From: Deltaproteobacteria bacterium
Lineage (GTDB): Bacteria > Desulfobacterota > Binatia > UBA9968
Reading direction: 5' to 3'
Assembly: GCA_016193465.1 (NCBI GenBank)
Contig: JACPSE010000058.1
Span: 97-64,096 of the forward strand
Length of the DNA stretch: 64,000 nt
Both the position numbers and the translations under genes were made by a program. Below are positions 1 through 64,000 of the stretch, piece after piece (positions within the stretch are counted from its first letter, which is position 1; every line of letters begins with the position of its first letter). The notes under the pieces are model-generated. The model was given only the letters and a program-made list of their open reading frames with translations, was not told the origin of the DNA and made no database searches.

Positions 1-92
1 GTGCTCGCAGGAGCCCTCATGGTGGCTTCCCCCCTCTTTTCCCAAACTTTCTTTTTATATCGTCCCACGACCCTAAATGTCAACGAACAAAT
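1..92. repeat. copy 1 of a ~90 bp direct repeat (promoter, RBS and start of signal peptide); copy 2 at 1143-1234
   Basis: gtgctcgcaggagccctcatggtggcttcccccctcttt...tttttatatcgtcccacgaccctaaatgtcaa occurs at both positions. Confidence 0.9.
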
Positions 93-299
93 CTTCTTGA
101 CAGCTTTAGGGAAGTCTACAAAGACAAAATGGCTCTTGTGGTAAAGGTAGTCTTCGCCGCTTTCATCGACGATGCGCACTAAATCGTCCTGGGCAGCTCT
201 GGGATCCGGGAGAATCCGATAGACTTTGCCACGGATTAATGATGCCTCATAGACGGTATTATCGATGCACAGAGCAAAATGCTTTGTTAGCTGCTTCAT
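1..299 (-). CDS. small hypothetical protein (DESGEDYLY motif), open to the window edge and reading in frame into the start of a duplicated secreted-protein gene
   Basis: Manual translation from ATG 299: MKQLTKHFALCIDNTVYEASLIRGKVYRILPDPRAAQDDLVRIVDESGEDYLYHKSHFVFVDFPKAVKKICSLTFRVVGRYKKKVWEKRGEATMRAPAS. Not in the ORF track because no stop lies inside the window. Confidence 0.6.
   Translation of the reverse strand, partial: MKQLTKHFALCIDNTVYEASLIRGKVYRILPDPRAAQDDLVRIVDESGEDYLYHKSHFVFVDFPKAVKKICSLTFRVVGRYKKKVWEKRGEATMRAPAS
54..83 (-). promoter_or_regulatory. sigma70-like promoter TTGACA-N18-TATAAA
   Basis: Consensus-like hexamers upstream of the ATG at 20; same arrangement at 1196-1225. Confidence 0.55.
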
Positions 300-308
300 C
301 ACCCACCC

Positions 309-1162
309 TCAGTCAATTGGGCCAGGCGGAGGAGCTTCCCCTGGGGTCACCCTTCTTCCCTGGGGTGACCCGCCACCGCCACCACCAGCGGCATCCGGAT
401 TGGGTTCAAGATAGTTGCGGCGCAGCTCCTTGAGGGTCTGCTTTGGTTTATTGAAATAGAACTGAATCCCCGACTCAACCCTGTAGCGAGAACGGTTGTC
501 CACTGTAGCCCTAAACAGTTGGACCTCGACATTCTCCGTTGGCAAGAAAGCGAGGCCCAAAACCGGTCCCACCCCAGCCCCCTCAAGCGTACGCCGACCG
601 GCACCGGCAAAGGTATTCACCTGCAACCCCAGGACAAGCTCGAGATTATCCTTGCGCATGAAAGACGCTACGTCCACAGGAGCAAAGTAATGCAGCGTGC
701 TTTGAATTTGGTTAAAGCCAAATTCGACGCTTGTTCGCGATCTCTGCGGTGAGTTGATGTGCTGGGAGTACCACAAATTCAGATTCGCCTGATCGAAATA
801 GAGGGAAAGCGAAGGGCGGATGTGGACAAAATTGTTCTCTCTCAAGGTCCGATGTTGATAGCTCAAAAAGGCCCCAACTTTACCTGAGTTCCAACCGAAA
901 ATGGGACCCAAACTCAGACCGTACCGGCTCCCCCGCCCCCCAACATAATGTCCGATCCCCTGTAAACCAAATCTCTCAGTTAAGGGGACAACTCCGAGAA
1001 CTGACCCCCCCCTCTAGCGCCTGCCACCAAATCATGTTCTTTCTCTGCCCCACCAAAGACGGATAGTTTGCCCACGGCTTCAATACCCGCTGCATGGGCT
1101 ACTGGGACCAACAGGAAAACTAATATAAATGCCGTGAACAGCGTGCTCGCAGGAGCCCTCAT
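309..1162 (-). pseudogene. secreted, probably outer-membrane beta-barrel protein, frameshifted at or next to a G8 tract (1005-1012)
   Basis: Signal peptide MRAPASTLFTAFILVFLLVPVAHA. One extra base near the G8 run joins ORF 980..1225 to an open frame (SVLGVVPLTERFGLQGIGHYVGGRGSRYGLSLGPIFG) that continues into ORF 309..911. The sequence shows alternating beta-strand patterns. Confidence 0.7.
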
Positions 1163-1234
1163 GGTGGCTTCCCCCCTCTTTCCCGGAATTTTGTTTTTAT
1201 ATCGTCCCACGACCCTAAATGTCAATGAAAAATC
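1143..1234. repeat. copy 2 of the ~90 bp direct repeat
   Basis: Near-identical to 1-92. Confidence 0.9.
1196..1225 (-). promoter_or_regulatory. sigma70-like promoter TTGACA-N18-TATAAA
   Basis: Hexamers upstream of the AGAGGGGGG RBS and ATG 1162. Confidence 0.55.
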
Positions 1235-1317
1235 GCAGATGGTTTATTTAGTTCTGTTGTAGCGTTACCTGTGACCTTAGTTTCGGAAAATTTCGGATCG
1301 GGTTAGAGACCGCGCCC

Positions 1318-1665
1318 CTACTTCGTGTACCGCACCTCGAAGGTGGTGCACCCATCAGGTGATTTCCAGGGGCCATGCGGCATCCCCGGGGGGCGACAGG
1401 CATATTGTCCTGCCCTGAACTCCTTGTTCAGCGTAAGGTCAAAGATGCTGCCTTCCACAATGTAGACTTCCTCCCAGAAGTCATGCGTCAATACCCCGTT
1501 CGCTGTGGTATCACAGCCGGGTTCGAACCGTAAAATGCGCGTATAGTCACCAGTGTTAGGATCGCCGCTCAGTATGCGCTCGCGAAGGCCTGTACATTTG
1601 CTGCCCGGGACCGCGCGCCACGGCTTGCTGGTGACGGCAAAAAACTCCAGTTCTTCCTTGTTCAT
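1318..1665 (-). CDS. cupin domain protein (ChrR-like)
   Basis: HDFWEEVYIVEG and RPPGMPHGPW cupin motifs; GAGG RBS. Confidence 0.85.
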   Translation of the reverse strand: MNKEELEFFAVTSKPWRAVPGSKCTGLRERILSGDPNTGDYTRILRFEPGCDTTANGVLTHDFWEEVYIVEGSIFDLTLNKEFRAGQYACRPPGMPHGPWKSPDGCTTFEVRYTK

Positions 1666-1752
1666 CTATTCACCCTCCTCGCGGCTCCTATGAAACACAG
1701 CGATGGATAGAGGAAATTTTCAGGATGCGTCAGCCCGACGGACCTTGCAGAG

Positions 1753-2220
1753 TCAACAGGCTTGCAAGATTTTTTCTATCTCCTTTTTGGCCCGCTGCGC
1801 TTGAGCGACATCCACGCGTCTTTCAAAAATTGGGAAAAGTTCGCGCTCCTCACGACGGATGTGGCGCTCCAGGAGGTCGCCGAGATCGAAGAGAGTTTTG
1901 GACAAAGCCTTCTTCTCCCCCAGACCTGCGACCTGCCTACGGATCTGTTGATGCTCCTTGATAAGATCCTCAACCATTTGCTGGCTCTCGGATGCGCAAG
2001 AATTAATGATGGGAAAGAGGACCTCTTCTTCAGCGCGAAAGTGGCGCTCGAGGTTTTTGGAAAAAAAATCCTTTACCTCTTTGGCCCTCTCCTCGAATCC
2101 CTCCCTTCCCACAGGCTTGATTTGACCCAGGGCCTGCTTGCGGCACCTCAGCGCCAAAGCCAGCCCCTGGTGATGGTCATGCGAAAGGGGTATCAAACTC
2201 GGATGTCGCATCGCTGACAT
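1753..2220 (-). CDS. hemerythrin-like (HHE cation-binding) domain protein
   Basis: RHPSLIPLSHDHH, HFRAEEEVLFP, EH, HIRREERELFP motifs. Start uncertain; the ORF extends to 2259. Confidence 0.85.
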   Translation of the reverse strand: MSAMRHPSLIPLSHDHHQGLALALRCRKQALGQIKPVGREGFEERAKEVKDFFSKNLERHFRAEEEVLFPIINSCASESQQMVEDLIKEHQQIRRQVAGLGEKKALSKTLFDLGDLLERHIRREERELFPIFERRVDVAQAQRAKKEIEKILQAC

Positions 2221-2292
2221 CAGTTTATGTAAAAAACTGGACGAGAGCGGCTTTATCAACCGACTCTATCAGGGATGGTAAGAAGAATCATC

Positions 2293-2637
2293 CTACCGGG
2301 AGCGTCGGCGTCTCGCTTTTTCCTTGGGAGCGGCCGCGTCGGGAAACTGAATGCTGATGCTGTGAACCTGATCGGCAAACTTGTCCGCCAGACGGCCTAC
2401 CAGAGCGCTCACCAGCCTCCACTCCGTACCGGGTCTTCGTGGGCTAAGAAACTCGCAACTGATAACCCCTGCGGCATAGGACCATTTGATCCAGCCGGAA
2501 TAATTGGGGTTGCGGTGGGTAATTCTCTTTCCGTACCTCGTCGCGATGAAGGTGCGAAGCTCGCCCGAGCGCATGGCATCGATGAGCGTTCGGTAAAGGT
2601 TAACGCCGTGACGCTCGACAATCTGAAGCCTGATCAT
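2293..2637 (-). CDS. hypothetical protein
   Basis: 114 aa ORF with GGAGG RBS, co-oriented with its neighbours. Confidence 0.65.
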   Translation of the reverse strand: MIRLQIVERHGVNLYRTLIDAMRSGELRTFIATRYGKRITHRNPNYSGWIKWSYAAGVISCEFLSPRRPGTEWRLVSALVGRLADKFADQVHSISIQFPDAAAPKEKARRRRSR

Positions 2638-2666
2638 TTTATCCCTCCCTGTGATGGGGGCGCTTC

Positions 2667-3842
2667 TCAGACAACTCCCAGCCCTTTGAGCTTTGCGATC
2701 GCTTCCTGGCTGTATCCGAGAGCGCCCAGCACCTCGCCTGTATGTTCGCCCAAAATCGGAGGCGGCACGTTCATCCTGGCAGGGGTGCGGCTGAGTTCGA
2801 CGCCGCTTCCTACCAGCTTCACCTTCCCCATCCGGGGGTGCTCCACCTCGATCGGGAAGCCGTACTCCCGCACCTGCGGATCCTCAAAGACCTCCCTCAG
2901 CGTGTTCAGCGGCGCAGCCGGGACATCGCGCTCTTGCAGGCGTCGGAGCCATTCTTTCCGCTGCCCACCGCGAAAGACCGATTGGAGCTGCTCGGAAAGC
3001 AAATCATAGTTTTCGAATCGGCCCTTGCGGTCACTAAAGCGCGGATCGTCCGCCCATTCCGGTTTGCCAACAACATCCAGAAGACCACGCCAAAATTTCT
3101 CCGGCGAGGAGAGGTGGATCACAAACGGGAGCCCATCCTTATCAACGAAGGCGAAGACGCCCGCCGTCCTGGTGCGGTAGGCCCGGCGCGGGACCACTCC
3201 GGTCTCGAAGTAGCGCGCGGCATTCTCGCTGACGAAAGCGACGGTGGCGCGCAGGAGCGAAGTTTCGACTCTCTGTCCTTCCCCGGTCATCAGCCGGTTC
3301 ACCAAGGCAGCCAGAATTCCGTAGCAGGCGTAGATCCCGGTGAGATGATCGGAGAAGGATATCCCCATGCCCTGAGGCTTCTCCGGGTCGGTGAGCAGAC
3401 TCAAAAGCCCGCTCATGGCCTGGCCGATGGTATCGTATCCAGGCAGATCGCGATAAGGGCCTTTCTGGCCAAAGCCGGAGATGGAGCAGTAGATGATTTT
3501 CGGGTTTAGCGCCCGCGCCGCATCGTAGCCGAGGCCTCTCTTTTCCAGCGTCCCCGGACGAAAATTCTCGATGACGATATCAGAGTCGGCAGCCAGCTTA
3601 AGAAAAATGTCCCGCCCTTGATCGTGACGGATATCCAGGGTCACGCTCCTCTTGTTGCGATTTAGACTACAAAAAGTCCCAGAGTAGAGCTTCTCCCCCC
3701 AACCGCGAAACGGATCTCCCTGTCCCGGCTGCTCCACTTTGATAACGTCAGCGCCCATGTCGGCCAGGAGCAGGGAGGCAAATGGCCCGGTAACATAGCT
3801 TGCAAGCTCAAGAATGCGGATTCCTTCGAGGGCGCCGTTCAT
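2667..3842 (-). CDS. CoA transferase family III (CaiB/BaiF)
   Basis: LLADMGADVIKVE, NRNKRS, ENFRPG, SISGFGQ and GYD motifs. Confidence 0.95.
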   Translation of the reverse strand: MNGALEGIRILELASYVTGPFASLLLADMGADVIKVEQPGQGDPFRGWGEKLYSGTFCSLNRNKRSVTLDIRHDQGRDIFLKLAADSDIVIENFRPGTLEKRGLGYDAARALNPKIIYCSISGFGQKGPYRDLPGYDTIGQAMSGLLSLLTDPEKPQGMGISFSDHLTGIYACYGILAALVNRLMTGEGQRVETSLLRATVAFVSENAARYFETGVVPRRAYRTRTAGVFAFVDKDGLPFVIHLSSPEKFWRGLLDVVGKPEWADDPRFSDRKGRFENYDLLSEQLQSVFRGGQRKEWLRRLQERDVPAAPLNTLREVFEDPQVREYGFPIEVEHPRMGKVKLVGSGVELSRTPARMNVPPPILGEHTGEVLGALGYSQEAIAKLKGLGVV

Positions 3843-3922
3843 GTTTGATGCCTGTCTCCTTTCTTTCCCTTTACCCTTCCTAACTTTTACCGGGCAAAAA
3901 AGTCAAGGGCATGCCTTACAGG

Positions 3923-3973
3923 ATCTCAGATCGCAAATTTCAAATCTGAAATCTGAGATGTGAAATTTGAGAT
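3923..3973. repeat. imperfect palindrome of 7-mer tandem repeats (ATCTCAG/ATTTCAA type)
   Basis: atctcagatcgcaaatttcaaat...atctgagatgtgaaatttgagat. Confidence 0.7.
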
Positions 3974-3990
3974 TCCGAGCATAGCGAGGA

Positions 3991-6909
3991 TTATTGGATG
4001 GAGTACGGCAGCTCGAAGGTAAAAGTCGAGCCCTTCCCCGGTTGGCTCTCGACCTTGATGTGACCCTCCATCATCTCCAGGTATCTTTTCACAATGTTCA
4101 GCCCCAGGCCGACCCCGCCGTAGCTGCCGGTGTGCGCTTCTTCTAGCTGATGAAACTGCTCAAAAATCTTGTCCCGGTCCTTGAAAGCGATGCCAATCCC
4201 GGTATCCGCCACGCTGAACTCGATCCGATTTTTGCCTTTAAGGTCTCGAACCCGCACCTCGATGCTACCCTGGGGCGTAAACTTAAAGGCGTTGCCGATC
4301 AAGTTCTGCAAAATCTCCTCGATCTTCAAGGCGTCCGTTGTCATCGGAGGGAGATCGGGTTCCACCTCCCACAGCACCTTCAGGCGGCCATTTCGATTGA
4401 GCTGCTCCACGTAACCTCTGGTGTGCGCGATGATCTCATCTACGTGAAACGTGGAGACGTTCAAGGAGGCCTTTCCCGCTTCCACCTTGGTGACCGTCAA
4501 TACGTCATTGATGAGTTTGAGCAGGGTCTCAGAATAATACAGGATCTTCTCCAGAGCGCTCCTTTGCTTGGCGCCGATATCGCCAAACATGCCATCTCTC
4601 ATCAGATCGGCGTTGCCAATAATGACATTAAGAGGAGTGCGCAATTCATGCGACATGGCTGCCAGAAAATCCGCCTTCGCCTGATTGGCCGTTATAAGCT
4701 CAATGTTGGTTTTTTCTAGCTCTAAAGATTTCTGTTTTGTCTGATAGAAGAGGTTGGCATTTTCCACGCCCACGCCGATCTCGTTGGCAATGGACCCTAT
4801 CAACTCTAGCTCCTCCGGAGAAAAACGGCGTCGGAAATAGTTGGCCAGGTTTAAGACTCCGACGATCCTTGCCCTAGATTTGACGGGAAAATTGTACAAC
4901 GTTCGGAAGCCGAAGGACTGCGCCCTTCGTCCCGCAGTTACCTGAAGATAGGCGGGGTCTGTCTGGATATCTTCATAAACCAACGGTTCCCCACTCTCTA
5001 TCACCCTTCCCATACTCCCCGTGCCTATCCCCCGCCGGTATATGGCGCGGACAAACTCATCGCTCAAACCCTTGTGGGCCCTGAGATGCAGCTCCTGACC
5101 TGAGGGATCCGCCACGTATATCCAGGCGGCGTCAAACGCCAAGATCTCGCACACCTTGTCCACGCTCTCTCTTAGGATAACGTCGAGCTCCAGAGATTGG
5201 TTCACGGTGGCCGCGATGGTATGGAGAGCGGAAAGTTGCTGACTTTTTTTCACCGCCTCCTCATAGAGACGGCTATTTTCGATAGCTACGCCAATCTCAT
5301 TGGCTACAGAACTGATCAACTGGACCTCGCTCGGGAGAAAAGAACGGGGAACAAGGTTCATGAGGTCCATCGTTCCCAGCACCTTTCCCTTCACCTTGAT
5401 CGGCAAAGAAGCCAGAGCGCGATAGCCAGCCTGCTTCGCCAGTCCGCTATAAGCAATCTGCTCATAGCGCGGATCGGTCTCTATATCCTCGAACAAAAGG
5501 GCTTCCCCGCTCTCCGCAACCTTGCCATTAATCCCCTCGCCTATTCTGTAGACGGAAAGCTGCATTCCGGCCTCTCCCGCAAACCCTTGGGAGGCCTTCA
5601 ACAGTAGTTCTTTTCTCTCTGGATCCAACAGATGGACGCGGCCTGCGTCAAAGCGAAGGACCTCCAGAACCTTTCTCAGCGCCGCGCTAAGGACACTGTT
5701 GATATCAAGGGACTCGCTAACACTAACCGTCACGTCATAAAGGGCTGAAAGCTCGCTGGTGCGTTGCTCTACCTTCTGCTCCAAAGTCACATGGGAAGCC
5801 TGAAGCTCCCCTGCCATCTTGTTAAACTCCCGGGCTAACTGCTCAATCTCATCCCCCGTCTTGATTTCCACACGATGATGGAGGTTGCCGTGACCAATGA
5901 CCTCGGCGCCGCGATGCAGCTCCGAAATCGGCCTGGTGATTCTGTTGCTGACCCATACAATGATGAGCGCCCCAATCAACACTCCGATACCTAATAGCAG
6001 AAGGGCGTAGCGCTCCATCCTTTTGAGTTCGCTCAAGGCTGCTGCAACAGGCTCTTCTAAAACGACCGCCCAGCCTAGCCCACCCACTGGAGCGAAAGTG
6101 GCAAGCACAGGCTCCCCAGTAATCCCCTGGCTTTCATAAGCAGGGGTAGGGTCTGGAGATGTGGGATTGCTGAGAAATTCCTGAACCGCATGGAGGTGAC
6201 TCAGATTCGTTCTTTTTAGGACCAGTGAGGGATCTCTATGGGCGATGAGATTTCCCCGACCATCCACAAGATAGGCATAGCCGGCGCGACCGAACCCAAT
6301 CTCTCCGATCACCTCCCAGAGGATTTTCAGATTGGCCTCCACAGAAACCACGCCGACCACCTCCTGAGGAGTAACCCTCAGCGGGACCGAGATGGTCACA
6401 TAAGGCTCCGCTTTATCGGACGTGTAGACCGGACTGATATAGTGCTCCCCCTTTATCGCACTCTTGAATTTAGCGGAATCGCTTTGATCGGCAAGCTCTC
6501 CGGGAAGATAGACTCTACGCTCCGAAACCTTTAGTACTTCCAACCCCTTTCCGTCCAAAACCGACACGTCGGTAAACGCCCTATCGTTCTTTAGCAGGAG
6601 AAGGGCAAGCAGCCTCTGCTCTTTCCCTCCCAGCTCATAAAGGGTCGCAGAGGCGGAGAAATCGAGCAGACGCTCCGCCTTCCGCCGGATGAAGTCCTCG
6701 ATCTCGCGAGCAACCCTGGAGGCAACCTCTGTCTGAAGCTCAGCGGCTTCTCTCTTGATTAGCCTTCGGGTGTACATGGAGCCGGCGAGGGTATTCACAA
6801 TCAGAGCTATTCCCAGAAGGGTAAGGCCCCATATCAGCAGCCGGCGGCGGATACCACCGCTTCGGCGAGAGAACAACTGTGTTATTTTGCCCAACTCCAA
6901 TTTCTTCAT
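3991..6909 (-). CDS. membrane sensor histidine kinase (Cache-HAMP-GAF-GAF-HisKA-HATPase)
   Basis: Two TM segments, HAMP (GDEIEQLAREFNKM), two GAF repeats, H-box MSHELRTPLN, N box (NAFKFT), G boxes (DTGIG, GVGLGL). Confidence 0.95.
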   Translation of the reverse strand: MKKLELGKITQLFSRRSGGIRRRLLIWGLTLLGIALIVNTLAGSMYTRRLIKREAAELQTEVASRVAREIEDFIRRKAERLLDFSASATLYELGGKEQRLLALLLLKNDRAFTDVSVLDGKGLEVLKVSERRVYLPGELADQSDSAKFKSAIKGEHYISPVYTSDKAEPYVTISVPLRVTPQEVVGVVSVEANLKILWEVIGEIGFGRAGYAYLVDGRGNLIAHRDPSLVLKRTNLSHLHAVQEFLSNPTSPDPTPAYESQGITGEPVLATFAPVGGLGWAVVLEEPVAAALSELKRMERYALLLLGIGVLIGALIIVWVSNRITRPISELHRGAEVIGHGNLHHRVEIKTGDEIEQLAREFNKMAGELQASHVTLEQKVEQRTSELSALYDVTVSVSESLDINSVLSAALRKVLEVLRFDAGRVHLLDPERKELLLKASQGFAGEAGMQLSVYRIGEGINGKVAESGEALLFEDIETDPRYEQIAYSGLAKQAGYRALASLPIKVKGKVLGTMDLMNLVPRSFLPSEVQLISSVANEIGVAIENSRLYEEAVKKSQQLSALHTIAATVNQSLELDVILRESVDKVCEILAFDAAWIYVADPSGQELHLRAHKGLSDEFVRAIYRRGIGTGSMGRVIESGEPLVYEDIQTDPAYLQVTAGRRAQSFGFRTLYNFPVKSRARIVGVLNLANYFRRRFSPEELELIGSIANEIGVGVENANLFYQTKQKSLELEKTNIELITANQAKADFLAAMSHELRTPLNVIIGNADLMRDGMFGDIGAKQRSALEKILYYSETLLKLINDVLTVTKVEAGKASLNVSTFHVDEIIAHTRGYVEQLNRNGRLKVLWEVEPDLPPMTTDALKIEEILQNLIGNAFKFTPQGSIEVRVRDLKGKNRIEFSVADTGIGIAFKDRDKIFEQFHQLEEAHTGSYGGVGLGLNIVKRYLEMMEGHIKVESQPGKGSTFTFELPYSIQ

Positions 6910-7880
6910 TACTGCCCGATCACTTCATCCGCCCGCAAGAGAATCTCCCTGGGAATCTTGAGGCCGATGGCCTTCGCCGTCTTGAGATTGATCGCCAGGG
7001 TCAGCTTGAAGGGCTGCTCGATGGGAAGATCCGCCGGCTTAGCCCCCTTGAGAATTTTGTGCACCAGCGCCGCCCCCTGTTGCCCAAGGGCGAAGTAATC
7101 CGGCGCGTAGGTAGCCAGTGCTCCTCTCCTCACATTAATGACGAGAGTAGTAATCACCGGGAGCTTCTCTTTAATAAAGTGCTGAACGACGACGTCAAGA
7201 TTCTTGGTAATGGTTAGATCCGGTGGGAGCAAGATGGCATCTGCCTGCTTTCGAGTCATCGTGCTAATGACCTGCCCCAAGTCGTCTCGGCTCGAAGCGT
7301 TCACTTCTTTAATGGCGAAGCCCATCTTTTTCCCCGCTTCCCGAACCGCAGCCAGATTCTCTCTGTAATTGACCCCCTGAGGGTTGTTTAAAGATACCAA
7401 TCGCTTGACCTTCGGTGCTAGCTCCTTAAGCAATTCCATCCGCTTTGCGGTAAGGTCCAAAGAGGCAGAGCTGATGCCGGTCATGTTATTGCCGGAGCTG
7501 GCGTAGCTTTGAACAAACTCCAGAGGATTCCCGGCGCTGAGAAACACTACCGGAAGATCTGTTCCCTTTGTCAACTTAGCTACTGGCACCGTAGCAGCGG
7601 TAGAGGATGTAACGATTAAATCGGGCTTGGCCTGGACCAATTTCCGAGCCAGCTTTTGAATATTATCTTGACCCCCCTTGGCATTATGAAAAGCATAAAG
7701 GATATTTTTCCTCTCTGTATGGCCCAGCTCTGCCATTTTTTTCTTGAATCCATCGAAGGCAGGGATGAACTGATCCTCGGCCACCAAGGCGCCGATGTGG
7801 TAAATTTTTTGGGCGCCGGCCTCTGGCACACCCATCGAACAAACGAGCAACGTGAAAACAAAAACCAGTGCACGCTTCAT
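6909..7880 (-). CDS. periplasmic solute-binding protein (ABC_sub_bind family)
   Basis: Signal peptide; NMTGIS, KRMELLKELAP and KILKGAKPADLPIEQP..LAINLKTAKAIGL motifs. Its stop overlaps the kinase start (TAATG). Confidence 0.92.
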   Translation of the reverse strand: MKRALVFVFTLLVCSMGVPEAGAQKIYHIGALVAEDQFIPAFDGFKKKMAELGHTERKNILYAFHNAKGGQDNIQKLARKLVQAKPDLIVTSSTAATVPVAKLTKGTDLPVVFLSAGNPLEFVQSYASSGNNMTGISSASLDLTAKRMELLKELAPKVKRLVSLNNPQGVNYRENLAAVREAGKKMGFAIKEVNASSRDDLGQVISTMTRKQADAILLPPDLTITKNLDVVVQHFIKEKLPVITTLVINVRRGALATYAPDYFALGQQGAALVHKILKGAKPADLPIEQPFKLTLAINLKTAKAIGLKIPREILLRADEVIGQ

Positions 7881-7918
7881 TTTAACGTGGCCTCCCTAAC
7901 AGCGTATTTGTGCACGCC

Positions 7919-8908
7919 CTAGCCAGATTCGGCGAAGAGCGCCTTGCCAGCCTGGCGGAGCATTTCGATCCCCCGAACCTCCTGGTCAAAGAGCGGGACT
8001 ATGGCCCGCACCGACCGGTCAAATTTTTCCCAGATGGTTTTCATGTGCTCGTCCTGCATCTGAATCCTGTTGCGCACAAAATCTGGGACCTTTTCCCCAA
8101 GGGCCTGCCGATCTAGCAGCATGTTGACCACCACCCCCCCCACCGGGATGCCGAATTCATGGAACCAGCCGATGAACCGGGTAATGACCGCGATCGGGAG
8201 GGCCTCGGGCAGGGTAACGAAAAAGAAGGCAGTTTTCTCAGCATTCGTGAGGCGCTCGCGGGCCTGTCCCATCCGCTGACGAAACTGCAGCAGATAGGCG
8301 AGAAGGGGGTCCTCCTCTTTTTTCTTTGTGAAGGAGAGCATCTCCCGGAGCGTTCGCGCCTCCTCCCGCGACTTGAGCATCTTGTCCACCCACAGAGAAT
8401 AGACCTTGGACATCCCCAGAAGCCGGCGGGCATTGGCTGTCGGCGCAGTGTCGAAGACATAGACGTCGTACTCGTCCTTGAGCATGAGGTCCACCATGTT
8501 TTCAAACATCGCGGACTCTTCGAAGGCGGGGTTCATTGTGGCGGACTCCACAAAGTCCTCAGCTTTTGTGCTGATGTCGGCGAACTTGAGAAACCATTGG
8601 ATTTTTTCCCGAATCTCTTTCTTCGACCGTTCTATGGTCTCCCTGGTGTCGATCTCATACGCCGAAAGCAGATCCACTCCCTTGACTGGTGTGGGCGCGC
8701 CAAAAACCGATTGCTCCAGGAGTCCGGAAAGACTGTGGACGGGATTGGTGGATGCCAGGAGTGTCCGCTTTCCCTGCCCTGCGAACCAGATGGCCGTGGC
8801 GCCTGCCAAGGCGGTCTTGCCGACACCCCCCTTACCGCCAAAAAAAACATACTTTAGAGCGAGGTGCTCGCGGAAAAATTGCGCCATGGATGTCGTGATT
8901 TCCCTCAT
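7919..8908 (-). CDS. ArsA/Get3/TRC40-family ATPase, copy B (degenerate switch I/II)
   Basis: Deviant Walker A GGKGGVGKT; STNPVHSL; DTAPTAN; no cysteines. Confidence 0.93.
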   Translation of the reverse strand: MREITTSMAQFFREHLALKYVFFGGKGGVGKTALAGATAIWFAGQGKRTLLASTNPVHSLSGLLEQSVFGAPTPVKGVDLLSAYEIDTRETIERSKKEIREKIQWFLKFADISTKAEDFVESATMNPAFEESAMFENMVDLMLKDEYDVYVFDTAPTANARRLLGMSKVYSLWVDKMLKSREEARTLREMLSFTKKKEEDPLLAYLLQFRQRMGQARERLTNAEKTAFFFVTLPEALPIAVITRFIGWFHEFGIPVGGVVVNMLLDRQALGEKVPDFVRNRIQMQDEHMKTIWEKFDRSVRAIVPLFDQEVRGIEMLRQAGKALFAESG

Positions 8909-8920
8909 CTCTCCCGCTCA

Positions 8921-8990
8921 GTTCAAATGGTTCAAAAAGTTCAAATCGTTTAAACCGTTCGAACGGCTTGAACGTCTTAAACTACTTGAA
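8921..8990. repeat. palindrome of 9-mer tandem repeats (GTTCAAANN / NNTTGAAC)
   Basis: gttcaaatg gttcaaaaa gttcaaatc gtttaaacc gttcgaacg gcttgaacg tcttaaact acttgaa. Confidence 0.8.
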
Positions 8991-9953
8991 GAGCCTTTCT
9001 GCCAGTTTCTCGATCATCGGCAGTCCCGTGATATCCCGTTCCATCTCCGGAACATAGGCGAGGACCTGATCGCCCAAGGTGCCCTGGATTTTCTCCAAAT
9101 ATTTCTGCTGCATGACGATCCGATTTCTCAGGTACTGGGGCACATTGTCCTGGCGAAGCTCCAGAGGCAGCACCCGGTTCACCACATACCCTGAGATCGG
9201 GACATTGAAGCGGGAAAACAGCTCTGCCGCCTTCCTGGTATCCAAGATAATCATCTCCTCGGGCACGAGCACGAAGAAAAAGGCCGTGCGGCCCCGGTCG
9301 GTAAGTATCTGCGAGGAGGCATTGATGCGGCTTTTGATATACCGAAGCTCTTCGAGAATCTTGTCCTCTTCGACCGTCTCCTGGCGTCGCATGGTGGCCG
9401 CCATCTGATCATACTGGCGCATCTCCTCGCGGAGCTTGGTGATCTTGTTGATCCACTCGTCGTACACCTTCGCCATGGAAAGGTAATATAAGGCATGGCC
9501 AAGCGGAACCAGATCATAAATATAGTAGTCGTACTCCCCCTGGACAATGATATCCACCACAGCATCGAAGATCGCGCTCTCCTCCATGGCAGGCTCCGCC
9601 GAGGCGGCAGCTATGTAGCTGTCGATCTCCTCCGGGACGCGATCGAAGCCGTACATATCCAAAATCTTTTTGCGGATCTCATCTTGATACTCGCGGATGC
9701 GGCGATCCGCATCCACCTCTTGCGCCCAGAGGTTCTGCATGATGGGCACCGGCCCTTTGCCGAAAATGTCCCTCTGAAAAATATCCGAGAGGCTCGCTTG
9801 CGGGTCCACGGAAAAGAGCAGCACCCGCTTTCCTTGGCTCGCCAGCCAGAAGGCGCTGGTAGCGGAGAGCGTCGTCTTTCCCAGGCCTCCCTTGCCGCCG
9901 AACATAATATAGCGGCGCCCCGGCTGGCTTTCAAACACCTGTTTCAGTGACAT
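8982..9953 (-). CDS. ArsA/Get3/TRC40-family ATPase, copy A
   Basis: GGKGGLGKTT, SVDPQASLSD, DLVPLGH, VVNRV; no cysteines. Confidence 0.93.
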   Translation of the reverse strand: MSLKQVFESQPGRRYIMFGGKGGLGKTTLSATSAFWLASQGKRVLLFSVDPQASLSDIFQRDIFGKGPVPIMQNLWAQEVDADRRIREYQDEIRKKILDMYGFDRVPEEIDSYIAAASAEPAMEESAIFDAVVDIIVQGEYDYYIYDLVPLGHALYYLSMAKVYDEWINKITKLREEMRQYDQMAATMRRQETVEEDKILEELRYIKSRINASSQILTDRGRTAFFFVLVPEEMIILDTRKAAELFSRFNVPISGYVVNRVLPLELRQDNVPQYLRNRIVMQQKYLEKIQGTLGDQVLAYVPEMERDITGLPMIEKLAERLFK

Positions 9954-9975
9954 AGACTCAGGAACGGATAAAATG

Positions 9976-10037
9976 GTTCGAGTCGTTTAAGCCGTTCAAA
10001 TCGTTAAACGTTTTGAACAACTTGAACGTATTGAACG
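9976..10037. repeat. palindrome of 9-mer tandem repeats, same family as 8921-8990
   Basis: gttcgagtc gtttaagcc gttcaaatc gttaaacg ttttgaaca acttgaacg tattgaacg. Confidence 0.75.
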
Positions 10038-10042
10038 ACTAT

Positions 10043-10318
10043 TTATCCCAGAACGTCGGTAACGTCCCGCTCCCGGAGCATCCTTCGCTTCCATGAGCTG
10101 ATCTGCGGCGTCACATAGGGCAGCAGCCGCAGCGAGTAGTAGGGAGGGAGGATCGGAATGCCGAGCAAATCTCCCATGGTGATGAGGATAAAGAGGTGCT
10201 CCATGCTGGCTCGCGTGCGCACCGCGTGCCGGGTCATCTCATGCGAGGACATGCCGTAAACAATGTCCTTGAGCACCTGAATGACGCCGCTTTTTTTCCG
10301 CTTCTTTTCTTCAGCCAT
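10043..10318 (-). CDS. small CstA/ArsA-associated protein, paralog 2 (core resembles cory-CC-star proteins)
   Basis: EHLFILITMGDLLGIPILPPYYSLRLLPY..WKRR; AAGGAG RBS; clear paralog of 10338..10604. Confidence 0.8.
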   Translation of the reverse strand: MAEEKKRKKSGVIQVLKDIVYGMSSHEMTRHAVRTRASMEHLFILITMGDLLGIPILPPYYSLRLLPYVTPQISSWKRRMLRERDVTDVLG

Positions 10319-10337
10319 TTAACTCTCCTTACATACT

Positions 10338-10604
10338 TCACACACCCTGGAAATCGTACTCTTTTTTCTCCCAAAACTCCTTGCGCCGGGCCATCTCCCG
10401 CTTCCACTGAGCGACTTCCAGGACCAAGTAGGGAAGGAGACGCAAGGCGTATACAGGCGGCAACACCGGCACGCCGACCATGTCACCCACAGTCAGCACC
10501 ATAAAGATGCCCTCCAGCTCGCGCCGCATATCGAGAGCGTGACGCGTAAATTCATAGCCCGTGAGTCCATACCAAAACTGTTGAATTGGTTTCAATCCCA
10601 ACAT
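10338..10604 (-). CDS. small CstA/ArsA-associated protein, paralog 1
   Basis: EGIFMVLTVGDMVGVPVLPPVYALRLLPY..WKRE; immediately downstream of cstA. Confidence 0.8.
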   Translation of the reverse strand: MLGLKPIQQFWYGLTGYEFTRHALDMRRELEGIFMVLTVGDMVGVPVLPPVYALRLLPYLVLEVAQWKREMARRKEFWEKKEYDFQGV

Positions 10605-10631
10605 CTCTTTACCGGAAACCCCAATACCCCC

Positions 10632-12425
10632 CTACCCCCTGGCAGGCGCCGGGCCAGGGGCCGGAGCTGGACGACCCAGGTATTTCAGAAAGGCGCGCCA
10701 GCCGTCGAGACCGATGAGCAGAGCCGCCATGACCAGGAGCACCGACACCAAAACCATGAGTCCCGACCCCGCTGCCGGAAGCAACCTTCCCGCCGCGACG
10801 TTCGGCCGGTAAACATTAAAGTAGAGATTGTAAGCGGTGACCACGACCGAGCCCACGGTGGTAACGTACATAAATATCATCGGTAGGCCGGCATAGAGCC
10901 AAGCCTTGCCCACCGAGGCAAGCCAGATCGTCACCAGCAGCAGCGACAGTGCCGCCATGAGCTGGTTGGCGGCGCCGAAGAGTTGCCAGAGGTAGATCCA
11001 GGTCCCTGTCAACACCAGCAGGATAGCCAAGGCAACTGAGATAAAGGAAGCCACGTGCTGATTGCGAAACACTGGAACGACCTCTCCCAACCACTCCGTC
11101 AGGGTAACCCGCATCACCCGAAAGATGAGCTGAGTCACCACGAGAACAATAACGATGAAAGCGGCAAAGGCGAGCGAAGAGGCGTAGTCGAGCGGTATAC
11201 CCCACACGCTGATAAAACCCCCGAGACCATTAGCGAAAGCGGCCACCGGCGATCCCTTGGCGCCAACAGAAACAGCCAGCAGAGCGAGAAGCCCAAGCAG
11301 AAACTCGGCGAACATCGACCCTGCACCCACCGGGAGCATATCAGCCTCATTTTCGATCTGCCTTGCCGTTCCCACCGTGCCGAACAGCGCGTGCCACCCC
11401 GAGATCGCGCCGCAGGCAATAGTAACGAAGAGCATGGGCCATAGCGGCATGACCCCTGCCGGACCGAGTTGCGGGTTCCACCCCTTAAATGCTGGAATCC
11501 GGAATTGAGCCACCTCCGGTTTAACGAACGTGCCGAGCGCGGCGCCGGCCAATCCCAGGATCATTGCCAACGCCGTAACCCAAAAACCCACGTAAACAAC
11601 AGGCTGGGCCATGCGCCAGATCGGAAGCACAGACCCCGCGTAGCAGAAAACGCAGATAGCCAATGCCCAGAAGAGAAGGCTCGGCATGATCTTCGCTTCC
11701 GCGCCTTTAAAACTAGCCAGCGTAGGGTCGAAGTAGGTCACGATGGGGGCGCCACCGGTGATCCCGTTGAGCATCTCGTTGAGCCCCTTAAATGTGCCCT
11801 CGGTCAAGGGACCAATGAGGATCGCCAAAAGAGTGATCCCCACGGTAAGGATAGTTGCGGCCAATAACCCTGACCGCCAGCGGTAGAGCATCTGTCCCAG
11901 CAAAAGGCCCATAGCGACCAGCAGGATCATCCCCAGGTGCGTTCGGGGCTGGGACTCCAGCACGGAGGCCATGATGCCCACGAAGGCGCCGGCAATCAGC
12001 AACAAATAGAAGAAGATAAAGAGAAAAAGCACCGTCCGCGTCCGCGGTGAGATCAGCCGGTGGGCCACGGCTGATAGACTATTTCCTTCGTTGCGCACGG
12101 AGAGCACAATGGCGCTGTAGTCGCTGGCCCACCCCATGAAGGAGACTCCCACCACAAGCCAAATAAGGGCCGGGAGCCAACCCCACAGAGTAGCCGCCAC
12201 GATGGCGCCTACGATCGGCCCTGCTGCGGCAATGGACTTGAAGTGGTAGCCAAAGAGGATGTTCCTGTTCGTGGGCATGAAGTCTACGCCATCCATGTAG
12301 AGGGTCGCGGGGGTGGCTCTCCTCGGATCGGATTGGATAACGCTGCGATCAATGCGCCGGGCATAACGCGTATACGCCAGGTACACTGTTACGATACCCA
12401 GGATCACCGCGAACAGGCTATTCAT
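10632..12425 (-). CDS. cstA: carbon starvation protein A family transporter (CstA/BtsT)
   Basis: DGVDFMPT..LFGYHFKSIAAAGPIVG, PMLFVTIACGAISGWHAL, LWQLFGAANQLMAA; many TM helices. Confidence 0.95.
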   Translation of the reverse strand: MNSLFAVILGIVTVYLAYTRYARRIDRSVIQSDPRRATPATLYMDGVDFMPTNRNILFGYHFKSIAAAGPIVGAIVAATLWGWLPALIWLVVGVSFMGWASDYSAIVLSVRNEGNSLSAVAHRLISPRTRTVLFLFIFFYLLLIAGAFVGIMASVLESQPRTHLGMILLVAMGLLLGQMLYRWRSGLLAATILTVGITLLAILIGPLTEGTFKGLNEMLNGITGGAPIVTYFDPTLASFKGAEAKIMPSLLFWALAICVFCYAGSVLPIWRMAQPVVYVGFWVTALAMILGLAGAALGTFVKPEVAQFRIPAFKGWNPQLGPAGVMPLWPMLFVTIACGAISGWHALFGTVGTARQIENEADMLPVGAGSMFAEFLLGLLALLAVSVGAKGSPVAAFANGLGGFISVWGIPLDYASSLAFAAFIVIVLVVTQLIFRVMRVTLTEWLGEVVPVFRNQHVASFISVALAILLVLTGTWIYLWQLFGAANQLMAALSLLLVTIWLASVGKAWLYAGLPMIFMYVTTVGSVVVTAYNLYFNVYRPNVAAGRLLPAAGSGLMVLVSVLLVMAALLIGLDGWRAFLKYLGRPAPAPGPAPARG

Positions 12426-12470
12426 CTCTTCCGGTCCTGATAATAAACTTTTCCCCTTGGTTTAGCGGGA

Positions 12471-13097
12471 CTAGCGAGACGCATTTTTCTCACCGACGCG
12501 CCAGAGGTAAAGGGTATGGTCCCAGCCAGAACGGTCTTTGATTGTTTCGCTTCTTAACGGCTTCCAATCGCCCATATCAAAGTCGTGAGAGACTACTCGA
12601 GATCCCGGCTGCATTTGCTTCCAAATGTTCGGCCTCAACATCAAGTTGACTTCAGGGAGGAGGTACATGGTCAACACGGACGCAGGCGATAGATCAACTG
12701 TCCTTATGTCCTGCTCGCGGATCTCTACCAGATTCCCCACTCCTTCTTTGCGAATGTTCTCCCGCGACTCCCTGATACGATCGGGGTCAATCTCAAAACC
12801 GATGGCCTTAACACCGTATTTTTTGGCTGCCGTTATAACAATTCTCCCGTCACCAGAACCCAGATCGTAAACCACATCGCCCTTCTTGACCTGGGCCCAC
12901 TCCAACATACGCTCCACAACCTCCTGTGGCGTCGGCACATAGGGGACGATTTTCTTGGACTCAAGGTCGCTCTGCTGGGCATGAGCGGCTCCTACCCCAC
13001 TGCCTATTCCCGGCCGCGCGAACTCAGAGGGAAACCAACCCGGAGTCATCAAAGAGATAACCAGGCCGATCCACAGAAACCATTGTTGCTTTCTCAT
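12471..13097 (-). CDS. class I SAM-dependent methyltransferase with an N-terminal signal-like peptide
   Basis: VPYVPTP, VYDLGSGDGRI, VLTMYL, RVVSHDF; hydrophobic N-terminus ending AAHA-Q. Confidence 0.9.
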   Translation of the reverse strand: MRKQQWFLWIGLVISLMTPGWFPSEFARPGIGSGVGAAHAQQSDLESKKIVPYVPTPQEVVERMLEWAQVKKGDVVYDLGSGDGRIVITAAKKYGVKAIGFEIDPDRIRESRENIRKEGVGNLVEIREQDIRTVDLSPASVLTMYLLPEVNLMLRPNIWKQMQPGSRVVSHDFDMGDWKPLRSETIKDRSGWDHTLYLWRVGEKNASR

Positions 13098-13186
13098 GCT
13101 ATAGGCCTCCTTGACATTTTGGATTACCAGAACGTTGAAGGGAAATTACCTGAACAGCGTGTGGCGTGTCAAGAAGCGAGCCGGCC

Positions 13187-15559
13187 TCAACCCAAGGCTT
13201 GCCCGGCGCTGACCCCGCTCTGCAATTGTCGGCGAATCACGAAGGTGAACCTGCTCCCCTCGCCTTCATTGCTGTCAACCCATATTCTCCCGCCATGGAG
13301 CTCCACGATTTCCTTGGCAATCGTGAGACCCAGACCCGTGCTGCTGACTCCCTGCGGGGACGCTAAACTGACCTGCTCGAATTTTTCGAAAATTCTTTTC
13401 TGGTCTGCCTTGGGAATTCCAATCCCCGAATCCTGCACGCTGACGGCCACGTTAGACCCATCCACCACCCCGGACGCTAAATCGTCCGGGTTGATCTCCA
13501 CGCAGATCTTTCCCCCTTCGGGAGTAAATTTGATGGCGTTGCCAAGGAGATTCGTCACCACCTGAGTCAAACGGTCCGCATCCGCCACTATAGGAACGGC
13601 CTTTTCGGGGTATACCTCCTCAATAGCCACCTGCTTGCTCTCTGCCCAGCTTCGGACCGTTTCCACGACATGATGCACCATGTCCCTAAGCTCAAAAGAG
13701 ATGGGGTGCAGCTCTATCCTTCCGGCCTCCAGCTTGGCAACATCCAGGAGATCATTCACAAGACGCGCCAGCCGGGTGATATTGCGGTGCGCAATAGAGA
13801 GAAACTTCTCCTGCTCAGGACTGACCTCTCCGACCTCTTTCCCCATAAGAAGGGACAAGGATTCCTCAATCGCCAACAGCGGAGTTCGGAGCTCATGCGA
13901 AACATGGGCGACGAACTTTGACTTCGCTTCATCCAACTGTTTTTGCTTCGTGATATCGCTGAGGACCGACACCATACCCACGGTCTTACCTTCCTGATTC
14001 TCAATCACAGCGGTGCTTGCCTGAACGATCCTCTGGGCGTCCTCGCTCGAGCTTTTCACTTCGATCTCTTTGGTAACGTGACCCTCTTCGTCTCGAAGAG
14101 GACCTTTGGCCAGAGCCAACGTGTGTTCCCCCTTCACCAGCTCGGGGATAGGAACGCCCTTGGCGCCCTTTTGATCTAGTCCCAGGAGTTTCTCCGCCGC
14201 CGGGTTCATGAACTGAATTTTGCCTTCCCCGTCCACGACCACCAGTCCTTCCCCGATGCTCCTGATTATAGTATCTACTCTTTCCTTCTCGTCCAGAAGC
14301 CGCTTTTTCTCGCGCTCCAGTGCGGCGGTTTGATGCTTGACCCGCAAGGCGAGTTCCTCCGCAAAGTGATCCCGGATGCGCCGTAGCTCTTCGAGCTCCT
14401 CCGGCGCAACCTCGACTTGGCCAGACTTCTTTGGCGCGCGCTTCTCCTCTACGGCCGCAAAAGCCCGATCCAAGTCCTTTTCGCCAACCCCCAATGCGCT
14501 CAGCCTTTCCCGCAGGGGCTCGATGAGCCGCTCGCGGATTTCTTTGCCGCGCAAAAATTTTGCCCCAATCTTGGCCAGCGAGGTCACAGCGCCGCCGCTT
14601 TCCTGGAATGCCTTGGTTATCAGTTCCAACTTGACCTCATCGGCGCACCGCTCCAATCTCGCGACCAGCTCTTCCACCGCCACTTTAAAGTCCCCGGGAA
14701 CATCGGGACCCTCTACCGTCTTCTTGAACTCCTTGGCAAAGCGAGAGATGCGCGGCGAAAAATCTTTCCCCTCCTGGATCGAAGGCCGGGCCAAATGTTC
14801 CTGCAGGAAACGTCCCAGATCTTCCACAATCCGCTTCAGCGTCTCCAGGTCCTCTGCCCGCCGCAGGACCTCTCTAGCAACCAGCTCGGGCTTCTTCTCC
14901 ACTTCATAGGCAAGCCGCTCGAGATCGAGAGTAAGCTCGATTTTTTCGCCGGCGCCCTTTAGAAGATGCTCGACCAGTTCCTCCATCCGCTCTATCTTGC
15001 GTCCTCGCCCCGCGGGTGCCGCCTTCTCTTTTTTCGCTGCTTCGCTTCTTTCACCTGCATCTCCACCCTCGCCTCCGCCTTGACCAACCCCTGACTTCTT
15101 GACCACTGCCTCCTCTTCTTTAATGATCTGAATACGAGCGGCCCCGAGGCGGATGTGCTTCAATTTCGCTTCTTCAAAAACCTTCTTGAACCCCCCCATT
15201 TCTTCCAGAGTCTTTATCGGCGTAGCGATCACTTTGAAGAGCGAGTTAAACTCGTCTTCGGTGGCCCCTTGATCAAAGGTCAGACTCTCGATATGGAGCC
15301 GGTTGGTTTCACGCAAAAGCTCGGCAACCCCGGTCTTTTTATTGTCGAGAGCATGGTCGTTGACAACTAGCCGTCCTCCCACAAACGCCAAGACGAGGGC
15401 CGGTTCCGAGCCCACAACCACCTCAAGCCTGGCCAAAAAGTTTCGCACCGCAAGCTGCGCCGCCGGGTGCTTCTCAGAATATAGCCGGTACTGGCTCAGG
15501 ACAAAGCTAAAAACCTTGATGACCTCCGCGTATTGTGTTTCTTTCCCCTGAGTTTGCAT
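13187..15559 (-). CDS. cytoplasmic PAS sensor histidine kinase with a long unannotated helical N-terminus
   Basis: PAS (EGLVVVD..MNPAAEKLLG), H-box VSHELRTPL, NAIKFTP, DSGIG, STGLGL. Confidence 0.93.
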   Translation of the reverse strand: MQTQGKETQYAEVIKVFSFVLSQYRLYSEKHPAAQLAVRNFLARLEVVVGSEPALVLAFVGGRLVVNDHALDNKKTGVAELLRETNRLHIESLTFDQGATEDEFNSLFKVIATPIKTLEEMGGFKKVFEEAKLKHIRLGAARIQIIKEEEAVVKKSGVGQGGGEGGDAGERSEAAKKEKAAPAGRGRKIERMEELVEHLLKGAGEKIELTLDLERLAYEVEKKPELVAREVLRRAEDLETLKRIVEDLGRFLQEHLARPSIQEGKDFSPRISRFAKEFKKTVEGPDVPGDFKVAVEELVARLERCADEVKLELITKAFQESGGAVTSLAKIGAKFLRGKEIRERLIEPLRERLSALGVGEKDLDRAFAAVEEKRAPKKSGQVEVAPEELEELRRIRDHFAEELALRVKHQTAALEREKKRLLDEKERVDTIIRSIGEGLVVVDGEGKIQFMNPAAEKLLGLDQKGAKGVPIPELVKGEHTLALAKGPLRDEEGHVTKEIEVKSSSEDAQRIVQASTAVIENQEGKTVGMVSVLSDITKQKQLDEAKSKFVAHVSHELRTPLLAIEESLSLLMGKEVGEVSPEQEKFLSIAHRNITRLARLVNDLLDVAKLEAGRIELHPISFELRDMVHHVVETVRSWAESKQVAIEEVYPEKAVPIVADADRLTQVVTNLLGNAIKFTPEGGKICVEINPDDLASGVVDGSNVAVSVQDSGIGIPKADQKRIFEKFEQVSLASPQGVSSTGLGLTIAKEIVELHGGRIWVDSNEGEGSRFTFVIRRQLQSGVSAGQALG

Positions 15560-16864
15560 CTACTCTCGCCTCTTACACTCCACCGGAAACCAGAATTTAA
15601 AAATGGAACCTTTCCCCTCAACGCTGTCCACCTCAATCCCCCCACCGAGAAGCTCTAAGATCTTTTTCACATTCCTTAGACCTAAACCCATGCCTCCGTA
15701 GAGTCTCGTGTGCGAGCTGTCGATCTGGTGGAAAGGGTCAAAAATGACGTTGTAACGGTCGGCGGAGATGCCAATCCCCGTATCTTCTATCTCGCACTGT
15801 GCTATCCGTCGCTCTGGAGAATAGCGGACCCTAACATTCACGCTTCCCTTCTCGGTAAACTTAATGGCATTATCAATCAGGTTCCGAAAAACTTTGGTGA
15901 GCTTTCCCTGGTCGCTGAAAAGCGGCGGCAGCTTCGAGTCAATCTCCCAATGGAGCTCAAGCTTCTTGTGCGTGGCCTCATCGCCTACCGTGTCCGTGAT
16001 CACATCCCGGATGTGATCCACCGTGAAAGGATCGGGATGAACCGCGACTCCTCCTGCCTCCAGTTGTGATACCTCAATCGCATTCTCCACCTGGAATAGC
16101 AGTCCGGCGCCGCTTCTTCGGACCGTCTGGAGGCTGTCCCTTTGTTTTTCGTTCATCTCGCCGAATATCCCGTCCATCAGAATTTCAACGTTACCGAGGA
16201 TAACGGTAACTGGCGTGCGCAGCTCGTGGGAGATAACGCTGAGGAGGCGCTCTTTAATGCCGCCCGATTCCTCAAGACGCAGGGTTAATTTGGTAAGGTC
16301 ATCGACGTTGTTTTTGAGGGCTGTAAAGAGCCGGGCATTTTCAATGGTGATGCCGATAACTCTCCCCATAGCCGCAAGGAGTTGAATTTCCTGCTCTCCA
16401 AAGCCGCCTCTTTCAGGGCTGGCGACGGCAAGGGTTCCGACCACCCCCTCGCGCGCCAGAAGCGGGACGCCCAGTAGGGAATTGATCCCCTCCTTTCTCA
16501 AGGAGAGATAAGCGCACGAGGAATCTGTCTGAATATTGTCCCATAAAACCGGACCTCTGGTGCGGACAATCTTTCCGGAACTCCTCTCTCCGATCTTGAT
16601 GCTGCGGTATTTCTCCGCGTACTCATCGGGGAAACCTCTGTGGCTCAAGAGTTCAAGCTGCCCCGTCGCAGGGTCAAGAACCCTGATATTGCCATATCTG
16701 AGGTTCAAGACTTCCAGCACCTTATCCAGGGCACTGTCATAAATGCGGGCGGAGTTCTGGGCTATGGTCAGAAGGTCGGCCAAGGCAGACAAGGCCGAGT
16801 AACCGGTCAACCCAATTCCGTTAGGGACTCCAGATAACTTGGCTACCGCCATTGCGGACCTCAA
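15560..16864 (-). CDS. GAF sensor histidine kinase
   Basis: GAF (SLLGVPLLAREGVVGTL..IENARLF), ISHELRTP, NAIKFT, GMGLGL. Confidence 0.93.
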   Translation of the reverse strand: MRSAMAVAKLSGVPNGIGLTGYSALSALADLLTIAQNSARIYDSALDKVLEVLNLRYGNIRVLDPATGQLELLSHRGFPDEYAEKYRSIKIGERSSGKIVRTRGPVLWDNIQTDSSCAYLSLRKEGINSLLGVPLLAREGVVGTLAVASPERGGFGEQEIQLLAAMGRVIGITIENARLFTALKNNVDDLTKLTLRLEESGGIKERLLSVISHELRTPVTVILGNVEILMDGIFGEMNEKQRDSLQTVRRSGAGLLFQVENAIEVSQLEAGGVAVHPDPFTVDHIRDVITDTVGDEATHKKLELHWEIDSKLPPLFSDQGKLTKVFRNLIDNAIKFTEKGSVNVRVRYSPERRIAQCEIEDTGIGISADRYNVIFDPFHQIDSSHTRLYGGMGLGLRNVKKILELLGGGIEVDSVEGKGSIFKFWFPVECKRRE

Positions 16865-16890
16865 AAAGGATCAAGAAAACGACTATAGCC

Positions 16891-16906
16891 TGCAATATCC
16901 GTTCCC
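16891..16906 (-). promoter_or_regulatory. putative sigma54 -24/-12 promoter
   Basis: GGGAACG-GATA-TTGCA (GG-N10-GC) just upstream of the kinase pair; tandem GCGTCAAATT repeat at 17025-17044. Confidence 0.4.
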
Positions 16907-17078
16907 TATTAACAGAAATTCGGCCAATTGCCAAAAAGCGCTAGAGAAATTGGCGGGTTTGCTTGATTGCCTCAAGTTATTACTAGCTTTTTTGTGTCCT
17001 TGATAAGGACATTATTGTACGCTGGCGTCAAATTGCGTCAAATTATGAAGTGGCTGGGCTCGCGCCCTTCGGCAAAAC

Positions 17079-17693
17079 TCAGCCCTTGAACGCCGTCATA
17101 TAAGGAAGCTTTGCCGCGGCTTTTTTTGCCTTGTCCAAATTAGCGTGGAGCATAGAGGTACAATCCCAAGAGCCTGTCATCAGCGCACTGCGGTAGCTGT
17201 CGGGGATGTCAAAGCGGATTTGTCTCTCGCGGCAAGAGAGCGATTTTTTCTCAAGGTCCAGCGATAGGACCCCTCGCGGATTTGACTCCACCGCCTTCAT
17301 CAATTCCTCGATCTCGATGGAGGTGACCGTTACAGTGGGCATTCCCATCATCACGCAATTGCCGGCAAAGATGGCGGCAAAGGATTCGCCGACGATGGCG
17401 TGAATGCCAAAACGGAACAGCGCCTGTGGCGCGTGCTCTCTCGATGAGCCGCAGCCGAAATTCTTGTTGACGAGAAGGATCGACGCGCCTTGGTACTTGG
17501 GATCATTGAACGGGTGAGATTTAGGCTTGCCCTCCGAATCAAATCTCTCATCGTAGAAAGGATACTCACCCATTCGAGCAAAGGTGATCTCCTTCAAGTA
17601 GCGCGCCGGAATGATCCGGTCGGTGTCGATATCGTTTCCCCGGATCGGAACGGCGGTCCCGGTCACTTTGGCAATCTTAGTCTCCACGGTCAT
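17079..17693 (-). CDS. leuD: 3-isopropylmalate dehydratase small subunit
   Basis: DIDTDRIIPARYL, NFGCGSSREHAP. Confidence 0.97.
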   Translation of the reverse strand: MTVETKIAKVTGTAVPIRGNDIDTDRIIPARYLKEITFARMGEYPFYDERFDSEGKPKSHPFNDPKYQGASILLVNKNFGCGSSREHAPQALFRFGIHAIVGESFAAIFAGNCVMMGMPTVTVTSIEIEELMKAVESNPRGVLSLDLEKKSLSCRERQIRFDIPDSYRSALMTGSWDCTSMLHANLDKAKKAAAKLPYMTAFKG

Positions 17694-17706
17694 TTTTTTC
17701 CTCGAT

Positions 17707-17765
17707 AGCTCTTAGCCGTCAGCGCTCAGCTTTCAGCTCTTGCTGACCGCTGATAGCTGATTGCT
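17707..17765. repeat. palindrome of 7-mer repeats (TCAGC / GCTGA type)
   Basis: agctcttagccgtcagcgctcagctttcagc...gctgaccgctgatagctgattgct. Confidence 0.8.
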
Positions 17766-17767
17766 TT

Positions 17768-19174
17768 TTAAACATACTCCCGCACATCAACAATCTTGCC
17801 GTTCACGGCGGCTGCCGCGACCATCGCCGGGCTCATAAGAATCGTTCGGCCGCCCGGGCTTCCCTGCCGGCCGATGAAATTCCGGTTGGAAGAAGAGGCG
17901 CATATCTCCCTTCCCTTTAATTTGTCCGGATTCATGGCCAGACACATCGAGCAGCCAGCTTCCCTCCATTCAAAACCCGCCTCGGTAAAAATGCGGTCCA
18001 ACCCCTCCTTTTCCGCCAGGACCTTAACTGCCGCCGACCCCGGGACAACGAGCGCCCGTATAGCGGGGTGAACCTTTCTGCCCTTAGCTATTTTAGCGGC
18101 TGCGCGTAAATCACTTAGACGTGAGTTGGTGCACGAGCCGACGAAGGCCACATTGATCGGAGTTCCCAGAATAGGACTTCCGGGTTTCCAACCCATGTGC
18201 TCGTACGCCCGCTTTGCCCCTTCAGGGTCAGAGCATCGTTCCGGATCGGGAAGCTTCTCCAAAATACCTACGGCCTGCCCGGGGTTGATCCCCCAAGTCA
18301 CCGTCGGCTCAATCTCCGAAGCCTCCATGTCCACGACATCGTCATAGTGGGCATCGGGGTCTGAGGCGATCGAACTCCAGTAGGCAACGGCCCTTTCAAA
18401 GTCCTCGCCTTTGGGAACGAACTCTCTTCCTTTGAGAAACGCGAAAGTAATCTCGTCCGGATTCACGTACCCAACCAGGGCGCCCCCTTCGATGCTCATG
18501 TTGCAGATGGTCATCCGCTCCTCCATGCTCATTTTCTCAACAACCGAGCCGCCGTATTCGTAGGCAAACCCTTTTCCTCCACCTACACCCAACCTGCGGA
18601 TGATGAAAAGGATAATGTCTTTGGCATAAACCCCTGCTGAAAGGGCCCCATGTATATTGATTCTACGCACCTTGAGCTTGTCCATCGCCAGCGTCTGCGT
18701 TGCCAGGACGTCGCGGACCTGGCTTGTCCCAATGCCAAAGGCGAGTGTGCCGAACGCCCCGTGCGTGCTGGTATGGCTGTCTCCACAAGCCAGCGTCATC
18801 CCCGGCTGGGTCAAGCCGAGCTGGGGACCGATCACATGGACGATGCCTTGCCGGTCACTGTCGAGGCCGTAAAATTGAATCCCAAACTGGCCGGTATTCT
18901 TTTCCAGGGCTTGAGTTAACTCCTCAGCCTGGGAGTCGAGAAACGGGCGAGCCCGCATGTCCGTAGGCACTATATGATCAAGCGTGGCAAAGGTCCTCTC
19001 CGGAAAGGCAACCTTCAAACCTTTTTCCCGCAGCATGTCGAAGGCAGGAGCAGTGGTAATCTCGTGGATCAGATGGAGGCCGATAAAGATTTGCGTCTGG
19101 CCGGTGGGCAGTATGTCAACCGTGTGGGACTCCCAAACTTTGTCGTAAAGTGTCCGTCCTGAACCTTTTGCCAT
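17768..19174 (-). CDS. leuC: 3-isopropylmalate dehydratase large subunit
   Basis: [42 protein letters not shown]. Start placed at the ATG with an RBS (ORF track start is 19198). Confidence 0.97.
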
Positions 19175-19258
19175 TCTGAGATTCCCCCCCTGATGCAAAT
19201 CATATCTGCCCGTTCCGGCGAGTTCAAGGGCCTCTATTCCACCATTCCACGCCGCACG

Positions 19259-20428
19259 CTAGCGCTGCTGGCTCAGGAGGTCGTAGATAAGATAATAGAA
19301 CTTAACCATCGAGGGGAGATAGACCGTCAAGAACTCCTTAGGAGAAAAACTCTTGCGCGCAGGATCCACATGGGTAAACAGCTTGAGGATTGCAACGTGC
19401 ACCCTGCTCTGATCCTGCACGGCATCCGCCAGCCTGAGGCTCTCCGTATAGGGAATCAGAGGGTCCGTGCTCCCGTGACCGATCAGGAGATAGGCGCCGA
19501 TCGAAGGAAGCACGGGGGCGAGCGAGAGCTTTTCTAAATATTCCCGCACCCGTGGATCAACGCTCTGCATCAGATCGTCCACGCGCCGGGGGTCCTCATT
19601 TGTCAAAAGTTCGTAGAGCTTCCTGCCGGCTGGAGTCAACCGGCTGACAAGCGGAAAAATCTCGTTTTTCTTTTTTTCCTCTTCCTTTGTGAAAATCTCT
19701 CTGAGGAGTCTCCGATCCCGCTCGTTTTGAACGTAATCCACGTTGTTCATAAAAAAGACCCATTTGCCGTAAGGCTCCGGCTTTAGGAAACCCTTCTCAT
19801 CGCGGTACTCGTAGTGACCAGTCGTGATAAAGCGGATGACGTTGATGGGATCATAGTAGCCGCCGAAGGAAACCAGAAACTTGACTTGATGGCGAAGTGA
19901 GGGATGCCCGGCCGCCATGAACGTAGGTCCGGCGCCGTAACTAAAACCCAGCAGCCCCATCTTGCTTTCATCCACTATCTCTTTCCTGGAAGCCAGGTAA
20001 AGAAATGAGGCAACGATGTCATCCACATCGCTGAACAGGATCCGAAAGGACTTCATGCCTTTAAGCTCAGGGACCAGCACTACAAAACCAGAACGCGCCA
20101 GGGAGCGCGCGAAGCGAATCAGCCGAGGATCATCTTTGCCCGCCTCTATGATCCCGTGTGTGAGGAGTATAGCAGCCCGCCTTTTGCCGTCCGGCACGCG
20201 GTACAGGTCCGCGGGGATCTGTTCGTCCCCTGTGGAAATCTGCACCCGCTCTGCTACGGGAACTGGCGTGACCCACGCCAGCGCCCCGTGATCGGGCTCA
20301 TGAACGGTTTTCTCGTCCAGAATATCGCGTAAAAACAGAGCAGTGACCGTCCCCAGCCGGATCTGAGGGAAAAAGACGACGAAGAGCAAAAGCAGGCAGC
20401 CGAGGATAAAAGAGAGCTTTCTTTTCAT
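19259..20428 (-). CDS. membrane-anchored alpha/beta hydrolase
   Basis: N-terminal TM, GFSYG nucleophile elbow, HGSTDPLIP. Confidence 0.85.
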   Translation of the reverse strand: MKRKLSFILGCLLLLFVVFFPQIRLGTVTALFLRDILDEKTVHEPDHGALAWVTPVPVAERVQISTGDEQIPADLYRVPDGKRRAAILLTHGIIEAGKDDPRLIRFARSLARSGFVVLVPELKGMKSFRILFSDVDDIVASFLYLASRKEIVDESKMGLLGFSYGAGPTFMAAGHPSLRHQVKFLVSFGGYYDPINVIRFITTGHYEYRDEKGFLKPEPYGKWVFFMNNVDYVQNERDRRLLREIFTKEEEKKKNEIFPLVSRLTPAGRKLYELLTNEDPRRVDDLMQSVDPRVREYLEKLSLAPVLPSIGAYLLIGHGSTDPLIPYTESLRLADAVQDQSRVHVAILKLFTHVDPARKSFSPKEFLTVYLPSMVKFYYLIYDLLSQQR

Positions 20429-20492
20429 GCCTTTTGCCTTTTTTTCTGTTGCCTGTTGTCTCTCGCCTGTCGCCTTCTTATCGTTGCCTTTT

Positions 20493-21224
20493 TTAGTATT
20501 TTACTTCCACCAGAAACAGCCCATGGGGCGGCGCCGTCGGACCCGCCAGCCGTCTATCCTCAGCCTTCAGGAGGTCGGCAAAATCTGCGGCGCTTCTTTC
20601 TCTTCTTCCCACTTCCACAAGTGTCCCCACGATGTTGCGCACCATATGCCTGAGAAAAGCGGTCGCTTCCACAGTGTAAACCAGAAACCCATCCTTCGGG
20701 CTCAAGGAATTGTGAAAAATCTTCCTTACAGCATGCTCAGCATCGCATCCGGCAGCTTGAAAGGAGCCGAAATCATGCTCTCCTTCTAGAGATTGAATTG
20801 CCTCCTGCATGGAGAGGAGATCCAGCCGGTCGCGTATATGCCAGGAAAAGCGGCGGTAAAAAGCCGATGGGATCGGATGGTTCCATATTCTGTACTGGTA
20901 CACCCGGCTCTTAGCGTCTCGCCGCGCATCGAAAGAGTCCGCTACCAGTTCGACCTGTTTTACCACGATGTCCTGCGGAGTCAGGGCATTAAGCCCCTTT
21001 TGCAGCAGGCCAACATCAAGATCGCCCGCATAAATAAAATTGGCAACTTGACCCAGAGCATGGACTCCGGCATCCGTACGGCCCGATCCGTTGAGTCGAG
21101 TCTTCACCCCGAGGATCTTCTCCAACGCCCGCTCCAAAACCTCTTGGATTGTCTGACCGTTCGGCTGAACCTGCCAACCGTGATAATTAGTCCCGTCATA
21201 TTCGATGGTTAGCTTGATATTCAT
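20493..21224 (-). CDS. truA: tRNA pseudouridine(38-40) synthase
   Basis: YDGTNYHGWQ, GRTDAGVHA, FLRHMVR, TAPPHGL. Confidence 0.97.
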   Translation of the reverse strand: MNIKLTIEYDGTNYHGWQVQPNGQTIQEVLERALEKILGVKTRLNGSGRTDAGVHALGQVANFIYAGDLDVGLLQKGLNALTPQDIVVKQVELVADSFDARRDAKSRVYQYRIWNHPIPSAFYRRFSWHIRDRLDLLSMQEAIQSLEGEHDFGSFQAAGCDAEHAVRKIFHNSLSPKDGFLVYTVEATAFLRHMVRNIVGTLVEVGRRERSAADFADLLKAEDRRLAGPTAPPHGLFLVEVKY

Positions 21225-21270
21225 GATAACTGCGGTGGCTCGTGCTCGTAGCTCGTGTTCGTCCTATGGG

Positions 21271-21438
21271 TCAGATCCCGCCGTACTCCTTAACGGGATC
21301 GTCGTAGTAGTTGGGCAGGTACATGTGATTGTAGACGGTGTAGCTCTTGCAGCCGTAGCGCTGCGTGGCTTCGAAATACGGCGACCTTCGTATCCGCGCC
21401 CCCCGCGCGATGGTCCCGATGTCGAAGGCTTCACTCAT
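21271..21438 (-). pseudogene. 5' fragment (55 aa) of a GcvT/DmdA-like aminomethyltransferase gene
   Basis: Manual translation MSEAFDIGTIARGARIRRSPYFEATQRYGCKSYTVYNHMYLPNYYDDPVKEYGGI*. The YTVYNHMxLP motif is typical of DmdA-like N-termini. Confidence 0.7.
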
Positions 21439-21677
21439 CAGCTTCTATTTACCTGAAACGGGCAATGCTTGCCAAGCCTTTGGCAGCCATAATGGGATTA
21501 TGCCGACCACCCAAGCGGCCTTTTACAACCGTTACGGACGTTCAAAATGCTTGACAAGTTCTTGGAAAGGCAAGACCATCACCGTTATTTGTGAAATCAG
21601 GACTGTCAATCGGCCTTGGAAATGACACAAAAGGTTGTTTCAAAGATAGACACAACGTACAATCAGCCAGTGGAAAG

Positions 21678-22670
21678 ATGCAGATACTGTTAGCAGCAAT
21701 GATGTTAGTAGGTTTGTTCGCAGCGGGCTGCGTCCAAGCGGTCGCGCCGCATGCCGAGCTTGAGAAGCTTCCCATCATCGACAGCCATGGGCATCTTAAC
21801 GGAGACATCTCAGCCGAAACACTTATCGCCCTCATGGACCGGTCTGGGGTCAGCCGCATGGTTTTAATGGCAAGGTATTATGCCTCAGCCTATTCTGCCG
21901 GCTCGGGCAGCGATGAGCAGGCCTTGGACTACAGTAGAAAGTACCCGGGACGATTCATCCCGTTTGTAGCAGGACAGCGAGGAAGCCTGGGGCAAAAAAA
22001 CCGGTCTCGCTGGCTTAAACCAGATGGTGTTGCTGAAAACCTGCTTTTGGAAACCGAGCAAAAGCTGCGCTCAGGGGAGTTTTATGGACTGGGAGAGTTC
22101 ATCATCCGTCACTATGACTATCAGGCGCACGGCCAAGGAGGCAGCGAATTGAATATCCCCGTGGATACCCCTTTGATGCGCCGCTTCGCGGCGCTTGCGG
22201 AAAAGTTCCGAGTGCCCCTGCTCCTTCACGCTGAAGGCGAGCCCGAGGTCGTCAAGGGGATGAGAAGCTTGCTCGAATACAACCCGAAAGCGAAGGTTAT
22301 CTGGGCCCATAACTGCGGGCGGAGCTCCGCCGAGATCATAGGCCAAATGCTTACGAGATATACGAACCTCTTTTGCGACCTGGGAGGAATGCTGAATGCT
22401 TCCTTTGCGGGCTACGGCAGATACTGGCCTAGAGCAACCCAATGGATGCATCTTATTGAGGACGGATCAGGGCAACTCTATCCTGAGATGCAAGCGCTTT
22501 ATGAGCGTTTCCCTGATCGTTTCCTGATCGGGACCGATCCAGCTCACACACCGGCCTTAGCCCAATACGAGAAGCGCATCCATCGGTTCCGCCAACTTCT
22601 CTCTAACCTTGGGCCTGAAACCGCGCAGCGCCTAGCCTTTAAGAACGCAGAGGCGCTATTTAGAAGGTAA
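21678..22670 (+). CDS. amidohydrolase-family (TIM-barrel metal hydrolase) lipoprotein
   Basis: Lipobox LFAAG-C, IIDSHGH, GLGE, LLLHAE, IWAH, FLIGTD, NAEALF. Confidence 0.88.
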   Translation: MQILLAAMMLVGLFAAGCVQAVAPHAELEKLPIIDSHGHLNGDISAETLIALMDRSGVSRMVLMARYYASAYSAGSGSDEQALDYSRKYPGRFIPFVAGQRGSLGQKNRSRWLKPDGVAENLLLETEQKLRSGEFYGLGEFIIRHYDYQAHGQGGSELNIPVDTPLMRRFAALAEKFRVPLLLHAEGEPEVVKGMRSLLEYNPKAKVIWAHNCGRSSAEIIGQMLTRYTNLFCDLGGMLNASFAGYGRYWPRATQWMHLIEDGSGQLYPEMQALYERFPDRFLIGTDPAHTPALAQYEKRIHRFRQLLSNLGPETAQRLAFKNAEALFRR

Positions 22671-22675
22671 AATTT

Positions 22676-22723
22676 CTACAGGTGATCCCTAATCAAGATC
22701 TCGGCGATCTGGACCGCATTCAA
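22676..22723 (-). repeat. duplicate of the last 16 codons of asd (LNAVQIAEILIRDHL*)
   Basis: Matches 23851-23898; the only differences are GTC/GTT, GCC/GCT, AGG/AGA and TAG/TAA. Confidence 0.92.
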
Positions 22724-22876
22724 CGTCGAGGAAGCGGGGACAGGTCTTGCATTCACACATTGTCGTAATGCAAGACCCACCCCATAAATGCGCACCGTAA
22801 TGTTCATCTGGACAACGATAGCCCACCGGGGTATTATTCGGCCAGGGTTTTCGATATTATCTAACTGAGGTCCAGC

Positions 22877-23101
22877 ATGGAGCGCGCTCCAATTTCCGAA
22901 CCGCCGGGTTTCAGTAATCTCTCCAAAGCGGAGCAGATCCGGTACTTGCAAGCGCTTTGGGACCATATCTCAGAAAATCCGAGCGAGGTTCCGGTCCCCG
23001 AGAGTCACGTCGAGCTTGCCGAGCAACGCCTTGCGGAGTATCAGCGCGATCCGAAAAAAGCCCGTCCCGCCCATGATGTTCTCGACCGCCTGCGTGGTTG
23101 A
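22877..23101 (+). CDS. putative addiction module antitoxin component (orphan)
   Basis: LSKAEQIRYLQALWD..VPESHVELAEQRLAEYQRDP pattern typical of ParE-associated addiction module proteins. Confidence 0.75.
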   Translation: MERAPISEPPGFSNLSKAEQIRYLQALWDHISENPSEVPVPESHVELAEQRLAEYQRDPKKARPAHDVLDRLRG

Positions 23102-23131
23102 TCTAGCGACCTAAAAGCGTTGAGACTAATT

Positions 23132-23542
23132 TTATCTGCGAGCAGGGGGGACGAGACGGTAACCGGCCTCTGCGAAATGCGGGTCCAGGGCAAGCACATC
23201 ACGAAGACCCTGCGCGCGCATGAATTCCAGGCTCACGCAGTCCACAAGGCTCAGCCGTCGGCGATCCTCCCGCAGCAGCCGCTCAGTCGCCTTCCGGTGG
23301 AGAGCCTCGGAGACCCACTCGACGGACATCACGGGCACGAGGTGACCCACAAAGTCACGAACCGGCGCGAGACCGAGGCGGTGCTGGAGGAGGGCAACTG
23401 TCTCCACGATGACATACGATGTAGTCCAGAGGGTACGTCCTCCTTCCAGGGCTTCACGAAAGGCTCGGAAAACCTCGGCGTGCCTGTCCTCGCTTCGGAC
23501 CAGCAGCGCATAGAGCCCTGAAGTATCGAGAAAGAGACTCAA
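23132..23542 (-). CDS. vapC: PIN-domain toxin (VapC family)
   Basis: LFLDTSGLYA, VIVET, LSLVDCVS, LDPHF. Confidence 0.92.
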   Translation of the reverse strand: MSLFLDTSGLYALLVRSEDRHAEVFRAFREALEGGRTLWTTSYVIVETVALLQHRLGLAPVRDFVGHLVPVMSVEWVSEALHRKATERLLREDRRRLSLVDCVSLEFMRAQGLRDVLALDPHFAEAGYRLVPPARR

Positions 23543-23796
23543 CGGCGGTAAGCCTCGGCGAGATGGCGATCATGGTTGACAGCAATGCGAGAAGGCCGCT
23601 CCCGATCACTGTATTTCCCGCACACTGCCAGCGCCGAGCGCATCAAATCCTCGCGGGTGGGGGCTGTTTCATCTACACTCAGGCGCTCGCTCACGCAGCG
23701 CCGCACCGCTTCGGCAAGGGATACACCGAGTCTCCGTGCCCAGCGCCGCAGCCGGCGGTACTGCTCCTCAGGTAGCTGTATCTGCGTACGCACCAT
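23539..23796 (-). CDS. ribbon-helix-helix antitoxin (CopG/VapB)
   Basis: MVRTQIQL..GVSLAEAVRR..HDRHL; overlaps the toxin start. Confidence 0.88.
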   Translation of the reverse strand: MVRTQIQLPEEQYRRLRRWARRLGVSLAEAVRRCVSERLSVDETAPTREDLMRSALAVCGKYSDRERPSRIAVNHDRHLAEAYRR

Positions 23797-23850
23797 GATG
23801 TAATGATTTATACATCCTTTGGCCGGGAGGTCAAGATACCTGGTGCCTGC

Positions 23851-24873
23851 TTACAGGTGATCTCTAATCAAGATCTCAGCGATCTGAACCGCATTCAAGG
23901 CGGCGCCCTTGCGCAAGTTGTCCGCAACGACCCAGAGATTGATCCCGTTGGGCACGGAATCATCCTCGCGTATCCTGCCTACCAGAGTCTCATCCTTGCC
24001 GACAGCATCGATCGCCATAGGATAGATATTTTTCTCGGGCTCATCGCAAAGCAGGACCCCCGGCGCCTCGCGCAAGATGGCCTTAACATCTTTGGCCGTG
24101 AGCTTCTTTTCCGTCTCGATATTGACCGATTCGGAGTGGCCGCAGAAGACCGGCACCCGCACCGTAGTGGCTGTCATTCGAAGCGAAGGCTCCCCAAGAA
24201 TCTTGCGGGTCTCGTTGATCATTTTGAGCTCTTCCTTGGTGTAGCCGCCGTCCAGAAAGACATCAATGTGGGGAATACAGTTGAAGGCGATCTGGTGCGG
24301 GAACTTCCTTTTTTTGATCTCTCTCCCGTTGAAAAGAGCGCTGACCTGCTGGCTCAACTCTTCCATCGCCATCCGTCCGGCCCCTGAGACCGACTGATAG
24401 GTGGAGACCACTACGCGCCTGATCCGCGCCGCATCGTGGATGGGTTTTAAGGCCACGACCATCTGGATGGTTGAGCAATTTGGGTTCGCGATAATGCCGC
24501 GATTCTTATAGCGGGCAATTTCCTGCGCATTGACCTCCGGGACGACCAAAGGGACATCTGGCTCCATGCGGAAGTGAGCCGTGTTATCCACCACCACGCT
24601 GCCGGCAGCCACGGCGATCGGGGCAAACTTCGCGCTCACGCTTCCTCCAGCAGAAAACAAGGCGATGTCTACACCTTGGAACGAATACTCTTTGAGCACC
24701 TCAACACGAATCTGCTTGCCGCGAAACTCGAGGAACTGCCCGGCCGACCGTTCCGAAGCCAGGAGACGAAGCTCGCCAACAGGGAAGAGCCTTTCTTCAA
24801 GGACCTCCCGCATCTGCTCGCCCACCGCCCCGGTGGCGCCTACCACCGCGACATTGTATTTTTCTTTCTTCAT
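23851..24873 (-). CDS. asd: aspartate-semialdehyde dehydrogenase
   Basis: VGATGAVG, IANPNCST, STYQSVSGAG, RVPVFCGHSE, DNLRKGAALN. Confidence 0.98.
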   Translation of the reverse strand: MKKEKYNVAVVGATGAVGEQMREVLEERLFPVGELRLLASERSAGQFLEFRGKQIRVEVLKEYSFQGVDIALFSAGGSVSAKFAPIAVAAGSVVVDNTAHFRMEPDVPLVVPEVNAQEIARYKNRGIIANPNCSTIQMVVALKPIHDAARIRRVVVSTYQSVSGAGRMAMEELSQQVSALFNGREIKKRKFPHQIAFNCIPHIDVFLDGGYTKEELKMINETRKILGEPSLRMTATTVRVPVFCGHSESVNIETEKKLTAKDVKAILREAPGVLLCDEPEKNIYPMAIDAVGKDETLVGRIREDDSVPNGINLWVVADNLRKGAALNAVQIAEILIRDHL

Positions 24874-24887
24874 CTCCCTTTATCCCT

Positions 24888-24939
24888 TGTACGGGCGTAT
24901 TGCTATACGTGTACGGGCGTATTGCTATACGCCCCTACA
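24888..24939 (-). repeat. GTAG-type REP-like palindrome with a 22 bp tandem partial duplication
   Basis: Minus strand: tGTAGGGGCGTATAGCAATACGCCCGTACA-CGTATAGCAATACGCCCGTACA; overlaps the leuB stop. Confidence 0.75.
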
Positions 24940-26023
24940 TCCCTTTATCTATCTTTTCCCTGACCAGCCTTCCCATCTCTTTGCAGCCAACAAGACGACA
25001 CCCTTTCTCTTGGATGTCTGCGGTCCGGTACCCCTCGTCCAGCGCGGCCTCCACCGCCCTTTCTATGCGGTCGGCAGCCTTACTTTGGTCGAGAGAATGG
25101 CGCAGCATCAGAGCCACCGTCAGGATCGTCGCCAGCGGATTAGCCATGTTTTTACCCACAATATCCGGCGCGGTCCCATGGACCGGCTCGTACATCCCTA
25201 CCTTTCCTCCGAGACTGGCCGAAGGCAGCATGCCAATGGAGCCGGTGAGCATCGCCGCTTCATCGCTCAAGATATCGCCAAACAGGTTGGTCGTGACGAT
25301 GACATCGAACTGCTTGGGATTACGAACGAGCTGCATGGCGCAGTTATCCACGAGCATGTGTTCGAGCGCAATATCTCCATAGCCATTCTCTTTATGGAAC
25401 CGGGTCACAACCTTGCGCCAAAGCTCGGTGGCCTCAAGAACGTTGGCCTTATCCACTGAAGCAACCTTTTTCCGCCTTCTACGAGCCGCTTCGAACGCCA
25501 CGCGGGCGATGCGCTCGATCTCCGGGGTAGTGTAGACCTCGGTATTCACCCCTCTTTCGGTGCCGTCAGGGAGCTTCGTGACTCCCTTCGGCTGCCCAAA
25601 ATAGATCCCTCCGATAAGCTCTCGCACGACCAGGAGATCAGTCCCCTCCACCACCTCGCGCCTTAAAGTCGAGGCCGAGGCCAATGGCGAAAAGACCTTC
25701 ACCGGGCGGAGATTGGCGAAGAGCCCTAATTCCTGGCGCAAGGCCAACAGGGCCCGCTCAGGGCGTATGGAGTAATCCAAGCCATCCCACTTTGGCCCTC
25801 CCATAGCGCCGAGAAGCACCGCATCGCCCCCTTTGGCCAATTTGAGAACCGGGTCAGTAAGCGGTTTCCCATAGGCATCAATAGAAGCCCCACCCACCAG
25901 GCCCTCTTCGAACTCGACCCCAAATCCGTACAGCGAAGCTACCTGACTTAGGAGCTGGGTCCCCTCCCGGACCACCTCCGGGCCGATTCCATCTCCCGGC
26001 AGTACTGCAATTTTGTAACTCAA
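24935..26023 (-). CDS. leuB: 3-isopropylmalate dehydrogenase
   Basis: GDGIGPE, LFANLRP, VDKANVL, NLFGDILSD, YEPVHGTAPDI. Confidence 0.98.
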   Translation of the reverse strand: MSYKIAVLPGDGIGPEVVREGTQLLSQVASLYGFGVEFEEGLVGGASIDAYGKPLTDPVLKLAKGGDAVLLGAMGGPKWDGLDYSIRPERALLALRQELGLFANLRPVKVFSPLASASTLRREVVEGTDLLVVRELIGGIYFGQPKGVTKLPDGTERGVNTEVYTTPEIERIARVAFEAARRRRKKVASVDKANVLEATELWRKVVTRFHKENGYGDIALEHMLVDNCAMQLVRNPKQFDVIVTTNLFGDILSDEAAMLTGSIGMLPSASLGGKVGMYEPVHGTAPDIVGKNMANPLATILTVALMLRHSLDQSKAADRIERAVEAALDEGYRTADIQEKGCRLVGCKEMGRLVREKIDKGM

Positions 26024-26046
26024 CTTAACACCTCTTACGTTCCGTG

Positions 26047-26105
26047 GCTCGCCGCTCGTTGCTCGTGCTCGTGACGAACACGAGTCACGCTCACGAACAC
26101 GAACC
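26047..26105. repeat. palindrome of GCTCGT / ACGAAC short repeats
   Basis: gctcgccgctcgttgctcgtgctcgt-g-acgaacacgagtcacgctcacgaacacgaac; a related half-site lies at 21238-21262. Confidence 0.7.
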
Positions 26106-26108
26106 GGT

Positions 26109-27677
26109 TCATGGCCCCTCCCTCTCCACCAATTGCCGATAGTGCTTTCGATACTCCAGCTTGTTAAGAGCGTTAATGTAAGCGAGCGCGCTGGCCGTGA
26201 TGATGTCCGTATGCGCCCCTTGCCCCGAGACCCGGATGCCCCCGTCCTCGATCAAGCAGGAGACCTCTCCCTGGGCATCGGCTCCGCCGGTGATCGCCTT
26301 GACCGAGTAACGGACCAGTTTTGAGCGCGAGCCGGTTATTTTAGAGATCGCCTTATAGCAAGCGTCCACCACTCCGTCTCCCGTGGCATGGTCCGTGCGC
26401 TCCTGACCATCCACGCGCAGCTTCACGCTTGCCGACGGTATGGCATTGGAACTGGAATTCACATTAAGGTAAAGGAGCTCGAAGCGATCGGGCTGCCCGG
26501 GAAGCCTGAGGATCTCCTCAGCCACGATCGCTTCAATGTCTTCATCGTAAACCTCTTTCTTCTTATCCGCCAACTCCTTGAAGCGGAGAAAGGCGCGATT
26601 CATATCTTCCTTATTGAGATTCAAACCCAACTCCCTGAGCCGCTCACTAAAAGCATGACGCCCGGAATGCTTTCCCATGACCAACCGGTTGCCGGTAATC
26701 CCGACGGACTCCGGGGTCATGATCTCGTAGGTGAGTTTTTGCTTGAGGACACCGTCCTGATGGATGCCCGCCTCATGGGCAAAGGCATTGTCCCCCACAA
26801 TCGGTTTATTGATTGGAATGGAAATACCGGTGATCTGAGAAACCAAGCGACAAGTCGGGTAAATCTGTTCGCTCACGATGTTGGTATCAACGCCAAAGAG
26901 GTTTTTCCTGGTCTTGATGGCCATGACGACTTCTTCGAGAGAGGTATTACCCGCACGCTCTCCGATGCCATTGATCGTGCACTCAACCTGTCTGGCGCCG
27001 TTCGCCACTGCGGCCAAAGAGTTGGCAGTCGCCAGACCTAAGTCATTATGACAGTGAGCGCTCCAAGTGGCCCGCTTTCCGCCCTCGGTGTGCTCAACGA
27101 GATAGCGTACCAGAGAACCGAACTCCGAGGGAATCGCGTAACCCGTGGTGTCTGGGACATTTAGGGTCTTGGCCCCGGCGCGAACCACCTCACTGAAAAC
27201 CTGCGCGAGAAAATCCCGATCGCTGCGCGAGGCGTCTTCCGCCGAAAACTCGATATAGTCGATATGCTTCTTCGCATAGCTCACGGCCCAGACCGCAGCG
27301 TCCAGGACTTCGTTGCGGGACATCCTGAGTTTGTGCTTCATATGGATATCCGAGGTGGCAATAAAGATGTGGATCCCCGGATGCCTAGCCTGCTCCACCG
27401 CCTTTAAAGCCCTTTTGATATCACCATCCTGAGCCCGTGCCAGACTTACTACCCTGGAACGCTTGACCTCTTTGGAGATACGCTCGACGGACTCAAAATC
27501 TCCCTCGGAGGAAGCCGCAAATCCGCCTTCGATCACATCCACGCCAAGCTTTTCCAGTTGGCGCGCGATCACGACCTTTTCCTCGACATTCATGCTCGCA
27601 CCCGGAGATTGCTCTCCATCTCTGAGCGTCGTATCAAAAATCCTTACGGTATTGTCCTCTGTGACTTTCTCTGACAT
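26109..27677 (-). CDS. leuA: 2-isopropylmalate synthase
   Basis: [35 protein letters not shown]-terminal regulatory domain; GGAGG RBS before ATG 27677. Confidence 0.98.
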
Positions 27678-27692
27678 GGAACCATCCTCCAT

Positions 27693-27727
27693 AAAACAAA
27701 AACTCCCGCGGCACGGCCTACGGGAGC
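27693..27727 (-). terminator. intrinsic terminator-like hairpin directly upstream of leuA
   Basis: gctcccgtaggc-cgt-gccgcgggagt followed by ttttgtttt. Confidence 0.7.
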
Positions 27728-27753
27728 ATCAACTGACTTTCTAGAAGGAGGAG

Positions 27754-28608
27754 CTACTGCAGAGCCTCGGCCATCTCCCCCCTCTTCTCCCGTCTCCGCT
27801 TACGGAGCGTTAGTCCCCATAACAGGGGCCCGGATAAAGTATACAGGAGAAAAGTGGTAAAAAACATAATCTGCGGCTCCGCAATGGTCAGTTTAATAAA
27901 AAGGATCGCAGAAACCAATAACCAAAAGGGATGCCTTTTTCTAAGATCGATCTGTTTCAGACTCAAATACTGGAAGCTGCTCACCATTAATCCGGCAAGG
28001 AGATAGATAACCACGAGCAGGATGACCCGTTTGTTGGCCGCCCCCTCGCCTCCAAGAAAATAATACATAAGGACTGTAGCTGCAATCATCTCTGCCGCGG
28101 CGGGAATGGGCAGTCCGACAAAGTGACTCTTTTCCACGGTCCGGATCTGCACATTGAACCGGGCAAGCCTCAGAGCGCCGCAAACCACGTAGAGACATGC
28201 TGCCAACCAACCCCAGGTCTCCCAAGGAACGAGCGCCCAATAATAAACCAAAACTGCCGGCGCCACTCCGAAGGACACCAGATCAGCTAACGAATCGAAC
28301 TCGACGCCGAACTGGCTGGTTGTCTTGGTCAGCCGGGCCACATAGCCGTCCAGGCCATCCAGGAGATGGGCCAGGATGACAAATATCGCCGCCTGGAGAT
28401 AGCGCCCGTTAAAGGTCGATATAACGGAGAAGAAACCGCAAATAAGATTCCCCGCGGTAAAGAGGCTAGGGATCAGATAGAAGCCCTTTTTCAATTGTGC
28501 CGACTGGACCCTTTGCTTGAGGGGAACTCGGGCCACCCCTTTTTTAGGGAGGAGCCGCACTTTCCCCATTGAGGGCCGCTCGCCTTGCGGGTCATTGATC
28601 CCGTTCAT
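27754..28608 (-). CDS. pssA: CDP-diacylglycerol--serine O-phosphatidyltransferase
   Basis: DGLDGYVAR..SQFGVEFDSLADLVSFGVAP, LRLARFN. Confidence 0.96.
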   Translation of the reverse strand: MNGINDPQGERPSMGKVRLLPKKGVARVPLKQRVQSAQLKKGFYLIPSLFTAGNLICGFFSVISTFNGRYLQAAIFVILAHLLDGLDGYVARLTKTTSQFGVEFDSLADLVSFGVAPAVLVYYWALVPWETWGWLAACLYVVCGALRLARFNVQIRTVEKSHFVGLPIPAAAEMIAATVLMYYFLGGEGAANKRVILLVVIYLLAGLMVSSFQYLSLKQIDLRKRHPFWLLVSAILFIKLTIAEPQIMFFTTFLLYTLSGPLLWGLTLRKRRREKRGEMAEALQ

Positions 28609-29234
28609 GGAAGCCTCCCTATAACCGTCTCACCTGCCTTTACCCTCTGTGCTTCAACGACGTCCACATGAGTTCCCGCGGGCAAAAAGAGGTCCACACG
28701 GGAGCCAAACATAATCAATCCGAATCTTTGCCCTTGCTCCAAAGCGTCCCCCTTTTTCACATAACAGATAATGCGCCGGGCCAGGACTCCGGCAATTTGC
28801 ACCACGCCCAACCTTCTTCCCCTCACATCCACAAGGCTCAGGGCATTCTTCTCATTGTCCTGGGATGCCTCTTCCTTATACGCGGCAAAAAAGCTGCCCT
28901 TCTGATAACGGACCTCTTCGACTTTACCACGGACAGGCGCGCGATTCACATGTACATCCAAAGGCGACAGAAAAATGCTGACCCTTGTTTCGGTCCCCTC
29001 AAAAGGTCCTCCTTTTTTCGCCGGCTTGATCCTGACTACCCTGCCGTCGGCAGGAGATAGGACCAGCCCTTCCCCCTGAGGGGCAACACGTTCCGGATCA
29101 CGGAAGAAACCCAAAAAGGCAAAGGCAAAAACGGCACATGCAAGAGCGACCCACTTCCACCCCAACATCAGAACAAGCAAAGCCAAAAAGGCCGCGGTTA
29201 GGATGAATGGGTAACCCTCTCTGGCAATTCTCAT
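28605..29234 (-). CDS. psd: phosphatidylserine decarboxylase proenzyme
   Basis: FFRDPER, SPADG, DVHVNRAP, FGSRVD. Confidence 0.96.
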   Translation of the reverse strand: MRIAREGYPFILTAAFLALLVLMLGWKWVALACAVFAFAFLGFFRDPERVAPQGEGLVLSPADGRVVRIKPAKKGGPFEGTETRVSIFLSPLDVHVNRAPVRGKVEEVRYQKGSFFAAYKEEASQDNEKNALSLVDVRGRRLGVVQIAGVLARRIICYVKKGDALEQGQRFGLIMFGSRVDLFLPAGTHVDVVEAQRVKAGETVIGRLP

Positions 29235-29241
29235 CTTAAAT

Positions 29242-29305
29242 AGGCTTGAGGCGGAAGGCGTGAGGCTTGAGAGACTGTTGCCTGTTGCCTACCGCCTCTC
29301 GCCTT
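29242..29305. repeat. palindrome of 7-mer repeats (AGGC / GCCT type)
   Basis: aggcttgaggcggaaggcgtgaggc...ttgcctgttgcctaccgcctctcgcct. Confidence 0.75.
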
Positions 29306-29308
29306 CTT

Positions 29309-30325
29309 CTAATTTTTACTCTTGTCCACCAGGCGGTTTTGCGCCAACCACGGCATCATCGCTCTGAGCCGCTCGCCGACCTTTTCAACCGGATGATTCG
29401 CCGCCTCTTTCCTGAGTTCCGTAAAATGGGGCATTCCTCAGTGGTACTCGTTGATCCACTCTTCAGCGAATTTTCCCGACTGGATATCCCTGAGCAGATC
29501 CTCCATCGCCTTGCGGACCTCCGGACCGATAACTCTTTTTCCCCGGGTAAGATCCCCGTATTCCGCGGTGTTGCTGATCGAATAACGCATATTAGTCAAA
29601 CCACCCTCATAGATGAGATCAACGATAAGTTTGACCTCGTGAACGCATTCGAAATAAGCCATCTCCGGGGGGTAACCCGCTGCCACCAGGGTTTCATAAC
29701 CCGCCTGGATGAGCGACGTAAGCCCCCCGCAAAGCACTGCCTGTTCCCCGAAGAGGTCCGTTTCGGTTTCATCCTTGAAGGTCGTTTCAATAACCGCAGC
29801 CCGAGTCCCGCCCAGGCCTTTGGCATAGGCCAGTCCTACCTGCCTGGTATCGCCCGAAGGGTCCTGGTGCACGGCCAGGAGGCAAGGCACGCCGCGCCCT
29901 TTTTCGAACTCGCTCCTCAATAGATGTCCTGGCCCCTTGGGAGCCACCATAAAGACATTCACCCCGGCAGGCGGAACGATCCGCTTGAAATGGATATTAA
30001 AACCGTGGCCGAAGGCGAGATAGTTTCCCTTCTTCAGCCCAGGGCCAATCTCTCTCTCGTAAGCTTCGCCTTGAAGCTCATCAGGGAGGAGAACCATAAT
30101 GATATCTCCGGCCTGAGCGGCCTCTGCCGTCTCCATCACCCTGAGCCCCGCCTTTTCCGCTTTGGGCCACGAACCGCTTCCCCGCCTCAACCCAACTACC
30201 ACATCCGTCCCGGAATCCCTCAGGTTATTGGCATGGGCATGTCCTTGGCTCCCGTACCCAAGGACAGCTACTTTTTTTCCTTGAAGAAATTTCAAATCCG
30301 CGTCACGGTCGTAGTAGACCTGCAT
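29309..30325 (-). CDS. ilvC: ketol-acid reductoisomerase (class I) with in-frame TGA at codon 296 (29438-29440)
   Basis: [34 protein letters not shown]. After the TGA the frame continues [42 protein letters not shown], the conserved KARI C-terminus, giving 338 aa. Confidence 0.93.
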
Positions 30326-30353
30326 CGAACATCTCCTTCGCTGATAGAATGAT

Positions 30354-30383
30354 AGAATATCTTTTAAGGACCTGTTGTGTCAA
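30354..30383 (-). promoter_or_regulatory. sigma70-like promoter for ilvC, TTGACA-N18-TATTCT
   Basis: Hexamers upstream of the AAGGAG RBS of ilvC. Confidence 0.5.
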
Positions 30384-30448
30384 CCCAGGTTCCCGCTCTC
30401 AGCGACCGTAGAGCCGCTTGATGAACCCCTGTGATCAATGGGGAAAAG

Positions 30449-30844
30449 TTACTGCGCGACTCGCCCGACCATCCATGGTTTTAGCGGAGCATAGTTGACC
30501 CGCTTGTTTTGAGTGTTTTGGTCGTGCGCCGCCACGCGGAGAATCTCTAACGGCTCATCGCTCGCGCTTTCGAACCAGTACTTGTAGCCGCGCGGGATCA
30601 TGATGCCCTGATTCTTCGTAAGCTCCGCAATAACCTTGTCGCCTTCACCGTAGAACCTCACTGCACCACCGATGACCCACCAAAGTGCATCATCGCCAGT
30701 GTGTGTGTGAAGATTATTCTCGCCACCTTTGTTGACAACCTGGATTCCTGCCTTCAAGATGTCGCTCTTGCAGACGAAGATTCCCTTCTTCTCGCCGTTG
30801 AACTCCGGCTTTTCATACTTGAAGATCTGTACTTCTTGATCCAC
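30449..30844 (-). CDS. cupin domain protein
   Basis: GGENNLHTHTGDDALWWVIGG..IPRGYKYWFES; GTG start with AGGAGG RBS. Confidence 0.85.
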   Translation of the reverse strand: MDQEVQIFKYEKPEFNGEKKGIFVCKSDILKAGIQVVNKGGENNLHTHTGDDALWWVIGGAVRFYGEGDKVIAELTKNQGIMIPRGYKYWFESASDEPLEILRVAAHDQNTQNKRVNYAPLKPWMVGRVAQ

Positions 30845-31062
30845 GTTCGATCCCTCCTTTGAAAATATTTTTACTGGCTTTAGCCCAACAACATGACCCA
30901 CCGACCCGAGACAGCCAGATTTACCGTATCAACGACCCTGCTGTCAAATTCTCAACAGTCTCGGCTTTTCATTCCCTTGACCCCGCCTTCTGAAGTGACG
31001 TATATTCCCGGCCAATCCCTGTATGTTGCTGCTTTAAGACCAGCGCAAAAGGAGGCTTCCTT

Positions 31063-32286
31063 ATGCTGACAGGCAAGACGCAGCGCAATCCGCGATCTTA
31101 CCGTATTGTAGGCCCTCAGCGACAGATCGACGAGCGTGAGACCCCTCACCCTCGTGTCGACCGTGGCGAATTAGGAGAGCGGATTCGTTCCTGGCGCAAG
31201 ACCCGATTCGGCGAGGATCCTTTCAGGCGTATCTACGGTGGCGGTGGTGATAAGAGCTGGAACAGTTTGTACCACATTATGAAAGATGTGCCAGAAGGGG
31301 GAGTAAATCCTAATCGGATACCTGTCTCCGACCCCGCCAAGATGGCCTGCAACATCAAAGAGATCGCCCGCTTCCTCGGCGCCGATGTGGTGGGGATTAC
31401 ATATCTCGATCAAGCTTATGTCTATTCCCACCGCGCCGAAGGCAATGCCGCTACGGGGAAAAAGCCCGGAGACCCCATTCACCTGCCCCATCGCTATGCC
31501 ATCTGTCTGGGTTTCGCCAGTGATTACTACAAGTTTCTCAGCAATAACAGTCGGATTTCAGACGCTGAGTACGGGCTGGGCAATATTCACACGATCCCAA
31601 CCACTTTCATGCTGGCCAGCTACATCCGCGAGATGGGGTACCCTGCGCGTGCTCAGTATTACGGGACCTACGAGTTGAATCCCATACCTCTGGCGGTGAA
31701 TGCCGGGCTAGGGGAGCTGGGGCGTCACGGGATGCTCATCCATGAGGAGTACGGCTCCCGGCTGCACCTGGCTGTAGTGACGACCGATCTCCCACTGGCG
31801 GTTGACGAGCCTGTGGATATTGGAGTCGAGGAAGTCTGCAAGTATTGCATGAAGTGTGCCCGCACCTGTCCCTCGCACAGCATTCCTTTCGGAGGCAAGG
31901 AGGTCTACAACGGCGTCGAGAAGTACCTTGTCAACGTGGACACCTGCTACAAGTACCGGCTGGCATCGAGGGGTCAGTGGTCCAATTGTGTTATTTGTGT
32001 CTCCTCGTGCTGTTACAACAAGCCTAAGGCATGGTGGCACACACTGGCCTGTTGGGCGATCAAGTGGACGCCGATCCCATTACGCCCGCTCCTTATTGTC
32101 CCTTTGCTTTGGATTGACGATCTTTTTTGGGGGAAGCGGCCCTGGAAACATATGAAGTGGCTGGACTACGACAATGCCCCTATGCCCGTGACCTGTAACA
32201 TACCCGGCTGCCAGGCGAAGCACGCCAACCTGCAGCATAAGCGGCTCCATGTTACCAAGCCGGCAGTTGGAGGGGCAGTAAGCTGA
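31063..32286 (+). CDS. reductive dehalogenase domain protein (cobalamin plus two Fe-S motifs), no Tat signal
   Basis: IKEIARFLGADVVGI, PLAVNAGLGELGRHG, TTDLPL, CxxCxxCxxxCP and C-x12-CxxCxxxC; AGGAGG RBS. Confidence 0.85.
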   Translation: MLTGKTQRNPRSYRIVGPQRQIDERETPHPRVDRGELGERIRSWRKTRFGEDPFRRIYGGGGDKSWNSLYHIMKDVPEGGVNPNRIPVSDPAKMACNIKEIARFLGADVVGITYLDQAYVYSHRAEGNAATGKKPGDPIHLPHRYAICLGFASDYYKFLSNNSRISDAEYGLGNIHTIPTTFMLASYIREMGYPARAQYYGTYELNPIPLAVNAGLGELGRHGMLIHEEYGSRLHLAVVTTDLPLAVDEPVDIGVEEVCKYCMKCARTCPSHSIPFGGKEVYNGVEKYLVNVDTCYKYRLASRGQWSNCVICVSSCCYNKPKAWWHTLACWAIKWTPIPLRPLLIVPLLWIDDLFWGKRPWKHMKWLDYDNAPMPVTCNIPGCQAKHANLQHKRLHVTKPAVGGAVS

Positions 32287-32290
32287 GGCT

Positions 32291-33373
32291 GTGCTATTTA
32301 CGGAGATGATCATGATAAAGCGTATTCTCATCACCCCCATAACTCTTTTCCTTTCCCTTTGTCTTGTACCGAGCGTATGGTTTGTCCCCAGCATTCAGGC
32401 GCAGACCGAGCCTTTCTATAGGGGTAAGACTATCCGGATCATTGTTGGCACCACGTCTGGGGGTCAATACGATCGCTGGGCTCGGCTGTTGAGCCAGCAG
32501 ATGCCCAAGTATATCCCTGGAAACCCGGATATGATTGTGCAGAACATGCCAGGCGCTGGTTCCTTAGTCGCCGCAAACTATGTTTACGGAGTGGCCAAAC
32601 CCGACGGATTGACCCTTGGCATGTTCACCTATTACATCTACATGGATCAGCTCTTGGGCCACAAAGAAGTCCGGTTTGATTTGCGCAGATTCAACTGGAT
32701 CGGGTCGCAGGAGAAAAGCCAAATGATACTCTTGGTGCGAGCTGACTCCCCGTATAAGTCCATCGAAGATATCCTTAAGGCCAAGGAACCACCAAAGTGT
32801 GGTGCCACGGGTAGTAGCGACTCAAGCTATGTCTTGGCTAAACTCCTGGAGGAGAGTCTGGGGGCAAAGTTTCAAATGGTCACTGGCTATCAGGGGGGAA
32901 ATGAGATGGACCTAGCTTTAGAAAGGGGAGAGGTTGTTTGCCGGGGAACGAGACCTAGCGTTTATTTTGGCCGAGAGCCTTTTACCACGTGGCACAAAAA
33001 GGGCTTTATCCGGCCGCTTGTTCAAACTGGGCGTAAACGAGATCCGCGACTGGTCGATGTTCCTACAATCTATGAGATCATGGACAAGTATAAGGCTTCC
33101 CAGGTGAGCCGCCGTGTGGTTGAGGTCATAATGGCAGGTGATGAGTATGGTCGCCCCATGGTGGCCCCGCCTGGAGTTCCCATGGAAAGGGTGAGGATGC
33201 TACGCGAGGCCTATGATAAGAGCTTGAAGGACCCTGGTCTGATAGCCCAGGTCCAAAAGTCGCAGATGCAGGTGGAACCATCTACAGGTGATGAGCTCCA
33301 GATCCTGACACAAAGAGCCCTCGATCAACCTGCAGAGGTCATTGAGCGGCTTAAAACGCTCTTCGGGCAATAA
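32291..33373 (+). CDS. tripartite tricarboxylate transporter substrate-binding protein (Bug/TctC)
   Basis: PFYRGKTIRIIVG..GGQYD, VQNMPGAGS, PDGLT, GYQGG, ERGEV. Confidence 0.92.
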   Translation: MLFTEMIMIKRILITPITLFLSLCLVPSVWFVPSIQAQTEPFYRGKTIRIIVGTTSGGQYDRWARLLSQQMPKYIPGNPDMIVQNMPGAGSLVAANYVYGVAKPDGLTLGMFTYYIYMDQLLGHKEVRFDLRRFNWIGSQEKSQMILLVRADSPYKSIEDILKAKEPPKCGATGSSDSSYVLAKLLEESLGAKFQMVTGYQGGNEMDLALERGEVVCRGTRPSVYFGREPFTTWHKKGFIRPLVQTGRKRDPRLVDVPTIYEIMDKYKASQVSRRVVEVIMAGDEYGRPMVAPPGVPMERVRMLREAYDKSLKDPGLIAQVQKSQMQVEPSTGDELQILTQRALDQPAEVIERLKTLFGQ

Positions 33374-33692
33374 AGCCTCTACCGATGGGTTTTGGCATGT
33401 TGGCAAATGTTGTTGGTTCTCTCGCTACGGAACGGAAATCCTAAGCGGCAAAGCCCGAGTCTTCATGGAGCTCCCAAGAAACATCGCCAGCCGGACTCAG
33501 CGTGAAGGGCAGAGACTTCTGCATCGTTGGGGCGTATTCCTGCCAGGTCCCTTCTAGTATCTCGGTCGTCGGTGATCTCGCCGTACTTCGCAAAAACGCG
33601 CTTGCTGCGTGTTTCATTCTGCATCCGCTCCACGGTTGGCGCCGCCAAAGAGGCCTTGCGCAAGCTCTCTGAAAGATGTAAGAATTGTCAAT

Positions 33693-33932
33693 ATGAAAAC
33701 TATTGCGATTACTATTGAGAACGATACTCTGGAGTCTATTGACGAGTTTGCCAGGAAATCTCCGCGACGCGGTGGCAGTCGCTCCGGAATCATCCGGATG
33801 GCTATCAGGGAGTTCCTGACAAAACAACGGCAGCGGGACCGGGAGGCCCAAGAGCGGGAGATCTTCAAGAGGCACCGCAAGCGGTTGGAACGACAGGCCC
33901 GTGCCCTTATCTCCGAGCAGGCTAAGCCATGA
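33693..33932 (+). CDS. ribbon-helix-helix antitoxin (CopG-like)
   Basis: MKTIAITIE..SRSGIIRMAIREFL; overlaps the downstream toxin start. Confidence 0.82.
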   Translation: MKTIAITIENDTLESIDEFARKSPRRGGSRSGIIRMAIREFLTKQRQRDREAQEREIFKRHRKRLERQARALISEQAKP

Positions 33933-34285
33933 CGCGGGGCGAGATCTATCGTACCAAGGAACGGATAGCGGAGCGTGGAGATAAACCCGGTTTCTATGTG
34001 GTGGTATCACGTTGCTTCATCGCTGCTAATGATGACGTTTCAACAGTTATTTGCGCCCCGGTCTACGGCGACGTTCTGGGTTTAAACAGTGAGGTGATTC
34101 TGGGGCTTGATGAAGGGCTGCCACGGACGTGTGCGATTCGGTGCGACTTCCTAATGCTTATGTTTAAACGGAAACTCACTCGCTTTGTCAGTACCCTTCC
34201 CCAAGCTAAAATTCTGGAGCTAAATCGCGCCCTCGCTTATGCCCTGGAGTTGGGTGAACTTACCACCAGAGGCTACGTCAGATAA
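33929..34285 (+). CDS. PemK/MazF-family toxin
   Basis: MTRGEIY, VVVSR, VICAP, LNRALAYAL. Confidence 0.85.
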   Translation: MTRGEIYRTKERIAERGDKPGFYVVVSRCFIAANDDVSTVICAPVYGDVLGLNSEVILGLDEGLPRTCAIRCDFLMLMFKRKLTRFVSTLPQAKILELNRALAYALELGELTTRGYVR

Positions 34286-34624
34286 AGTCGCCTTATCAGG
34301 GCACTACTCTGACTGTATCTCTTCCCCTTATTGGCGTCCCGTCAGAGGTCTTTCCGTCCATTGCGTTGAAGAAGTCAGGGAAACACTCGCGGGAATGAGA
34401 AAATGACTGGGACGGGAGTCGATCTTAAGATTCCGGGAGGGTGACGTTCAGCGTCTCAGCGTCGACTGTCCAAAATCCTTTCTCATCCTTATACTAGGGC
34501 GAAAAGCAGCCCTCTCAGAGGATTCATGCCTCTGGATGAGGCCCTTCTTCAGAAGCCCGTAGAAATCCATTCCAGATTCGTGGAGGACGTCTGCCTTGAC
34601 ATTCTTGGCTGGGAATTTACCGGC

Positions 34625-35140
34625 TCAGGCCTTGGCCGTTTGCTGCTCTCGCCGGGACGGGAGTTTGGCCTCGCGCGGAATAGCGATGCGCCCGGTGCGG
34701 ATAAGTTCCTTGATCCCGAGCGGTTTCAGCATATTGATCAGAGCCTCAACCTTGTCCACATCACCCGTCACCTCTATCGTATAGGTGGCAGGGGAAGAAT
34801 CAACGATTTTGGCTCGGAAAATATCCGCGATCCGTATAGCCTCGTCCCGGTGGTCCGGTCTGGTGTGAACTTTGATCAAGGCGGTTTCCCGGTCCAGGTA
34901 ACTCGTCTCCGTCATGTCTACAACCTTGAGCACCTCGACCACCTTGTTCAGTTGTTTCATGATCTGTTCAATGACCCGTTCATCGCCTCCCGTCACAATC
35001 GTGATCATAGAGGTCGTCGGATCCAGGGTGGGAGCTACGGAGAGGCTTTCAATATTATAGCCCCGGGCGCTGAACAGGCCAGCGACCCTGGCCAGCACGC
35101 CAAACTTATTTTCTACTAGGACCGATATGATTCGTTCCAT
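34625..35140 (-). CDS. ilvN: acetolactate synthase small subunit
   Basis: ISVLVENKFGVLARVAGLFSARGYNIESL, KQLNK, RTG. Confidence 0.97.
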   Translation of the reverse strand: MERIISVLVENKFGVLARVAGLFSARGYNIESLSVAPTLDPTTSMITIVTGGDERVIEQIMKQLNKVVEVLKVVDMTETSYLDRETALIKVHTRPDHRDEAIRIADIFRAKIVDSSPATYTIEVTGDVDKVEALINMLKPLGIKELIRTGRIAIPREAKLPSRREQQTAKA

Positions 35141-35150
35141 CTGTGATGGT

Positions 35151-35241
35151 TACTCGTTAATCGTTATTAGTTATTCGTTCAATCGTGGAGTGTAGTGCCA
35201 TTGACCCGAATATACGAGTCAACGATTCACGAATAACGAGT
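35151..35241. repeat. palindrome of 7-mer repeats (TCGTTA / AACGA type)
   Basis: actcgttaatcgttattagttattcgtt...acgagtcaacgattcacgaataacgagt. Confidence 0.7.
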
Positions 35242-35242
35242 C

Positions 35243-37021
35243 TTAGGCTGGAAGAACGCCTTCCCCTTCCTCGGCTTTTTTCTTCGCCGCCCCGCTCCTT
35301 TGCGTCCTTCTGAGCTCCGGAGGATCTTCCAGCACCATTTCATGTTGCGCCCCACCGGCCGGAATCATAGGATAGCAGTTCTCAAACGGATCCACATGAA
35401 AGTCCATCAGGACGGGCCCTTTGTGCTTGAACCCCTCGCGGAGCACCGGCTCCACCTCCGCAGGCTTTAGAGCTCTCAAGCCGTAGATTCCATAGGCATC
35501 GGCCAGCTTGACAAAATCGGGGATCTTTCCGAGGTGGCTCGAGGCGTAGCGCCCCTCGTAAAAGAGATCCTGCCACTGCCGCACCATTCCGTGAAACCCG
35601 TTATTGAGCAAAACGATCTTGACCGGCAGCTTGTGTCCGGCCGCCGTGGCCAGTTCCTGCAGGTTCATTTGAAAACTCCCCTCGCTGGTAATGCACATAA
35701 CCAGCCTGTCAGGATAGGCCTTCTGCGCGCCCAGCGCCGCCGGGAGACCGAATCCCATCGTTCCCAGCCCCCCAGAAGTGATAAAAGTCCGCGGCCTGGT
35801 TCCTTTGAAGTACTGGGCAGCCCACATCTGGTGCTGGCCCACATCCGTCGCCACGATTCCTTCGTGCTTGGTGATTTCAAACAGCTTATCGATCACATAC
35901 TGTGGTTTGGTTATCTTATCGTCCTGGTGGTAGCGCAGCGGATGGGCTCGTTTCCACTCCTCAATTTGGTTCCGCCACGGCCGGCGCCGCTCCTTCAGAT
36001 CCTTCTGGTTACCATCCATCGACCGTAAAAGAACATTCATCTGGCGCAAAACGGCTTTCACATCGCCGACGATGGGAATATGGGCAAGGACGTTTTTCTT
36101 AATGGAAGTGGGGTCGATGTCGATATGAATCACCCGCGCCTCGGGACAGAAATCAGAGAGCTTCCCGGTCACCCGGTCATCAAACCGCGCCCCCACGGCT
36201 ATCAAAAGATCGGCATGGTGCATGGCCATATTGCTACAGTAGCTCCCATGCATGCCTAACATGCCCATCGAAAGGGGATGAGTGCCAGGAAAACTCCCCA
36301 GCCCCATCAGCGTCATGTTGACGGGGATTTGGGTAATCTCGGCCAACTCAAGGATTTCATCAGCCGCGTCCGAGAAGAGAGCCCCTCCACCCACGTAGAT
36401 CACGGGCTTTTGAGCCTTCATGATCTCGTCGGCCGCCTGCTTGATCTGGTGCTTGTTCCCTTCGTACGTCGGGTTATAACCGCGCAAGTTCACTTTCTCC
36501 GGATACTTGAATTCTGCCTTATCCGTGGTCACATCCTTGGGAATGTCCACCAGCACGGGTCCCGGCCTGCCAGTCGTGGCGATGTAGAAAGCCTCCTTGA
36601 TCGTCCGCGCCAAGTCGTTCACATCCTTCACCAAAACGTTGTGCTTGGTGCAGGGACGGCTGATCCCCACGTTATCGGCCTCCTGAAATGCGTCGTTCCC
36701 GATCAGGTTAGTGGAGACTTGCCCGGTGAACGCGACCAGAGGGATTGAATCCATATAGGCATCCGCCAGACCGGTTACAATATTCGTCATCCCAGGACCG
36801 GAAGTGACGAGCACCACGCCCGCTTTGCCGGTAGCCTTGGCATATCCCTCGGCCATATGCGCGGCGCCCTGCTCATGGCGAGTCAAAACCACTTCGACAT
36901 CCTTCTGCTGGTGCAAAACGTCGAAAAGCTTGAGAACCACTCCACCAGGGATTCCGAATATAACCTTGACCCTTTCCTCTTTGAGGCACTCGACGAATAT
37001 TTCCGCTCCGGTCTTTTTCAT
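35243..37021 (-). CDS. ilvB: acetolactate synthase large subunit
   Basis: RHEQGA, TSGPG, DAFQE, GMLGMHG, DVGQHQMW, SGGLGTMG, GMVRQWQ. Confidence 0.97.
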   Translation of the reverse strand: MKKTGAEIFVECLKEERVKVIFGIPGGVVLKLFDVLHQQKDVEVVLTRHEQGAAHMAEGYAKATGKAGVVLVTSGPGMTNIVTGLADAYMDSIPLVAFTGQVSTNLIGNDAFQEADNVGISRPCTKHNVLVKDVNDLARTIKEAFYIATTGRPGPVLVDIPKDVTTDKAEFKYPEKVNLRGYNPTYEGNKHQIKQAADEIMKAQKPVIYVGGGALFSDAADEILELAEITQIPVNMTLMGLGSFPGTHPLSMGMLGMHGSYCSNMAMHHADLLIAVGARFDDRVTGKLSDFCPEARVIHIDIDPTSIKKNVLAHIPIVGDVKAVLRQMNVLLRSMDGNQKDLKERRRPWRNQIEEWKRAHPLRYHQDDKITKPQYVIDKLFEITKHEGIVATDVGQHQMWAAQYFKGTRPRTFITSGGLGTMGFGLPAALGAQKAYPDRLVMCITSEGSFQMNLQELATAAGHKLPVKIVLLNNGFHGMVRQWQDLFYEGRYASSHLGKIPDFVKLADAYGIYGLRALKPAEVEPVLREGFKHKGPVLMDFHVDPFENCYPMIPAGGAQHEMVLEDPPELRRTQRSGAAKKKAEEGEGVLPA

Positions 37022-37263
37022 GAGGTCTCCCTTTGAACGCCAGGCTGCCGGTATTTCCCTAGGATCTCCATGATCTTGTCTTTTCCCGCAAGCTTGAGCT
37101 TCTGAAGCCTTTTTTTCTCTACCTCTTCTGCCGGAGTCAGATGGGATTTGTGCTGGTATGCCAGAAGTTTCTTCTCTAGCTCTTGGTGCTCTTCATAATA
37201 TCTTCTAAGTTCCGGATCCCTATCTAAAAGAGAGACGATAAACTCTTCCTCTCTCCTCTCCAT
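37018..37263 (-). CDS. DUF465/YdcH-like coiled-coil protein
   Basis: EEHQELE..HLTPAEEVE..LQKLKLAGKD. Confidence 0.8.
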   Translation of the reverse strand: MERREEEFIVSLLDRDPELRRYYEEHQELEKKLLAYQHKSHLTPAEEVEKKRLQKLKLAGKDKIMEILGKYRQPGVQRETS

Positions 37264-37303
37264 AAGAGAGCCTCCTTATTTCTTTTTGTCCTTAGGGGTT
37301 GTT

Positions 37304-37332
37304 AATTTATCCTACGGTGTCTTCTTTGTCAA
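37304..37332 (-). promoter_or_regulatory. sigma70-like promoter TTGACA-N17-TAAATT for the DUF465-ilvBN unit
   Basis: Consensus -35 with 17 nt spacing, upstream of an AAGGAGG RBS. Confidence 0.55.
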
Positions 37333-37368
37333 CGCAACAATAAAAATCCGTTATAAAAGGCTGTTTTG

Positions 37369-38094
37369 TTAAGACCTTACACGCTTCTTAAGCTCAGCCT
37401 CCGAAGGCCTGAGGTACAGGGGAATCATCGTACCCACTGAATCGAACTCCTGTCTTCTAACTCTTGCCTCTCCCAATTGAGCGACTGCGCATGCTGTCGA
37501 GGGGTAGGCCTCCCCTAGAGTTAAAAAGCCCCTGTCGGCCAACGCGGTAGTAATCAGGTTGCCGTAAGCTTTGATCCCGTCACCTATGAATAGGCAGGGC
37601 TCTGAGTGCCCAAGAACCGCCGCCCTGTCGATAATCGCGTCAGGGGAAGAAACGAGATCTTCGGTCAGGCGCTCCAAAGCTCCATCTCTCCTCCGGAACA
37701 GAGCAGCGTAAACCTCTTTTTTACGGGCATCGAGAAAGGGACAAACCAAACCCTCCCAGCCGGTTACCCTGGTTGCTATGGCCGGCAGGGTCGGAACTCC
37801 AACAACGGGGATCTCCCATCCGTAAGCTAGACCCTTCACTGTACTCAATCCAATTCTGAGTCCGGTAAAAGAACCCGGACCTAGAGAGACTGCAAAGGCA
37901 GATATCTCAGATAATGATAGACTCGCCCTGCTTAGAACCGCATCGATCAACGGCAGGAGGATTTCCGCATGATTACCGCGCGCCCCTGGCCCGCCCTGTT
38001 TTGGGGCGGAACGCGCCTCTTCTAAAATCAGCTTCCCTTCTTCTACGATAGCTACACTCGCTGTTGCCGTGGCCGTGTCGATTCCGAGAATCAT
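37369..38094 (-). CDS. tsaB: tRNA threonylcarbamoyladenosine biosynthesis protein TsaB
   Basis: ILGIDTAT, GPGSFTGLRIG, DARKKEVY, PLYLR. Confidence 0.96.
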   Translation of the reverse strand: MILGIDTATATASVAIVEEGKLILEEARSAPKQGGPGARGNHAEILLPLIDAVLSRASLSLSEISAFAVSLGPGSFTGLRIGLSTVKGLAYGWEIPVVGVPTLPAIATRVTGWEGLVCPFLDARKKEVYAALFRRRDGALERLTEDLVSSPDAIIDRAAVLGHSEPCLFIGDGIKAYGNLITTALADRGFLTLGEAYPSTACAVAQLGEARVRRQEFDSVGTMIPLYLRPSEAELKKRVRS

Positions 38095-38105
38095 AAAAAG
38101 CACTT

Positions 38106-38179
38106 AGCTCTCAGCATTCAGCTATCAGCCCCCGCCTCTCCCTCTTAGCTGATCGCTGACGGCTGATGGCTGGCAGCTA
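38106..38179. repeat. palindrome of 7-mer repeats (TCAGC / GCTGA type)
   Basis: agctctcagcattcagctatcagc...agctgatcgctgacggctgatggctggcagct. Confidence 0.8.
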
Positions 38180-39250
38180 TCCTTCAAAAAACCTGGCGAT
38201 ATCTCTATAAAAAGCATAGATCATAATAAGGCCTAGAATAAAAATGCCGACCTGTTGAGCCCTTTCTCGGTGTTTGAGTTTGACCGGCTTGCCTAGGATC
38301 AATTCGAAGAGAAAAAAGAGCAAATGTCCGCCGTCCAGGACAGGAATGGGCAAAAGATTCAGTACCCCGAGGTTGATGCTTAGTATGGCGACAAAAAACA
38401 AAAAGCTCCCCAGCCCCTCTCGCGCCTGCTGGCCCGCCATTTGCGCGATCAAGAGAGGTCCCCCAAGATTCCTGGGAGAGACTTCGCCTTTTATCATCTT
38501 GAAAAGAGCAAGCACAGTCAAAACCGAATACTCTCCGGTTGCGTAAAAGGCCTGTCCTACCGCGAGCACGGGATTGACTTTCTCAACAGCAACTTCGCCG
38601 CTTGCTATTCCAATCACCCAGATTTCTGTTTGCTCTCCAAAGATGTTTCTTCCCTCCCTCTTGATCGGCTGAATGATAAGCTCCAGCTCATGGCTGTCCC
38701 TCTGAAGTCGAACTTTCAAGGCCCTGCCTTGACTCTCCTTGATCTTGCTGGAAAGGTCCTCCCACTTTTTTACCTCCCGGCCGTCAACGCCTACAATCCG
38801 GTCTCCCTTTTGCACGCCTGCCCGTGCGGCCGGCGAATTTGGCTCCACAGCGCCCACCTGTGTCGTTAGAAAGCGTATGCCTAAGAAGATGAAAATGCAG
38901 GCAAAGATCACGACCGCCAGGAGCAGGTTAAATACCGGGCCGGCCGCCACGATAGCCGCGCGCTTGGCAAGCCCTTGATGAGAGAAAGATCGCTGCGTGT
39001 CCCCTGCCTGGACTTCCTCCTCGGGGTCTTCTCCTACCATTTTGACATATCCCCCCAAGGGAAAGGCGCTTACCAGGTACTCGGTCTCGCCGACTCTTCG
39101 CCCCAATAACCTCGGGCCAAAACCGATAGAAAAGGTGAGAACTCCTACGCCTGTTTTTTTTGCTAAAAGAAAGTGACCCAACTCGTGGATAATGATCAAA
39201 ATCCCCAGACCTACGAGGGCTGCCACAACCGCATGAATAATATTCACCAT
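38177..39250 (-). CDS. rseP: RIP metalloprotease RseP
   Basis: HELGH, PDZ domain, NLLPIPVLDGGH. Confidence 0.97.
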   Translation of the reverse strand: MVNIIHAVVAALVGLGILIIIHELGHFLLAKKTGVGVLTFSIGFGPRLLGRRVGETEYLVSAFPLGGYVKMVGEDPEEEVQAGDTQRSFSHQGLAKRAAIVAAGPVFNLLLAVVIFACIFIFLGIRFLTTQVGAVEPNSPAARAGVQKGDRIVGVDGREVKKWEDLSSKIKESQGRALKVRLQRDSHELELIIQPIKREGRNIFGEQTEIWVIGIASGEVAVEKVNPVLAVGQAFYATGEYSVLTVLALFKMIKGEVSPRNLGGPLLIAQMAGQQAREGLGSFLFFVAILSINLGVLNLLPIPVLDGGHLLFFLFELILGKPVKLKHRERAQQVGIFILGLIMIYAFYRDIARFFEG

Positions 39251-39263
39251 TGTCCTTTCTCCT

Positions 39264-40418
39264 TTACGCTCTCTCGATAAGCGCCAACGCTTTGTCCCGC
39301 GCCCACCGATCCACCTCCAGGATCTCCTGCACCTCTCCCGGGCGTCGCGTGGCGTGCGCCTCCATGGTCCTTTCGATGACTCGATGAATCTTACGAAAGC
39401 CGATGCGCTTTTCTAAGAAGGCGGCGACGGCGACCTCATTTGCCGCATTGAGAACCGCAGGCATGGTCCCCCCCGCCGCCAGTGCTTGATAGGCCAGATT
39501 CAGGGCCGGGAATCTCCTCTTCTCCACAGGGGAAAAAGTCAGCTCACCCAGCCGGGTTAACTCCAACCGGCGGCAGTTCACCTTCAACCGATGAGGGTAG
39601 GAAAGGGCGTAGGCAATGGGTATGCGCATATCCGGAATTCCCATCTGGGCGATGATGGACCCATCCTGGTAGCGGACCATAGAGTGGACGATACTCTGCG
39701 GATGAATCACTACTTCTACCTGCGACGGCAGCATATCGAATAACCATCGAGCCTCTACGACTTCCAGCCCTTTGTTCATCATCGTCGCCGAGTCGACAGT
39801 AATCTTCGGCCCCATCTTCCAGTTCGGGTGCCTCAAGGCTTGCTGCACCGTGACATGATCCAACGCCCTGAGAGAGACATGGAGAAAGGGTCCTCCGGAA
39901 GCGGTGAGGATCAGGCGATCCACCTCTTCCAGGCGGTTTCCCTGCAGGCATTGGAAGATGGCGCTGTGTTCGCTGTCCACAGGAAGAAGCCGCGACCCTT
40001 TTTTCTTCGCCTCCCGAACAAAGATCTCCCCAGCCATGACCAGGGCCTCTTTGTTGGCAAGGGCCACTTCCTTCCCCGCGCGTACCGCCGCCAAGGTCGG
40101 CACCAAACCGGCGCCCCCGACAATCGCTGCGACCACGACGTCCACTGCGTTCGCGGTAGCTACAACGGTGGCGCCGTGCTCTCCCCACAGGATCTCTGTT
40201 TTCTGATCGCCCAGAGTCTTGCGCAAGAGAGGAACTCCCTCTTGCTCCTTGACGCTGACCCATTGCGGAGCGAACTCTTTGATTTGGGCGGCGAGGAGTT
40301 TGAGATTGCGACCGGCAACAAGGCCCCGGACCCTAAACTCATCCGGGAAGCGGCGCGCCAAATCCAGCGTGCTAACCCCGATCGAGCCGGTGGAGCCCAG
40401 CACTACGATCGACTTCAT
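39264..40418 (-). CDS. dxr: 1-deoxy-D-xylulose 5-phosphate reductoisomerase
   Basis: LGSTGSIG, ALANKE, PVDSEH, HPNWKMG, NAANE. Confidence 0.98.
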   Translation of the reverse strand: MKSIVVLGSTGSIGVSTLDLARRFPDEFRVRGLVAGRNLKLLAAQIKEFAPQWVSVKEQEGVPLLRKTLGDQKTEILWGEHGATVVATANAVDVVVAAIVGGAGLVPTLAAVRAGKEVALANKEALVMAGEIFVREAKKKGSRLLPVDSEHSAIFQCLQGNRLEEVDRLILTASGGPFLHVSLRALDHVTVQQALRHPNWKMGPKITVDSATMMNKGLEVVEARWLFDMLPSQVEVVIHPQSIVHSMVRYQDGSIIAQMGIPDMRIPIAYALSYPHRLKVNCRRLELTRLGELTFSPVEKRRFPALNLAYQALAAGGTMPAVLNAANEVAVAAFLEKRIGFRKIHRVIERTMEAHATRRPGEVQEILEVDRWARDKALALIERA

Positions 40419-41221
40419 GGGTGCAGCAACCTCAGATAATAGGTGGTGAACACGACTGGGAATATAAGACTATCCATTCGATCCAGCAACCCGCCATGGC
40501 CGGGAAGGAGGGAGCCCGAATCCTTGACAGAAAAGACCCGCTTGATCCACGATTCAAAGAGGTCCCCTACCTGACCGAGAATGCTCAGAACAAGCGAGAG
40601 CGGTAGGATTTCCACCCAAGGGATCGCCGGCAGCAAAAAAATCCCTCCAAGGATCCCCGCAAGCACGCTGGCTGCCAGGGAAGCGATCGCCCCTTCCACG
40701 GTCTTGCCAGGACTGATCTCAGGATACAGCTTGTTCTTGCCGATGGCATTACCCGCGAAATAGCCCGCCGTATCTCCTGTCATAATCACCAGAAAGAGAA
40801 AAAAGACCCACGCCCTGCCATCCCGAGACTGGTAGAGTAGAGCCAGATGGGGAACCAGATAGCCGATGTAGAGAACTCCCAGGAGGGTCCAGCTCAGGTG
40901 TTGGTATCTCTTTTCCAGCTCGCCGCCAGGAAAAAGATACGTCGAGAAGATCAGGAGGATTACAATGCCCAGGGACAACCCAGGCTCAGGGGCACCCGGG
41001 ATGACAATACCAAGGGACAACAACGCCCCCAGGGCTATGCCGAGGGTCCGCTCTTTCGGGCGGTCGCGAAAGACGATGAAGAAATACTCCCACAGGGCGA
41101 TGGCGGTAGCCAAAAAAACCAGCAGCGAGAAATGGCCTGCTCGACCCCAACCGATGATCAAGATCAAAAGGGGGACCCCCACCGAGGCGGTTATCACCCT
41201 GGACCGGATCTGCGTGTTCAC
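40415..41221 (-). CDS. cdsA: phosphatidate cytidylyltransferase
   Basis: SPGKTVEG, GDLFESWIKR..KDSG..PGHGGLLDRMD. Confidence 0.96.
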   Translation of the reverse strand: MNTQIRSRVITASVGVPLLILIIGWGRAGHFSLLVFLATAIALWEYFFIVFRDRPKERTLGIALGALLSLGIVIPGAPEPGLSLGIVILLIFSTYLFPGGELEKRYQHLSWTLLGVLYIGYLVPHLALLYQSRDGRAWVFFLFLVIMTGDTAGYFAGNAIGKNKLYPEISPGKTVEGAIASLAASVLAGILGGIFLLPAIPWVEILPLSLVLSILGQVGDLFESWIKRVFSVKDSGSLLPGHGGLLDRMDSLIFPVVFTTYYLRLLHP

Positions 41222-41985
41222 CGGTTCCTGCCCACGGAGCGAAGAGGCTGTGCAATCTGTTCATCGGTACGGCCGAATCTCCTGCGGCGGCGTTGAAACT
41301 CCAAGAGCGCCTCAAGATATTCTGCTTCACGAAAATCTGGCCAGAGGGCAGGAGTGATGTAGAGTTCCGTGTAAGGAATCTGCCAGAGGAAGAAATTACT
41401 GATGCGCATCTCTCCGCTGGTGCGGATCAGAAGATCCGGATCCGGGATGGATTTCGTCTCCATGTGCGCGGAGACCATCTCCTCCTTGATGTCCTCCACA
41501 GCGCACACACCTTCCTTTACCTTTCGCGCTATGCGCTGAACCATCCTGACGATGTCGTCGCGACCGCTGTAGCTGAGAGCAAGCAGAACGGTCATTCCTT
41601 TGTTGTGCTGCGTTGCCTCGACGGCATGCTCCAGGGTCTGCAGCACCGGGACTGGAAGACGGCTCCTGTCGCCGATGGCGAGGAGACGGATACCGTGCCG
41701 CATCATCTTCGGTTGCTCCACCGTCAAGTAATGCTCGAGCAGGCCCATCAGCGCGTGCACCTCGTCCTTGGGCCTCAGCCAATTTTCGGTGGAAAAAGCG
41801 TAGAGAGAAAGATAGGGGATCCCCAGTTTACGGCTCATCTCCACGACCGCTCGGACCGACGCCCTACCCCGGCGGTGTCCCTCGATGCGCCCCTTGCCCC
41901 TTAAGCGGGCCCAACGTCCGTTGCCATCCATAATGATGGCCACATGTCCGGGCAACCGGCCCTTGTCTAAGCCCTTTAGATTCAT
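41218..41985 (-). CDS. uppS: undecaprenyl diphosphate synthase
   Basis: IMDGNGRWA, FSTENW, RTSGEMRISNF. Confidence 0.97.
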   Translation of the reverse strand: MNLKGLDKGRLPGHVAIIMDGNGRWARLRGKGRIEGHRRGRASVRAVVEMSRKLGIPYLSLYAFSTENWLRPKDEVHALMGLLEHYLTVEQPKMMRHGIRLLAIGDRSRLPVPVLQTLEHAVEATQHNKGMTVLLALSYSGRDDIVRMVQRIARKVKEGVCAVEDIKEEMVSAHMETKSIPDPDLLIRTSGEMRISNFFLWQIPYTELYITPALWPDFREAEYLEALLEFQRRRRRFGRTDEQIAQPLRSVGRNR

Positions 41986-42023
41986 GCTGGATTGTGAATG
42001 GCGGGAGGGAAATGAGGCAGACC

Positions 42024-42581
42024 TCAGACCTCCATGATTTCGTCTTCTTTGGTCTTCAGTACCTTGTCGATCCTGCCGATGAAGTCATCGGTAATTTTTT
42101 GAACTCGATCCTGATTATGTTTGAGATCGTCCTCGGTAATCTCCTTATTTTTGGTGATCTCCTTGAGTTTCTCAATCGTGAGCCGCCTGTGGTTGCGGAT
42201 GGAGACGCGGAACTCTTCCGCTACTTTCTTCACGTGCCTGACCAGTTCCTTGCGTCTCTCCTCGGTCAATTCAGGGATGGGAATCCGGATCACTTTCCCG
42301 TCGTTGTTGGGCGTCAACCCCAGACCCGCTTTAAGGATGCCCTTTTCGATGTTGCCGATGGCCCCTTTGTCGTAGGGCTGAACTACTAACAGGCGCGCTT
42401 CCGGAGCACCCAGGTTGGCTAGCTGATTGATAGGAGTCGGGCTGCCGTAGTAATCCACCATAACCCCCTCCAGCAGCGCGGTCGAGGCCCTTCCCGTTCG
42501 CACCTTCGCAAGGTCTTTGCGAAAGGCCACCACGGACTTTTCCATTTCTTTCTGGACCTCAGTAAAAAAACCCTCGTTCAT
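42024..42581 (-). CDS. frr: ribosome recycling factor
   Basis: [18 protein letters not shown]. Confidence 0.97.
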
Positions 42582-43309
42582 CTCTTACCTGCGCTCACCA
42601 GGGTGCCGATCCCTTCACCACGGACAACTCTCTTAATATTGCCCTTCTCCATAATGTTGAAGACGACGATGGGCAACTGGTTGTCCATGCAAAGAGAGAT
42701 CGCGGTGGAGTCCATGACCTTGAGTTCTTTATTCAGCACCTCGATATAGGTCAACTCCCCGTACATCTTGGCCCCCTCATGCTTCAGGGGGTCAGCATCG
42801 TAGACCCCTTTTACTTTGGTCGCCTTGAGAATTACGTCGGCGCCGATTTCCATGGCTCGAAGGCTGGCCGTGGTATCGGTCGTGAAATAGGGGTTGCCGG
42901 TCCCGCCGGCGAAGATCACGACCCGTCCTTTTTCCAGATGCCGGGTCGCCCGGCGTCGAATATAGGGCTCCGCCACTTGACGCATTTCTATCGCAGACAT
43001 AACCCGGGTCGAGACGCCGCTCTTCTCCAGGGCATCTTGCAGGGCAAGACTGTTGATGACCGTAGCCAGCATTCCCATGTAGTCCGCAGTGGCCCGCTCC
43101 ATTCCGCCCTCGCTCGCCTCCGCGCCGCGAAGGATGTTCCCTCCGCCGATGACCAAGGCCATCTCACAGCCCATTTCTTTGACCTCTTTGATTTCTTCGG
43201 CAAAGGCCCGCACCATTTTGGAGTCAATCCCGTATTTTTGCGCGCCTGCGAGGACCTCACCGGTAACCTTCAAGATGACCCGCTTATATTTTAGTTTCGC
43301 ACCACCCAT
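42578..43309 (-). CDS. pyrH: uridylate kinase
   Basis: [21 protein letters not shown]. Confidence 0.98.
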
Positions 43310-43319
43310 TCCAAGCCGC

Positions 43320-43928
43320 CTATCCCCTTTCTACTCCCTCGCCGAGGTGGTAGCGGGCGAAACGGCGTACTTGGATGTTTTCCTGTAGTTTTGCCACAGT
43401 GTCTTTCATCAAATCCCCCACCTTGCGATCCGGATCCTTGATAAAAGCCTGTTCGAGCAGACAGAACTCGGAATAAAACCGCTCCATCTTCCCTTCCACG
43501 ATCTTGTCGATCACTTTCTCCGGTTTCCCCGAATCCGCCGCTTGACGCCGATAGATTTCCCTTTCCCTCTCCAGCTCCTCGGGGGGAACGTCCTGCGGGC
43601 GAATATATCGGGGGTTCGTGGCCGCAATCTGCATGGCAATATCTTTCAATAGCGCTTGAAATTCTGCTGTTCGCGCTACGAAGTCCGTCTCGCAGTTCAG
43701 CTCAACCAAGACACCGATCTTCCCGCCCGCATGGATGTACGCCCCCACCAGTCCTTCGGCCGCCACACGGCCCATTTTCTTTGCCGCAGCCGCCAGACCT
43801 TTGCGACGCAGGTAATCCACCGCCTTTTCCAGGTCCCCCCCAGACTCAGCCAGCGCCTTTTTGCAATCCATGATGCCGGCGCCGGTCTTTTCCCGCAGCT
43901 CTCTAACTGAAGCGGCATGCACTTCCAT
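43320..43928 (-). CDS. tsf: translation elongation factor Ts (short form)
   Basis: [24 protein letters not shown]. Confidence 0.98.
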
Positions 43929-43933
43929 CGAAA

Positions 43934-44725
43934 TTATATCCCTCCTGCCGCCGAGGTCACAGCAGGGTCAGCCTCAGCAGCCGCAGCCGTTGGCTCCGCT
44001 GTCTTCTCATCCTCTTTATCCTTTACCAAGGACTGCTCGTAGAGCGCTTTCCCTTCAACCACAGCGTCCGCGATGGCGGCGCAAAAGAGCCTGATCGCCC
44101 GTATGGCATCGTCGTTGCCGGGGACTTTGCAATCCACCATGTCTGGATCGCAATTAGTATCGATAACAGCCACCACGGGGATCCCCAGTTTTCTCGCCTC
44201 TTTAACCGCGATCTCTTCCTGGTTTGGATCAACCACAAAAATAGCGTCGGGAAGCTTTCTCATGCCCTTAATCCCGCCCAGGGCCTGCTCCAGTTTTTCT
44301 TTTTCGCGCCTCAGGCCCAACATCTCCTTCTTCGTCAGGGCCTCGACAATCTTGGGGTCGTTTTGCATCTCCTCAAGCCTTCGCAGCCGCTCGATGCTCT
44401 GGCGAATAGTTGCAAAGTTGGTAAGGGTCCCGCCCAGCCACCGGTTGTGGACATGGAACATCCCGCTCCGCTCTGCCTCCTCTTTGATCGCTTCCTGGGC
44501 CTGTTTTTTTGTCCCCACGAACAGAATATTTCCTCCGCCAGCGGCGAGGTCGCGGACAAAGGCGGCAACGCTTTTGAACATCGTGACCGTCTGCTGCAGA
44601 TCAATGATGTGAATGCCGTTACGGGCCCCAAAAATGTAGGGCTTCATCTTGGGATTCCAGCGGCTGGTCTGATGACCAAAGTGAACCCCTGCCTCCAAAA
44701 GCTGCTTCATGGATATCTCGGCCAT
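43934..44725 (-). CDS. rpsB: 30S ribosomal protein S2
   Basis: [35 protein letters not shown]. Confidence 0.98.
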
Positions 44726-44739
44726 AAACTACGCTCCTT

Positions 44740-44816
44740 TGGTTGTATCCTCCCCTTTCCTCACTTCCGCTCCTTACCCATCATGGGCACCAGGGAGAGG
44801 ATCAGAAAGGGTGTGA
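44740..44816 (-). ncRNA. rpsB leader (t44-like S2 autoregulatory RNA)
   Basis: CACAC..GGUGC..GGGU..GGAGGAUACAACC arrangement with pairing CCCUUUC/GAAAGGG, directly upstream of rpsB. Confidence 0.7.
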
Positions 44817-44960
44817 AATGACTCCCGGAAAGTCTCTGGCTCCCGGGATCCCAAACGCCCAATGGGCGTCCTGGGGCATCAATCAAAAAGACTTAACGAT
44901 CTTGCGGTTTTAACAAAGATCTGCAACCGGTGCAAGGCGGCGAAAAGGAAACAGGGCGGG

Positions 44961-46265
44961 TCATTGGTTCATGGATTCAAGGAACTCCTTGTTGTTCTTC
45001 GTCCCATGAATCTTGTCCAACAAAAACTCCATCGCCTCCACTACACTCAACTGCGATAAAACCTTCCGCAGTATCCAGATTCGATTCAGATCTTCCCTGG
45101 ATATCAAAAGCTCTTCTTTTCTCGTTCCCGACTTGTTGATGTCGATCGCCGGGAAAACCCGCTTATCCATCAGGCGTCGGTCCAAATGGATCTCCATGTT
45201 GCCGGTCCCCTTGAACTCTTCAAAGATCACCTCATCCATGCGGCTGCCGGTATCTATAAGGGCCGTCGCAATGATGGTGAGGCTCCCGCCGTCCTCGATG
45301 TTGCGAGCGGCCCCAAAAAACTTTTTCGGTTTATGCAGCGCATTGGAGTCCACCCCGCCGGATAGGATCTTGCCGCTCGGGGGCACCACCGTATTATAGG
45401 CCCGAGCCAAACGGGTGATGCTGTCGAGCAAGATCACCACGTCCTTTCCGTGTTCTACCAGCCGCTTGGCCTTTTCAATCACCATCTCGGCTACCTGAAC
45501 GTGGCGCGTTGCGGGTTCGTCAAAGGTTGAGCTGACGACTTCCCCGTCCACCGAGCGCTGCATATCGGTTACCTCTTCGGGCCGCTCGTCAATCAGAAGG
45601 ACAATCAGGATCACTTCTTTGTGGTTTTGGGCAAGGGCCTTAGCGATGCTCTGCAGCATCATCGTCTTACCTGTCCGAGGGGCAGCCACAATCAGCCCTC
45701 TCTGACCCTTGCCGATCGGAGTCAAGAGATCCACGACGCGTGTCGTGTATTCGTCAGGCTGGTATTCCAGTTTGAAGCGCTCATTGGGATAGAGGGGCGT
45801 GAGGTTATCGAAGAGAATTTTGTCCCTTGCCCTCTCGGGGTCTTCGTAGTTGATCGATTCCACTTTGGGCAGGGCAAAGTAGCGCTCGCCCTCTTTGGGG
45901 GGACGGATATGTCCCGAAATGATATCGCCCGTGCGGAGATTGAAGCGGCGTATCTGGCTGGGAGAGACATAAATATCGTCCGGACCAGGAAGGTAATTAT
46001 AGTCCGGGGCTCTGAGGAAACCGAAACCATCAGGGAGCGTCTCCAGCACCCCCTCCCCATAGATATAGCCGTTCTGCTCGGTCTGGGCCTGCAGGATGGC
46101 GAAGATCAGCTCCTGCTTGCGCATGTTGGCCGCGCCTTCGATATTGAAGTTTTTGCCGATAGTTGCCAGCTCGCTGATCCTCTTCTCTTTGAGCGACTTA
46201 AGATTTAACCCATTCTCCTCCACCACGTCCGACTCGGATCGAGTCCTCCCACGTACCATAACCAT
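44961..46265 (-). CDS. rho: transcription termination factor Rho
   Basis: [52 protein letters not shown]. Confidence 0.98.
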
Positions 46266-46577
46266 GCGTCTCCTTTCATGCCCAAAAGTGAATTTTTCTA
46301 AAGCCCATCCTACCCTGCTTCATCCGTTCTACCGAACCCTCTAACCTCAACTCCCCGAGGCACGGACGTTTCCAAAACGCAACAATTGCCCTACGACTAC
46401 GATTAGGAGGTCCTGCTTACAGACGCGGTATTTCAAGACAACAAAGGTCGCAACACAGAAGTGAATCTTATGTTTGAAATCCAAATCAAAGGTTTAGGTC
46501 GGAATACAGTGAATGACAACCTTAGTGTGGGGTTAGCTCCAAAGAGTATCGCTGAATCAGGAAGCCGAAGATGCCCC

Positions 46578-46606
46578 ATCATAAAAAAAACAAACCTCCT
46601 TGTCAA
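46578..46606 (-). promoter_or_regulatory. sigma70 promoter for rho, TTGACA-N17-TATGAT
   Basis: Near-consensus hexamers; the -35 overlaps the rluD stop. Confidence 0.7.
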
Positions 46607-47637
46607 CCCCCCTCCCCCGCTTTTCTCCGGTCGCTGAGGGAACGGAGTTCCCTCAGAGAGTCCAAAAGCCGCTGCATGTCCAACGGCAGGGGGGCGGTGA
46701 ATTCGACCGCCAAACCAGTACGCGGATGGCTGAAACCGAGGCGCTCTGCGTGGAGGGCCTGACGCGGAAAATCGTCCAGAGCCGGCAGTCCCACCCGATC
46801 CCTGCCGAGCACGCCGCGCCTACGACCGTAGGTTCGGTCCCCGACCACGGGATATCCCTGGTCCGCGAGATGCACGCGGATCTGATGGGTGCGTCCGCTA
46901 TGAGGCCTGAGGCGCAACAAGGTGACCCAGCCATTTGCCTCCCTGGTTGCCCCCACACCAAAGGACTCTTTCACCTGCCATTCCGTTAAGGCCTCCCTCA
47001 AGCCGGGCAGGGAGTAAAGGCTCGACATCCTTTTTCGGTCGCTTCTGTGACGGCCGATGGGACGATTGACCGCTCCCCTCTTTGGATCAACCAGCCCCCA
47101 CACGAGGGCGAGATACTCTTTGAGAACGCGCCGTTCCTTAAACTGCAGAGCGATGTGGTGAAAGGCCTGTTCGTGCTTTGCAACAACCATGACGCCAGAC
47201 GTGTCCTTATCCAACCGATGGACAATTCCCGGACGCCGCTCTCCGCCAATACCCCTGAGATTTGGGCAGTGATAGAGGAGGGCATTCACTAACGTTCCGC
47301 TTCGCCTTCCGGCAGCCGGATGGACTACCATCCCGGCCGCCTTATTGATCACAATGCAATCCTCGTCTTCATAGATGATATCCAGCGGCAGCGCCTCTGG
47401 CGCTAACGCTGTCTCTCGTGGAGGTATCTGCTCAATCTCAATACAGTCGTTGGACTTGAGACGCGTGCTGGGTTTTGTTCTATTCCCGTTCAGGATGATC
47501 TGCCCCTCGGCAATCATCCTCTGGATGCCGGACCGGCTCCACCTTCCCGCCTGTGGAGCGTCAGGAAAATGACGCGTCAGGAAAAGATCCAGGCGCATGC
47601 CGACGTGCTCTTCATCCACAGCCAAACGGTTTAGCAC
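46603..47637 (-). CDS. rluD: RluA/RluD-family pseudouridine synthase
   Basis: S4 domain, NKAAGMVVHP, HRLDKDTSG, GRTHQIRVH, QALHA. Confidence 0.93.
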   Translation of the reverse strand: MLNRLAVDEEHVGMRLDLFLTRHFPDAPQAGRWSRSGIQRMIAEGQIILNGNRTKPSTRLKSNDCIEIEQIPPRETALAPEALPLDIIYEDEDCIVINKAAGMVVHPAAGRRSGTLVNALLYHCPNLRGIGGERRPGIVHRLDKDTSGVMVVAKHEQAFHHIALQFKERRVLKEYLALVWGLVDPKRGAVNRPIGRHRSDRKRMSSLYSLPGLREALTEWQVKESFGVGATREANGWVTLLRLRPHSGRTHQIRVHLADQGYPVVGDRTYGRRRGVLGRDRVGLPALDDFPRQALHAERLGFSHPRTGLAVEFTAPLPLDMQRLLDSLRELRSLSDRRKAGEGG

Positions 47638-47699
47638 AATGAAAATCTCAAAATGAAATTTAAATTTTGCAATTTGCCTTTTGCAATTTGCATTTTTTG

Positions 47700-48656
47700 C
47701 TACCTTGCCAGTCCTACCCGCTCGTGTTTTCGGCTCTGACTCAAGATCTGCTGGGCACTCAAGACATCTTTCTTCATCTGCTCCACTAGAGTCTCAGGTG
47801 AGGAAAACTTTCTCTCCTCTCGAATCCTCTTAACAAAAAACAATTTCACGGACCGGCCGTAGAGGTCTCCCGAAAAATCGAAAACATAGCTTTCAACGGT
47901 CCTCGGCGCGTCTCCAAAGGTCGGATTCACCCCGATGTTGGTAACGCTCTGCCACAGGCGCTCGCCCGCCTGCAAGAAAGTGGCATAGATGCCGTCCAAG
48001 GGGAGCACCTCCGTCCGCGGAACAATGTTGGCAGTTGGAAAACCGAGCTGGCGCCCTCTTTGATGGCCGGGAATCACCCGCCCCGAGACAAAATGGTAAC
48101 GGCCCAGAAACCGCTCAGCGTCTTGCACCTCACCCCGCTCAAGCATGGCCCTGATCCGGCTGCTGCTGACGCGCACCCCCCCCAGTTCCACCGGCTCTAC
48201 GATCCCGACTTCAAACCCACTGGCGTCGCCCCATCGCATGAGATCCTCCACCCGGCCCTTTCTCCCCTTACCGAACCTCAAGTCCCTTCCCACCCACATC
48301 TTACGAACCCGGAGGCGCTCGATTAAATAGCGGCGAACAAATGCGTCGGCCTCCATGCTCGCGAAGGCCCGATGGAAGGCCTGAATGATCGCCACATCCA
48401 CTCCAAAGGAATCGAGGAGGTTCATCTTGTCTTTATGCGTCAAGATCAGCCGGGGAGCGCGCTCAGGGGCCAGGAGCCTGAGTGGATGGGGCTCAAAGGT
48501 TAAAACCACCGAGCGGCCACCTAGCGCCTGAGCGTCCTGGACCACTCGTTGCAGCAGGGCTTGGTGGCCCAGGTGAATGCCGTCAAAGTTGCCCAGGGTC
48601 AGGACGGATTTCGCAATGGATAAGTTTCGATCCTCTATATGGCGAACGATCTCCAT
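47700..48656 (-). CDS. ribF: bifunctional riboflavin kinase/FAD synthetase
   Basis: GNFDGIHLGH, VSSSRIR, GFPTAN, NIGVNPT. Confidence 0.97.
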   Translation of the reverse strand: MEIVRHIEDRNLSIAKSVLTLGNFDGIHLGHQALLQRVVQDAQALGGRSVVLTFEPHPLRLLAPERAPRLILTHKDKMNLLDSFGVDVAIIQAFHRAFASMEADAFVRRYLIERLRVRKMWVGRDLRFGKGRKGRVEDLMRWGDASGFEVGIVEPVELGGVRVSSSRIRAMLERGEVQDAERFLGRYHFVSGRVIPGHQRGRQLGFPTANIVPRTEVLPLDGIYATFLQAGERLWQSVTNIGVNPTFGDAPRTVESYVFDFSGDLYGRSVKLFFVKRIREERKFSSPETLVEQMKKDVLSAQQILSQSRKHERVGLAR

Positions 48657-48669
48657 AGTTTTTAGAGAA

Positions 48670-48735
48670 GCTCTCAGCTACCAGCGCCCAGCTTCTATGC
48701 ACCCGCTGATTGCTGACGGCTGAATGCTGATGGCT
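48670..48735. repeat. palindrome of 7-mer repeats (CAGC / GCTGA type)
   Basis: agctctcagctaccagcgcccagc...gctgattgctgacggctgaatgctgatggct. Confidence 0.75.
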
Positions 48736-48795
48736 GGCGCAAGGTGATTAAAAAAACTCAGAGGTGGTTTTCCAGGACTCGGAGTATGCTAGGGG

Positions 48796-49656
48796 TCATG
48801 ACTCCAGGGCCTTCAGCTTTTGTTTCGCCTTGGCAGCCTCCTCTGACTGGGGATACCGATCGACGAGTTCCTGGAGAATCAAACGGGCGTCCACCTTATC
48901 CCCGAGCTCAGCAAAGGCAAAACCTTGCTTGAGAAGAGCTGCCGGCACCTTGTCTCCTTTCGGATATTTGCGCCGAACCGCGTCAAACTCCAGAATGGCT
49001 TGGTCAAACTCTCGCAACGCGTAATGACTCTCTCCAATCCAATACTGGGCATTGTCCGCATACTCGCTCTGGGAATGTTTTCTGATAAAGTCTTTAAACC
49101 GAGCAATGGCGACCCGGTAATCCTTCTTCTCCAACAGTCTCCACGCCACTTCGTAATCTTTCTTGACAGCTTCCGACTCTGCCGACGGCTTTTCCCGGAT
49201 CAACTCACTCGACGTAGCGCCTTCGCGCGGGGCCGCCGACTCCTGACTACCGGGAGCTTGTTTCACGGCTTCTCGGAGGATCTTCAATTCCTCCTCGCGC
49301 GCCTTCAATAACGTCCCCTGGGCTTGGAGCTCCGAGCTCACCTTGGCTATCCGCGCCTCGATCTCTTTAACTCTCTGATCTCCCTCACGGGCGGACTGGC
49401 CAAGCTGGCGGTCAAGCTGATAACGGACCTCCTCGACCTTCTCTTTCAACGCGCCTAACTCCTCCTGCACCTGCTGGACGTTGGCGCGGGTGTCCGCCAA
49501 AGTGGAGCGGACGCCGTCGTACTCACTCTGAGTGGCGGCGTTTTCCACGCGAAGGCGCCGCTGCTCCCGCTCGATAAGCTCTATCTGTTGGGGGGTAGCG
49601 CAGCCCCATAGGGCCATCCCAACCAGCATGAGGAGCAAAGATAAAAAGCCCTTCAT
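48796..49656 (-). CDS. ybgF: tol-pal system TPR protein YbgF/CpoB
   Basis: Lipobox LWGC, coiled coil, TPR (ADNAQYWIGE, KVPAALLK), downstream of pal. Confidence 0.93.
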   Translation of the reverse strand: MKGFLSLLLMLVGMALWGCATPQQIELIEREQRRLRVENAATQSEYDGVRSTLADTRANVQQVQEELGALKEKVEEVRYQLDRQLGQSAREGDQRVKEIEARIAKVSSELQAQGTLLKAREEELKILREAVKQAPGSQESAAPREGATSSELIREKPSAESEAVKKDYEVAWRLLEKKDYRVAIARFKDFIRKHSQSEYADNAQYWIGESHYALREFDQAILEFDAVRRKYPKGDKVPAALLKQGFAFAELGDKVDARLILQELVDRYPQSEEAAKAKQKLKALES

Positions 49657-49738
49657 GGTTTTAGGAGAAAAAATCCAGGAGCCAGGAGTCAGAATTCAGG
49701 ATGCTGGATGCTGAATTCTGCATTCTTAAATTCTAACT

Positions 49739-50296
49739 TCACGAGGCTGGCTTGGCAGAGACGATCACAAAACGTGCCCGACGGTTCTTCTGCCAGCATC
49801 CCTCGTTTTGCTCCTTGCAGACCGGCAGCTCTTCGCCGTAGCTGATAGTCGATAACCGCTCTTTAGAGATCCCCAGGGTGACCAGGTAGTCTTTAGCAGC
49901 CTGAGCCCGTTTCGCTCCCAGAGCCAAATTGTACTCGTTGGTCCCCCTCTCGTCACAGTGCCCTTCGATTTCTACCCGAGCCGCAGGGTTCGCCTTCAGC
50001 CAACCGGCATTGGCCTTGAGCGTGCCTCGAGCTTCTGTCTTCAGATCATACTTGTCAAAATCAAAATAGATATCATTCAAAGGGCTGGGCGCCGGGGTTG
50101 TGCCGCGACGCGCTGCCTCCAAACTCGAAGGGGAGGGAGCTGCACGACCCGCCGGAGCGCTCTCTCTGGCGGTTGGTTGCGGCGGCGCCGGAGGCGGGGC
50201 CTCAGGCTTGGTGGTAGCAGGCGGGGGACAACCGGTTAAAGCAAGAAAGGCGAAGAACATCATCCCATACAACGACACGCGCAATCGATCAACCAT
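49739..50296 (-). CDS. pal: peptidoglycan-associated lipoprotein
   Basis: LTGC lipobox, IYFDFD, EGHCDERGTNEYNLALG, KNRR. Confidence 0.97.
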   Translation of the reverse strand: MVDRLRVSLYGMMFFAFLALTGCPPPATTKPEAPPPAPPQPTARESAPAGRAAPSPSSLEAARRGTTPAPSPLNDIYFDFDKYDLKTEARGTLKANAGWLKANPAARVEIEGHCDERGTNEYNLALGAKRAQAAKDYLVTLGISKERLSTISYGEELPVCKEQNEGCWQKNRRARFVIVSAKPAS

Positions 50297-50343
50297 CTCT
50301 CTCTCCTTTCTTATCCCCAACTTAGATTAATCTATAAAGGCGT

Positions 50344-51660
50344 TTATTCCAAACGCGGCGACCACGACGGATTTGTATCATCTCCCCCTGAACCTGTCAA
50401 TCTTTGCTGATTTTCCCCGCTCGCCTGCATCAGGTAGAGCTGGTATCGGCCTTTCCGATTAGAAGTAAATGCAAGGTATCTCCCGTCAGGAGACCATGAA
50501 GGATCCTCGTTATCTGCGGAGTTCGACGTGAGCTGCTGCGCGTCCCCGCCCTGAGCCGCAATAGTAAAGATCTGAAAGCGACCGCCCGCCCTTCCCGTAT
50601 AAGCAATTTTGTCGCCAGCGGGGGACCAGCTAGGAGAGGTGTTGTATCCTCCCGTGTAGGTAAGGCGGCGCGCCTTTCCGTTGGCAAGTTCCAGAACGTA
50701 GATCTGCGGGCTACCGCTTCGACTGGAGACGAAAGCTAAGCGGCCTCCGTCCGGAGACCAGGCAGGAGACACCTCAATGGCCGGATCTTCCGTTAACCGG
50801 CGCACGATCTTCCCCGTAGTATCCAGCAAATAGATATCCACGTTTCCCTGCCTCTCGAGTGACATAGCAACGAACTTTCCATCGGGAGACCATTTGCCGC
50901 CAAGATTCAAGCCGCCGCCGCTTAAGAACTTGGTATCTTTGCCGGTGAAAAGATTAAACAGATACAGGCCCGGAGCCCGTTCCCTGTAGCCGTAGGTAGA
51001 GTAGAAAATCGACCGGCCATCCGGGCTCCAAGAAGGAAATAAGTTAATCGTTGGGTCCTTCGTCACCTGGATCCTCTCGCTTCCATCCAGATGGGCGATG
51101 TAGACCTGCTTAAAACGACCTCCCGCGTTGGAAACGTAGGCGATCCTCGTGTTGAAAACCCCCGGCACACCGGTGAACTGGAAAATGATTTCGTCGGCAA
51201 ATTTATGAGCGATGCGGCGGAATTCCTTCGCCTTCCCGGCGTATTTTTTCCCCACGATCTGCTTCGCCTGGTAGACATCAAAGAGGCGCAGCTCTACCGC
51301 CAGCTCGTCGCCTCCAAGGTTGAAGCCTCCCTTGGCCAATCCCTCGGCGCCGATCACCGACCAGTCCCTAAAATCGAAGTTTCCCAAGGTGATACCGCTT
51401 TTCTGAGGATCTTCGATGTAAGCTGACCGGTCCAGTATCCGGAACCAGCCTGAAAGCTCCAAGTCTCGAGCTATAATGTCCGCTATGCCCTCGGAAAGCC
51501 GACCTGCATCTTCGCCCGCTCCCAGGTTTCTCAGCGGGGAAATCGCTATCGGATAACGCTCGGCCCCTGGCCCGACAATCGTTCCCCTCACTTGGGAATA
51601 AAGGGGCTGCGAAGTCAGCCAGAGGGTCAATAGGAAAGTAAGAAGCGCCCTGAAAAACAT
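50344..51660 (-). CDS. tolB: Tol-Pal beta-propeller protein TolB
   Basis: Repeated PxWSPDG motifs, TRIAYV. Confidence 0.96.
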   Translation of the reverse strand: MFFRALLTFLLTLWLTSQPLYSQVRGTIVGPGAERYPIAISPLRNLGAGEDAGRLSEGIADIIARDLELSGWFRILDRSAYIEDPQKSGITLGNFDFRDWSVIGAEGLAKGGFNLGGDELAVELRLFDVYQAKQIVGKKYAGKAKEFRRIAHKFADEIIFQFTGVPGVFNTRIAYVSNAGGRFKQVYIAHLDGSERIQVTKDPTINLFPSWSPDGRSIFYSTYGYRERAPGLYLFNLFTGKDTKFLSGGGLNLGGKWSPDGKFVAMSLERQGNVDIYLLDTTGKIVRRLTEDPAIEVSPAWSPDGGRLAFVSSRSGSPQIYVLELANGKARRLTYTGGYNTSPSWSPAGDKIAYTGRAGGRFQIFTIAAQGGDAQQLTSNSADNEDPSWSPDGRYLAFTSNRKGRYQLYLMQASGENQQRLTGSGGDDTNPSWSPRLE

Positions 51661-51663
51661 CGG

Positions 51664-52569
51664 CTAGCCACCCAGATCCTTCGGACGGAATGTCAGCTCC
51701 ACGTCCATAAAATCCTTGCGATAGCTCTCCGGGGGCGGCGGCAAGGGGCTCGCCCTACGCACCGCGCGAAACACCGAATCGTCATAGGAGAGATCCCCGG
51801 AGTTCTGAACAACCTTGAGGGCAACGATCTCGCCATTCTCCTGGATTCCGAAGCGGACAGTGACTTCCAAATCGCTCCTTTTGCCCACCCAAGTCCAGCG
51901 CTCGCGAATCAAGCGACGCATCTGGTTGTAATAGACGATGAAGTCAACTCCCTTTACAATCCCCCCGCCTCTCCCCCCCGAGCCGATGGAGGCGGCGCCC
52001 TCACCCTCGCTGGGACCGGCGCTGATCGCTTCCCCTTTTTGCTTTTTTTGCCCGCTCTCGGCCCGATCCCTGACCCGCTCCAAAGCCGCTTGAATCAATT
52101 TCTCCCGCAACTGACCGGGCAGCGCCTGTTCTGTCCGAGTCGCCTGTTCTACTTGAGGTTCCTGTTTCACCTCTTTCTTAGACTTCTTGACCGTGGTTTC
52201 TTCCCGCATCAAAGCCGGACGTTCCACCGCCTTCGCCTTCGCCTTCTCTTTCTTGGCTACCTCAACCCGTGGGGGCGGTTCAGCCTTTACTTTTTCGTTC
52301 CTCTTTTTTGCCGGCGGTGGAGACTCCAAGACGGATCCCAGGTTGGTGCCGCCCAATTTTTCCCCGCCCACCAATTCAACCGTATAAACCGGGTACGAGG
52401 GGCCTCTGCGGGACGGCATGTGAGGCATAAGGAATAGGCCGGAAATGAACATGAGATGAATCACGCCTGAGACGGTGACCCACCGCCAAAGCCTTCCGCC
52501 ACTCTCCCCCACAGGAGAAAGCGAGCGGCCTTTCAGCGCCCTCATCGGAGTCGAGTAGATATCCGCCAT
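51664..52569 (-). CDS. tolA: TolA/TonB-family energy transducer
   Basis: Single TM, Pro/Lys-rich linker, C-terminal SG..YD..A..PLP domain; between tolR and tolB. Confidence 0.85.
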   Translation of the reverse strand: MADIYSTPMRALKGRSLSPVGESGGRLWRWVTVSGVIHLMFISGLFLMPHMPSRRGPSYPVYTVELVGGEKLGGTNLGSVLESPPPAKKRNEKVKAEPPPRVEVAKKEKAKAKAVERPALMREETTVKKSKKEVKQEPQVEQATRTEQALPGQLREKLIQAALERVRDRAESGQKKQKGEAISAGPSEGEGAASIGSGGRGGGIVKGVDFIVYYNQMRRLIRERWTWVGKRSDLEVTVRFGIQENGEIVALKVVQNSGDLSYDDSVFRAVRRASPLPPPPESYRKDFMDVELTFRPKDLGG

Positions 52570-52992
52570 TTATCCCTCTTGCGTTGACGGACGGGTCACC
52601 ATCCCCAGCCTTTCAATCCCTGCCTGTTTGATCTCCGCGATCGCCTTCATAACGACGCCGTAGCGGACATCCTGGTCCGCCCGCAGATAGACCTCCTTGT
52701 CCTGCTGGAGCTGGCGAATGGCGCGAAGCTTCTGCCCCAGCTCCGCGAGCGTCATCGGGTTGTCATTGAGATAGATCCTCCCATTGCGGGCGATCGCCAC
52801 CACCAACTGCTCCTCTTTCCCTGGGATGGCCCCGGCCTTCGCCTGCGGCAGATTCACCTGGATGCCTTGTTGAATGATCGGCGCCGTCACCATGAAAATC
52901 ACCAAAAGCACCAGCATCACATCCACCAAAGGAGTCACATTGATTTGGGAAATCGTCGTTCCATCTCTCTGGGATGAAGAATCGACAGCCAT
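52570..52992 (-). CDS. tolR: TolR
   Basis: INVTPLVDVMLVLLVIFMVTAP. Confidence 0.95.
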   Translation of the reverse strand: MAVDSSSQRDGTTISQINVTPLVDVMLVLLVIFMVTAPIIQQGIQVNLPQAKAGAIPGKEEQLVVAIARNGRIYLNDNPMTLAELGQKLRAIRQLQQDKEVYLRADQDVRYGVVMKAIAEIKQAGIERLGMVTRPSTQEG

Positions 52993-53062
52993 GGTTTAAA
53001 ACTCCTTCATTTTTAATTTTGAGTTTTTAATTTTCTGTTGCCTGTTGCCTTTCGCCTGTTGC

Positions 53063-53815
53063 CTATTTCAAAAAATGGCGCTCCGCAATATTCAAAAAAT
53101 CGTGCGAGAAATTGTCCATATCAGCGGTCAAGACTTTAATCCTCTGGACAAAATGGTTGTACGCCATTAGCGCGGGTATGGCCGCGGCCAAACCGGCCGC
53201 GGTGGCAATTAATGCCTCGGCGATGCCGGGAGCAACCGCCTGGATGCTGGAGGAATGGGTAACGCTGAGGCCCCGAAAGGCATTCATGATCCCCCAGACC
53301 GTGCCGAAGAGCCCGATAAAAGGCGTCGTGCTCGCGGTTGTGGCCAGAAAAGTCAGAGATTTTTCCAGTTTGGTGATCTCCATGCTCGTCGCGCGCTTCA
53401 TCGCCCGCGCCACATTGTCGACGCCGCCCAACTCCGTGGTCAGGCCCTCGCCGTGCGCGGACTCTTTCTTGCTATGGGTAATCCGCAATAACTCCTCGTA
53501 GCCGGCGCGAAAGACCTGAGCTACCGGACCCAATTTTAATTCCCGGCTCGCGTCATGAATGGATGCGAGGTTGCGGCTCTCCCAGAAAATCTCTCTGAAC
53601 CTTTCGGATTCGCCTTTGGCTGCCCGGATCTGGCGATACTTGTAAAAAATGATCCCCCAGCTTACTACCGAGAATAATATAAGGGTATAGAGAACTCCCT
53701 GGACAATAGGACCGGAGCCTCTGACCAGGTCCAATATTCCCTGCTGCTGGTTAGCCGTAAATCCTGTTTGGGCCAGCAACTGAAGAAACCAAAAGGAAGG
53801 CATTGAAGAATCCAA
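53063..53815 (-). CDS. tolQ: TolQ
   Basis: PFIGLFGTVWGIM, PGIAEALIATAAGL. Confidence 0.96.
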   Translation of the reverse strand: MDSSMPSFWFLQLLAQTGFTANQQQGILDLVRGSGPIVQGVLYTLILFSVVSWGIIFYKYRQIRAAKGESERFREIFWESRNLASIHDASRELKLGPVAQVFRAGYEELLRITHSKKESAHGEGLTTELGGVDNVARAMKRATSMEITKLEKSLTFLATTASTTPFIGLFGTVWGIMNAFRGLSVTHSSSIQAVAPGIAEALIATAAGLAAAIPALMAYNHFVQRIKVLTADMDNFSHDFLNIAERHFLK

Positions 53816-53917
53816 CTATTCATTTGAAAAAGTATTACAACCCCTGTATTTAGTCAAATGGGGCCTGCCCCTTTAGCCAGGTAGTCAGCAGATTCACGCT
53901 TCAAGGAGCAAATTTTT

Positions 53918-55090
53918 ATGATCCGCAGGTTGGAAGAGCTGGATCTCACCGGCAAAAGGGTCTTTGTCCGGGTTGATTTCAATGTCCCGGTCAAAAAAGG
54001 CAAGATTACGGAAACGCACCGCATTGAGAGCGTGTTGCCGACGCTGCGTTTTGTTCTCGCGCGGGCTGAAAAACTTCTGATTGCTTCGCACCTGGGACGG
54101 CCGGGGGGCAAAGCAGACCCGGAGTGGAGCCTCGCCCCGGTGCGCGATCACCTTGAGAAATCGCTCGCCTGCCAGGCAACTCTGGCGCCGGACTGTATTG
54201 GACCCAAGGTTGAGGCGCTGGTCAAGGATCCCGGCCATAAGGTGATCCTGCTCGAAAACCTGCGCTTTCATAAAGAGGAGGAGGCTAACGATCCGGCTTT
54301 TTCCCAAGCCCTTGCCTCCCTGGCGGATGTTTACGTCAATGACGCCTTTGGGACCGCGCATCGGGCGCACGCATCGACCGCCGGGATGGCAAAGTTTTTC
54401 CGCCAGAAGGGATCCGGTTTTCTCCTGCAAGAGGAGCTGGATTATCTCGGACGGCTCCTCTCCAGCCCGGAGAAACCGTTTGTCGCCATCCTGGGAGGGG
54501 CCAAGGTCTCGGATAAAATCGGCGTGCTGAAAAACCTGATTCCCAAAGTGGACTCTCTCCTCATCGGGGGCGGGATGGCTTACACCTTTCTCAAAGCAAA
54601 GGGGATCTCTGTCGGGAAATCGCTGGTCGAAGAGGAGCGGATTCCCCTGGCGCGTGAACTCATCAGCCAGGCAGAAAGCCAGGGGATAGCGCTGTTGCTG
54701 CCCACCGATCATATCGCAGCGGAGGAGGTCGAGAAGAACCCGATCACTACCGGGCTCAACATCCCGCCGGATCATATCGGGCTGGATATCGGTCCGAAAA
54801 CAATAGCCCAATTCCGTCAGGAGATCCGTAAGGCGAGGATCATACTATGGAACGGTCCCCTGGGTCTGTTCGAAGAGGAAAATTTCAGCCGGGGCACCCG
54901 ATCTATAGCCCAGGCCCTGGCCGAACATAGCGCCATTAGCGTCGTCGCCGGCGGAGACACGGTAGCCGCAGTCATGCAGGCGGGGGTCGAGGGCAAAATC
55001 ACTCACCTTTCCACCGGCGGAGGGGCGACGCTCGAGTTCTTGGAAGGGAAAACACTACCCGGCATTCAGGCCCTCGAGGAGCCGAGATGA
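53918..55090 (+). CDS. pgk: phosphoglycerate kinase
   Basis: RVDFNVP, LLENLRF, NDAFGTAHR, GGAKVSDK, STGGGA. Confidence 0.98.
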   Translation: MIRRLEELDLTGKRVFVRVDFNVPVKKGKITETHRIESVLPTLRFVLARAEKLLIASHLGRPGGKADPEWSLAPVRDHLEKSLACQATLAPDCIGPKVEALVKDPGHKVILLENLRFHKEEEANDPAFSQALASLADVYVNDAFGTAHRAHASTAGMAKFFRQKGSGFLLQEELDYLGRLLSSPEKPFVAILGGAKVSDKIGVLKNLIPKVDSLLIGGGMAYTFLKAKGISVGKSLVEEERIPLARELISQAESQGIALLLPTDHIAAEEVEKNPITTGLNIPPDHIGLDIGPKTIAQFRQEIRKARIILWNGPLGLFEEENFSRGTRSIAQALAEHSAISVVAGGDTVAAVMQAGVEGKITHLSTGGGATLEFLEGKTLPGIQALEEPR

Positions 55091-55274
55091 GGCTTTTGGT
55101 CCTACACTCGCACGGGAAAAGCGAGGGGCGCGAGGATAAGGGACGAGGGCATCGAGCGTGCAGACTCCGCAAAGTAAGAACAATTGGACCGGTATGCTCA
55201 CAGCCTCAAGGCACAGGCCCATTGCCCTCGGCCCGAAAACTCGTGCCCCGAGCTAGGGCACCCCAGGAAGATTT

Positions 55275-56039
55275 ATGAAGCCTCTAGTCGTGGGCAACTG
55301 GAAAATGCACGGCACCGAGAGCGAGGCCCCAACCCTGGCGCGCCAGATCCGCAGGGGAATGAGAGCCCTGCACGGAGTGGAGGTGGTTCTCGCCCCCCCA
55401 TTCACAGCGCTCACGGCTGTGCAGAAAGTTATCAAGGGAAGCAGCGTACATCTCGCCGCCCAGGACGTCCACTGGGAGGCAGAAGGCGCTTTCACTGGAG
55501 AAGTCAGCCCAAAGATGCTCAAAGAGGCGGGCTGCCGCTTCGTTATCATCGGCCACTCGGAGCGCCGCCATCTGTTCCATGAAAGCGACCAAACCGTAGC
55601 GAAAAAAATGCTCGCGGCTTTAGGCGCAGGGCTCCAGCCTATCCTCTGCGTCGGCGAGACATGGGAGGAAAGAAGGAAGGGGGAGACAACGCGGGTCATT
55701 GCCCGGCAACTCAGGGTCGCATTGAAGGGGCTGGGGAAAAGTGATATAAAAAAGATTGAAATTGCCTATGAGCCAGTTTGGGCCATAGGCACGGGTCGCA
55801 ACGCCACCGCGGCTCAGGCAAGCGCAGTGCACCAAAGGATTCGCGGTTTTCTGAAAAGGCTCGTGGGTCAGGAGAGAGCCGCGAGCTGCCGTATTCTCTA
55901 TGGCGGCAGCGTTAAACCCGACAACGCGGGCGGGCTTTCCTTGGCGGCGGAGGTCAACGGCCTATTGGTAGGAGGGGCAAGTCTTAAAGCGCGGGACTTT
56001 TTGGCAATCGTTCGCTGTTGTAATCCAATTTCGCTATGA
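55275..56039 (+). CDS. tpiA: triosephosphate isomerase
   Basis: GNWKM, GHSERR, AYEPVWAIGTG, YGGSV, LVGGASL. Confidence 0.98.
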   Translation: MKPLVVGNWKMHGTESEAPTLARQIRRGMRALHGVEVVLAPPFTALTAVQKVIKGSSVHLAAQDVHWEAEGAFTGEVSPKMLKEAGCRFVIIGHSERRHLFHESDQTVAKKMLAALGAGLQPILCVGETWEERRKGETTRVIARQLRVALKGLGKSDIKKIEIAYEPVWAIGTGRNATAAQASAVHQRIRGFLKRLVGQERAASCRILYGGSVKPDNAGGLSLAAEVNGLLVGGASLKARDFLAIVRCCNPISL

Positions 56040-56416
56040 TCACTTTTGTCATCATCATCCATGTCATCGTAAGCATCGGCCTGATACTGGTCGTTCTTCT
56101 TCAGACCGGCAAAGGGGCGGACATGGGCGCGGTGTTCGGCGGCTCCAGCGCCACCATTTTCGGCAGCAGCGGCGCGGGAAACTTTCTTACCCGACTGACT
56201 ACTGGCATGGCCATTGTCTTTATGATCACCTCATTGACTCTGGGTTACGCCTCAGGTAAGAAGCCTTCCTCCAGTGTCTTCGACAGGGGAAAAGTTGAGG
56301 CGCAACAACCTGCTCGCCGGCCGCAGTCAGGACCGGCTACGACCCCTCAAGCCTCAGCGCCATCGGCAGCGCCACAACCCCAGACCCAACAGCCCGAGAA
56401 GCCCGCAAGTCCCTAG
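56036..56416 (+). CDS. secG: preprotein translocase subunit SecG
   Basis: VLLQTGKGADMGAVFGG, NFLTRLT. Confidence 0.96.
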   Translation: MITFVIIIHVIVSIGLILVVLLQTGKGADMGAVFGGSSATIFGSSGAGNFLTRLTTGMAIVFMITSLTLGYASGKKPSSSVFDRGKVEAQQPARRPQSGPATTPQASAPSAAPQPQTQQPEKPASP

Positions 56417-56529
56417 GCACGAGGCAACAGGCTTGAGGCGTCAGGGGAAAGGCTTAAGGAGGAAGGCGTGAGGCATGAGTTGAACCATCTTCCTCTTGCC
56501 TGTTTGCTGTTGCCTATCGCCTGTTGCCC
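56416..56529. repeat. palindrome of 7-mer repeats (AGGC / GCCT type)
   Basis: aggcacgaggcaacaggcttgaggc...ttgcctgtttgctgttgcctatcgcctgttgccc. Confidence 0.75.
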
Positions 56530-56540
56530 TTTTTATGTGT

Positions 56541-56627
56541 GCGAGGATGGCGGAATCGGCAGACGCGCTAGTTTGAGGGGCTAGTGCCAGAGATGGCGTA
56601 GGGGTTCAAATCCCCTTCCTCGCACCA
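56541..56627 (+). tRNA. tRNA-Leu (anticodon GAG)
   Basis: Acceptor stem GCGAGGA/TCCTCGC, anticodon arm CTAGT-TTGAGGG-GCTAG, long variable arm, T loop TTCAAAT, encoded CCA; follows secG. Confidence 0.97.
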
Positions 56628-56635
56628 TACCTGCC

Positions 56636-56665
56636 TTGACACCCTGCTTTTTTAAGTGCGATAAT
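56636..56665 (+). promoter_or_regulatory. sigma70 promoter TTGACA-N18-GATAAT with extended -10 TG
   Basis: Directly after the tRNA. Confidence 0.6.
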
Positions 56666-56743
56666 CAGCCCTGTTTTCTGGCATTGTGAGGCCGGGGGAC
56701 TGCCGGACTCTGGGGAGAGTCTCCGCATTATAGATCAACTGAG

Positions 56744-56777
56744 GGCCCGACTGGATCATTCCGGCCGGGCATTTTTG
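56744..56777 (+). terminator. terminator-like hairpin
   Basis: gcccg-a-ctgga-tcat-tccgg-c-cgggc followed by atttttg. Confidence 0.5.
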
Positions 56778-56824
56778 CTTAAAGGGAGCTATCAGTAATT
56801 GCTGTTGCCTATTGCCTAACTGAC

Positions 56825-59800
56825 ATGAAGCTACGCTCCCATCTAATCATTCTTGTGGTCGCTGCGCTGCTGCCGGTGCTGATCTTTGCCAGCGTGATAA
56901 TCGCGGTGTTCGACAAACAGCAACGGGCCACTGTCGAAAACCGGCTGGTAGACACGACCCGCGCCCTCTCGCTCGCCGTAGATCGCGAGGTCGCGGCTTG
57001 GGCCAGCACCCTGCAGGCGCTCGGCTCCTCGAAGCACCTTGATTCCGGGAATCTGAGCGCGTTCCGCGTGGAAGCGGCGCGGGTCTTAAAGACCCGCAAG
57101 GACTGGAACAATATTCTGCTCACCGACTCAGAGAGCCGCCAGCTTCTAAACCTCTTCCTCCCTCTCGGCTCCCCTTTGCCTTCCGTTGGGGATCTGGAAC
57201 AGTTCCAACAGGTCATCAAGAGCTCTCAACCGGTCGCTTCTGATCTCTTCTTGGGTCGCGTGTCCCGCAAGCATCTGGTCGGCGTAGCCGTGCCTGTCGT
57301 TCGCAATGGAAAGGTCCGATTCGTCTTGGCATCAAGCACGTCGCCAAACTCGCTGCTGCAAATTCTCGCGCAACAGGATATACCGCCCGAGTGGCTTGGG
57401 ACCATTATCGATAGAAAAGGGATCATCATAGCCCGCACGCGCAACATCGAGAAGTCTACCGGCAACCCCGCGATGTCGCTGCGTGACGCTCCAAGCGGAG
57501 ACGTACAAGAGGGGCTAGGGCGCGGGGTTACGGAAGACGGCACGGAAGTTCAGGTGACATTTCACCGCTCGGCACTTACCGGCTGGACCGTGCGCCTGGC
57601 GATACCCGTGTCGGTTCTTGAGGCGCCGCTGCGCCGCTCGCTCTGGTTCACGGTGGTAGGAGGGCTTGCACTTCTCATTGTGGGCATTGTGCTCGCAATC
57701 GGCTTCGGCCAGCGAATCGCCAAGCCCATTACAGATCTTTCCTTATGGGCAGAGACCCTGCGAGGGGGCGAGAGGTCGCGCCTTAAGACCTCCCCGATAG
57801 CCGAAGTGAACCGGCTAGCGCAGGTGCTTCAAGATGCCACGGTCACCCGCAATCGAATAGAAGAAACCCTGCAAGAACAATCACGGCTGCTGGATCTTTA
57901 CTTTAAATACGCGCTGAACCCGGTCGTGTTTCTAGACCGCGATTTCAATTTTATCCGTGTCAACGAGGCGTATGCCCGCGCCTGTCAGCGAGACGTCAAT
58001 GACTTCCCGGGACACAACTACTTTGAATTCTACCCTTCGGACGCCAAAGTCATCTTCGAAGAAGTCGTCAAAACCAAGAAGCCTTTCCAGGCACTTGCCA
58101 GACCCTTTGCTTTCCCCGACCATCCGGAATGGGAAGTGACTTACTGGGACTGGACCCTGGTGCCGATCCTCGACAGTACCGGCGAGGTCGAATTGTTCGT
58201 TTTCTCCCTTAATGACGTAACCGAGCGCAAAAAGGCAGAGAAAGAGACCCAACGCCGTCTTGAATCCATCCGCACCCTCCATGCCGTTGCTGCCACTGCG
58301 AACCAATCCTTGGACCTCGAGGTTGTCTTAAATCAGTCGTTGGAAAGGGCGTTGGAAGTTCTCCAGCTTGATGCAGGGCAGATCTATTTAACCGATCCAT
58401 TGACTCAGACAGTCCGCCTGAGGGCACACCAGGGAATCGGCGCTGAATCCCCTCAAGCTCTTTCTCGCCGGCTCGGAGAAGGTATTATGGGTCAGGTCGC
58501 AAATGGGGAGCATGCGGTCTCTGAAGATATACAGACTGATCCTTATTATCTCCGATTATCGGGACAAGAGCGGATGCCGGCGGCGGCATCACGGGCCAAT
58601 GTCTCTACTCCTATCAAAGCCAGGGGAAAAACTATTGGGGTCTTAAACCTGGCCAGCTATCAGCCGCGCCGCTTTTCATCCGAGGAACTTGAACTGGCAA
58701 CTTCCATTGCCGATGTGATCGGTGTCGCTGCGGAAAACGCCAGACTGTATGAAGAGACCAAGCGCAGTTTGGAACGTATTCGGGTATTGAATGAAATCAA
58801 CTTGGCTATCAGCACGAGTTTGGACCTCCAGACTGTCCTGGACATGCTCCTGGAAAAAACCAGCCTTCTCATTCCCCATGCAGCCAGCGAAATCAGGCTG
58901 TTAAACAAGGAGACGGGGATACTGGAGCCGACAGCCTGCCGGAATATCAACGAAAAAGAATGGAAGGCGTTGAAGGCAGGGCGCGGGCTCGTCAAGATCG
59001 TGCTGGAAGCTAAAGCCCCTTTGATGGTTCTCAATGCTCCAGCAGACCCGCGGTCAGCAAATCCAGATTTTTTCCGTAAAGAGGGATTGGTCTCGTTTCT
59101 GGGAGTACCATTGGTGGCCAAGGAGGAGCCCCTTGGGGTCTTGGTTATCCTCACAAGAGAAGAGCATGAGTTCAGCGCTGAAGAGGTCGAATTATTCTCT
59201 ACCCTTGCGGCCCAGGCAGCCATAGCGATTTACAATTCCCAGATTTATGAGCAGACAAGAAAACAGGCAAAGGAGCTTTTATCTTCCCGTCAACGGCTCC
59301 GTGCTCTCACGGCCAGGGTCATAAGCTCCAGGGAGGAGGAGGCCAGACGCATCGCCCGTGAGCTGCACGACGAGGCAGGGCAGCTTCTGGCCTCCGTCTA
59401 TCTCGCTGTGGACGAGATCTCTCGCCAGGTACAACCTCCGGTCAAAGAAGATCTCCAAAGAGTAACGTGGCTGCTCGATCAAATCGAAGAGCAACTGCGG
59501 AGTCTGGCCCACGAGCTCCGCCCGACGATCCTGGACGACCTGGGGCTGCTTCCGGCGATCCAATCTCTAGCCCAACGATTCTCGAAACGAACAGGCATGG
59601 ACATCGCCTTGGAGGAAGTGCCAAAGCGGCGCCTTCCCCCTGCGATTGAGACGGCGCTCTACCGAACCGTTCAGGAGGCTCTCAACAACGTAACCAAACA
59701 CGCTCAGGCGACCGCTGTTCGTGTTCAAATTCAGCAGGAGGACGGGATGGTTCGTTGCCTCGTTCTGGACAATGGGATCGGATTCGATGTGCCTGCGGTC

Positions 59801-59938
59801 TTGTCCCGAAGCGGCGCGGAGAATCTGGGATTCATCGGTATCCGGGAGCGAGTTGAGACTTTAAATGGAAAATTGCAAATCCAGTCGGCTCCCGGCCAAG
59901 GCACACAACTCTGCGTTACGATTCCTTTAGGGGAATAA
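56825..59938 (+). CDS. sensor histidine kinase (Cache-HAMP-PAS-GAF-GAF-HisKA_3-HATPase)
   Basis: Two TMs, PAS, two GAFs, EEARRIARELHDEAGQ, QEALNNVTKHA, DNGIGF. Confidence 0.95.
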   Translation: MKLRSHLIILVVAALLPVLIFASVIIAVFDKQQRATVENRLVDTTRALSLAVDREVAAWASTLQALGSSKHLDSGNLSAFRVEAARVLKTRKDWNNILLTDSESRQLLNLFLPLGSPLPSVGDLEQFQQVIKSSQPVASDLFLGRVSRKHLVGVAVPVVRNGKVRFVLASSTSPNSLLQILAQQDIPPEWLGTIIDRKGIIIARTRNIEKSTGNPAMSLRDAPSGDVQEGLGRGVTEDGTEVQVTFHRSALTGWTVRLAIPVSVLEAPLRRSLWFTVVGGLALLIVGIVLAIGFGQRIAKPITDLSLWAETLRGGERSRLKTSPIAEVNRLAQVLQDATVTRNRIEETLQEQSRLLDLYFKYALNPVVFLDRDFNFIRVNEAYARACQRDVNDFPGHNYFEFYPSDAKVIFEEVVKTKKPFQALARPFAFPDHPEWEVTYWDWTLVPILDSTGEVELFVFSLNDVTERKKAEKETQRRLESIRTLHAVAATANQSLDLEVVLNQSLERALEVLQLDAGQIYLTDPLTQTVRLRAHQGIGAESPQALSRRLGEGIMGQVANGEHAVSEDIQTDPYYLRLSGQERMPAAASRANVSTPIKARGKTIGVLNLASYQPRRFSSEELELATSIADVIGVAAENARLYEETKRSLERIRVLNEINLAISTSLDLQTVLDMLLEKTSLLIPHAASEIRLLNKETGILEPTACRNINEKEWKALKAGRGLVKIVLEAKAPLMVLNAPADPRSANPDFFRKEGLVSFLGVPLVAKEEPLGVLVILTREEHEFSAEEVELFSTLAAQAAIAIYNSQIYEQTRKQAKELLSSRQRLRALTARVISSREEEARRIARELHDEAGQLLASVYLAVDEISRQVQPPVKEDLQRVTWLLDQIEEQLRSLAHELRPTILDDLGLLPAIQSLAQRFSKRTGMDIALEEVPKRRLPPAIETALYRTVQEALNNVTKHAQATAVRVQIQQEDGMVRCLVLDNGIGFDVPAVLSRSGAENLGFIGIRERVETLNGKLQIQSAPGQGTQLCVTIPLGE

Positions 59939-59939
59939 C

Positions 59940-60590
59940 ATGAGAATCAGCACGCTTTTGGCCGATGACCACGTAATTGTCCGCGATGGGCTAAAGAACC
60001 TGCTGCTCCGCGAAGGATTTGATGTCATAGCCGAAGCGTCAGATGGCCAGGAGGCGGTACGGCTGGCAAAAGAGTTTCGTCCAGCCATAGCCGTTCTGGA
60101 CATTTTCATGCCCTTGCTAAACGGTCTCGACGCTGCTCGGCAAATCAACAAAATCTCTCCTCAGACAAAAACAATCCTTCTTACCATGTATAACGAGGAC
60201 CAGTACGTTTTGGAGGCTCTCAAGGCCGGGGTCTGCGGCTATGTCCTGAAAACCCAGGCAAGCCAGGATCTCGTACAGGCAATTCGGAAGGTCTCACAGG
60301 GATCTATCTACCTTAGTCCCGCTGTTACTGGTGCTGTCGTAAAAGCATATTTGGAACAGGGAGAACATCCCTCTGCTCCCTCTGCTCCCTCTGCTCCTCT
60401 AACCCCTCGTGAGCGGGAGGTTTTACAACTTGTGGCCGAGGGTAAAAGCACCAAAGAAATTGCCCAGATTCTTGAGATTGGCGTCAAGACAGCCGAGACC
60501 CACCGGACAAACGTCATGAAAAAGCTCGACATCCACGAGGCAGCCGGCCTCGTCCGCTACGCCATCCGTCACGGTTTGATCCAGCCATAG
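59940..60590 (+). CDS. NarL/LuxR-family response regulator
   Basis: LADDH, LDIFMP, LTPREREVLQLVAEG..KTAETHR; short PSAPSAPSAP linker expansion. Confidence 0.96.
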   Translation: MRISTLLADDHVIVRDGLKNLLLREGFDVIAEASDGQEAVRLAKEFRPAIAVLDIFMPLLNGLDAARQINKISPQTKTILLTMYNEDQYVLEALKAGVCGYVLKTQASQDLVQAIRKVSQGSIYLSPAVTGAVVKAYLEQGEHPSAPSAPSAPLTPREREVLQLVAEGKSTKEIAQILEIGVKTAETHRTNVMKKLDIHEAAGLVRYAIRHGLIQP

Positions 60591-60683
60591 ACAGGCGATA
60601 GGCATCAGGCAAGAGGCATTAGTTTTTGCCTTAAAAAACCCGCGCTTGTCTTCGGTTTGTTGCCAATGGCGGCCTGCTTTTAG

Positions 60684-60793
60684 CTAAGAAATTACAGAGG
60701 TGGAATACAGGGAGATATCGGGATAGGGATAATCCCGACTGTCGTAGGTGACGAGTGTCAAATGGAGTTCCAAACAGGCGGCGGCGATAAGCG
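60684..60793 (-). pseudogene. C-terminal remnant of a PIN/VapC toxin
   Basis: ALIAAACLELHLTLVTYDSRDYP matches the end of PIN domains; the N-terminal part is missing. Confidence 0.7.
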
Positions 60794-61018
60794 CGCGCGA
60801 AACCGTCCCAGGAAACGGTTCACGTCTGCTTGGGTTTTTAAGTCGGGATGATTGGTATCGGTCCAACAACCCGCCGATTCCTTCAGGGCCTTTTGAAACT
60901 TCATGGCCCGCAATCGTTCCTCGATAGCCTCGGCAATAAACTGGCTGCGTCGGCGGTTGGGCACGGTTCTCCTCAACTCTTCCATGAGAGAGTCCGAGAG
61001 GACGATCTGGGTTTTCAT
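60758..61018 (-). CDS. ribbon-helix-helix antitoxin (3' end altered by deletion)
   Basis: MKTQIVL..RRRSQFIAEAIEERL..AGCW....HPDL pattern of VapB-type antitoxins. Confidence 0.75.
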   Translation of the reverse strand: MKTQIVLSDSLMEELRRTVPNRRRSQFIAEAIEERLRAMKFQKALKESAGCWTDTNHPDLKTQADVNRFLGRFRARLSPPPVWNSI

Positions 61019-61127
61019 ATATCACCACCTGCTGTCAATATACTTGTATCGCTATGTTTATGGCTTGTCAAAGCAACTCAAAACTCAAATGACAGCTCTT
61101 TGGCGTCAGGTGTTTTTTCCGCCAATC

Positions 61128-61143
61128 TCAGGTACTTACCTGA
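61128..61143. promoter_or_regulatory. perfect 7-2-7 inverted repeat TCAGGTA-CT-TACCTGA, candidate response-regulator operator
   Basis: Palindrome in the intergenic region upstream of the REC-cheW-cheR operon. Confidence 0.5.
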
Positions 61144-61244
61144 TTGTCCCGCCTTTTTATCTCCTTTACCCTGTTTTGAGAATCTCCCCATCGGGATGCT
61201 ACTCCGCCTGACGGCTGAACCCTTTAAGCAAAGGATACTCTTCA

Positions 61245-61634
61245 ATGAGCACAACAATCCTGACTGCAGATGACGATCAAAGGTTTCTAGCGATTGTGAG
61301 GCGCTGCTTAGAGGAAGAGCCGGATCTCAGTCTGGTCGGGCAGGCAACGGACGGGGAGCAGGCCGTGCGCTTGGCCGGAGATCTCCAGCCCGACGTCGTG
61401 CTCATGGATCTATCTATGCCTCGTATGAACGGCTTGGAAGCCACGAGGCAAATCAAAGCCAGGCAACCCGATACCAAGGTCGTAATAGTGACCATGCACG
61501 ATGAGGAGCCATACCAGAAGGCGGCGGCGGAAAACGGCGCAGACTCATTTCTCTGCAAGAAGACTCTGCTGAAGAGCCTCATACCGACGATCCGGCAGGT
61601 TTTGGCAAAGGGGCTGAAGACAAAGGCGATGTGA
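61245..61634 (+). CDS. stand-alone receiver-domain response regulator
   Basis: TADDD, MDLSMP, VTMH, FLCK. Confidence 0.92.
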   Translation: MSTTILTADDDQRFLAIVRRCLEEEPDLSLVGQATDGEQAVRLAGDLQPDVVLMDLSMPRMNGLEATRQIKARQPDTKVVIVTMHDEEPYQKAAAENGADSFLCKKTLLKSLIPTIRQVLAKGLKTKAM

Positions 61635-61638
61635 AACA

Positions 61639-62097
61639 ATGAATTCGTATCATCTCGTTCTTTTTACCCTTGACGACCAGCGTTACGCGCTACATCTCTC
61701 TGCCGTCGAAAGAGCGGTGTGCGCGGTTGATGTCACTCCCCTGCCCAGAGCCCCGGAAATCGTGCTTGGCGTGATCAACGTACAGGGACGGATTGTTCCT
61801 GTTGTCAACATGCGCAAGCGATTCCGTTTGCCGGAACGAGATTTGAAGCTCAGCGATCAGATAGTTATAGCGCGGACGTCGAGGAGAACTGTAGCGCTGG
61901 TTGTCGATGCCGTGACCGGCGTCACGGAACTTTCAGAAAGGGAAATCGTTTCACCGGGAAAGATTGTCCCCGGCACACAGTATGTGGAGGGCGTCGTCAA
62001 ACTCGAAGACGGCTTGGTGCTTATCCATGACCTGAATCAATTTCTCTCTCTTGACGAAGAGAAGGCTCTAGATGTTTCGCTGGACGCCAATGGCTGA
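61639..62097 (+). CDS. cheW: CheW-family coupling protein
   Basis: VTPLPRAPEIVLGVINVQGRIVPVV, ALVVDAV. Confidence 0.95.
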   Translation: MNSYHLVLFTLDDQRYALHLSAVERAVCAVDVTPLPRAPEIVLGVINVQGRIVPVVNMRKRFRLPERDLKLSDQIVIARTSRRTVALVVDAVTGVTELSEREIVSPGKIVPGTQYVEGVVKLEDGLVLIHDLNQFLSLDEEKALDVSLDANG

Positions 62098-63652
62098 ACG
62101 CTTGTCTGAAACGCAGCTTGCTCAACTGAGCGAATTTGTCGCCGAGCGGATGGGCTTTTACTTTCCGCGAGAGCGCTGGCCGGACCTTGAGCGGGGCATG
62201 CGATCAGTTGCGCGCGCGTTCGACTTTGAAGACACGGAATCGTGCATTCGGTGGCTGGTTTCCTCGCCGGTGACCCAGAACCAGATCGAGACGCTAGCCA
62301 GCCATCTTACTGTCGGAGAGACCTATTTTTTCCGCGAGCGGCAGAGTTTCCAGATTCTCAAGGAGCGCGTCTTGCCAGAGTTGATTCGACAGCGTCGTGG
62401 CATGGATCAGCGCCTGAGAATTTGGAGCGCCGGCTGCTGCACGGGCGAAGAGCCGTATTCCATCGCCATCCTCCTCAGGGAGATCCTGCCGGACTTAAAG
62501 GATTGGCGGAACACCATCCTGGCTACCGATATCAATCCACATTTTCTCAAGAAGGCCGCTGAGGGGATATACGGCGAATGGTCTTTTCGCGGGGTGCCCC
62601 CGGGGACCAAGGATAGGCACTTCGCCAAAAAGCATGGCGACCGTTTCGAGATCCTCCCCGAGATCAGAAGAATGGTCACATTTTCCTATCTCAACTTGGC
62701 GGAAGATGCCTATCCGTCGCTTTTGAACAACACCAATGCGATGGATGTGATTTTCTGCCGCAATGTTCTGATGTACTTTGCGCCGGAGCGAGCGAAACAG
62801 GTTATTCGAAAGTTCCACCTTTCGCTGGTAGAGGGTGGCTGGTTGGTCGTGAGCCCCAGCGAGGCTTCCCAAATCCTCTATTCGCAGTTCGTTACCGTCA
62901 ACTTCCCCGACGTGATCTTATATAAAAAGGACAGTTATAAAGCGTCAGCTGGTGTGCCCTACGGGTTGGAAGAGAAGCCAGGGCCGTCTCTTCAGCCGGC
63001 TTTTGCTTTTTCTTTCGCCTCCCCACCCGACCCTGAGCCTGTTATTGCCGAGCCACAAGCAGAATTCGTCGTAACAGATGCCCAAGAACCAGACGTGGTC
63101 GAGACAGAGTCCGTTCCGTACGCCGAGACCTTGGGCCTTTACGAGCAGGGCCGCTACCAGGAAGCAGCCCAAATGCTCTCAGCACTACTGACAGAGGACC
63201 CAGGAAATGCCAAAGCGATGGCTCTTCTAGCGCGCGTTCATGCTAACCAAGGCAACCTCACGGAAGCCACCCGGTGGTGCGAAAAAGCCCTGGCTGCTGA
63301 CAAGTTGAACCCTGCCTACCACGTTCTCCATGCCACTATCCTCCAAGAACTGGGCTCCACCCAAGAGGCGGTCCGTGCCCTCCAGCGGGCGCTCTATCTC
63401 GACCAAAATTTAGTGCTGGCTCATTTTGCGCTTGGAAATATCGCCAGACAGCAAGGGAAATTCAAAGAAGCAACCAGGCATTTTGAGAACGCACGCATAC
63501 TGCTAGGCGCCTATGCCCAGGAGGAGATCCTGCCAGAATCTGAGGGCATGACTGCCGGGAGGCTGAGGGAGATCATGCGATCAACAAACGGAACCCAGGT
63601 GTCAGCAATCAGCAGAGAGCAAAGTTTTCCACGGCAAACGCTAAAAAAATAA
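62090..63652 (+). CDS. cheR: CheR methyltransferase with C-terminal TPR repeats (WspC-like)
   Basis: VGETYFFR, IWSAGCCTGEEPYS, ATDI, FCRNVLMYF; TPR with ALYLD. Confidence 0.95.
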   Translation: MAERLSETQLAQLSEFVAERMGFYFPRERWPDLERGMRSVARAFDFEDTESCIRWLVSSPVTQNQIETLASHLTVGETYFFRERQSFQILKERVLPELIRQRRGMDQRLRIWSAGCCTGEEPYSIAILLREILPDLKDWRNTILATDINPHFLKKAAEGIYGEWSFRGVPPGTKDRHFAKKHGDRFEILPEIRRMVTFSYLNLAEDAYPSLLNNTNAMDVIFCRNVLMYFAPERAKQVIRKFHLSLVEGGWLVVSPSEASQILYSQFVTVNFPDVILYKKDSYKASAGVPYGLEEKPGPSLQPAFAFSFASPPDPEPVIAEPQAEFVVTDAQEPDVVETESVPYAETLGLYEQGRYQEAAQMLSALLTEDPGNAKAMALLARVHANQGNLTEATRWCEKALAADKLNPAYHVLHATILQELGSTQEAVRALQRALYLDQNLVLAHFALGNIARQQGKFKEATRHFENARILLGAYAQEEILPESEGMTAGRLREIMRSTNGTQVSAISREQSFPRQTLKK

Positions 63653-63682
63653 TATCGAAGGGCTCATAAAAGAAGGCCCGAG

Positions 63683-64000
63683 ATGAAGGATAAAGAGGAA
63701 GAGAAGAAAATACTCAAGGCAAGGGCGAAAGAACTCGCGCGCGAGGCAAGGGAGGAGAAAACCCTCGAACAATCCATGGAGATTGTCGAGTTCCTCCTGG
63801 CCTCCGAAAAGTATGGCGTTGAGTCTTCCTATGTGCGTGAGATCTATCCGCTGAAAGAACTCACGCCTGTGCCGTGCACGCCTTCTTTTGTGCTCGGCAT
63901 CATCAACGTGCGGGGACAAATCCTCTCGGTGATCGACATTAAAAAGTTCTTTGATCTTCCCGAAAAGGGGCTGACTGACCTCAATAAGGTCATCATCCTT
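63683..64000 (+). CDS. cheW: second CheW-family protein (WspD-like), truncated by the window end
   Basis: Manual translation MKDKEEEKKILKARAKELAR..VEFLLASEKYGVE..LTPVPCTPSFVLGIINVRGQILSVID. Confidence 0.92.
   Translation, partial: MKDKEEEKKILKARAKELAREAREEKTLEQSMEIVEFLLASEKYGVESSYVREIYPLKELTPVPCTPSFVLGIINVRGQILSVIDIKKFFDLPEKGLTDLNKVIIL

Follow-up and report, generated by a model that had tools for sequence, protein, structure and literature searches.

What do two ATPases of the Get3/ArsA fold do next to the gene of a CstA-family carrier, and do they act on the carrier at all? This question is raised by five minus-strand open reading frames (ORF listing) that fill positions 7919–12425 of the window, the whole 64,000-nt stretch analyzed from contig JACPSE010000058.1 of a Deltaproteobacteria bacterium. 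In the order of reading they are cstA, X1, X2, ATPase A, and ATPase B. The locus is very probably a 1+2+2 member of the class of cstA-cstX-arsA-homologue operons of Castillo and Saier (2010, Int J Microbiol, PMC2963123). The gene partnership and the coupling idea were described there in 2010 and are not new. What we add is the placement of X1 and X2 in DUF7990, the 2+2 layout seen throughout the assessable loci of the subfamily, the motif asymmetry of the two ATPases, and Get3 as their closest solved relatives.

Organization of the locus

The cstA gene (10632–12425) codes for a 597-aa permease (PF02554, E 2.7e-104) and is the sole PF02554 locus in its genome. It is followed by the genes of two DUF7990 (CstX-like) small proteins, X1 (10338–10604, 88 aa) and X2 (10043–10318, 91 aa), and of two single-domain Get3/ArsA-fold ATPases, A (8982–9953, 323 aa) and B (7919–8908, 329 aa). 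A and B are the only two full-length ArsA-fold genes of this genome; both are situated in the operon, as is the only CstA gene. The spacers, in the order cstA-X1-X2-A-B, are 27, 19, 89, and 73 nt long. Therefore, from the preliminary description of five tightly spaced co-oriented genes, the co-orientation holds throughout (all are on the minus strand), and only the first three genes are tightly spaced.

We counted no cysteines in A, B, X1, or X2 and three in CstA, which confirmed the reported lack of cysteine in both ATPases. The reported absence of arsB, acr3, arsD, and arsR nearby was borne out as well: none of the 13 neighboring ORFs scanned in the first 24 kb of the window (1–24 kb; 8 of the ORFs were picked among those of at least 120 aa) matched the ArsB, Acr3, ArsD, or ArsR families. 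The scanned neighbors were a CoA-transferase, a hemerythrin, three sensor kinases, a substrate-binding protein, a methyltransferase, two aconitase-family subunits, a peptidase, TruA, an amidohydrolase, and one ORF with no match.

Conservation of gene order

The synteny survey covered the 80 best related loci from other genomes, distributed over about ten phyla. Two X genes were present in all 80 loci, adjacent to each other in 79 (3.1 kb apart in L059); 72 loci also had a CstA ortholog upstream of the two X genes. ATPase A followed by B was found in 67 loci; the other 13 were not assessable for both ATPases (11 stopped at a contig edge, L020 had a scaffold gap, and L043 ended 0.55 kb past A). 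Since the gene order recurs in related loci from other genomes, the five-gene arrangement is far beyond chance. The five genes are thus a conserved unit, as had been proposed, and within the subfamily 2+2 is the standard layout.

The X-X-A-B unit was separable from cstA in 2–3 loci. In L070 and L028, the 5.9–6.9 kb upstream did not contain CstA, which was encoded elsewhere in both genomes; in the genome of L026, CstA was looked for and not found. We also observed that in 62 of the 80 loci the X genes were paired divergently with another membrane protein, Y, and that 6 of these 62 showed no CstA.

The actinobacterial loci with a single X of the cory-CC-star type (NCBIfam NF041419) have the X in the same slot (cstA, (Mid), X, ATPase). 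All 16 such loci had exactly one adjacent ATPase, with canonical motifs where read, compared to two X with A and B in the window. CstA was upstream in 15 of the 16, and the remaining locus was cut by a contig end. L119 and L120, which have two X genes, carry A and B. The numbers of X and ATPase genes therefore match, 2+2 in the two-X loci and 1+1 in the single-X loci. The gene partnership is widespread among bacteria of soil and groundwater.

Small proteins X1 and X2

X1 and X2 are paralogs (41% identity, E 5e-27). Judged by sequence, they belong to DUF7990 (PF25952): homologs of X1 carry a precomputed PF25952 assignment, and the cluster of X2 is named DUF7990/PF25952 in Atlas. By the same kind of evidence they are distant relatives of the cory-CC-star family, as the NF041419 scores were weak, 32.5 bits for X1 (E 6e-8) and 35 bits for X2 (E 1e-8) versus a cut-off of 80, and the C-terminal Cys-Cys of that family is missing. 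A search with hmmscan at E ≤ 0.01 gave no Pfam match for either protein, DUF466 (YbdD/YjiX) included.

Across 51 orthologs, X2 has 42 invariant columns and X1 has 10, so X2 is the more conserved paralog. The conserved motif of X1, G-D...G.P..P, is situated in the borderline hydrophobic core; G40, G44, P46, and P49 are invariant, and D41 and P50 are nearly so. The hydrophobic segment of X holds three Pro and one Asp (invariant in X2, nearly invariant in X1). The Kyte-Doolittle maxima over 19 residues were 1.79 for X1 and 1.61 for X2, so that the segment behind the label of hydrophobic adaptors in the preliminary description is of borderline hydrophobicity. An AF2 model of X2 alone predicted, with low confidence (pLDDT 56), two helices at 12–52 and 59–90.

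Natural fusions were seen among related ORFs. X1 is fused to X2 in P0063 and P0066, as read from the sequences, and in P0064, P0065, and P0067, as judged from length and score only; X2 is fused to A in P0069 (in frame) and P0086 (read-through). All of them are singletons and, therefore, weak evidence.

ATPases A and B

The two ATPases are paralogs (36% identity, E 1e-63), and both scored above the cut-offs of PF02374 and TIGR00345 (A: E 8.7e-70 and 232 bits, respectively; B: E 3e-65 for PF02374). Their closest solved relatives were archaeal Get3 proteins (3UG6 and 3ZQ6, E 1e-54 to 1e-60; 3UG6 was the best for A, E 1.3e-60) and not ArsA or BagAB. Archaeal Get3 matched better than E. coli ArsA by ~30 orders of magnitude in E-value. 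With the ArsA model TIGR04291 the scores were 100–119 bits at a cut-off of 650 which, along with the lack of Cys and of ars neighbors, upholds the view that these are not true ArsA proteins. The BagA and BagB models gave 50 and 33 bits (cut-offs 400 and 521), and 6BS3 gave E 1e-7.

ATPase A has the P-loop GGKGGLGKTT, the switch I SVDPQAS, and the switch II DLVPLGH, with the catalytic Asp kept. The respective motifs of ATPase B are GGKGGVGKTA, STNPVHS, and DTAPTANARR, with Asn replacing the catalytic Asp of switch I; in the alignment to archaeal Get3, N55 is aligned with the STDPAH Asp, and TAN with TGH. The D57N mutant of Get3 shows no hydrolysis. We found the patterns of A (SVDPQAS, DLVPLGH) and of B (STNPVHS, DTAPTAN) each in 51 of 51 sequences, and large parts of the helical subdomain were invariant across phyla. 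The single ATPases of the single-X loci had the canonical STDPAHS in 15 of 15 cases and DTAPTGH in 13 of 15 (the regex gave no match in the other two). In a midpoint-rooted FastTree tree, A (support 0.72) and B (0.999) were sister clades, with the single ATPases falling outside.

These patterns suggest that A and B may form an obligate asymmetric heterodimer. The heterodimer had been proposed earlier, and the complementary, invariant motif changes make it plausible; the physical pairing itself is what we infer from them.

Comparison with known systems

PMC2963123 describes 26 cstA-arsA operons drawn from SEED, many of them archaeal. Like the window, these operons encode a CstA permease, immediately followed by a ~90-aa protein that has a single hydrophobic segment, and ~330-aa single-domain ArsA homologues; no arsenic (ars) genes are reported there in any cstA operon. 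Cluster 15, from Pyrobaculum arsenaticum, has the same 1+2+2 layout, with a pair of CstX paralogs and a pair of adjacent ArsA homologues; Symbiobacterium thermophilum has such an adjacent ArsA pair too. The trees of CstA, CstX, and ArsA were congruent, and it was hypothesized that ArsA energizes CstA with CstX as the link. Two earlier statements are thus outdated, namely, that the known layout is one small protein with one ArsA and that no mechanism is known for it. Compared to that set, the window represents a bacterial subfamily of soil and groundwater phyla where 2+2 is universal among the assessable loci. Its fixed complementary changes in the A and B motifs are not mentioned in the available part of that paper. 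We equated X1 and X2 with CstX by position, size, and the shared NF041419/DUF7990 relationship rather than by direct sequence comparison.

ArsA-ArsB serves as the model of how a carrier is coupled to ATP; it shares with the window a SIMIBI-class deviant-Walker-A ATPase, two non-equivalent nucleotide sites, and genetic coupling to a secondary carrier. ArsA, however, is one two-domain polypeptide with metalloid-binding Cys, while the window encodes two separate Cys-free polypeptides, the carrier CstA, and two small proteins that the ars system lacks. Archaeal Get3 (M. jannaschii 3UG6/3UG7 and M. thermautotrophicus 3ZQ6) resembles A and B in the full-length match, the single-domain size, and the absence of CxxC. 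Still, these proteins are homo-oligomers that carry canonical STDPAH and DTAPTGH along with a Met-rich insert, whereas A and B are paralogs, one of them with a degenerate site, and share their operon with a transporter gene. Where A and B align to the Get3 lid (TRC40 insert), they have 3–4 residues fewer than M. jannaschii Get3 and a more polar sequence.

The btsT locus of E. coli has the layout BtsT(YjiY)-YjiX-YjiA, with a SIMIBI-class P-loop NTPase following the small protein. YjiA is a COG0523 GTPase and not a Get3-fold ATPase; YjiX and YbdD are DUF466 proteins, a family that X1 and X2 did not match at E ≤ 0.01. Since X1 and X2 gave no Pfam match at this threshold, we regard the parallel drawn earlier as an analogy only, rather than as demonstrated homology. 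Another E. coli likeness is CstA-YbdD, where, according to Hwang 2018 (PMC5847655), pyruvate uptake by CstA requires YbdD, the small protein encoded just downstream.

Mycobacterial BagAB (Rv3679/Rv3680; PDB 6BS3) is likewise encoded by a pair of neighboring Get3-like ATPase genes; their products interact, as stated in the title of a paper listed in the references of PMC10597346. The similarity of A and B to BagAB was only marginal. We found no link between the cory-CC-star proteins and BagAB-type genes; the CC-star neighbor in the actinobacterial loci is a PF02374 ATPase beside cstA.

Possible role of the ATPases

The reading that we favor, tentatively, is that X1 and X2 couple CstA to an ATP-dependent switch or energizer. 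It builds on the observed gene content, conserved synteny, motif asymmetry, and matched numbers of X and ATPase genes. Further points in its favor are that this operon holds the sole CstA gene and the sole two full-length ArsA-fold genes of the genome, the natural fusions, weak as they are, the need of E. coli CstA for YbdD, and the congruent trees of PMC2963123. CstA would be a secondary carrier, with pyruvate or small peptides as its presumed substrates. X1 and X2 would be two-helix proteins paired at or in the membrane, a location that we presume, and each would contact one protomer of the putative asymmetric Get3-fold heterodimer. Subunit A would have the complete catalytic site, and subunit B, which lacks that Asp, would still bind ATP. 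The dimer would open and close as ATP is bound and, at the one active site, hydrolyzed, and this movement, through the presumed contacts of X1 and X2, would gate or energize CstA; uptake would then track the energy state of the cell, which is the supposed direction of the effect on transport. Such a model has its parallel in ArsB, a secondary carrier that ArsA converts into an ATP-coupled pump. E. coli CstA and BtsT are reported to function without any ATPase, which counts against coupling. So do the occurrence of the X-X-A-B unit apart from cstA and the nature of the X segment, which is of marginal hydrophobicity for a membrane span and contains a conserved Asp and three Pro.

In the main rival reading, which we consider somewhat unlikely, A and B are a dedicated Get3-like targeting factor or holdase that captures the X1/X2 hairpins after the ribosome and delivers them to the membrane, or holds them there, as subunits of CstA; the ATPase would then serve biogenesis or assembly and not transport. 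A chaperone role is favored by the closest solved relatives being tail-anchor-binding archaeal Get3 proteins. Proteins of 88–91 aa are too short for co-translational targeting, and X1 and X2 have just one moderately hydrophobic segment each. That X2 alone folds without confidence is as expected of a partner- or membrane-dependent protein; the ratio of one X to each ATPase protomer would suit half-grooves that each hold one client helix pair, and a unit standing away from cstA agrees with this reading as well. On the other hand, the lid-aligned region is shorter and more polar, the segment of X is central rather than C-terminal and contains the conserved Asp, and the invariance of large parts of the helical subdomain is easier to reconcile with a specific interface than with a promiscuous groove. 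It would also be uneconomical to keep an ATPase of two genes just for inserting two small proteins.

It is more doubtful that X-X-A-B is a separate stress or metabolic module (for example, a general chaperone or a BagAB-like detoxification-related pair), co-regulated with cstA under carbon starvation and having no direct action on CstA. Arguments against it are that cstA directly precedes the unit in 72 of the 80 loci, a set spanning about ten phyla, and does the same in 15 of 16 single-X loci; the marginal BagA/BagB similarity; and the congruent trees reported in PMC2963123. Its supporting facts are the 2–3 loci with the unit not beside cstA, the divergent pairing of X with Y, and mycobacterial BagAB as paired Get3-like ATPases with a stress phenotype (as given in passages of PMC10597346 that cite the work and in the titles of PDB entry 6BS3). 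Finally, it is highly improbable that A and B are a true arsenical/antimonite resistance pair serving an unlinked ArsB or Acr3. The Pfam name ArsA_ATPase and the partial matches to ArsA models would agree with such a role, yet A and B are Cys-free single domains of ~325 aa, compared to ~580 aa for the two-domain ArsA, with TIGR04291 scores far below the cut-off and no ars match among the scanned neighbors, in keeping with the cstA operons of PMC2963123.

Repeats in the spacers

The two longer spacers, X2-A (9954–10042, minus strand, 89 nt) and A-B (8909–8981, minus strand, 73 nt), each contain one copy of a genome-wide dispersed palindromic repeat made of 9-nt-periodic GTTCAA/TTGAAC units, as detected by motif matches. 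Their RNA folds had predicted energies of −25.5 kcal/mol (z −3.8) and −19.4 kcal/mol (z −2.35), respectively. In most close relatives the X2-to-A gap is only 3–17 nt (3–6 nt in 6 of the 12 complete loci L010–L023), with three exceptions at 32, 103, and 201 nt. The X2-to-A spacer of L023 is likewise enlarged, to 167 nt.

The cstA operon in the window

The ORF listing of the window shows five minus-strand ORFs spanning positions 7919-12425, in the order cstA (10632-12425), X1 (10338-10604), X2 (10043-10318), ATPase A (8982-9953) and ATPase B (7919-8908). The first gene codes for a protein of 597 aa that matches the CstA family (PF02554) at E 2.7e-104. X1 and X2 are paralogous small proteins of 88 and 91 aa with 41% identity, while A and B are paralogous Get3/ArsA-fold ATPases of 323 and 329 aa with 36% identity, both matching PF02374 and TIGR00345 above the cut-offs. 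Spacers between the genes, from cstA to B, are 27, 19, 89 and 73 nt. Neither the two ATPases nor the two small proteins have a cysteine. The 4.5-Mb genome, which marker genes show to be 100% complete, contains no second CstA gene and no further full-length ArsA-fold gene.

The preliminary description had listed these five genes, with both ATPases free of cysteine and no arsenic genes nearby. The ORFs, family matches and cysteine counts confirmed this observation, as did the neighbour scan, where none of the 13 neighbouring ORFs (window 1-24 kb) matched the arsB, acr3, arsD or arsR families, and the finding that the CstA gene and the two full-length ArsA-fold genes are the only ones of their kind in the genome.

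Relation to published operons

Operons of this kind have been described before. In the relevant passages of Castillo and Saier (2010; PMC2963123), cstA is found together with an ArsA homologue in 26 operons, and 24 of these also encode CstX, a protein of ~90 aa with a single TMS; the ArsA homologues are single-domain proteins of ~330 aa, and the same passages place no arsenic genes in the operons. Pyrobaculum arsenaticum is reported there to have two CstX paralogs and two adjacent ArsA homologues, i.e., the 1+2+2 layout, and Symbiobacterium thermophilum to have two adjacent ArsA homologues; CstX is proposed to couple CstA transport to ATP hydrolysis by ArsA. Our full-text search of the CstA-ATPase literature found no later experimental study of this module among the papers listed, and the functions of newly noticed bacterial Get3 homologues are called unclear and the proteins uncharacterised in a review (PMC6593721).

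The operon in the window shares with the published class a CstA-family permease (PF02554) as the first gene, proteins of 88 and 91 aa with a single hydrophobic segment directly downstream of cstA (matched to CstX by position and size), and single-domain ArsA homologues of 323 and 329 aa, with no ars match among the 13 neighbouring ORFs scanned. Since the association has been in print since 2010, the locus is a well-characterised example rather than a discovery.

The small proteins X1 and X2

Neither X1 nor X2 had a match in Pfam at E ≤ 0.01, and thus none to DUF466 (YbdD/YjiX). The probable assignment to DUF7990 (PF25952), a model outside the Pfam copy scanned, came from precomputed annotations of homologs and from the Atlas. 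The PF25952 annotation was present in 62 of 62 X1 homologs and in 31 of the 33 longer X2 homologs; the Atlas placed X2 in DUF7990 clusters with scores of 0.95-0.97. The family is small: of 1.84 billion representatives searched with the X2 profile, only 428 clusters (at 50% identity) matched with E ≤ 0.001. With the cory-CC-star model (NF041419) X1 and X2 scored 32.5 and 35.0 bits, below the 80-bit cut-off. Both proteins are without the C-terminal Cys-Cys, while a true cory-CC-star member in the actinobacterial locus L121, a gene that L093 covers as well, has CC at its end.

The 19-residue Kyte-Doolittle maxima, 1.79 for X1 and 1.61 for X2, are at the threshold for a membrane span. The hydrophobic segment includes a Gly-Asp pair, invariant in X2 and nearly so in X1, and a P.LPP motif. 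We observed that X2 is much more constrained, with 42 invariant columns vs. 10 in X1. AF2 modelled X2 alone, with a low pLDDT of 56, as a pair of long helices interrupted by the LPP motif.

Some database proteins appear as fusions. X1 and X2 are joined in P0063 and P0066, as seen in their sequences, and, as inferred from length and score, in P0064, P0065 and P0067; X2 is joined to A in P0069 (clean and in frame) and in P0086 (read-through). All these fused ORFs are singletons and they make weak Rosetta-stone evidence. Three other candidates were rejected as true fusions: in P0093 and P0095 the X2 part is translated out of frame (frameshift artefacts), and P0084 looks chimeric. The artefacts join DUF7990 to an ArsA_ATPase or an ABC permease domain, in some cases with only a C-terminal fragment attached. 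The domain-architecture counts for PF25952 would therefore be inflated.

When the fusion P0069 was folded using aligned orthologs of X2 and A, the mean pLDDT per 10-residue block was high in the ATPase, mostly 72-96 (57 and 67 in two blocks), and low in the X2 part (33-72); no docking could be read. Co-folding of A, B, X1 and X2, done with 51-row alignments per chain (49 rows counted for X2), gave a score of 0.01 for X2 against a mark of 0.32; this value speaks neither for nor against binding.

Asymmetry of the two ATPases

The motifs of A (P-loop GGKGGLGKTT, switch I SVDPQAS, switch II DLVPLGH) and those of B (P-loop GGKGGVGKT[VA], switch I STNPVHS, switch II DTAPTANARR) were invariant in 51/51 sequences each. 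Both proteins share with Get3/TRC40, the ATPase that brings tail-anchored clients to a membrane receptor, the deviant Walker A of the GKGGVGKT type along with its signature Lys, which was found in 50/51 A and 51/51 B sequences. Switch I has Asp in all 51 A sequences and Asn in all 51 B sequences. In an alignment with archaeal Get3, the Asn of B falls under the Asp of STDPAH, and its TAN falls under TGH. We take this Asp to be the catalytic residue of Get3, and D57N to be the usual mutant that abolishes hydrolysis. In the 1+1+1 loci (one CstA, one small protein, one ATPase), the single ATPase had the canonical STDPAHS in 15 of 15 cases and DTAPTGH in 13 of 15, the regex finding nothing in the remaining two. 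A and B came out as sister clades (support 0.72 and 0.999, respectively) in a midpoint-rooted FastTree, with the single ATPases outside. From these sequences we infer a duplication followed by subfunctionalisation to a putative obligate A/B heterodimer, in which one ATP site would be catalytic and the other degenerate, much as the two halves of ArsA are non-equivalent.

Among solved structures the best relatives were the archaeal Get3 proteins 3UG6 (M. jannaschii) and 3ZQ6 (M. thermautotrophicus), at E 1e-54 to 1e-60, followed by E. coli ArsA (1e-30 to 1e-33) and eukaryotic Get3 (1e-17 to 1e-27); the chains of the BagAB structure 6BS3 matched at E 1e-7 and 6e-6. The best scores with the BagA and BagB models (NF053622, NF053621) were 50.5 bits (cut-off 400) and 33.2 bits (cut-off 521), respectively. 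Eukaryotic Get3 has a Zn-binding CxxC in its dimer interface, unlike A and B with no cysteine; still, the missing CxxC is not decisive against Get3, because CxxC is also absent from some archaeal Get3 proteins. In Get3 the TRC40 insert goes with a hydrophobic, Met-rich client groove; compared with M. jannaschii Get3, the segment of A and B aligned to this lid is more polar and shorter by 3-4 residues. Much of the helical subdomain of A and B is invariant across phyla, which in our reading fits a dedicated interface with a particular protein better than an unselective hydrophobic groove.

The ATPases are not true ArsA. With the ArsA model TIGR04291 they scored 99.7 and 119.4 bits vs. the cut-off of 650. 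The ArsA pump ATPase has two fused domains (~580 aa), metalloid-binding cysteines and a link to arsB, acr3, arsD or arsR, unlike A and B, which are single-domain proteins free of cysteine. Given also the lack of ars matches among the 13 ORFs, a role of A and B in arsenic resistance is essentially excluded.

Conservation of the gene layout

A scan with one genome per species revealed at least 587 stretches encoding X relatives. The best 80 of them came from Methylomirabilota/Rokubacteria, Syntrophobacteraceae, Binatia, Chloroflexota, Actinomycetota, Acidobacteriota, Gemmatimonadota, Planctomycetota, Udaeobacter and an alphaproteobacterium. The layouts of these 80 loci were determined by tblastn (C, CstA; X, small protein; T, ATPase). 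The order C-X-X-T-T was found in 43 loci, C-X-X-T-T-X, with a third X after B, in 12, C-C-X-X-T-T (split CstA hits) in two, and C-X-X-T-T with extra T pieces (frameshifted assemblies) in three. The rest were X-X-T-T with no CstA hit (7 loci), C-X-X-T (7), C-X-X (5) and X-X (1). Two X genes were present in 80/80 loci and both ATPases in 67/80. The remaining 13 could not be judged for the pair: in 11 the contig runs out, L020 is interrupted by a scaffold gap, and the sequence of L043 stops 0.55 kb past A. The 2+2 arrangement, whose synteny the preliminary description had put forward for checking in homologs, is kept and is universal in this subfamily among the loci examined.

CstA was encoded upstream in 72 of the 80 best loci. 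In L070 and L028 the 5.9-6.9 kb upstream is without CstA, which is encoded elsewhere in both genomes; for L026, the search of the whole genome gave no CstA. The linkage of X-X-A-B to the organism's only CstA is tight, though not obligatory.

X2 was present in 12 of 24 genomes of the same family as the window's organism and in none of 16 from other families of the order, while the cross-phylum identity to the proteins of the window reached 69-89% for A and 63-93% for X2. Such a patchy distribution along with high identity points to horizontal spread of the unit.

The 12 loci with a third DUF7990 gene (e.g., L039:9642-9905 and L061:9566-9829) come from assemblies of the Chloroflexota type, labelled Anaerolineales, Anaerolineae or unclassified Chloroflexi. 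Their 1+3+2 layout breaks the rule of one X per ATPase.

Loci with a single small protein

Among the 251 Actinomycetota genomes sampled for cory-CC-star, 20 had a match (including G177, flagged as unpublished), with 15 of the 20 scoring above the NF041419 cut-off. In all 16 single-X loci the order was cstA, often a gene that we call Mid, X and exactly one ArsA-fold ATPase. CstA was visible in 15 of the 16, the other locus being cut by the contig end. The ~140-aa Mid gene lies between cstA and X in 12 of the 16 (e.g., L121:8316-8744, minus strand). Cory-CC-star is thus the CstX slot of the 1+1+1 operon. The same 16 loci led us to reject a placement of cory-CC-star proteins beside BagAB-type pairs without cstA.

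Possible roles of the module

The unit is conserved, has one X per ATPase over two architectures, and carries an asymmetric ATPase pair. The preliminary description had proposed a 1+2+2 machine, with an ATPase heterodimer and two adaptors acting on CstA. The conserved unit and the ATPase asymmetry support it in part; the idea equals the hypothesis set out in 2010 in PMC2963123. We tentatively favour such coupling, at somewhat less than an even chance: X1 and X2 would form a pair at the membrane, connecting CstA to a switch made of A and B, whose one active site would bind and hydrolyse ATP and in this way gate or energise uptake. The precedent on which this reading draws is E. coli CstA, whose pyruvate uptake requires the small YbdD encoded just downstream, as stated in the pertinent text of PMC5847655. 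The main rival, which we hold to be rather unlikely, is that A and B serve the very short X proteins alone, as their chaperone or insertase of the Get3 type; the similarity of A and B to archaeal Get3 and the loci where the unit lies away from cstA speak for it.

We give a smaller chance to a built-in GET-like machine, in which an obligate A/B heterodimer with one active site would clamp the two DUF7990 hairpin proteins and thereby drive or gate CstA; A would be the catalytic subunit, and B, a natural counterpart of D57N, would be held in the ATP-bound state. If true, bacterial Get3 homologues would gain their first defined partner or client and the CstA family its first ATP-coupled transporter, spread over hundreds of species from soil and groundwater. 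A weaker rival, that X-X-A-B is a co-regulated but separate stress module, seems quite improbable to us.

The association of cstA, cstX and arsA is known already, and so is the coupling hypothesis, both from the operon descriptions in PMC2963123. This analysis adds a probable identity for CstX (DUF7990/CC-star), the finding that 2+2 is universal in the subfamily among the loci examined, the match between the numbers of X and ATPase genes, the invariant asymmetry of A and B with one putative active site, and two accessory genes, Y and U. These additions sharpen the hypothesis and make it easier to test; they do not change the category of the locus. For what Get3/ArsA-fold ATPases do in bacteria apart from arsenic resistance, the module is a tractable test case, with an ATPase pair, two dedicated small partners and one transporter in a compact 4.5 kb; one naturally degenerate ATP site would be useful for trapping states. 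If the ATPases gate or power CstA, many soil phyla that are still uncultured would scavenge pyruvate or peptides under ATP control, and CstA, like ArsB, would be a carrier able to recruit an ATPase.

Accessory genes

The first accessory gene, Y, was found in 62 of the 80 best loci (e.g., L034:5772-6431 and L049:6279-6926, both on the minus strand). It codes for a ~215-aa protein with an N-terminal hydrophobic helix and always lies on the opposite strand, directly upstream of and divergent from X1; it sits between cstA and X1 in 56 loci, with no CstA seen in the other 6. Y had no match in Pfam or NCBIfam; its homologs form 478 clusters, and all the source-given names among the 120 listed were 'hypothetical protein'. 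In size and topology, by description only, Y is like the archaeal CstY in the account of Castillo and Saier (PMC2963123).

The second gene, U, codes for a protein of ~115-140 aa, co-oriented with and just upstream of cstA in 44 of the 80 loci (e.g., L049:3805-4194 and L013:239-583, both on the plus strand). The L049 copy, the one fully read, has a CxxC motif. U showed only weak similarity, to DUF1525 and TIGR03757, and a short local similarity to Mid at E 0.003. It may be a further accessory subunit. Single-protein queries found neither Y nor U in the window's genome; thus, the window and its 16 closest loci have the minimal five-gene form.

Flanking genes and a dispersed repeat

The genes around the operon code for three sensor kinases, a PF04392 binding protein, a methyltransferase, a CoA-transferase, a hemerythrin, aconitase-family subunits, a peptidase, TruA and an amidohydrolase. 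Downstream (window 3991-7880), a co-oriented gene for the PF04392 substrate-binding protein begins 38 nt after B, and its stop overlaps the start of a gene for a 972-aa Cache-HAMP-GAF-GAF histidine kinase. A terminator scan found none convincing after B, so B and the binding-protein gene may be co-transcribed; only 5 related loci have this gene downstream. A scan upstream of cstA found no sigma-70-like promoter site.

Upstream of cstA lies a gene for a secreted-looking SAM methyltransferase (window 12471-13097), and just upstream of it two more histidine kinase genes, one with PAS and one with GAF (window 13187-16864). The methyltransferase is in the same position in L021 (Candidatus Udaeobacter, a verrucomicrobial MAG) and L023; its cluster has 7 ORFs from 7 loci. 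This recurrence, along with the high identities and the patchy distribution, suggests that the whole block may have been transferred horizontally.

Both long spacers of the operon (9954-10042 and 8909-8981) contain a dispersed palindromic repeat with 9-nt-periodic AACGNTTTGAAC / GTTCAA units, and fold as hairpins with z of -3.8 and -2.4, respectively. The spacer between X2 and A is only 3-17 nt long in most close relatives. The repeat 12-mer is absent elsewhere in the window and from 104 loci of other genomes. With at most one mismatch, it has 118 copies in the genome, vs. 16 for the reversed control, often as clustered inverted copies. The repeat looks like a REP/MITE-like element that invaded intergenic sites.

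What the first reader, a model, noticed from the sequence alone, without database searches (positions are those of the whole stretch)
7919..9953. Complementary catalytic degeneracy in the ATPase pair, including a natural switch-I Asp->Asn
Seen: copy B has GKTA, STNPVHSLSG and DTAPTAN; copy A has GKTT, SVDPQASLSD and DLVPLGH. The family consensus is GKTT, STDPAHSLxD and DTAPTGH. Established: changing the switch-I Asp to Asn (Get3 D57N) leaves ATP binding but removes hydrolysis, and these ATPases form composite sites using the signature Lys in trans; both copies keep that Lys. Inference: an obligate asymmetric heterodimer with one active and one pseudo-active site, similar in logic to degenerate ABC transporter sites.
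Basis: partly seen in the sequence, partly recalled or inferred. Interest (0 to 1): 0.75.

Follow-up and report, generated by a model that had tools for sequence, protein, structure and literature searches.

The report
Lopsided Get3/ArsA ATPase pair beside CstA
Two neighbouring ATPase genes probably make a two-part motor with only one working ATP-splitting site, as part of a widespread but never-tested gene cluster built around the CstA nutrient transporter.

Summary
All six motif strings sit at the stated places.

The substitutions are not private to this genome:
- Copy B's switch-I Asn and its DTAPTAN are invariant in 80 of 80 aligned B proteins.
- Copy A's switch-I Asp and its D-x-V-P-L-G-H are invariant in 75 of 75 A proteins (the x is Leu in 74, Met in 1).
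- These come from loci labelled with 11 phyla, and the codons vary synonymously.

B always travels with A. An A gene or fragment lies directly upstream of B in 79 of 80 loci, in the order CstA, small protein(s), A, B. A and B are sister clades from one old duplication.

Comparative evidence therefore supports an A-B heterodimer with one hydrolytic site and one ATP-binding, non-hydrolysing site. No biochemistry exists. "Complementary" degeneracy is overstated, because catalytic loss is confined to B. GKTA is not a fixed trait.

The gene cluster, adjacent ArsA pairs and a D-to-N remark were published from genome comparison in 2010 (PMC2963123). My searches found no paper that reads the pair as half-dead. 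This scan has reached the same reading on at least 12 other genomes.

The parts
10632..12425 (-). CstA-family permease (597 aa), first gene of the module
   Evidence: Pfam PF02554 CstA scores 350.4 bits against a cut-off of 27. The E. coli CstA equivalog NF011590 scores only 138.9 against 1188, so this is not the E. coli type. A CstA gene is present in 52 of 59 related loci that hold at least 4.5 kb upstream of B.
10338..10604 (-). Small protein X1 (88 aa), CstX-like
   Evidence: Weak match to NCBIfam NF041419 cory-CC-star: 32.5 bits against a cut-off of 80. No Pfam family. Two X genes lie upstream of A in 45 of the 59 loci with enough upstream DNA, and one in 13.
10043..10318 (-). Small protein X2 (91 aa), CstX-like and exceptionally conserved
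   Evidence: NF041419 scores 35.0 bits against 80. In 67 sequences, 35 columns are invariant and mean column identity is 74%. The core is SMEHLFILITMGDLLGVPILPPYYSLRLLPYVVPQISTWKRR.
8982..9953 (-). ATPase A (323 aa), Get3/ArsA family, catalytically complete
   Evidence: TIGR00345 scores 232.3 bits against 135; PF02374 scores 235.8. Lys21, Lys26, Thr27, Asp50, Asp147, Gly152, His153 and Asn259 are 75/75.
9870..9899 (-). A P-loop GGKGGLGKTT
   Evidence: GKGGLGKTT is found in 74 of 74 full-length A proteins.
9783..9812 (-). A switch I SVDPQASLSD, with the catalytic Asp50
   Evidence: Asp50 is 75/75. Its codons are GAC in 39 and GAT in 28 of 67.
9495..9515 (-). A switch II DLVPLGH
   Evidence: DLVPLGH is found in 73 of 74 and DMVPLGH in 1. 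More distant A types carry DMPPFGH and DMMPHGH.
7919..8908 (-). ATPase B (329 aa), Get3/ArsA family, with catalytic Asp replaced by Asn
   Evidence: TIGR00345 scores 214.4 bits against 135; PF02374 scores 220.9. Mean column identity is 75% over 67 sequences, against 69% for A.
8810..8839 (-). B P-loop GGKGGVGKTA
   Evidence: Lys26, Lys31 and Thr32 are 80/80. Position 33 is variable: V in 68, A in 10, T in 2.
8723..8752 (-). B switch I STNPVHSLSG, with Asn55 in place of the catalytic Asp
   Evidence: Asn55 is 80/80 and 120/120 in close homologues. Its codons are AAT in 26 and AAC in 41 of 67. The last residue (Asp in A, 75/75) is variable in B: Gly in 50, Ser in 19, Asn in 10.
8432..8452 (-). 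B switch II DTAPTAN, with Gly-His replaced by Ala-Asn
   Evidence: Ala158 and Asn159 are 80/80. Ala codons are GCC in 51, GCG in 10, GCT in 3 and GCA in 3.

Best explanation
A and B are the two subunits of a heterodimeric Get3/ArsA-type (SIMIBI-class) ATPase with one working ATP site.

- The site built on A has every catalytic element. It is completed in trans by B's signature Lys26 and is the only site that hydrolyses ATP at a useful rate.
- The site built on B still binds Mg-ATP, because its P-loop Lys/Thr, Walker-B Asp and C-terminal Asn are intact. It lacks the water-activating Asp (Asn55) and the switch-II Gly-His (Ala158-Asn159). It therefore stays ATP-bound and acts as a latch or sensor that holds or times dimer closure. 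This resembles the laboratory Get3 D57N mutant and the degenerate site of asymmetric ABC transporters.
- The pair works with the small proteins X1 and X2 on the CstA-family permease encoded just upstream. Most likely it couples ATP to transport, or gates transport, as ArsA does for ArsB.

What is shown and what is inferred:
- Shown: the motifs, their conservation, the strict pairing, the gene order and the duplication history.
- Inferred: heterodimer formation, ATP binding without hydrolysis in B, and the link to CstA function.
For: 1. Both proteins score above the family cut-off. They are the only full-length ArsA-family genes in a 100%-complete genome. The other five of the seven PF02374 matches score 30 bits or less.

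2. Asn55, Ala158 and Asn159 in B are 80/80. Asp50, Gly152 and His153 in A are 75/75. The loci are labelled with 11 phyla. Codons at all six sites vary synonymously in 67 loci. Asn is therefore selected for, although a single A-to-G change would restore Asp.

3. B is not decaying. Its ATP-binding residues are 80/80, and it is more conserved than A (75% against 69% mean column identity).

4. Pairing is strict.
- An A gene or fragment lies directly upstream of B in 79 of 80 genome loci. The 80th contig begins at B.
- The A-B gap is 30 nt or less in 54 of 66 loci, and the genes overlap in 10.
- In 9 of the 12 related genomes with a match, both genes lie side by side on one contig. The other 3 contigs are cut or gapped.

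5. A and B are sister clades (A 99, B 100, their union 99 SH-aLRT) with similar internal branching. Single-copy ArsA homologues linked to one X gene carry the canonical Asp and branch outside.

6. More distant pairs at about 50% identity (L113, L114) keep the split between Asp in A and Asn in B.

7. One B-clade representative, P0125 at 49% identity, has also lost the Walker Lys (GGKSSVGNTG) but keeps the signature Lys. That is expected if B's main catalytic contribution is made in trans.

8. Literature. Get3 D57 is the catalytic residue, and D57N binds ATP without hydrolysing it (passages of PMC12506534). Get3's Lys finger comes from the other subunit (figure legend of bioRxiv 10.1101/2022.06.23.497298). 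ArsA homologues coevolve with CstA and CstX (sections 3.1, 3.2, 3.12 and 4 of PMC2963123).
Against: - There is no direct evidence that A binds B.
- Among the best 150 representatives for B, no fused protein has a B-clade half. The two-domain hits are 27-34% identical and fall in a separate clade. So no Rosetta-stone fusion exists for this clade.
- Get3 D57N forms stable homodimers, so a B2 homodimer is physically plausible.
- A's signature Lys21, which would point into the 'dead' B site, is also 75/75 conserved. This is unexpected if that site never does chemistry. It can be explained if the Lys is needed for ATP-dependent closure.
- Both subunits lack the CxxC zinc clamp of Get3, so the dimer contact cannot be read across from Get3.
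- The link to CstA rests on gene order only. 7 of 59 loci with enough upstream DNA show no CstA gene within the locus.
- Taxon labels are those of metagenome bins, and kin are not independent.
Confidence: 0.62

Rival explanations
1. Both sites turn over, at very different rates. Asn55 leaves B a slow 'timer' site whose eventual hydrolysis resets the heterodimer, so B is not a pseudo-site.
For: B's whole nucleotide pocket, and A's trans Lys21 that would point into it, are fully conserved (80/80 and 75/75). That fits a site which still does chemistry.
Against: [quoted passage not shown] B has also lost the switch-II Gly-His. P0125 has lost the Walker Lys as well.
Confidence: 0.17
2. A and B do not pair with each other. 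A2 is a conventional active homodimer. B2 is a permanently ATP-locked homodimer with a separate scaffold, sensor or adaptor role in the same CstA module.
For: Get3 D57N is purified as stable dimers and tetramers. No A-B fusion exists in this clade. Single-ArsA versions of the module exist, so homodimers were the ancestral state.
Against: Co-occurrence is strict, with tight or overlapping gene junctions (79 of 80 loci; 54 of 66 gaps of 30 nt or less). The A and B subtrees look alike. B's signature Lys would have no catalytic use in a B2 dimer, yet it is kept even in P0125.
Confidence: 0.13
3. The pair is a Get3-like targeting chaperone rather than a transport motor. It captures the hydrophobic segment of X1/X2 (or of CstA) and delivers it to the membrane.
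For: The closest solved structures are archaeal proteins (3UG6, 3ZQ6; E 1e-54 to 1e-60), which I recall to be Get3 homologues. X1 and X2 have one hydrophobic stretch about 20 residues from the C-terminus.
Against: The X2 hydrophobic stretch holds Asp, Arg and five Pro and is almost invariant across phyla. That is unlike a generic tail anchor. The A and B segments that align with the Get3 helical subdomain are rich in charged residues (read directly from the sequences). The Get3 CxxC motif is absent. This rival concerns the job of the pair, not its asymmetry, so it can be true together with the best explanation.
Confidence: 0.2
4. B is a decaying or mis-sequenced copy, and the substitutions mean nothing.
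For: None found.
Against: Asn55, Ala158 and Asn159 are 80/80, with synonymous codon variation. B is more conserved than A. 120 of 120 close homologues carry STNP.
Confidence: 0.01

Closest known systems
cstA-cstX-(cstY)-arsA-homologue gene clusters, including adjacent ArsA pairs of 'cluster 15' (Castillo & Saier 2010, PMC2963123; I read sections 3.1, 3.2, 3.12 and 4 as passages)
   Same: A CstA permease, one or two ~90-aa CstX proteins, single-domain ~330-aa ArsA homologues and no ars genes. The paper reports adjacent paralogous ArsA pairs and paralogous CstX pairs. It notes that in single-domain proteins the 'SXD' Asp 'can be substituted only by N'.
   Different: In the passages I read, the paper does not connect the Asn to one member of a pair, to loss of hydrolysis or to a heterodimer. 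It proposes only that ArsA homologues energise CstA through CstX. Nothing has been tested.
Archaeal ArsA-family proteins of PDB 3UG6/3UG7 and 3ZQ6. PDB titles them 'arsenical pump-driving ATPase'. That they are the Methanocaldococcus and Methanothermobacter Get3 homologues is recalled.
   Same: These are the best solved matches over the full length: E 3.8e-56 and 6.2e-54 for B, 1.3e-60 and 4e-59 for A. They share the same single-domain architecture.
   Different: They carry canonical STDPAHSL and DTAPTGH motifs and a C-x-x-C motif. A has P-Q-Y-L and B has P-D-F-V at that place. They come from one gene, so their sites are identical.
Yeast Get3 D57N (laboratory mutant)
   Same: The same Asp-to-Asn change in switch I. 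It binds ATP and is trapped closed without hydrolysis (passages of PMC12506534).
   Different: It is an engineered mutant with both sites dead in a homodimer. Here the change is natural, fixed, confined to one paralogue, and accompanied by loss of the switch-II Gly-His. I inferred the equivalence of B Asn55 and yeast D57 from the shared S-T-D-P-A-H motif in aligned archaeal homologues, not from a direct alignment to yeast Get3.
E. coli ArsA (PDB 1F48)
   Same: Same family (E 4.1e-33 for B). It has two ATPase halves that face each other and work with a membrane carrier. That the A1 and A2 sites are functionally unequal is recalled.
   Different: ArsA is one fused ~590-aa chain with metalloid-binding cysteines. 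A and B are separate chains with no cysteine at all. They score 99.7 and 119.4 bits against the 650-bit cut-off of the ArsA equivalog TIGR04291.
Mycobacterium tuberculosis BagA/BagB (Rv3679/Rv3680; PDB 6BS3-6BS5)
   Same: Two adjacent, different Get3-like ATPase genes whose products are deposited together as chains A and B of one PDB entry. They are cited as 'two interacting ATPases' in the reference list of PMC10597346.
   Different: They are only distantly related. BagA and BagB models give 31.9-50.5 bits against cut-offs of 400 and 521, and PDB E-values are 1e-7 and 6e-6 over the P-loop region only. There is no CstA context. The two BagAB papers were not held, so whether their sites are unequal is not known to me.
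ABC transporters with one degenerate nucleotide-binding site (recalled analogy)
   Same: The logic of one consensus site and one ATP-binding, non-hydrolysing site in a head-to-tail dimer.
   Different: An unrelated ATPase fold and different signature motifs. This is an analogy only and was not tested here.

Membership tests
TRC40/GET3/ArsA family (TIGR00345 / PF02374) | Profile score above the curated cut-off over the full length | tested here: met
   A scores 232.3 and B 214.4 bits against 135. PF02374 gives 235.8 and 220.9 against 24.3.
TRC40/GET3/ArsA family | Deviant Walker A GKGGVGKT with the signature (first) Lys | tested here: met
   Both copies have it. The Lys is 75/75 in A and 80/80 in B.
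TRC40/GET3/ArsA family | Switch-I catalytic Asp (S-T-D-P) | tested here: not met
   Met in A (Asp50, 75/75). Not met in B (Asn55, 80/80). B is a family member by profile but lacks this catalytic feature.
TRC40/GET3/ArsA family | Switch II D-T-A-P-T-G-H | tested here: inconclusive
   A keeps D, P, G and H but has L, V and L at positions 2, 3 and 5. B keeps D-T-A-P-T but has A-N in place of G-H.
Get3 proper (tail-anchor targeting factor) | C-x-x-C zinc motif at the dimer interface | tested here: not met
   Where 3UG6 and 3ZQ6 have C-D-F-C and C-E-F-C, B has P-D-F-V and A has P-Q-Y-L. Window A and B contain no Cys.
Get3 proper | Hydrophobic client groove; partner receptors (Get1/2, Get4/5) | not testable with these tools
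   No reliable complex model was obtained. I did not search for the partners.
ArsA arsenite pump ATPase (TIGR04291) | Fused two-domain chain, equivalog score, metalloid-binding Cys, ars operon | tested here: not met
   B scores 119.4 and A 99.7 bits against 650. Both are single-domain with no Cys. The neighbours are CstA, X1, X2, a solute-binding protein and a histidine kinase, not ars genes.
cstA-cstX-arsA-homologue cluster (Castillo & Saier 2010) | A CstA gene next to ~90-aa CstX gene(s) and single-domain ~330-aa ArsA homologue(s), without ars genes | tested here: met
   The window order is CstA, X1, X2, A, B on one strand with gaps of 19-89 nt. The same order recurs in related loci. That X1 and X2 equal CstX is inferred from size, position and the weak NF041419 match. 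I did not have the paper's sequences.
BagA/BagB (NF053622 / NF053621) | Equivalog score above the cut-off | tested here: not met
   31.9-50.5 bits against 400 and 521.

The most novel reading that the evidence does not exclude
The A-B pair is an obligate one-stroke motor. B's permanently ATP-loaded pseudo-site keeps the dimer poised, and a single hydrolysis event in A, fired by B's Lys finger, is passed through the two near-invariant X proteins to CstA. That would turn what is thought to be a proton-coupled secondary carrier into an ATP-driven or ATP-gated importer. It would be a so far uncharacterised class of primary transporter, spread by gene transfer across at least 11 bacterial phylum labels, and, according to earlier notes of this scan that I did not test, archaea.
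Probability: 0.25. Interest if true: 0.7.

Novelty: new variant of a known kind. Interest (0 to 1): 0.45.

Why it matters
CstA-family permeases are widespread nutrient (peptide and pyruvate) carriers. In many uncultured soil and sediment bacteria they come with this ATPase pair, whose role has been guessed at since 2010 but never tested.

A naturally fixed equivalent of the textbook Get3 D57N 'ATP-trap' mutation, confined to one subunit, makes sharp predictions. One concerns which Lys finger matters, another which site holds ATP. It would also give a ready-made asymmetric system for studying how SIMIBI-class dimers couple one hydrolysis event to work.

It also warns annotators. These genes are routinely labelled 'arsenite-transporting ATPase' or 'arsenic transporter' (source names), which the cysteine-free sequences and the gene context contradict.

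Tried and rejected
- **Complex prediction.** I submitted A + B + X2 + 2 ATP with X2 as the scored partner. The result was 'no answer' (0.47, 0.30, 0.28; median 0.30 against a mark of 0.32; controls not run). It counts neither for nor against binding. The A-B contact itself was not scored.
- **AlphaFold2 model of X2 from 67 sequences.** Mean pLDDT was 59.6 and pTM 0.33. Three helices were drawn, but the model is too uncertain to use, and I made no fold search.
- **Pfam at E up to 10 for X1 and X2.** No family was found.
- **Metagenome scan for the distant SLNP-type B proteins.** The back-translated pattern was the generic P-loop. Only 10 of 80 loci (L113-L122) were relevant pairs, and 8 of those were the core type.
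- **BagAB papers PMC6597400 and PMC8404711.** Neither is held.
- **The listing of cluster members for P0125, P0170, P0193 and others.** The query could not be made because the database was switched off. Each of those representatives therefore stands as a single sequence with unknown context.
- **Rosetta-stone fusion of A and B.** None was found in this clade.
- **Two fused two-domain proteins with an Asn half (P0170 first half, P0193 second half).** They belong to a different clade. They are independent, single-representative cases, not evidence about A-B.
- **G003.** This same-genus genome seemed to have A without B, but the contig has a run of N at A's 3' end followed by unrelated DNA. It says nothing.
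- **Promoter and terminator scan.** The promoter-like sites lie inside coding sequence or at the A start. Of 11 terminator-like sites, the only one at a gene junction sits at 7871-7889, between B and the solute-binding gene, with a weak stem. It is not informative.
Full report
**What is in the window**

Positions 7919-12425 of the minus strand hold five closely spaced genes:
- a CstA-family permease (10632-12425, 597 aa);
- two paralogous small proteins, X1 (10338-10604, 88 aa) and X2 (10043-10318, 91 aa);
- two Get3/ArsA-family ATPases, A (8982-9953, 323 aa) and B (7919-8908, 329 aa).

The gaps between genes are 27, 19, 89 and 73 nt. A solute-binding protein gene follows 38 nt after B, and then a Cache-HAMP-GAF histidine kinase gene.

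A and B both pass the family models. TIGR00345 gives 232.3 and 214.4 bits against a cut-off of 135, and PF02374 gives 235.8 and 220.9 bits. They fall far short of the true arsenite-pump model TIGR04291 (99.7 and 119.4 against 650) and of the BagA and BagB models.

They are 36% identical to each other. They are the only full-length members of the family in this 100%-complete genome. The other five of the seven PF02374 matches score 30 bits or less.

X1 and X2 give only sub-threshold matches to NCBIfam 'cory-CC-star' (32.5 and 35.0 bits against 80). They match no Pfam family.

**The observation**

The strings and their coordinates are listed in the observation check and the parts list. Both proteins keep the first Lys of GKGG.

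**Is it peculiar to this genome?**

No.
- All 120 closest homologues of B (82-100% identity) have STNP. 110 have DTAPTAN, 9 have DTAPAAN and 1 has DMAPTAN.
- A scan of one genome per species returned 80 loci with B at 68-89% identity.
- Their records are labelled with 11 phylum names: Chloroflexota (42), Acidobacteriota (13), Thermodesulfobacteriota (6), Actinomycetota (4), Binatota (2), Rokuibacteriota (2), Myxococcota (2), and one each of Verrucomicrobiota, Pseudomonadota, Methylomirabilota and Spirochaetota. Five are unassigned.

An alignment of 80 B and 75 A proteins, window copies included, gives the following.
- In B, these residues are 80/80: Lys26, Lys31, Thr32, Asn55, Asp153, Thr154, Ala155, Pro156, Ala158, Asn159 and Asn262.
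- In A, these residues are 75/75: Lys21, Lys26, Thr27, Thr28, Asp50, Asp57, Asp147, Val149, Pro150, Leu151, Gly152, His153 and Asn259. Position 148 is Leu in 74 and Met in 1.

At all six diagnostic codons the third base varies while the amino acid does not. Examples are B Asn55 (AAT 26, AAC 41) and A Asp50 (GAC 39, GAT 28) in 67 loci. Asn is only one transition away from Asp and never reverted, so it is actively maintained.

B is also the slower-evolving partner, with mean column identity of 75% against 69% for A.

Only 'GKTA' is not a trait. That position is Val in 68, Ala in 10 and Thr in 2.

The last Asp of S-L-S-D is 75/75 in A but free to vary in B (Gly 50, Ser 19, Asn 10).

**Pairing and context**

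An A gene or fragment lies directly upstream of B in 79 of 80 loci. The 80th contig starts at B. A is full-length in 74 loci.

In 66 loci with both genes complete, the A-B gap is 30 nt or less in 54, and the genes overlap in 10.

Of 59 loci with at least 4.5 kb upstream of B, 52 contain a CstA gene. 45 have two X genes upstream of A, and 13 have one.

Among 40 relatives of the window's genome, 12 have a match.
- In 9 of them, A and B lie side by side on one contig.
- The other 3 contigs are cut, frameshifted or gapped.
- One of these, G003, has a run of N at the 3' end of A.

The module is patchy. It was found in 12 of 24 genomes of the family and in 0 of 16 genomes of two sister families. It is nonetheless 70-90% identical across phyla, which points to lateral spread as a unit.

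**History**

I built a quick maximum-likelihood tree of 80 rows (LG+G4, SH-aLRT support only). The rows were:
- 10 of the 67 A/B pairs;
- 4 distant pair members from metagenomes;
- 9 single X-linked ArsA homologues;
- 6 Asn-type and 1 A-type representatives;
- 10 canonical single-domain representatives;
- 30 halves of 15 fused proteins.

The tree places all Asn-type single-domain proteins in one clade (support 100). The A types form another clade (99), and the two are joined as sisters (99). Single-copy ArsA homologues that sit next to one X gene, in some loci with CstA as well, have a canonical Asp (L123, L127, L139 and others). They branch just outside.

So one ancient duplication gave A and B, and the Asp-to-Asn change sits at the base of B.

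Distant pairs at about 50% identity keep the split.
- L114 has A with DMMPHGH and B with STNP plus DTAPVAH.
- L113 has A with DMPPFGH and B with SLNP plus DCAAVAN. This B copy has one in-frame stop.
- Other distant B types read DTAPVAL, DTAAVAN, DTAAIGG and DTASVVN.

What defines the A lineage is D-x-x-P-x-G-H plus the switch-I Asp. What defines the B lineage is the switch-I Asn (Ser in one representative, P0160) and loss of the Gly.

P0125, a B-clade representative at 49% identity, has also lost the Walker Lys (GGKSSVGNTG) while keeping the signature Lys. Its context could not be looked up.

**Interpretation**

Passages of PMC12506534 call D57 the catalytic residue of Get3. They describe D57N as binding ATP 'without subsequent hydrolysis', trapped in the closed state.

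A figure legend in bioRxiv 10.1101/2022.06.23.497298 shows Get3's Lys finger coming from the other subunit onto the alpha- and gamma-phosphates.

B Asn55 aligns with the Asp of S-T-D-P-A-H in the two closest solved structures. I inferred the equivalence with yeast D57 from that motif, not from a direct alignment.

The most economical reading has four parts:
- A and B form a heterodimer.
- The A site is catalytic and is completed by B's Lys26.
- The B site binds ATP but does not, or barely does, hydrolyse it.
- The pair acts on the CstA-X assembly.

A has lost nothing with a known catalytic role, and its unusual switch-II residues also vary within the A lineage.

Unequal halves are common in this family. 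In the 150 best representatives, many fused two-domain proteins have one DTAPTGH half and one half ending in Gly-Leu, Gly-Ile or Gly-Val. 29 of 202 domains end in Gly plus a non-His residue. Two of these proteins carry an independent Asn in one half.

**What remains open**

- Nothing here distinguishes an A-B dimer from A2 plus B2.
- There is no A-B fusion in this clade.
- A's own signature Lys is conserved although it would point into the 'dead' site.
- Both proteins lack the Get3 C-x-x-C zinc motif and have no cysteine, so neither the Get3 zinc clamp nor ArsA's metalloid site applies.
- The role of the X proteins is unknown. X2 is extraordinarily conserved, with 35 invariant columns in 67 sequences. 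That suggests tight protein contacts rather than a simple membrane anchor.

**Known or new?**

Castillo & Saier 2010 (PMC2963123; passages and sections 3.1, 3.2, 3.12 and 4 read) described the following:
- cstA-cstX-arsA-homologue operons;
- adjacent ArsA pairs in two organisms;
- paralogous CstX pairs;
- the point that in single-domain proteins the Asp of 'SXD' 'can be substituted only by N'.

They proposed that the ATPase energises CstA through CstX. In the passages I read, they did not link the Asn to one member of a pair or to a dead site.

Four full-text searches found no other paper on this:
- ArsA / CstA / carbon starvation / Get3;
- CstX;
- Get3 / heterodimer / bacterial / ArsA / catalytically inactive;
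- Rv3679 / Rv3680.

Subscription journals are mostly outside that library.

Heterodimeric Get3-like ATPases as such are known. BagA and BagB are deposited together in PDB 6BS3.

This scan has already reported the same pair, with the same reading, in at least 12 other genomes. I reached my reading before seeing those notes and re-derived it from my own calls.

**Verdict**

This is a real, strongly selected and widespread feature. It is a new variant of a known kind: a Get3/ArsA pair with one naturally hydrolysis-dead subunit, inside a gene cluster predicted in 2010. It is of moderate interest, mainly because it is untested and gives crisp predictions.

Noticed in passing
window 3991-7880 (minus strand): An ABC-type solute-binding protein gene (PF04392) starts 38 nt after B. 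It is followed by a dCache-HAMP-GAF-GAF histidine kinase gene whose start overlaps the binding-protein gene's stop at 6909. The three closest related loci (L033-L035) also have binding-protein genes (two each) and a kinase gene downstream of B. This may be a lineage-specific sensory add-on to the module.
   Followed up: partly
L038, L040, L043, L049, L050, L052, L056, L060, L066, L069 and others (12 of 80 loci): A third X-like small gene lies downstream of B, mainly in Chloroflexota loci. The window has none.
   Followed up: partly
L038:2194-2589 and 21 other loci; L067:7987-8634 and 11 other loci: Two accessory genes occur in some loci. One is a ~131-aa protein with a C-T-H-C motif upstream of CstA (22 loci). 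The other is a ~215-aa membrane protein, apparently with TPR repeats, downstream of B (12 loci). With these queries the first was not found in the window's genome, and the second gave only a marginal hit elsewhere.
   Followed up: partly
L113:2169-3176: A distant B-type gene (SLNP, DCAAVAN) carries one in-frame stop between the P-loop and switch I. This could be a sequencing error, a pseudogene or recoding.
   Followed up: no
protein P0125 (representative, 326 aa): A B-clade protein whose P-loop reads GGKSSVGNTG. The Walker Lys and two Gly are lost, while the signature Lys and STNP are kept.
   Followed up: partly
L020 (G003:C222): A same-genus genome has CstA, X1, X2 and A (with DMVPLGH), then a run of N inside the 3' end of A, then an unrelated gene. 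This looks like an assembly join.
   Followed up: yes
window 7919-9953: Public sources name close homologues of B 'arsenite-transporting ATPase' or 'arsenic transporter'. The cysteine-free sequences and the CstA context make that annotation very unlikely.
   Followed up: yes
window 12471-13097 (minus strand): A 208-aa class-I methyltransferase-like gene with an N-terminal hydrophobic segment lies just upstream of CstA. It was not seen as part of the module in other loci.
   Followed up: no
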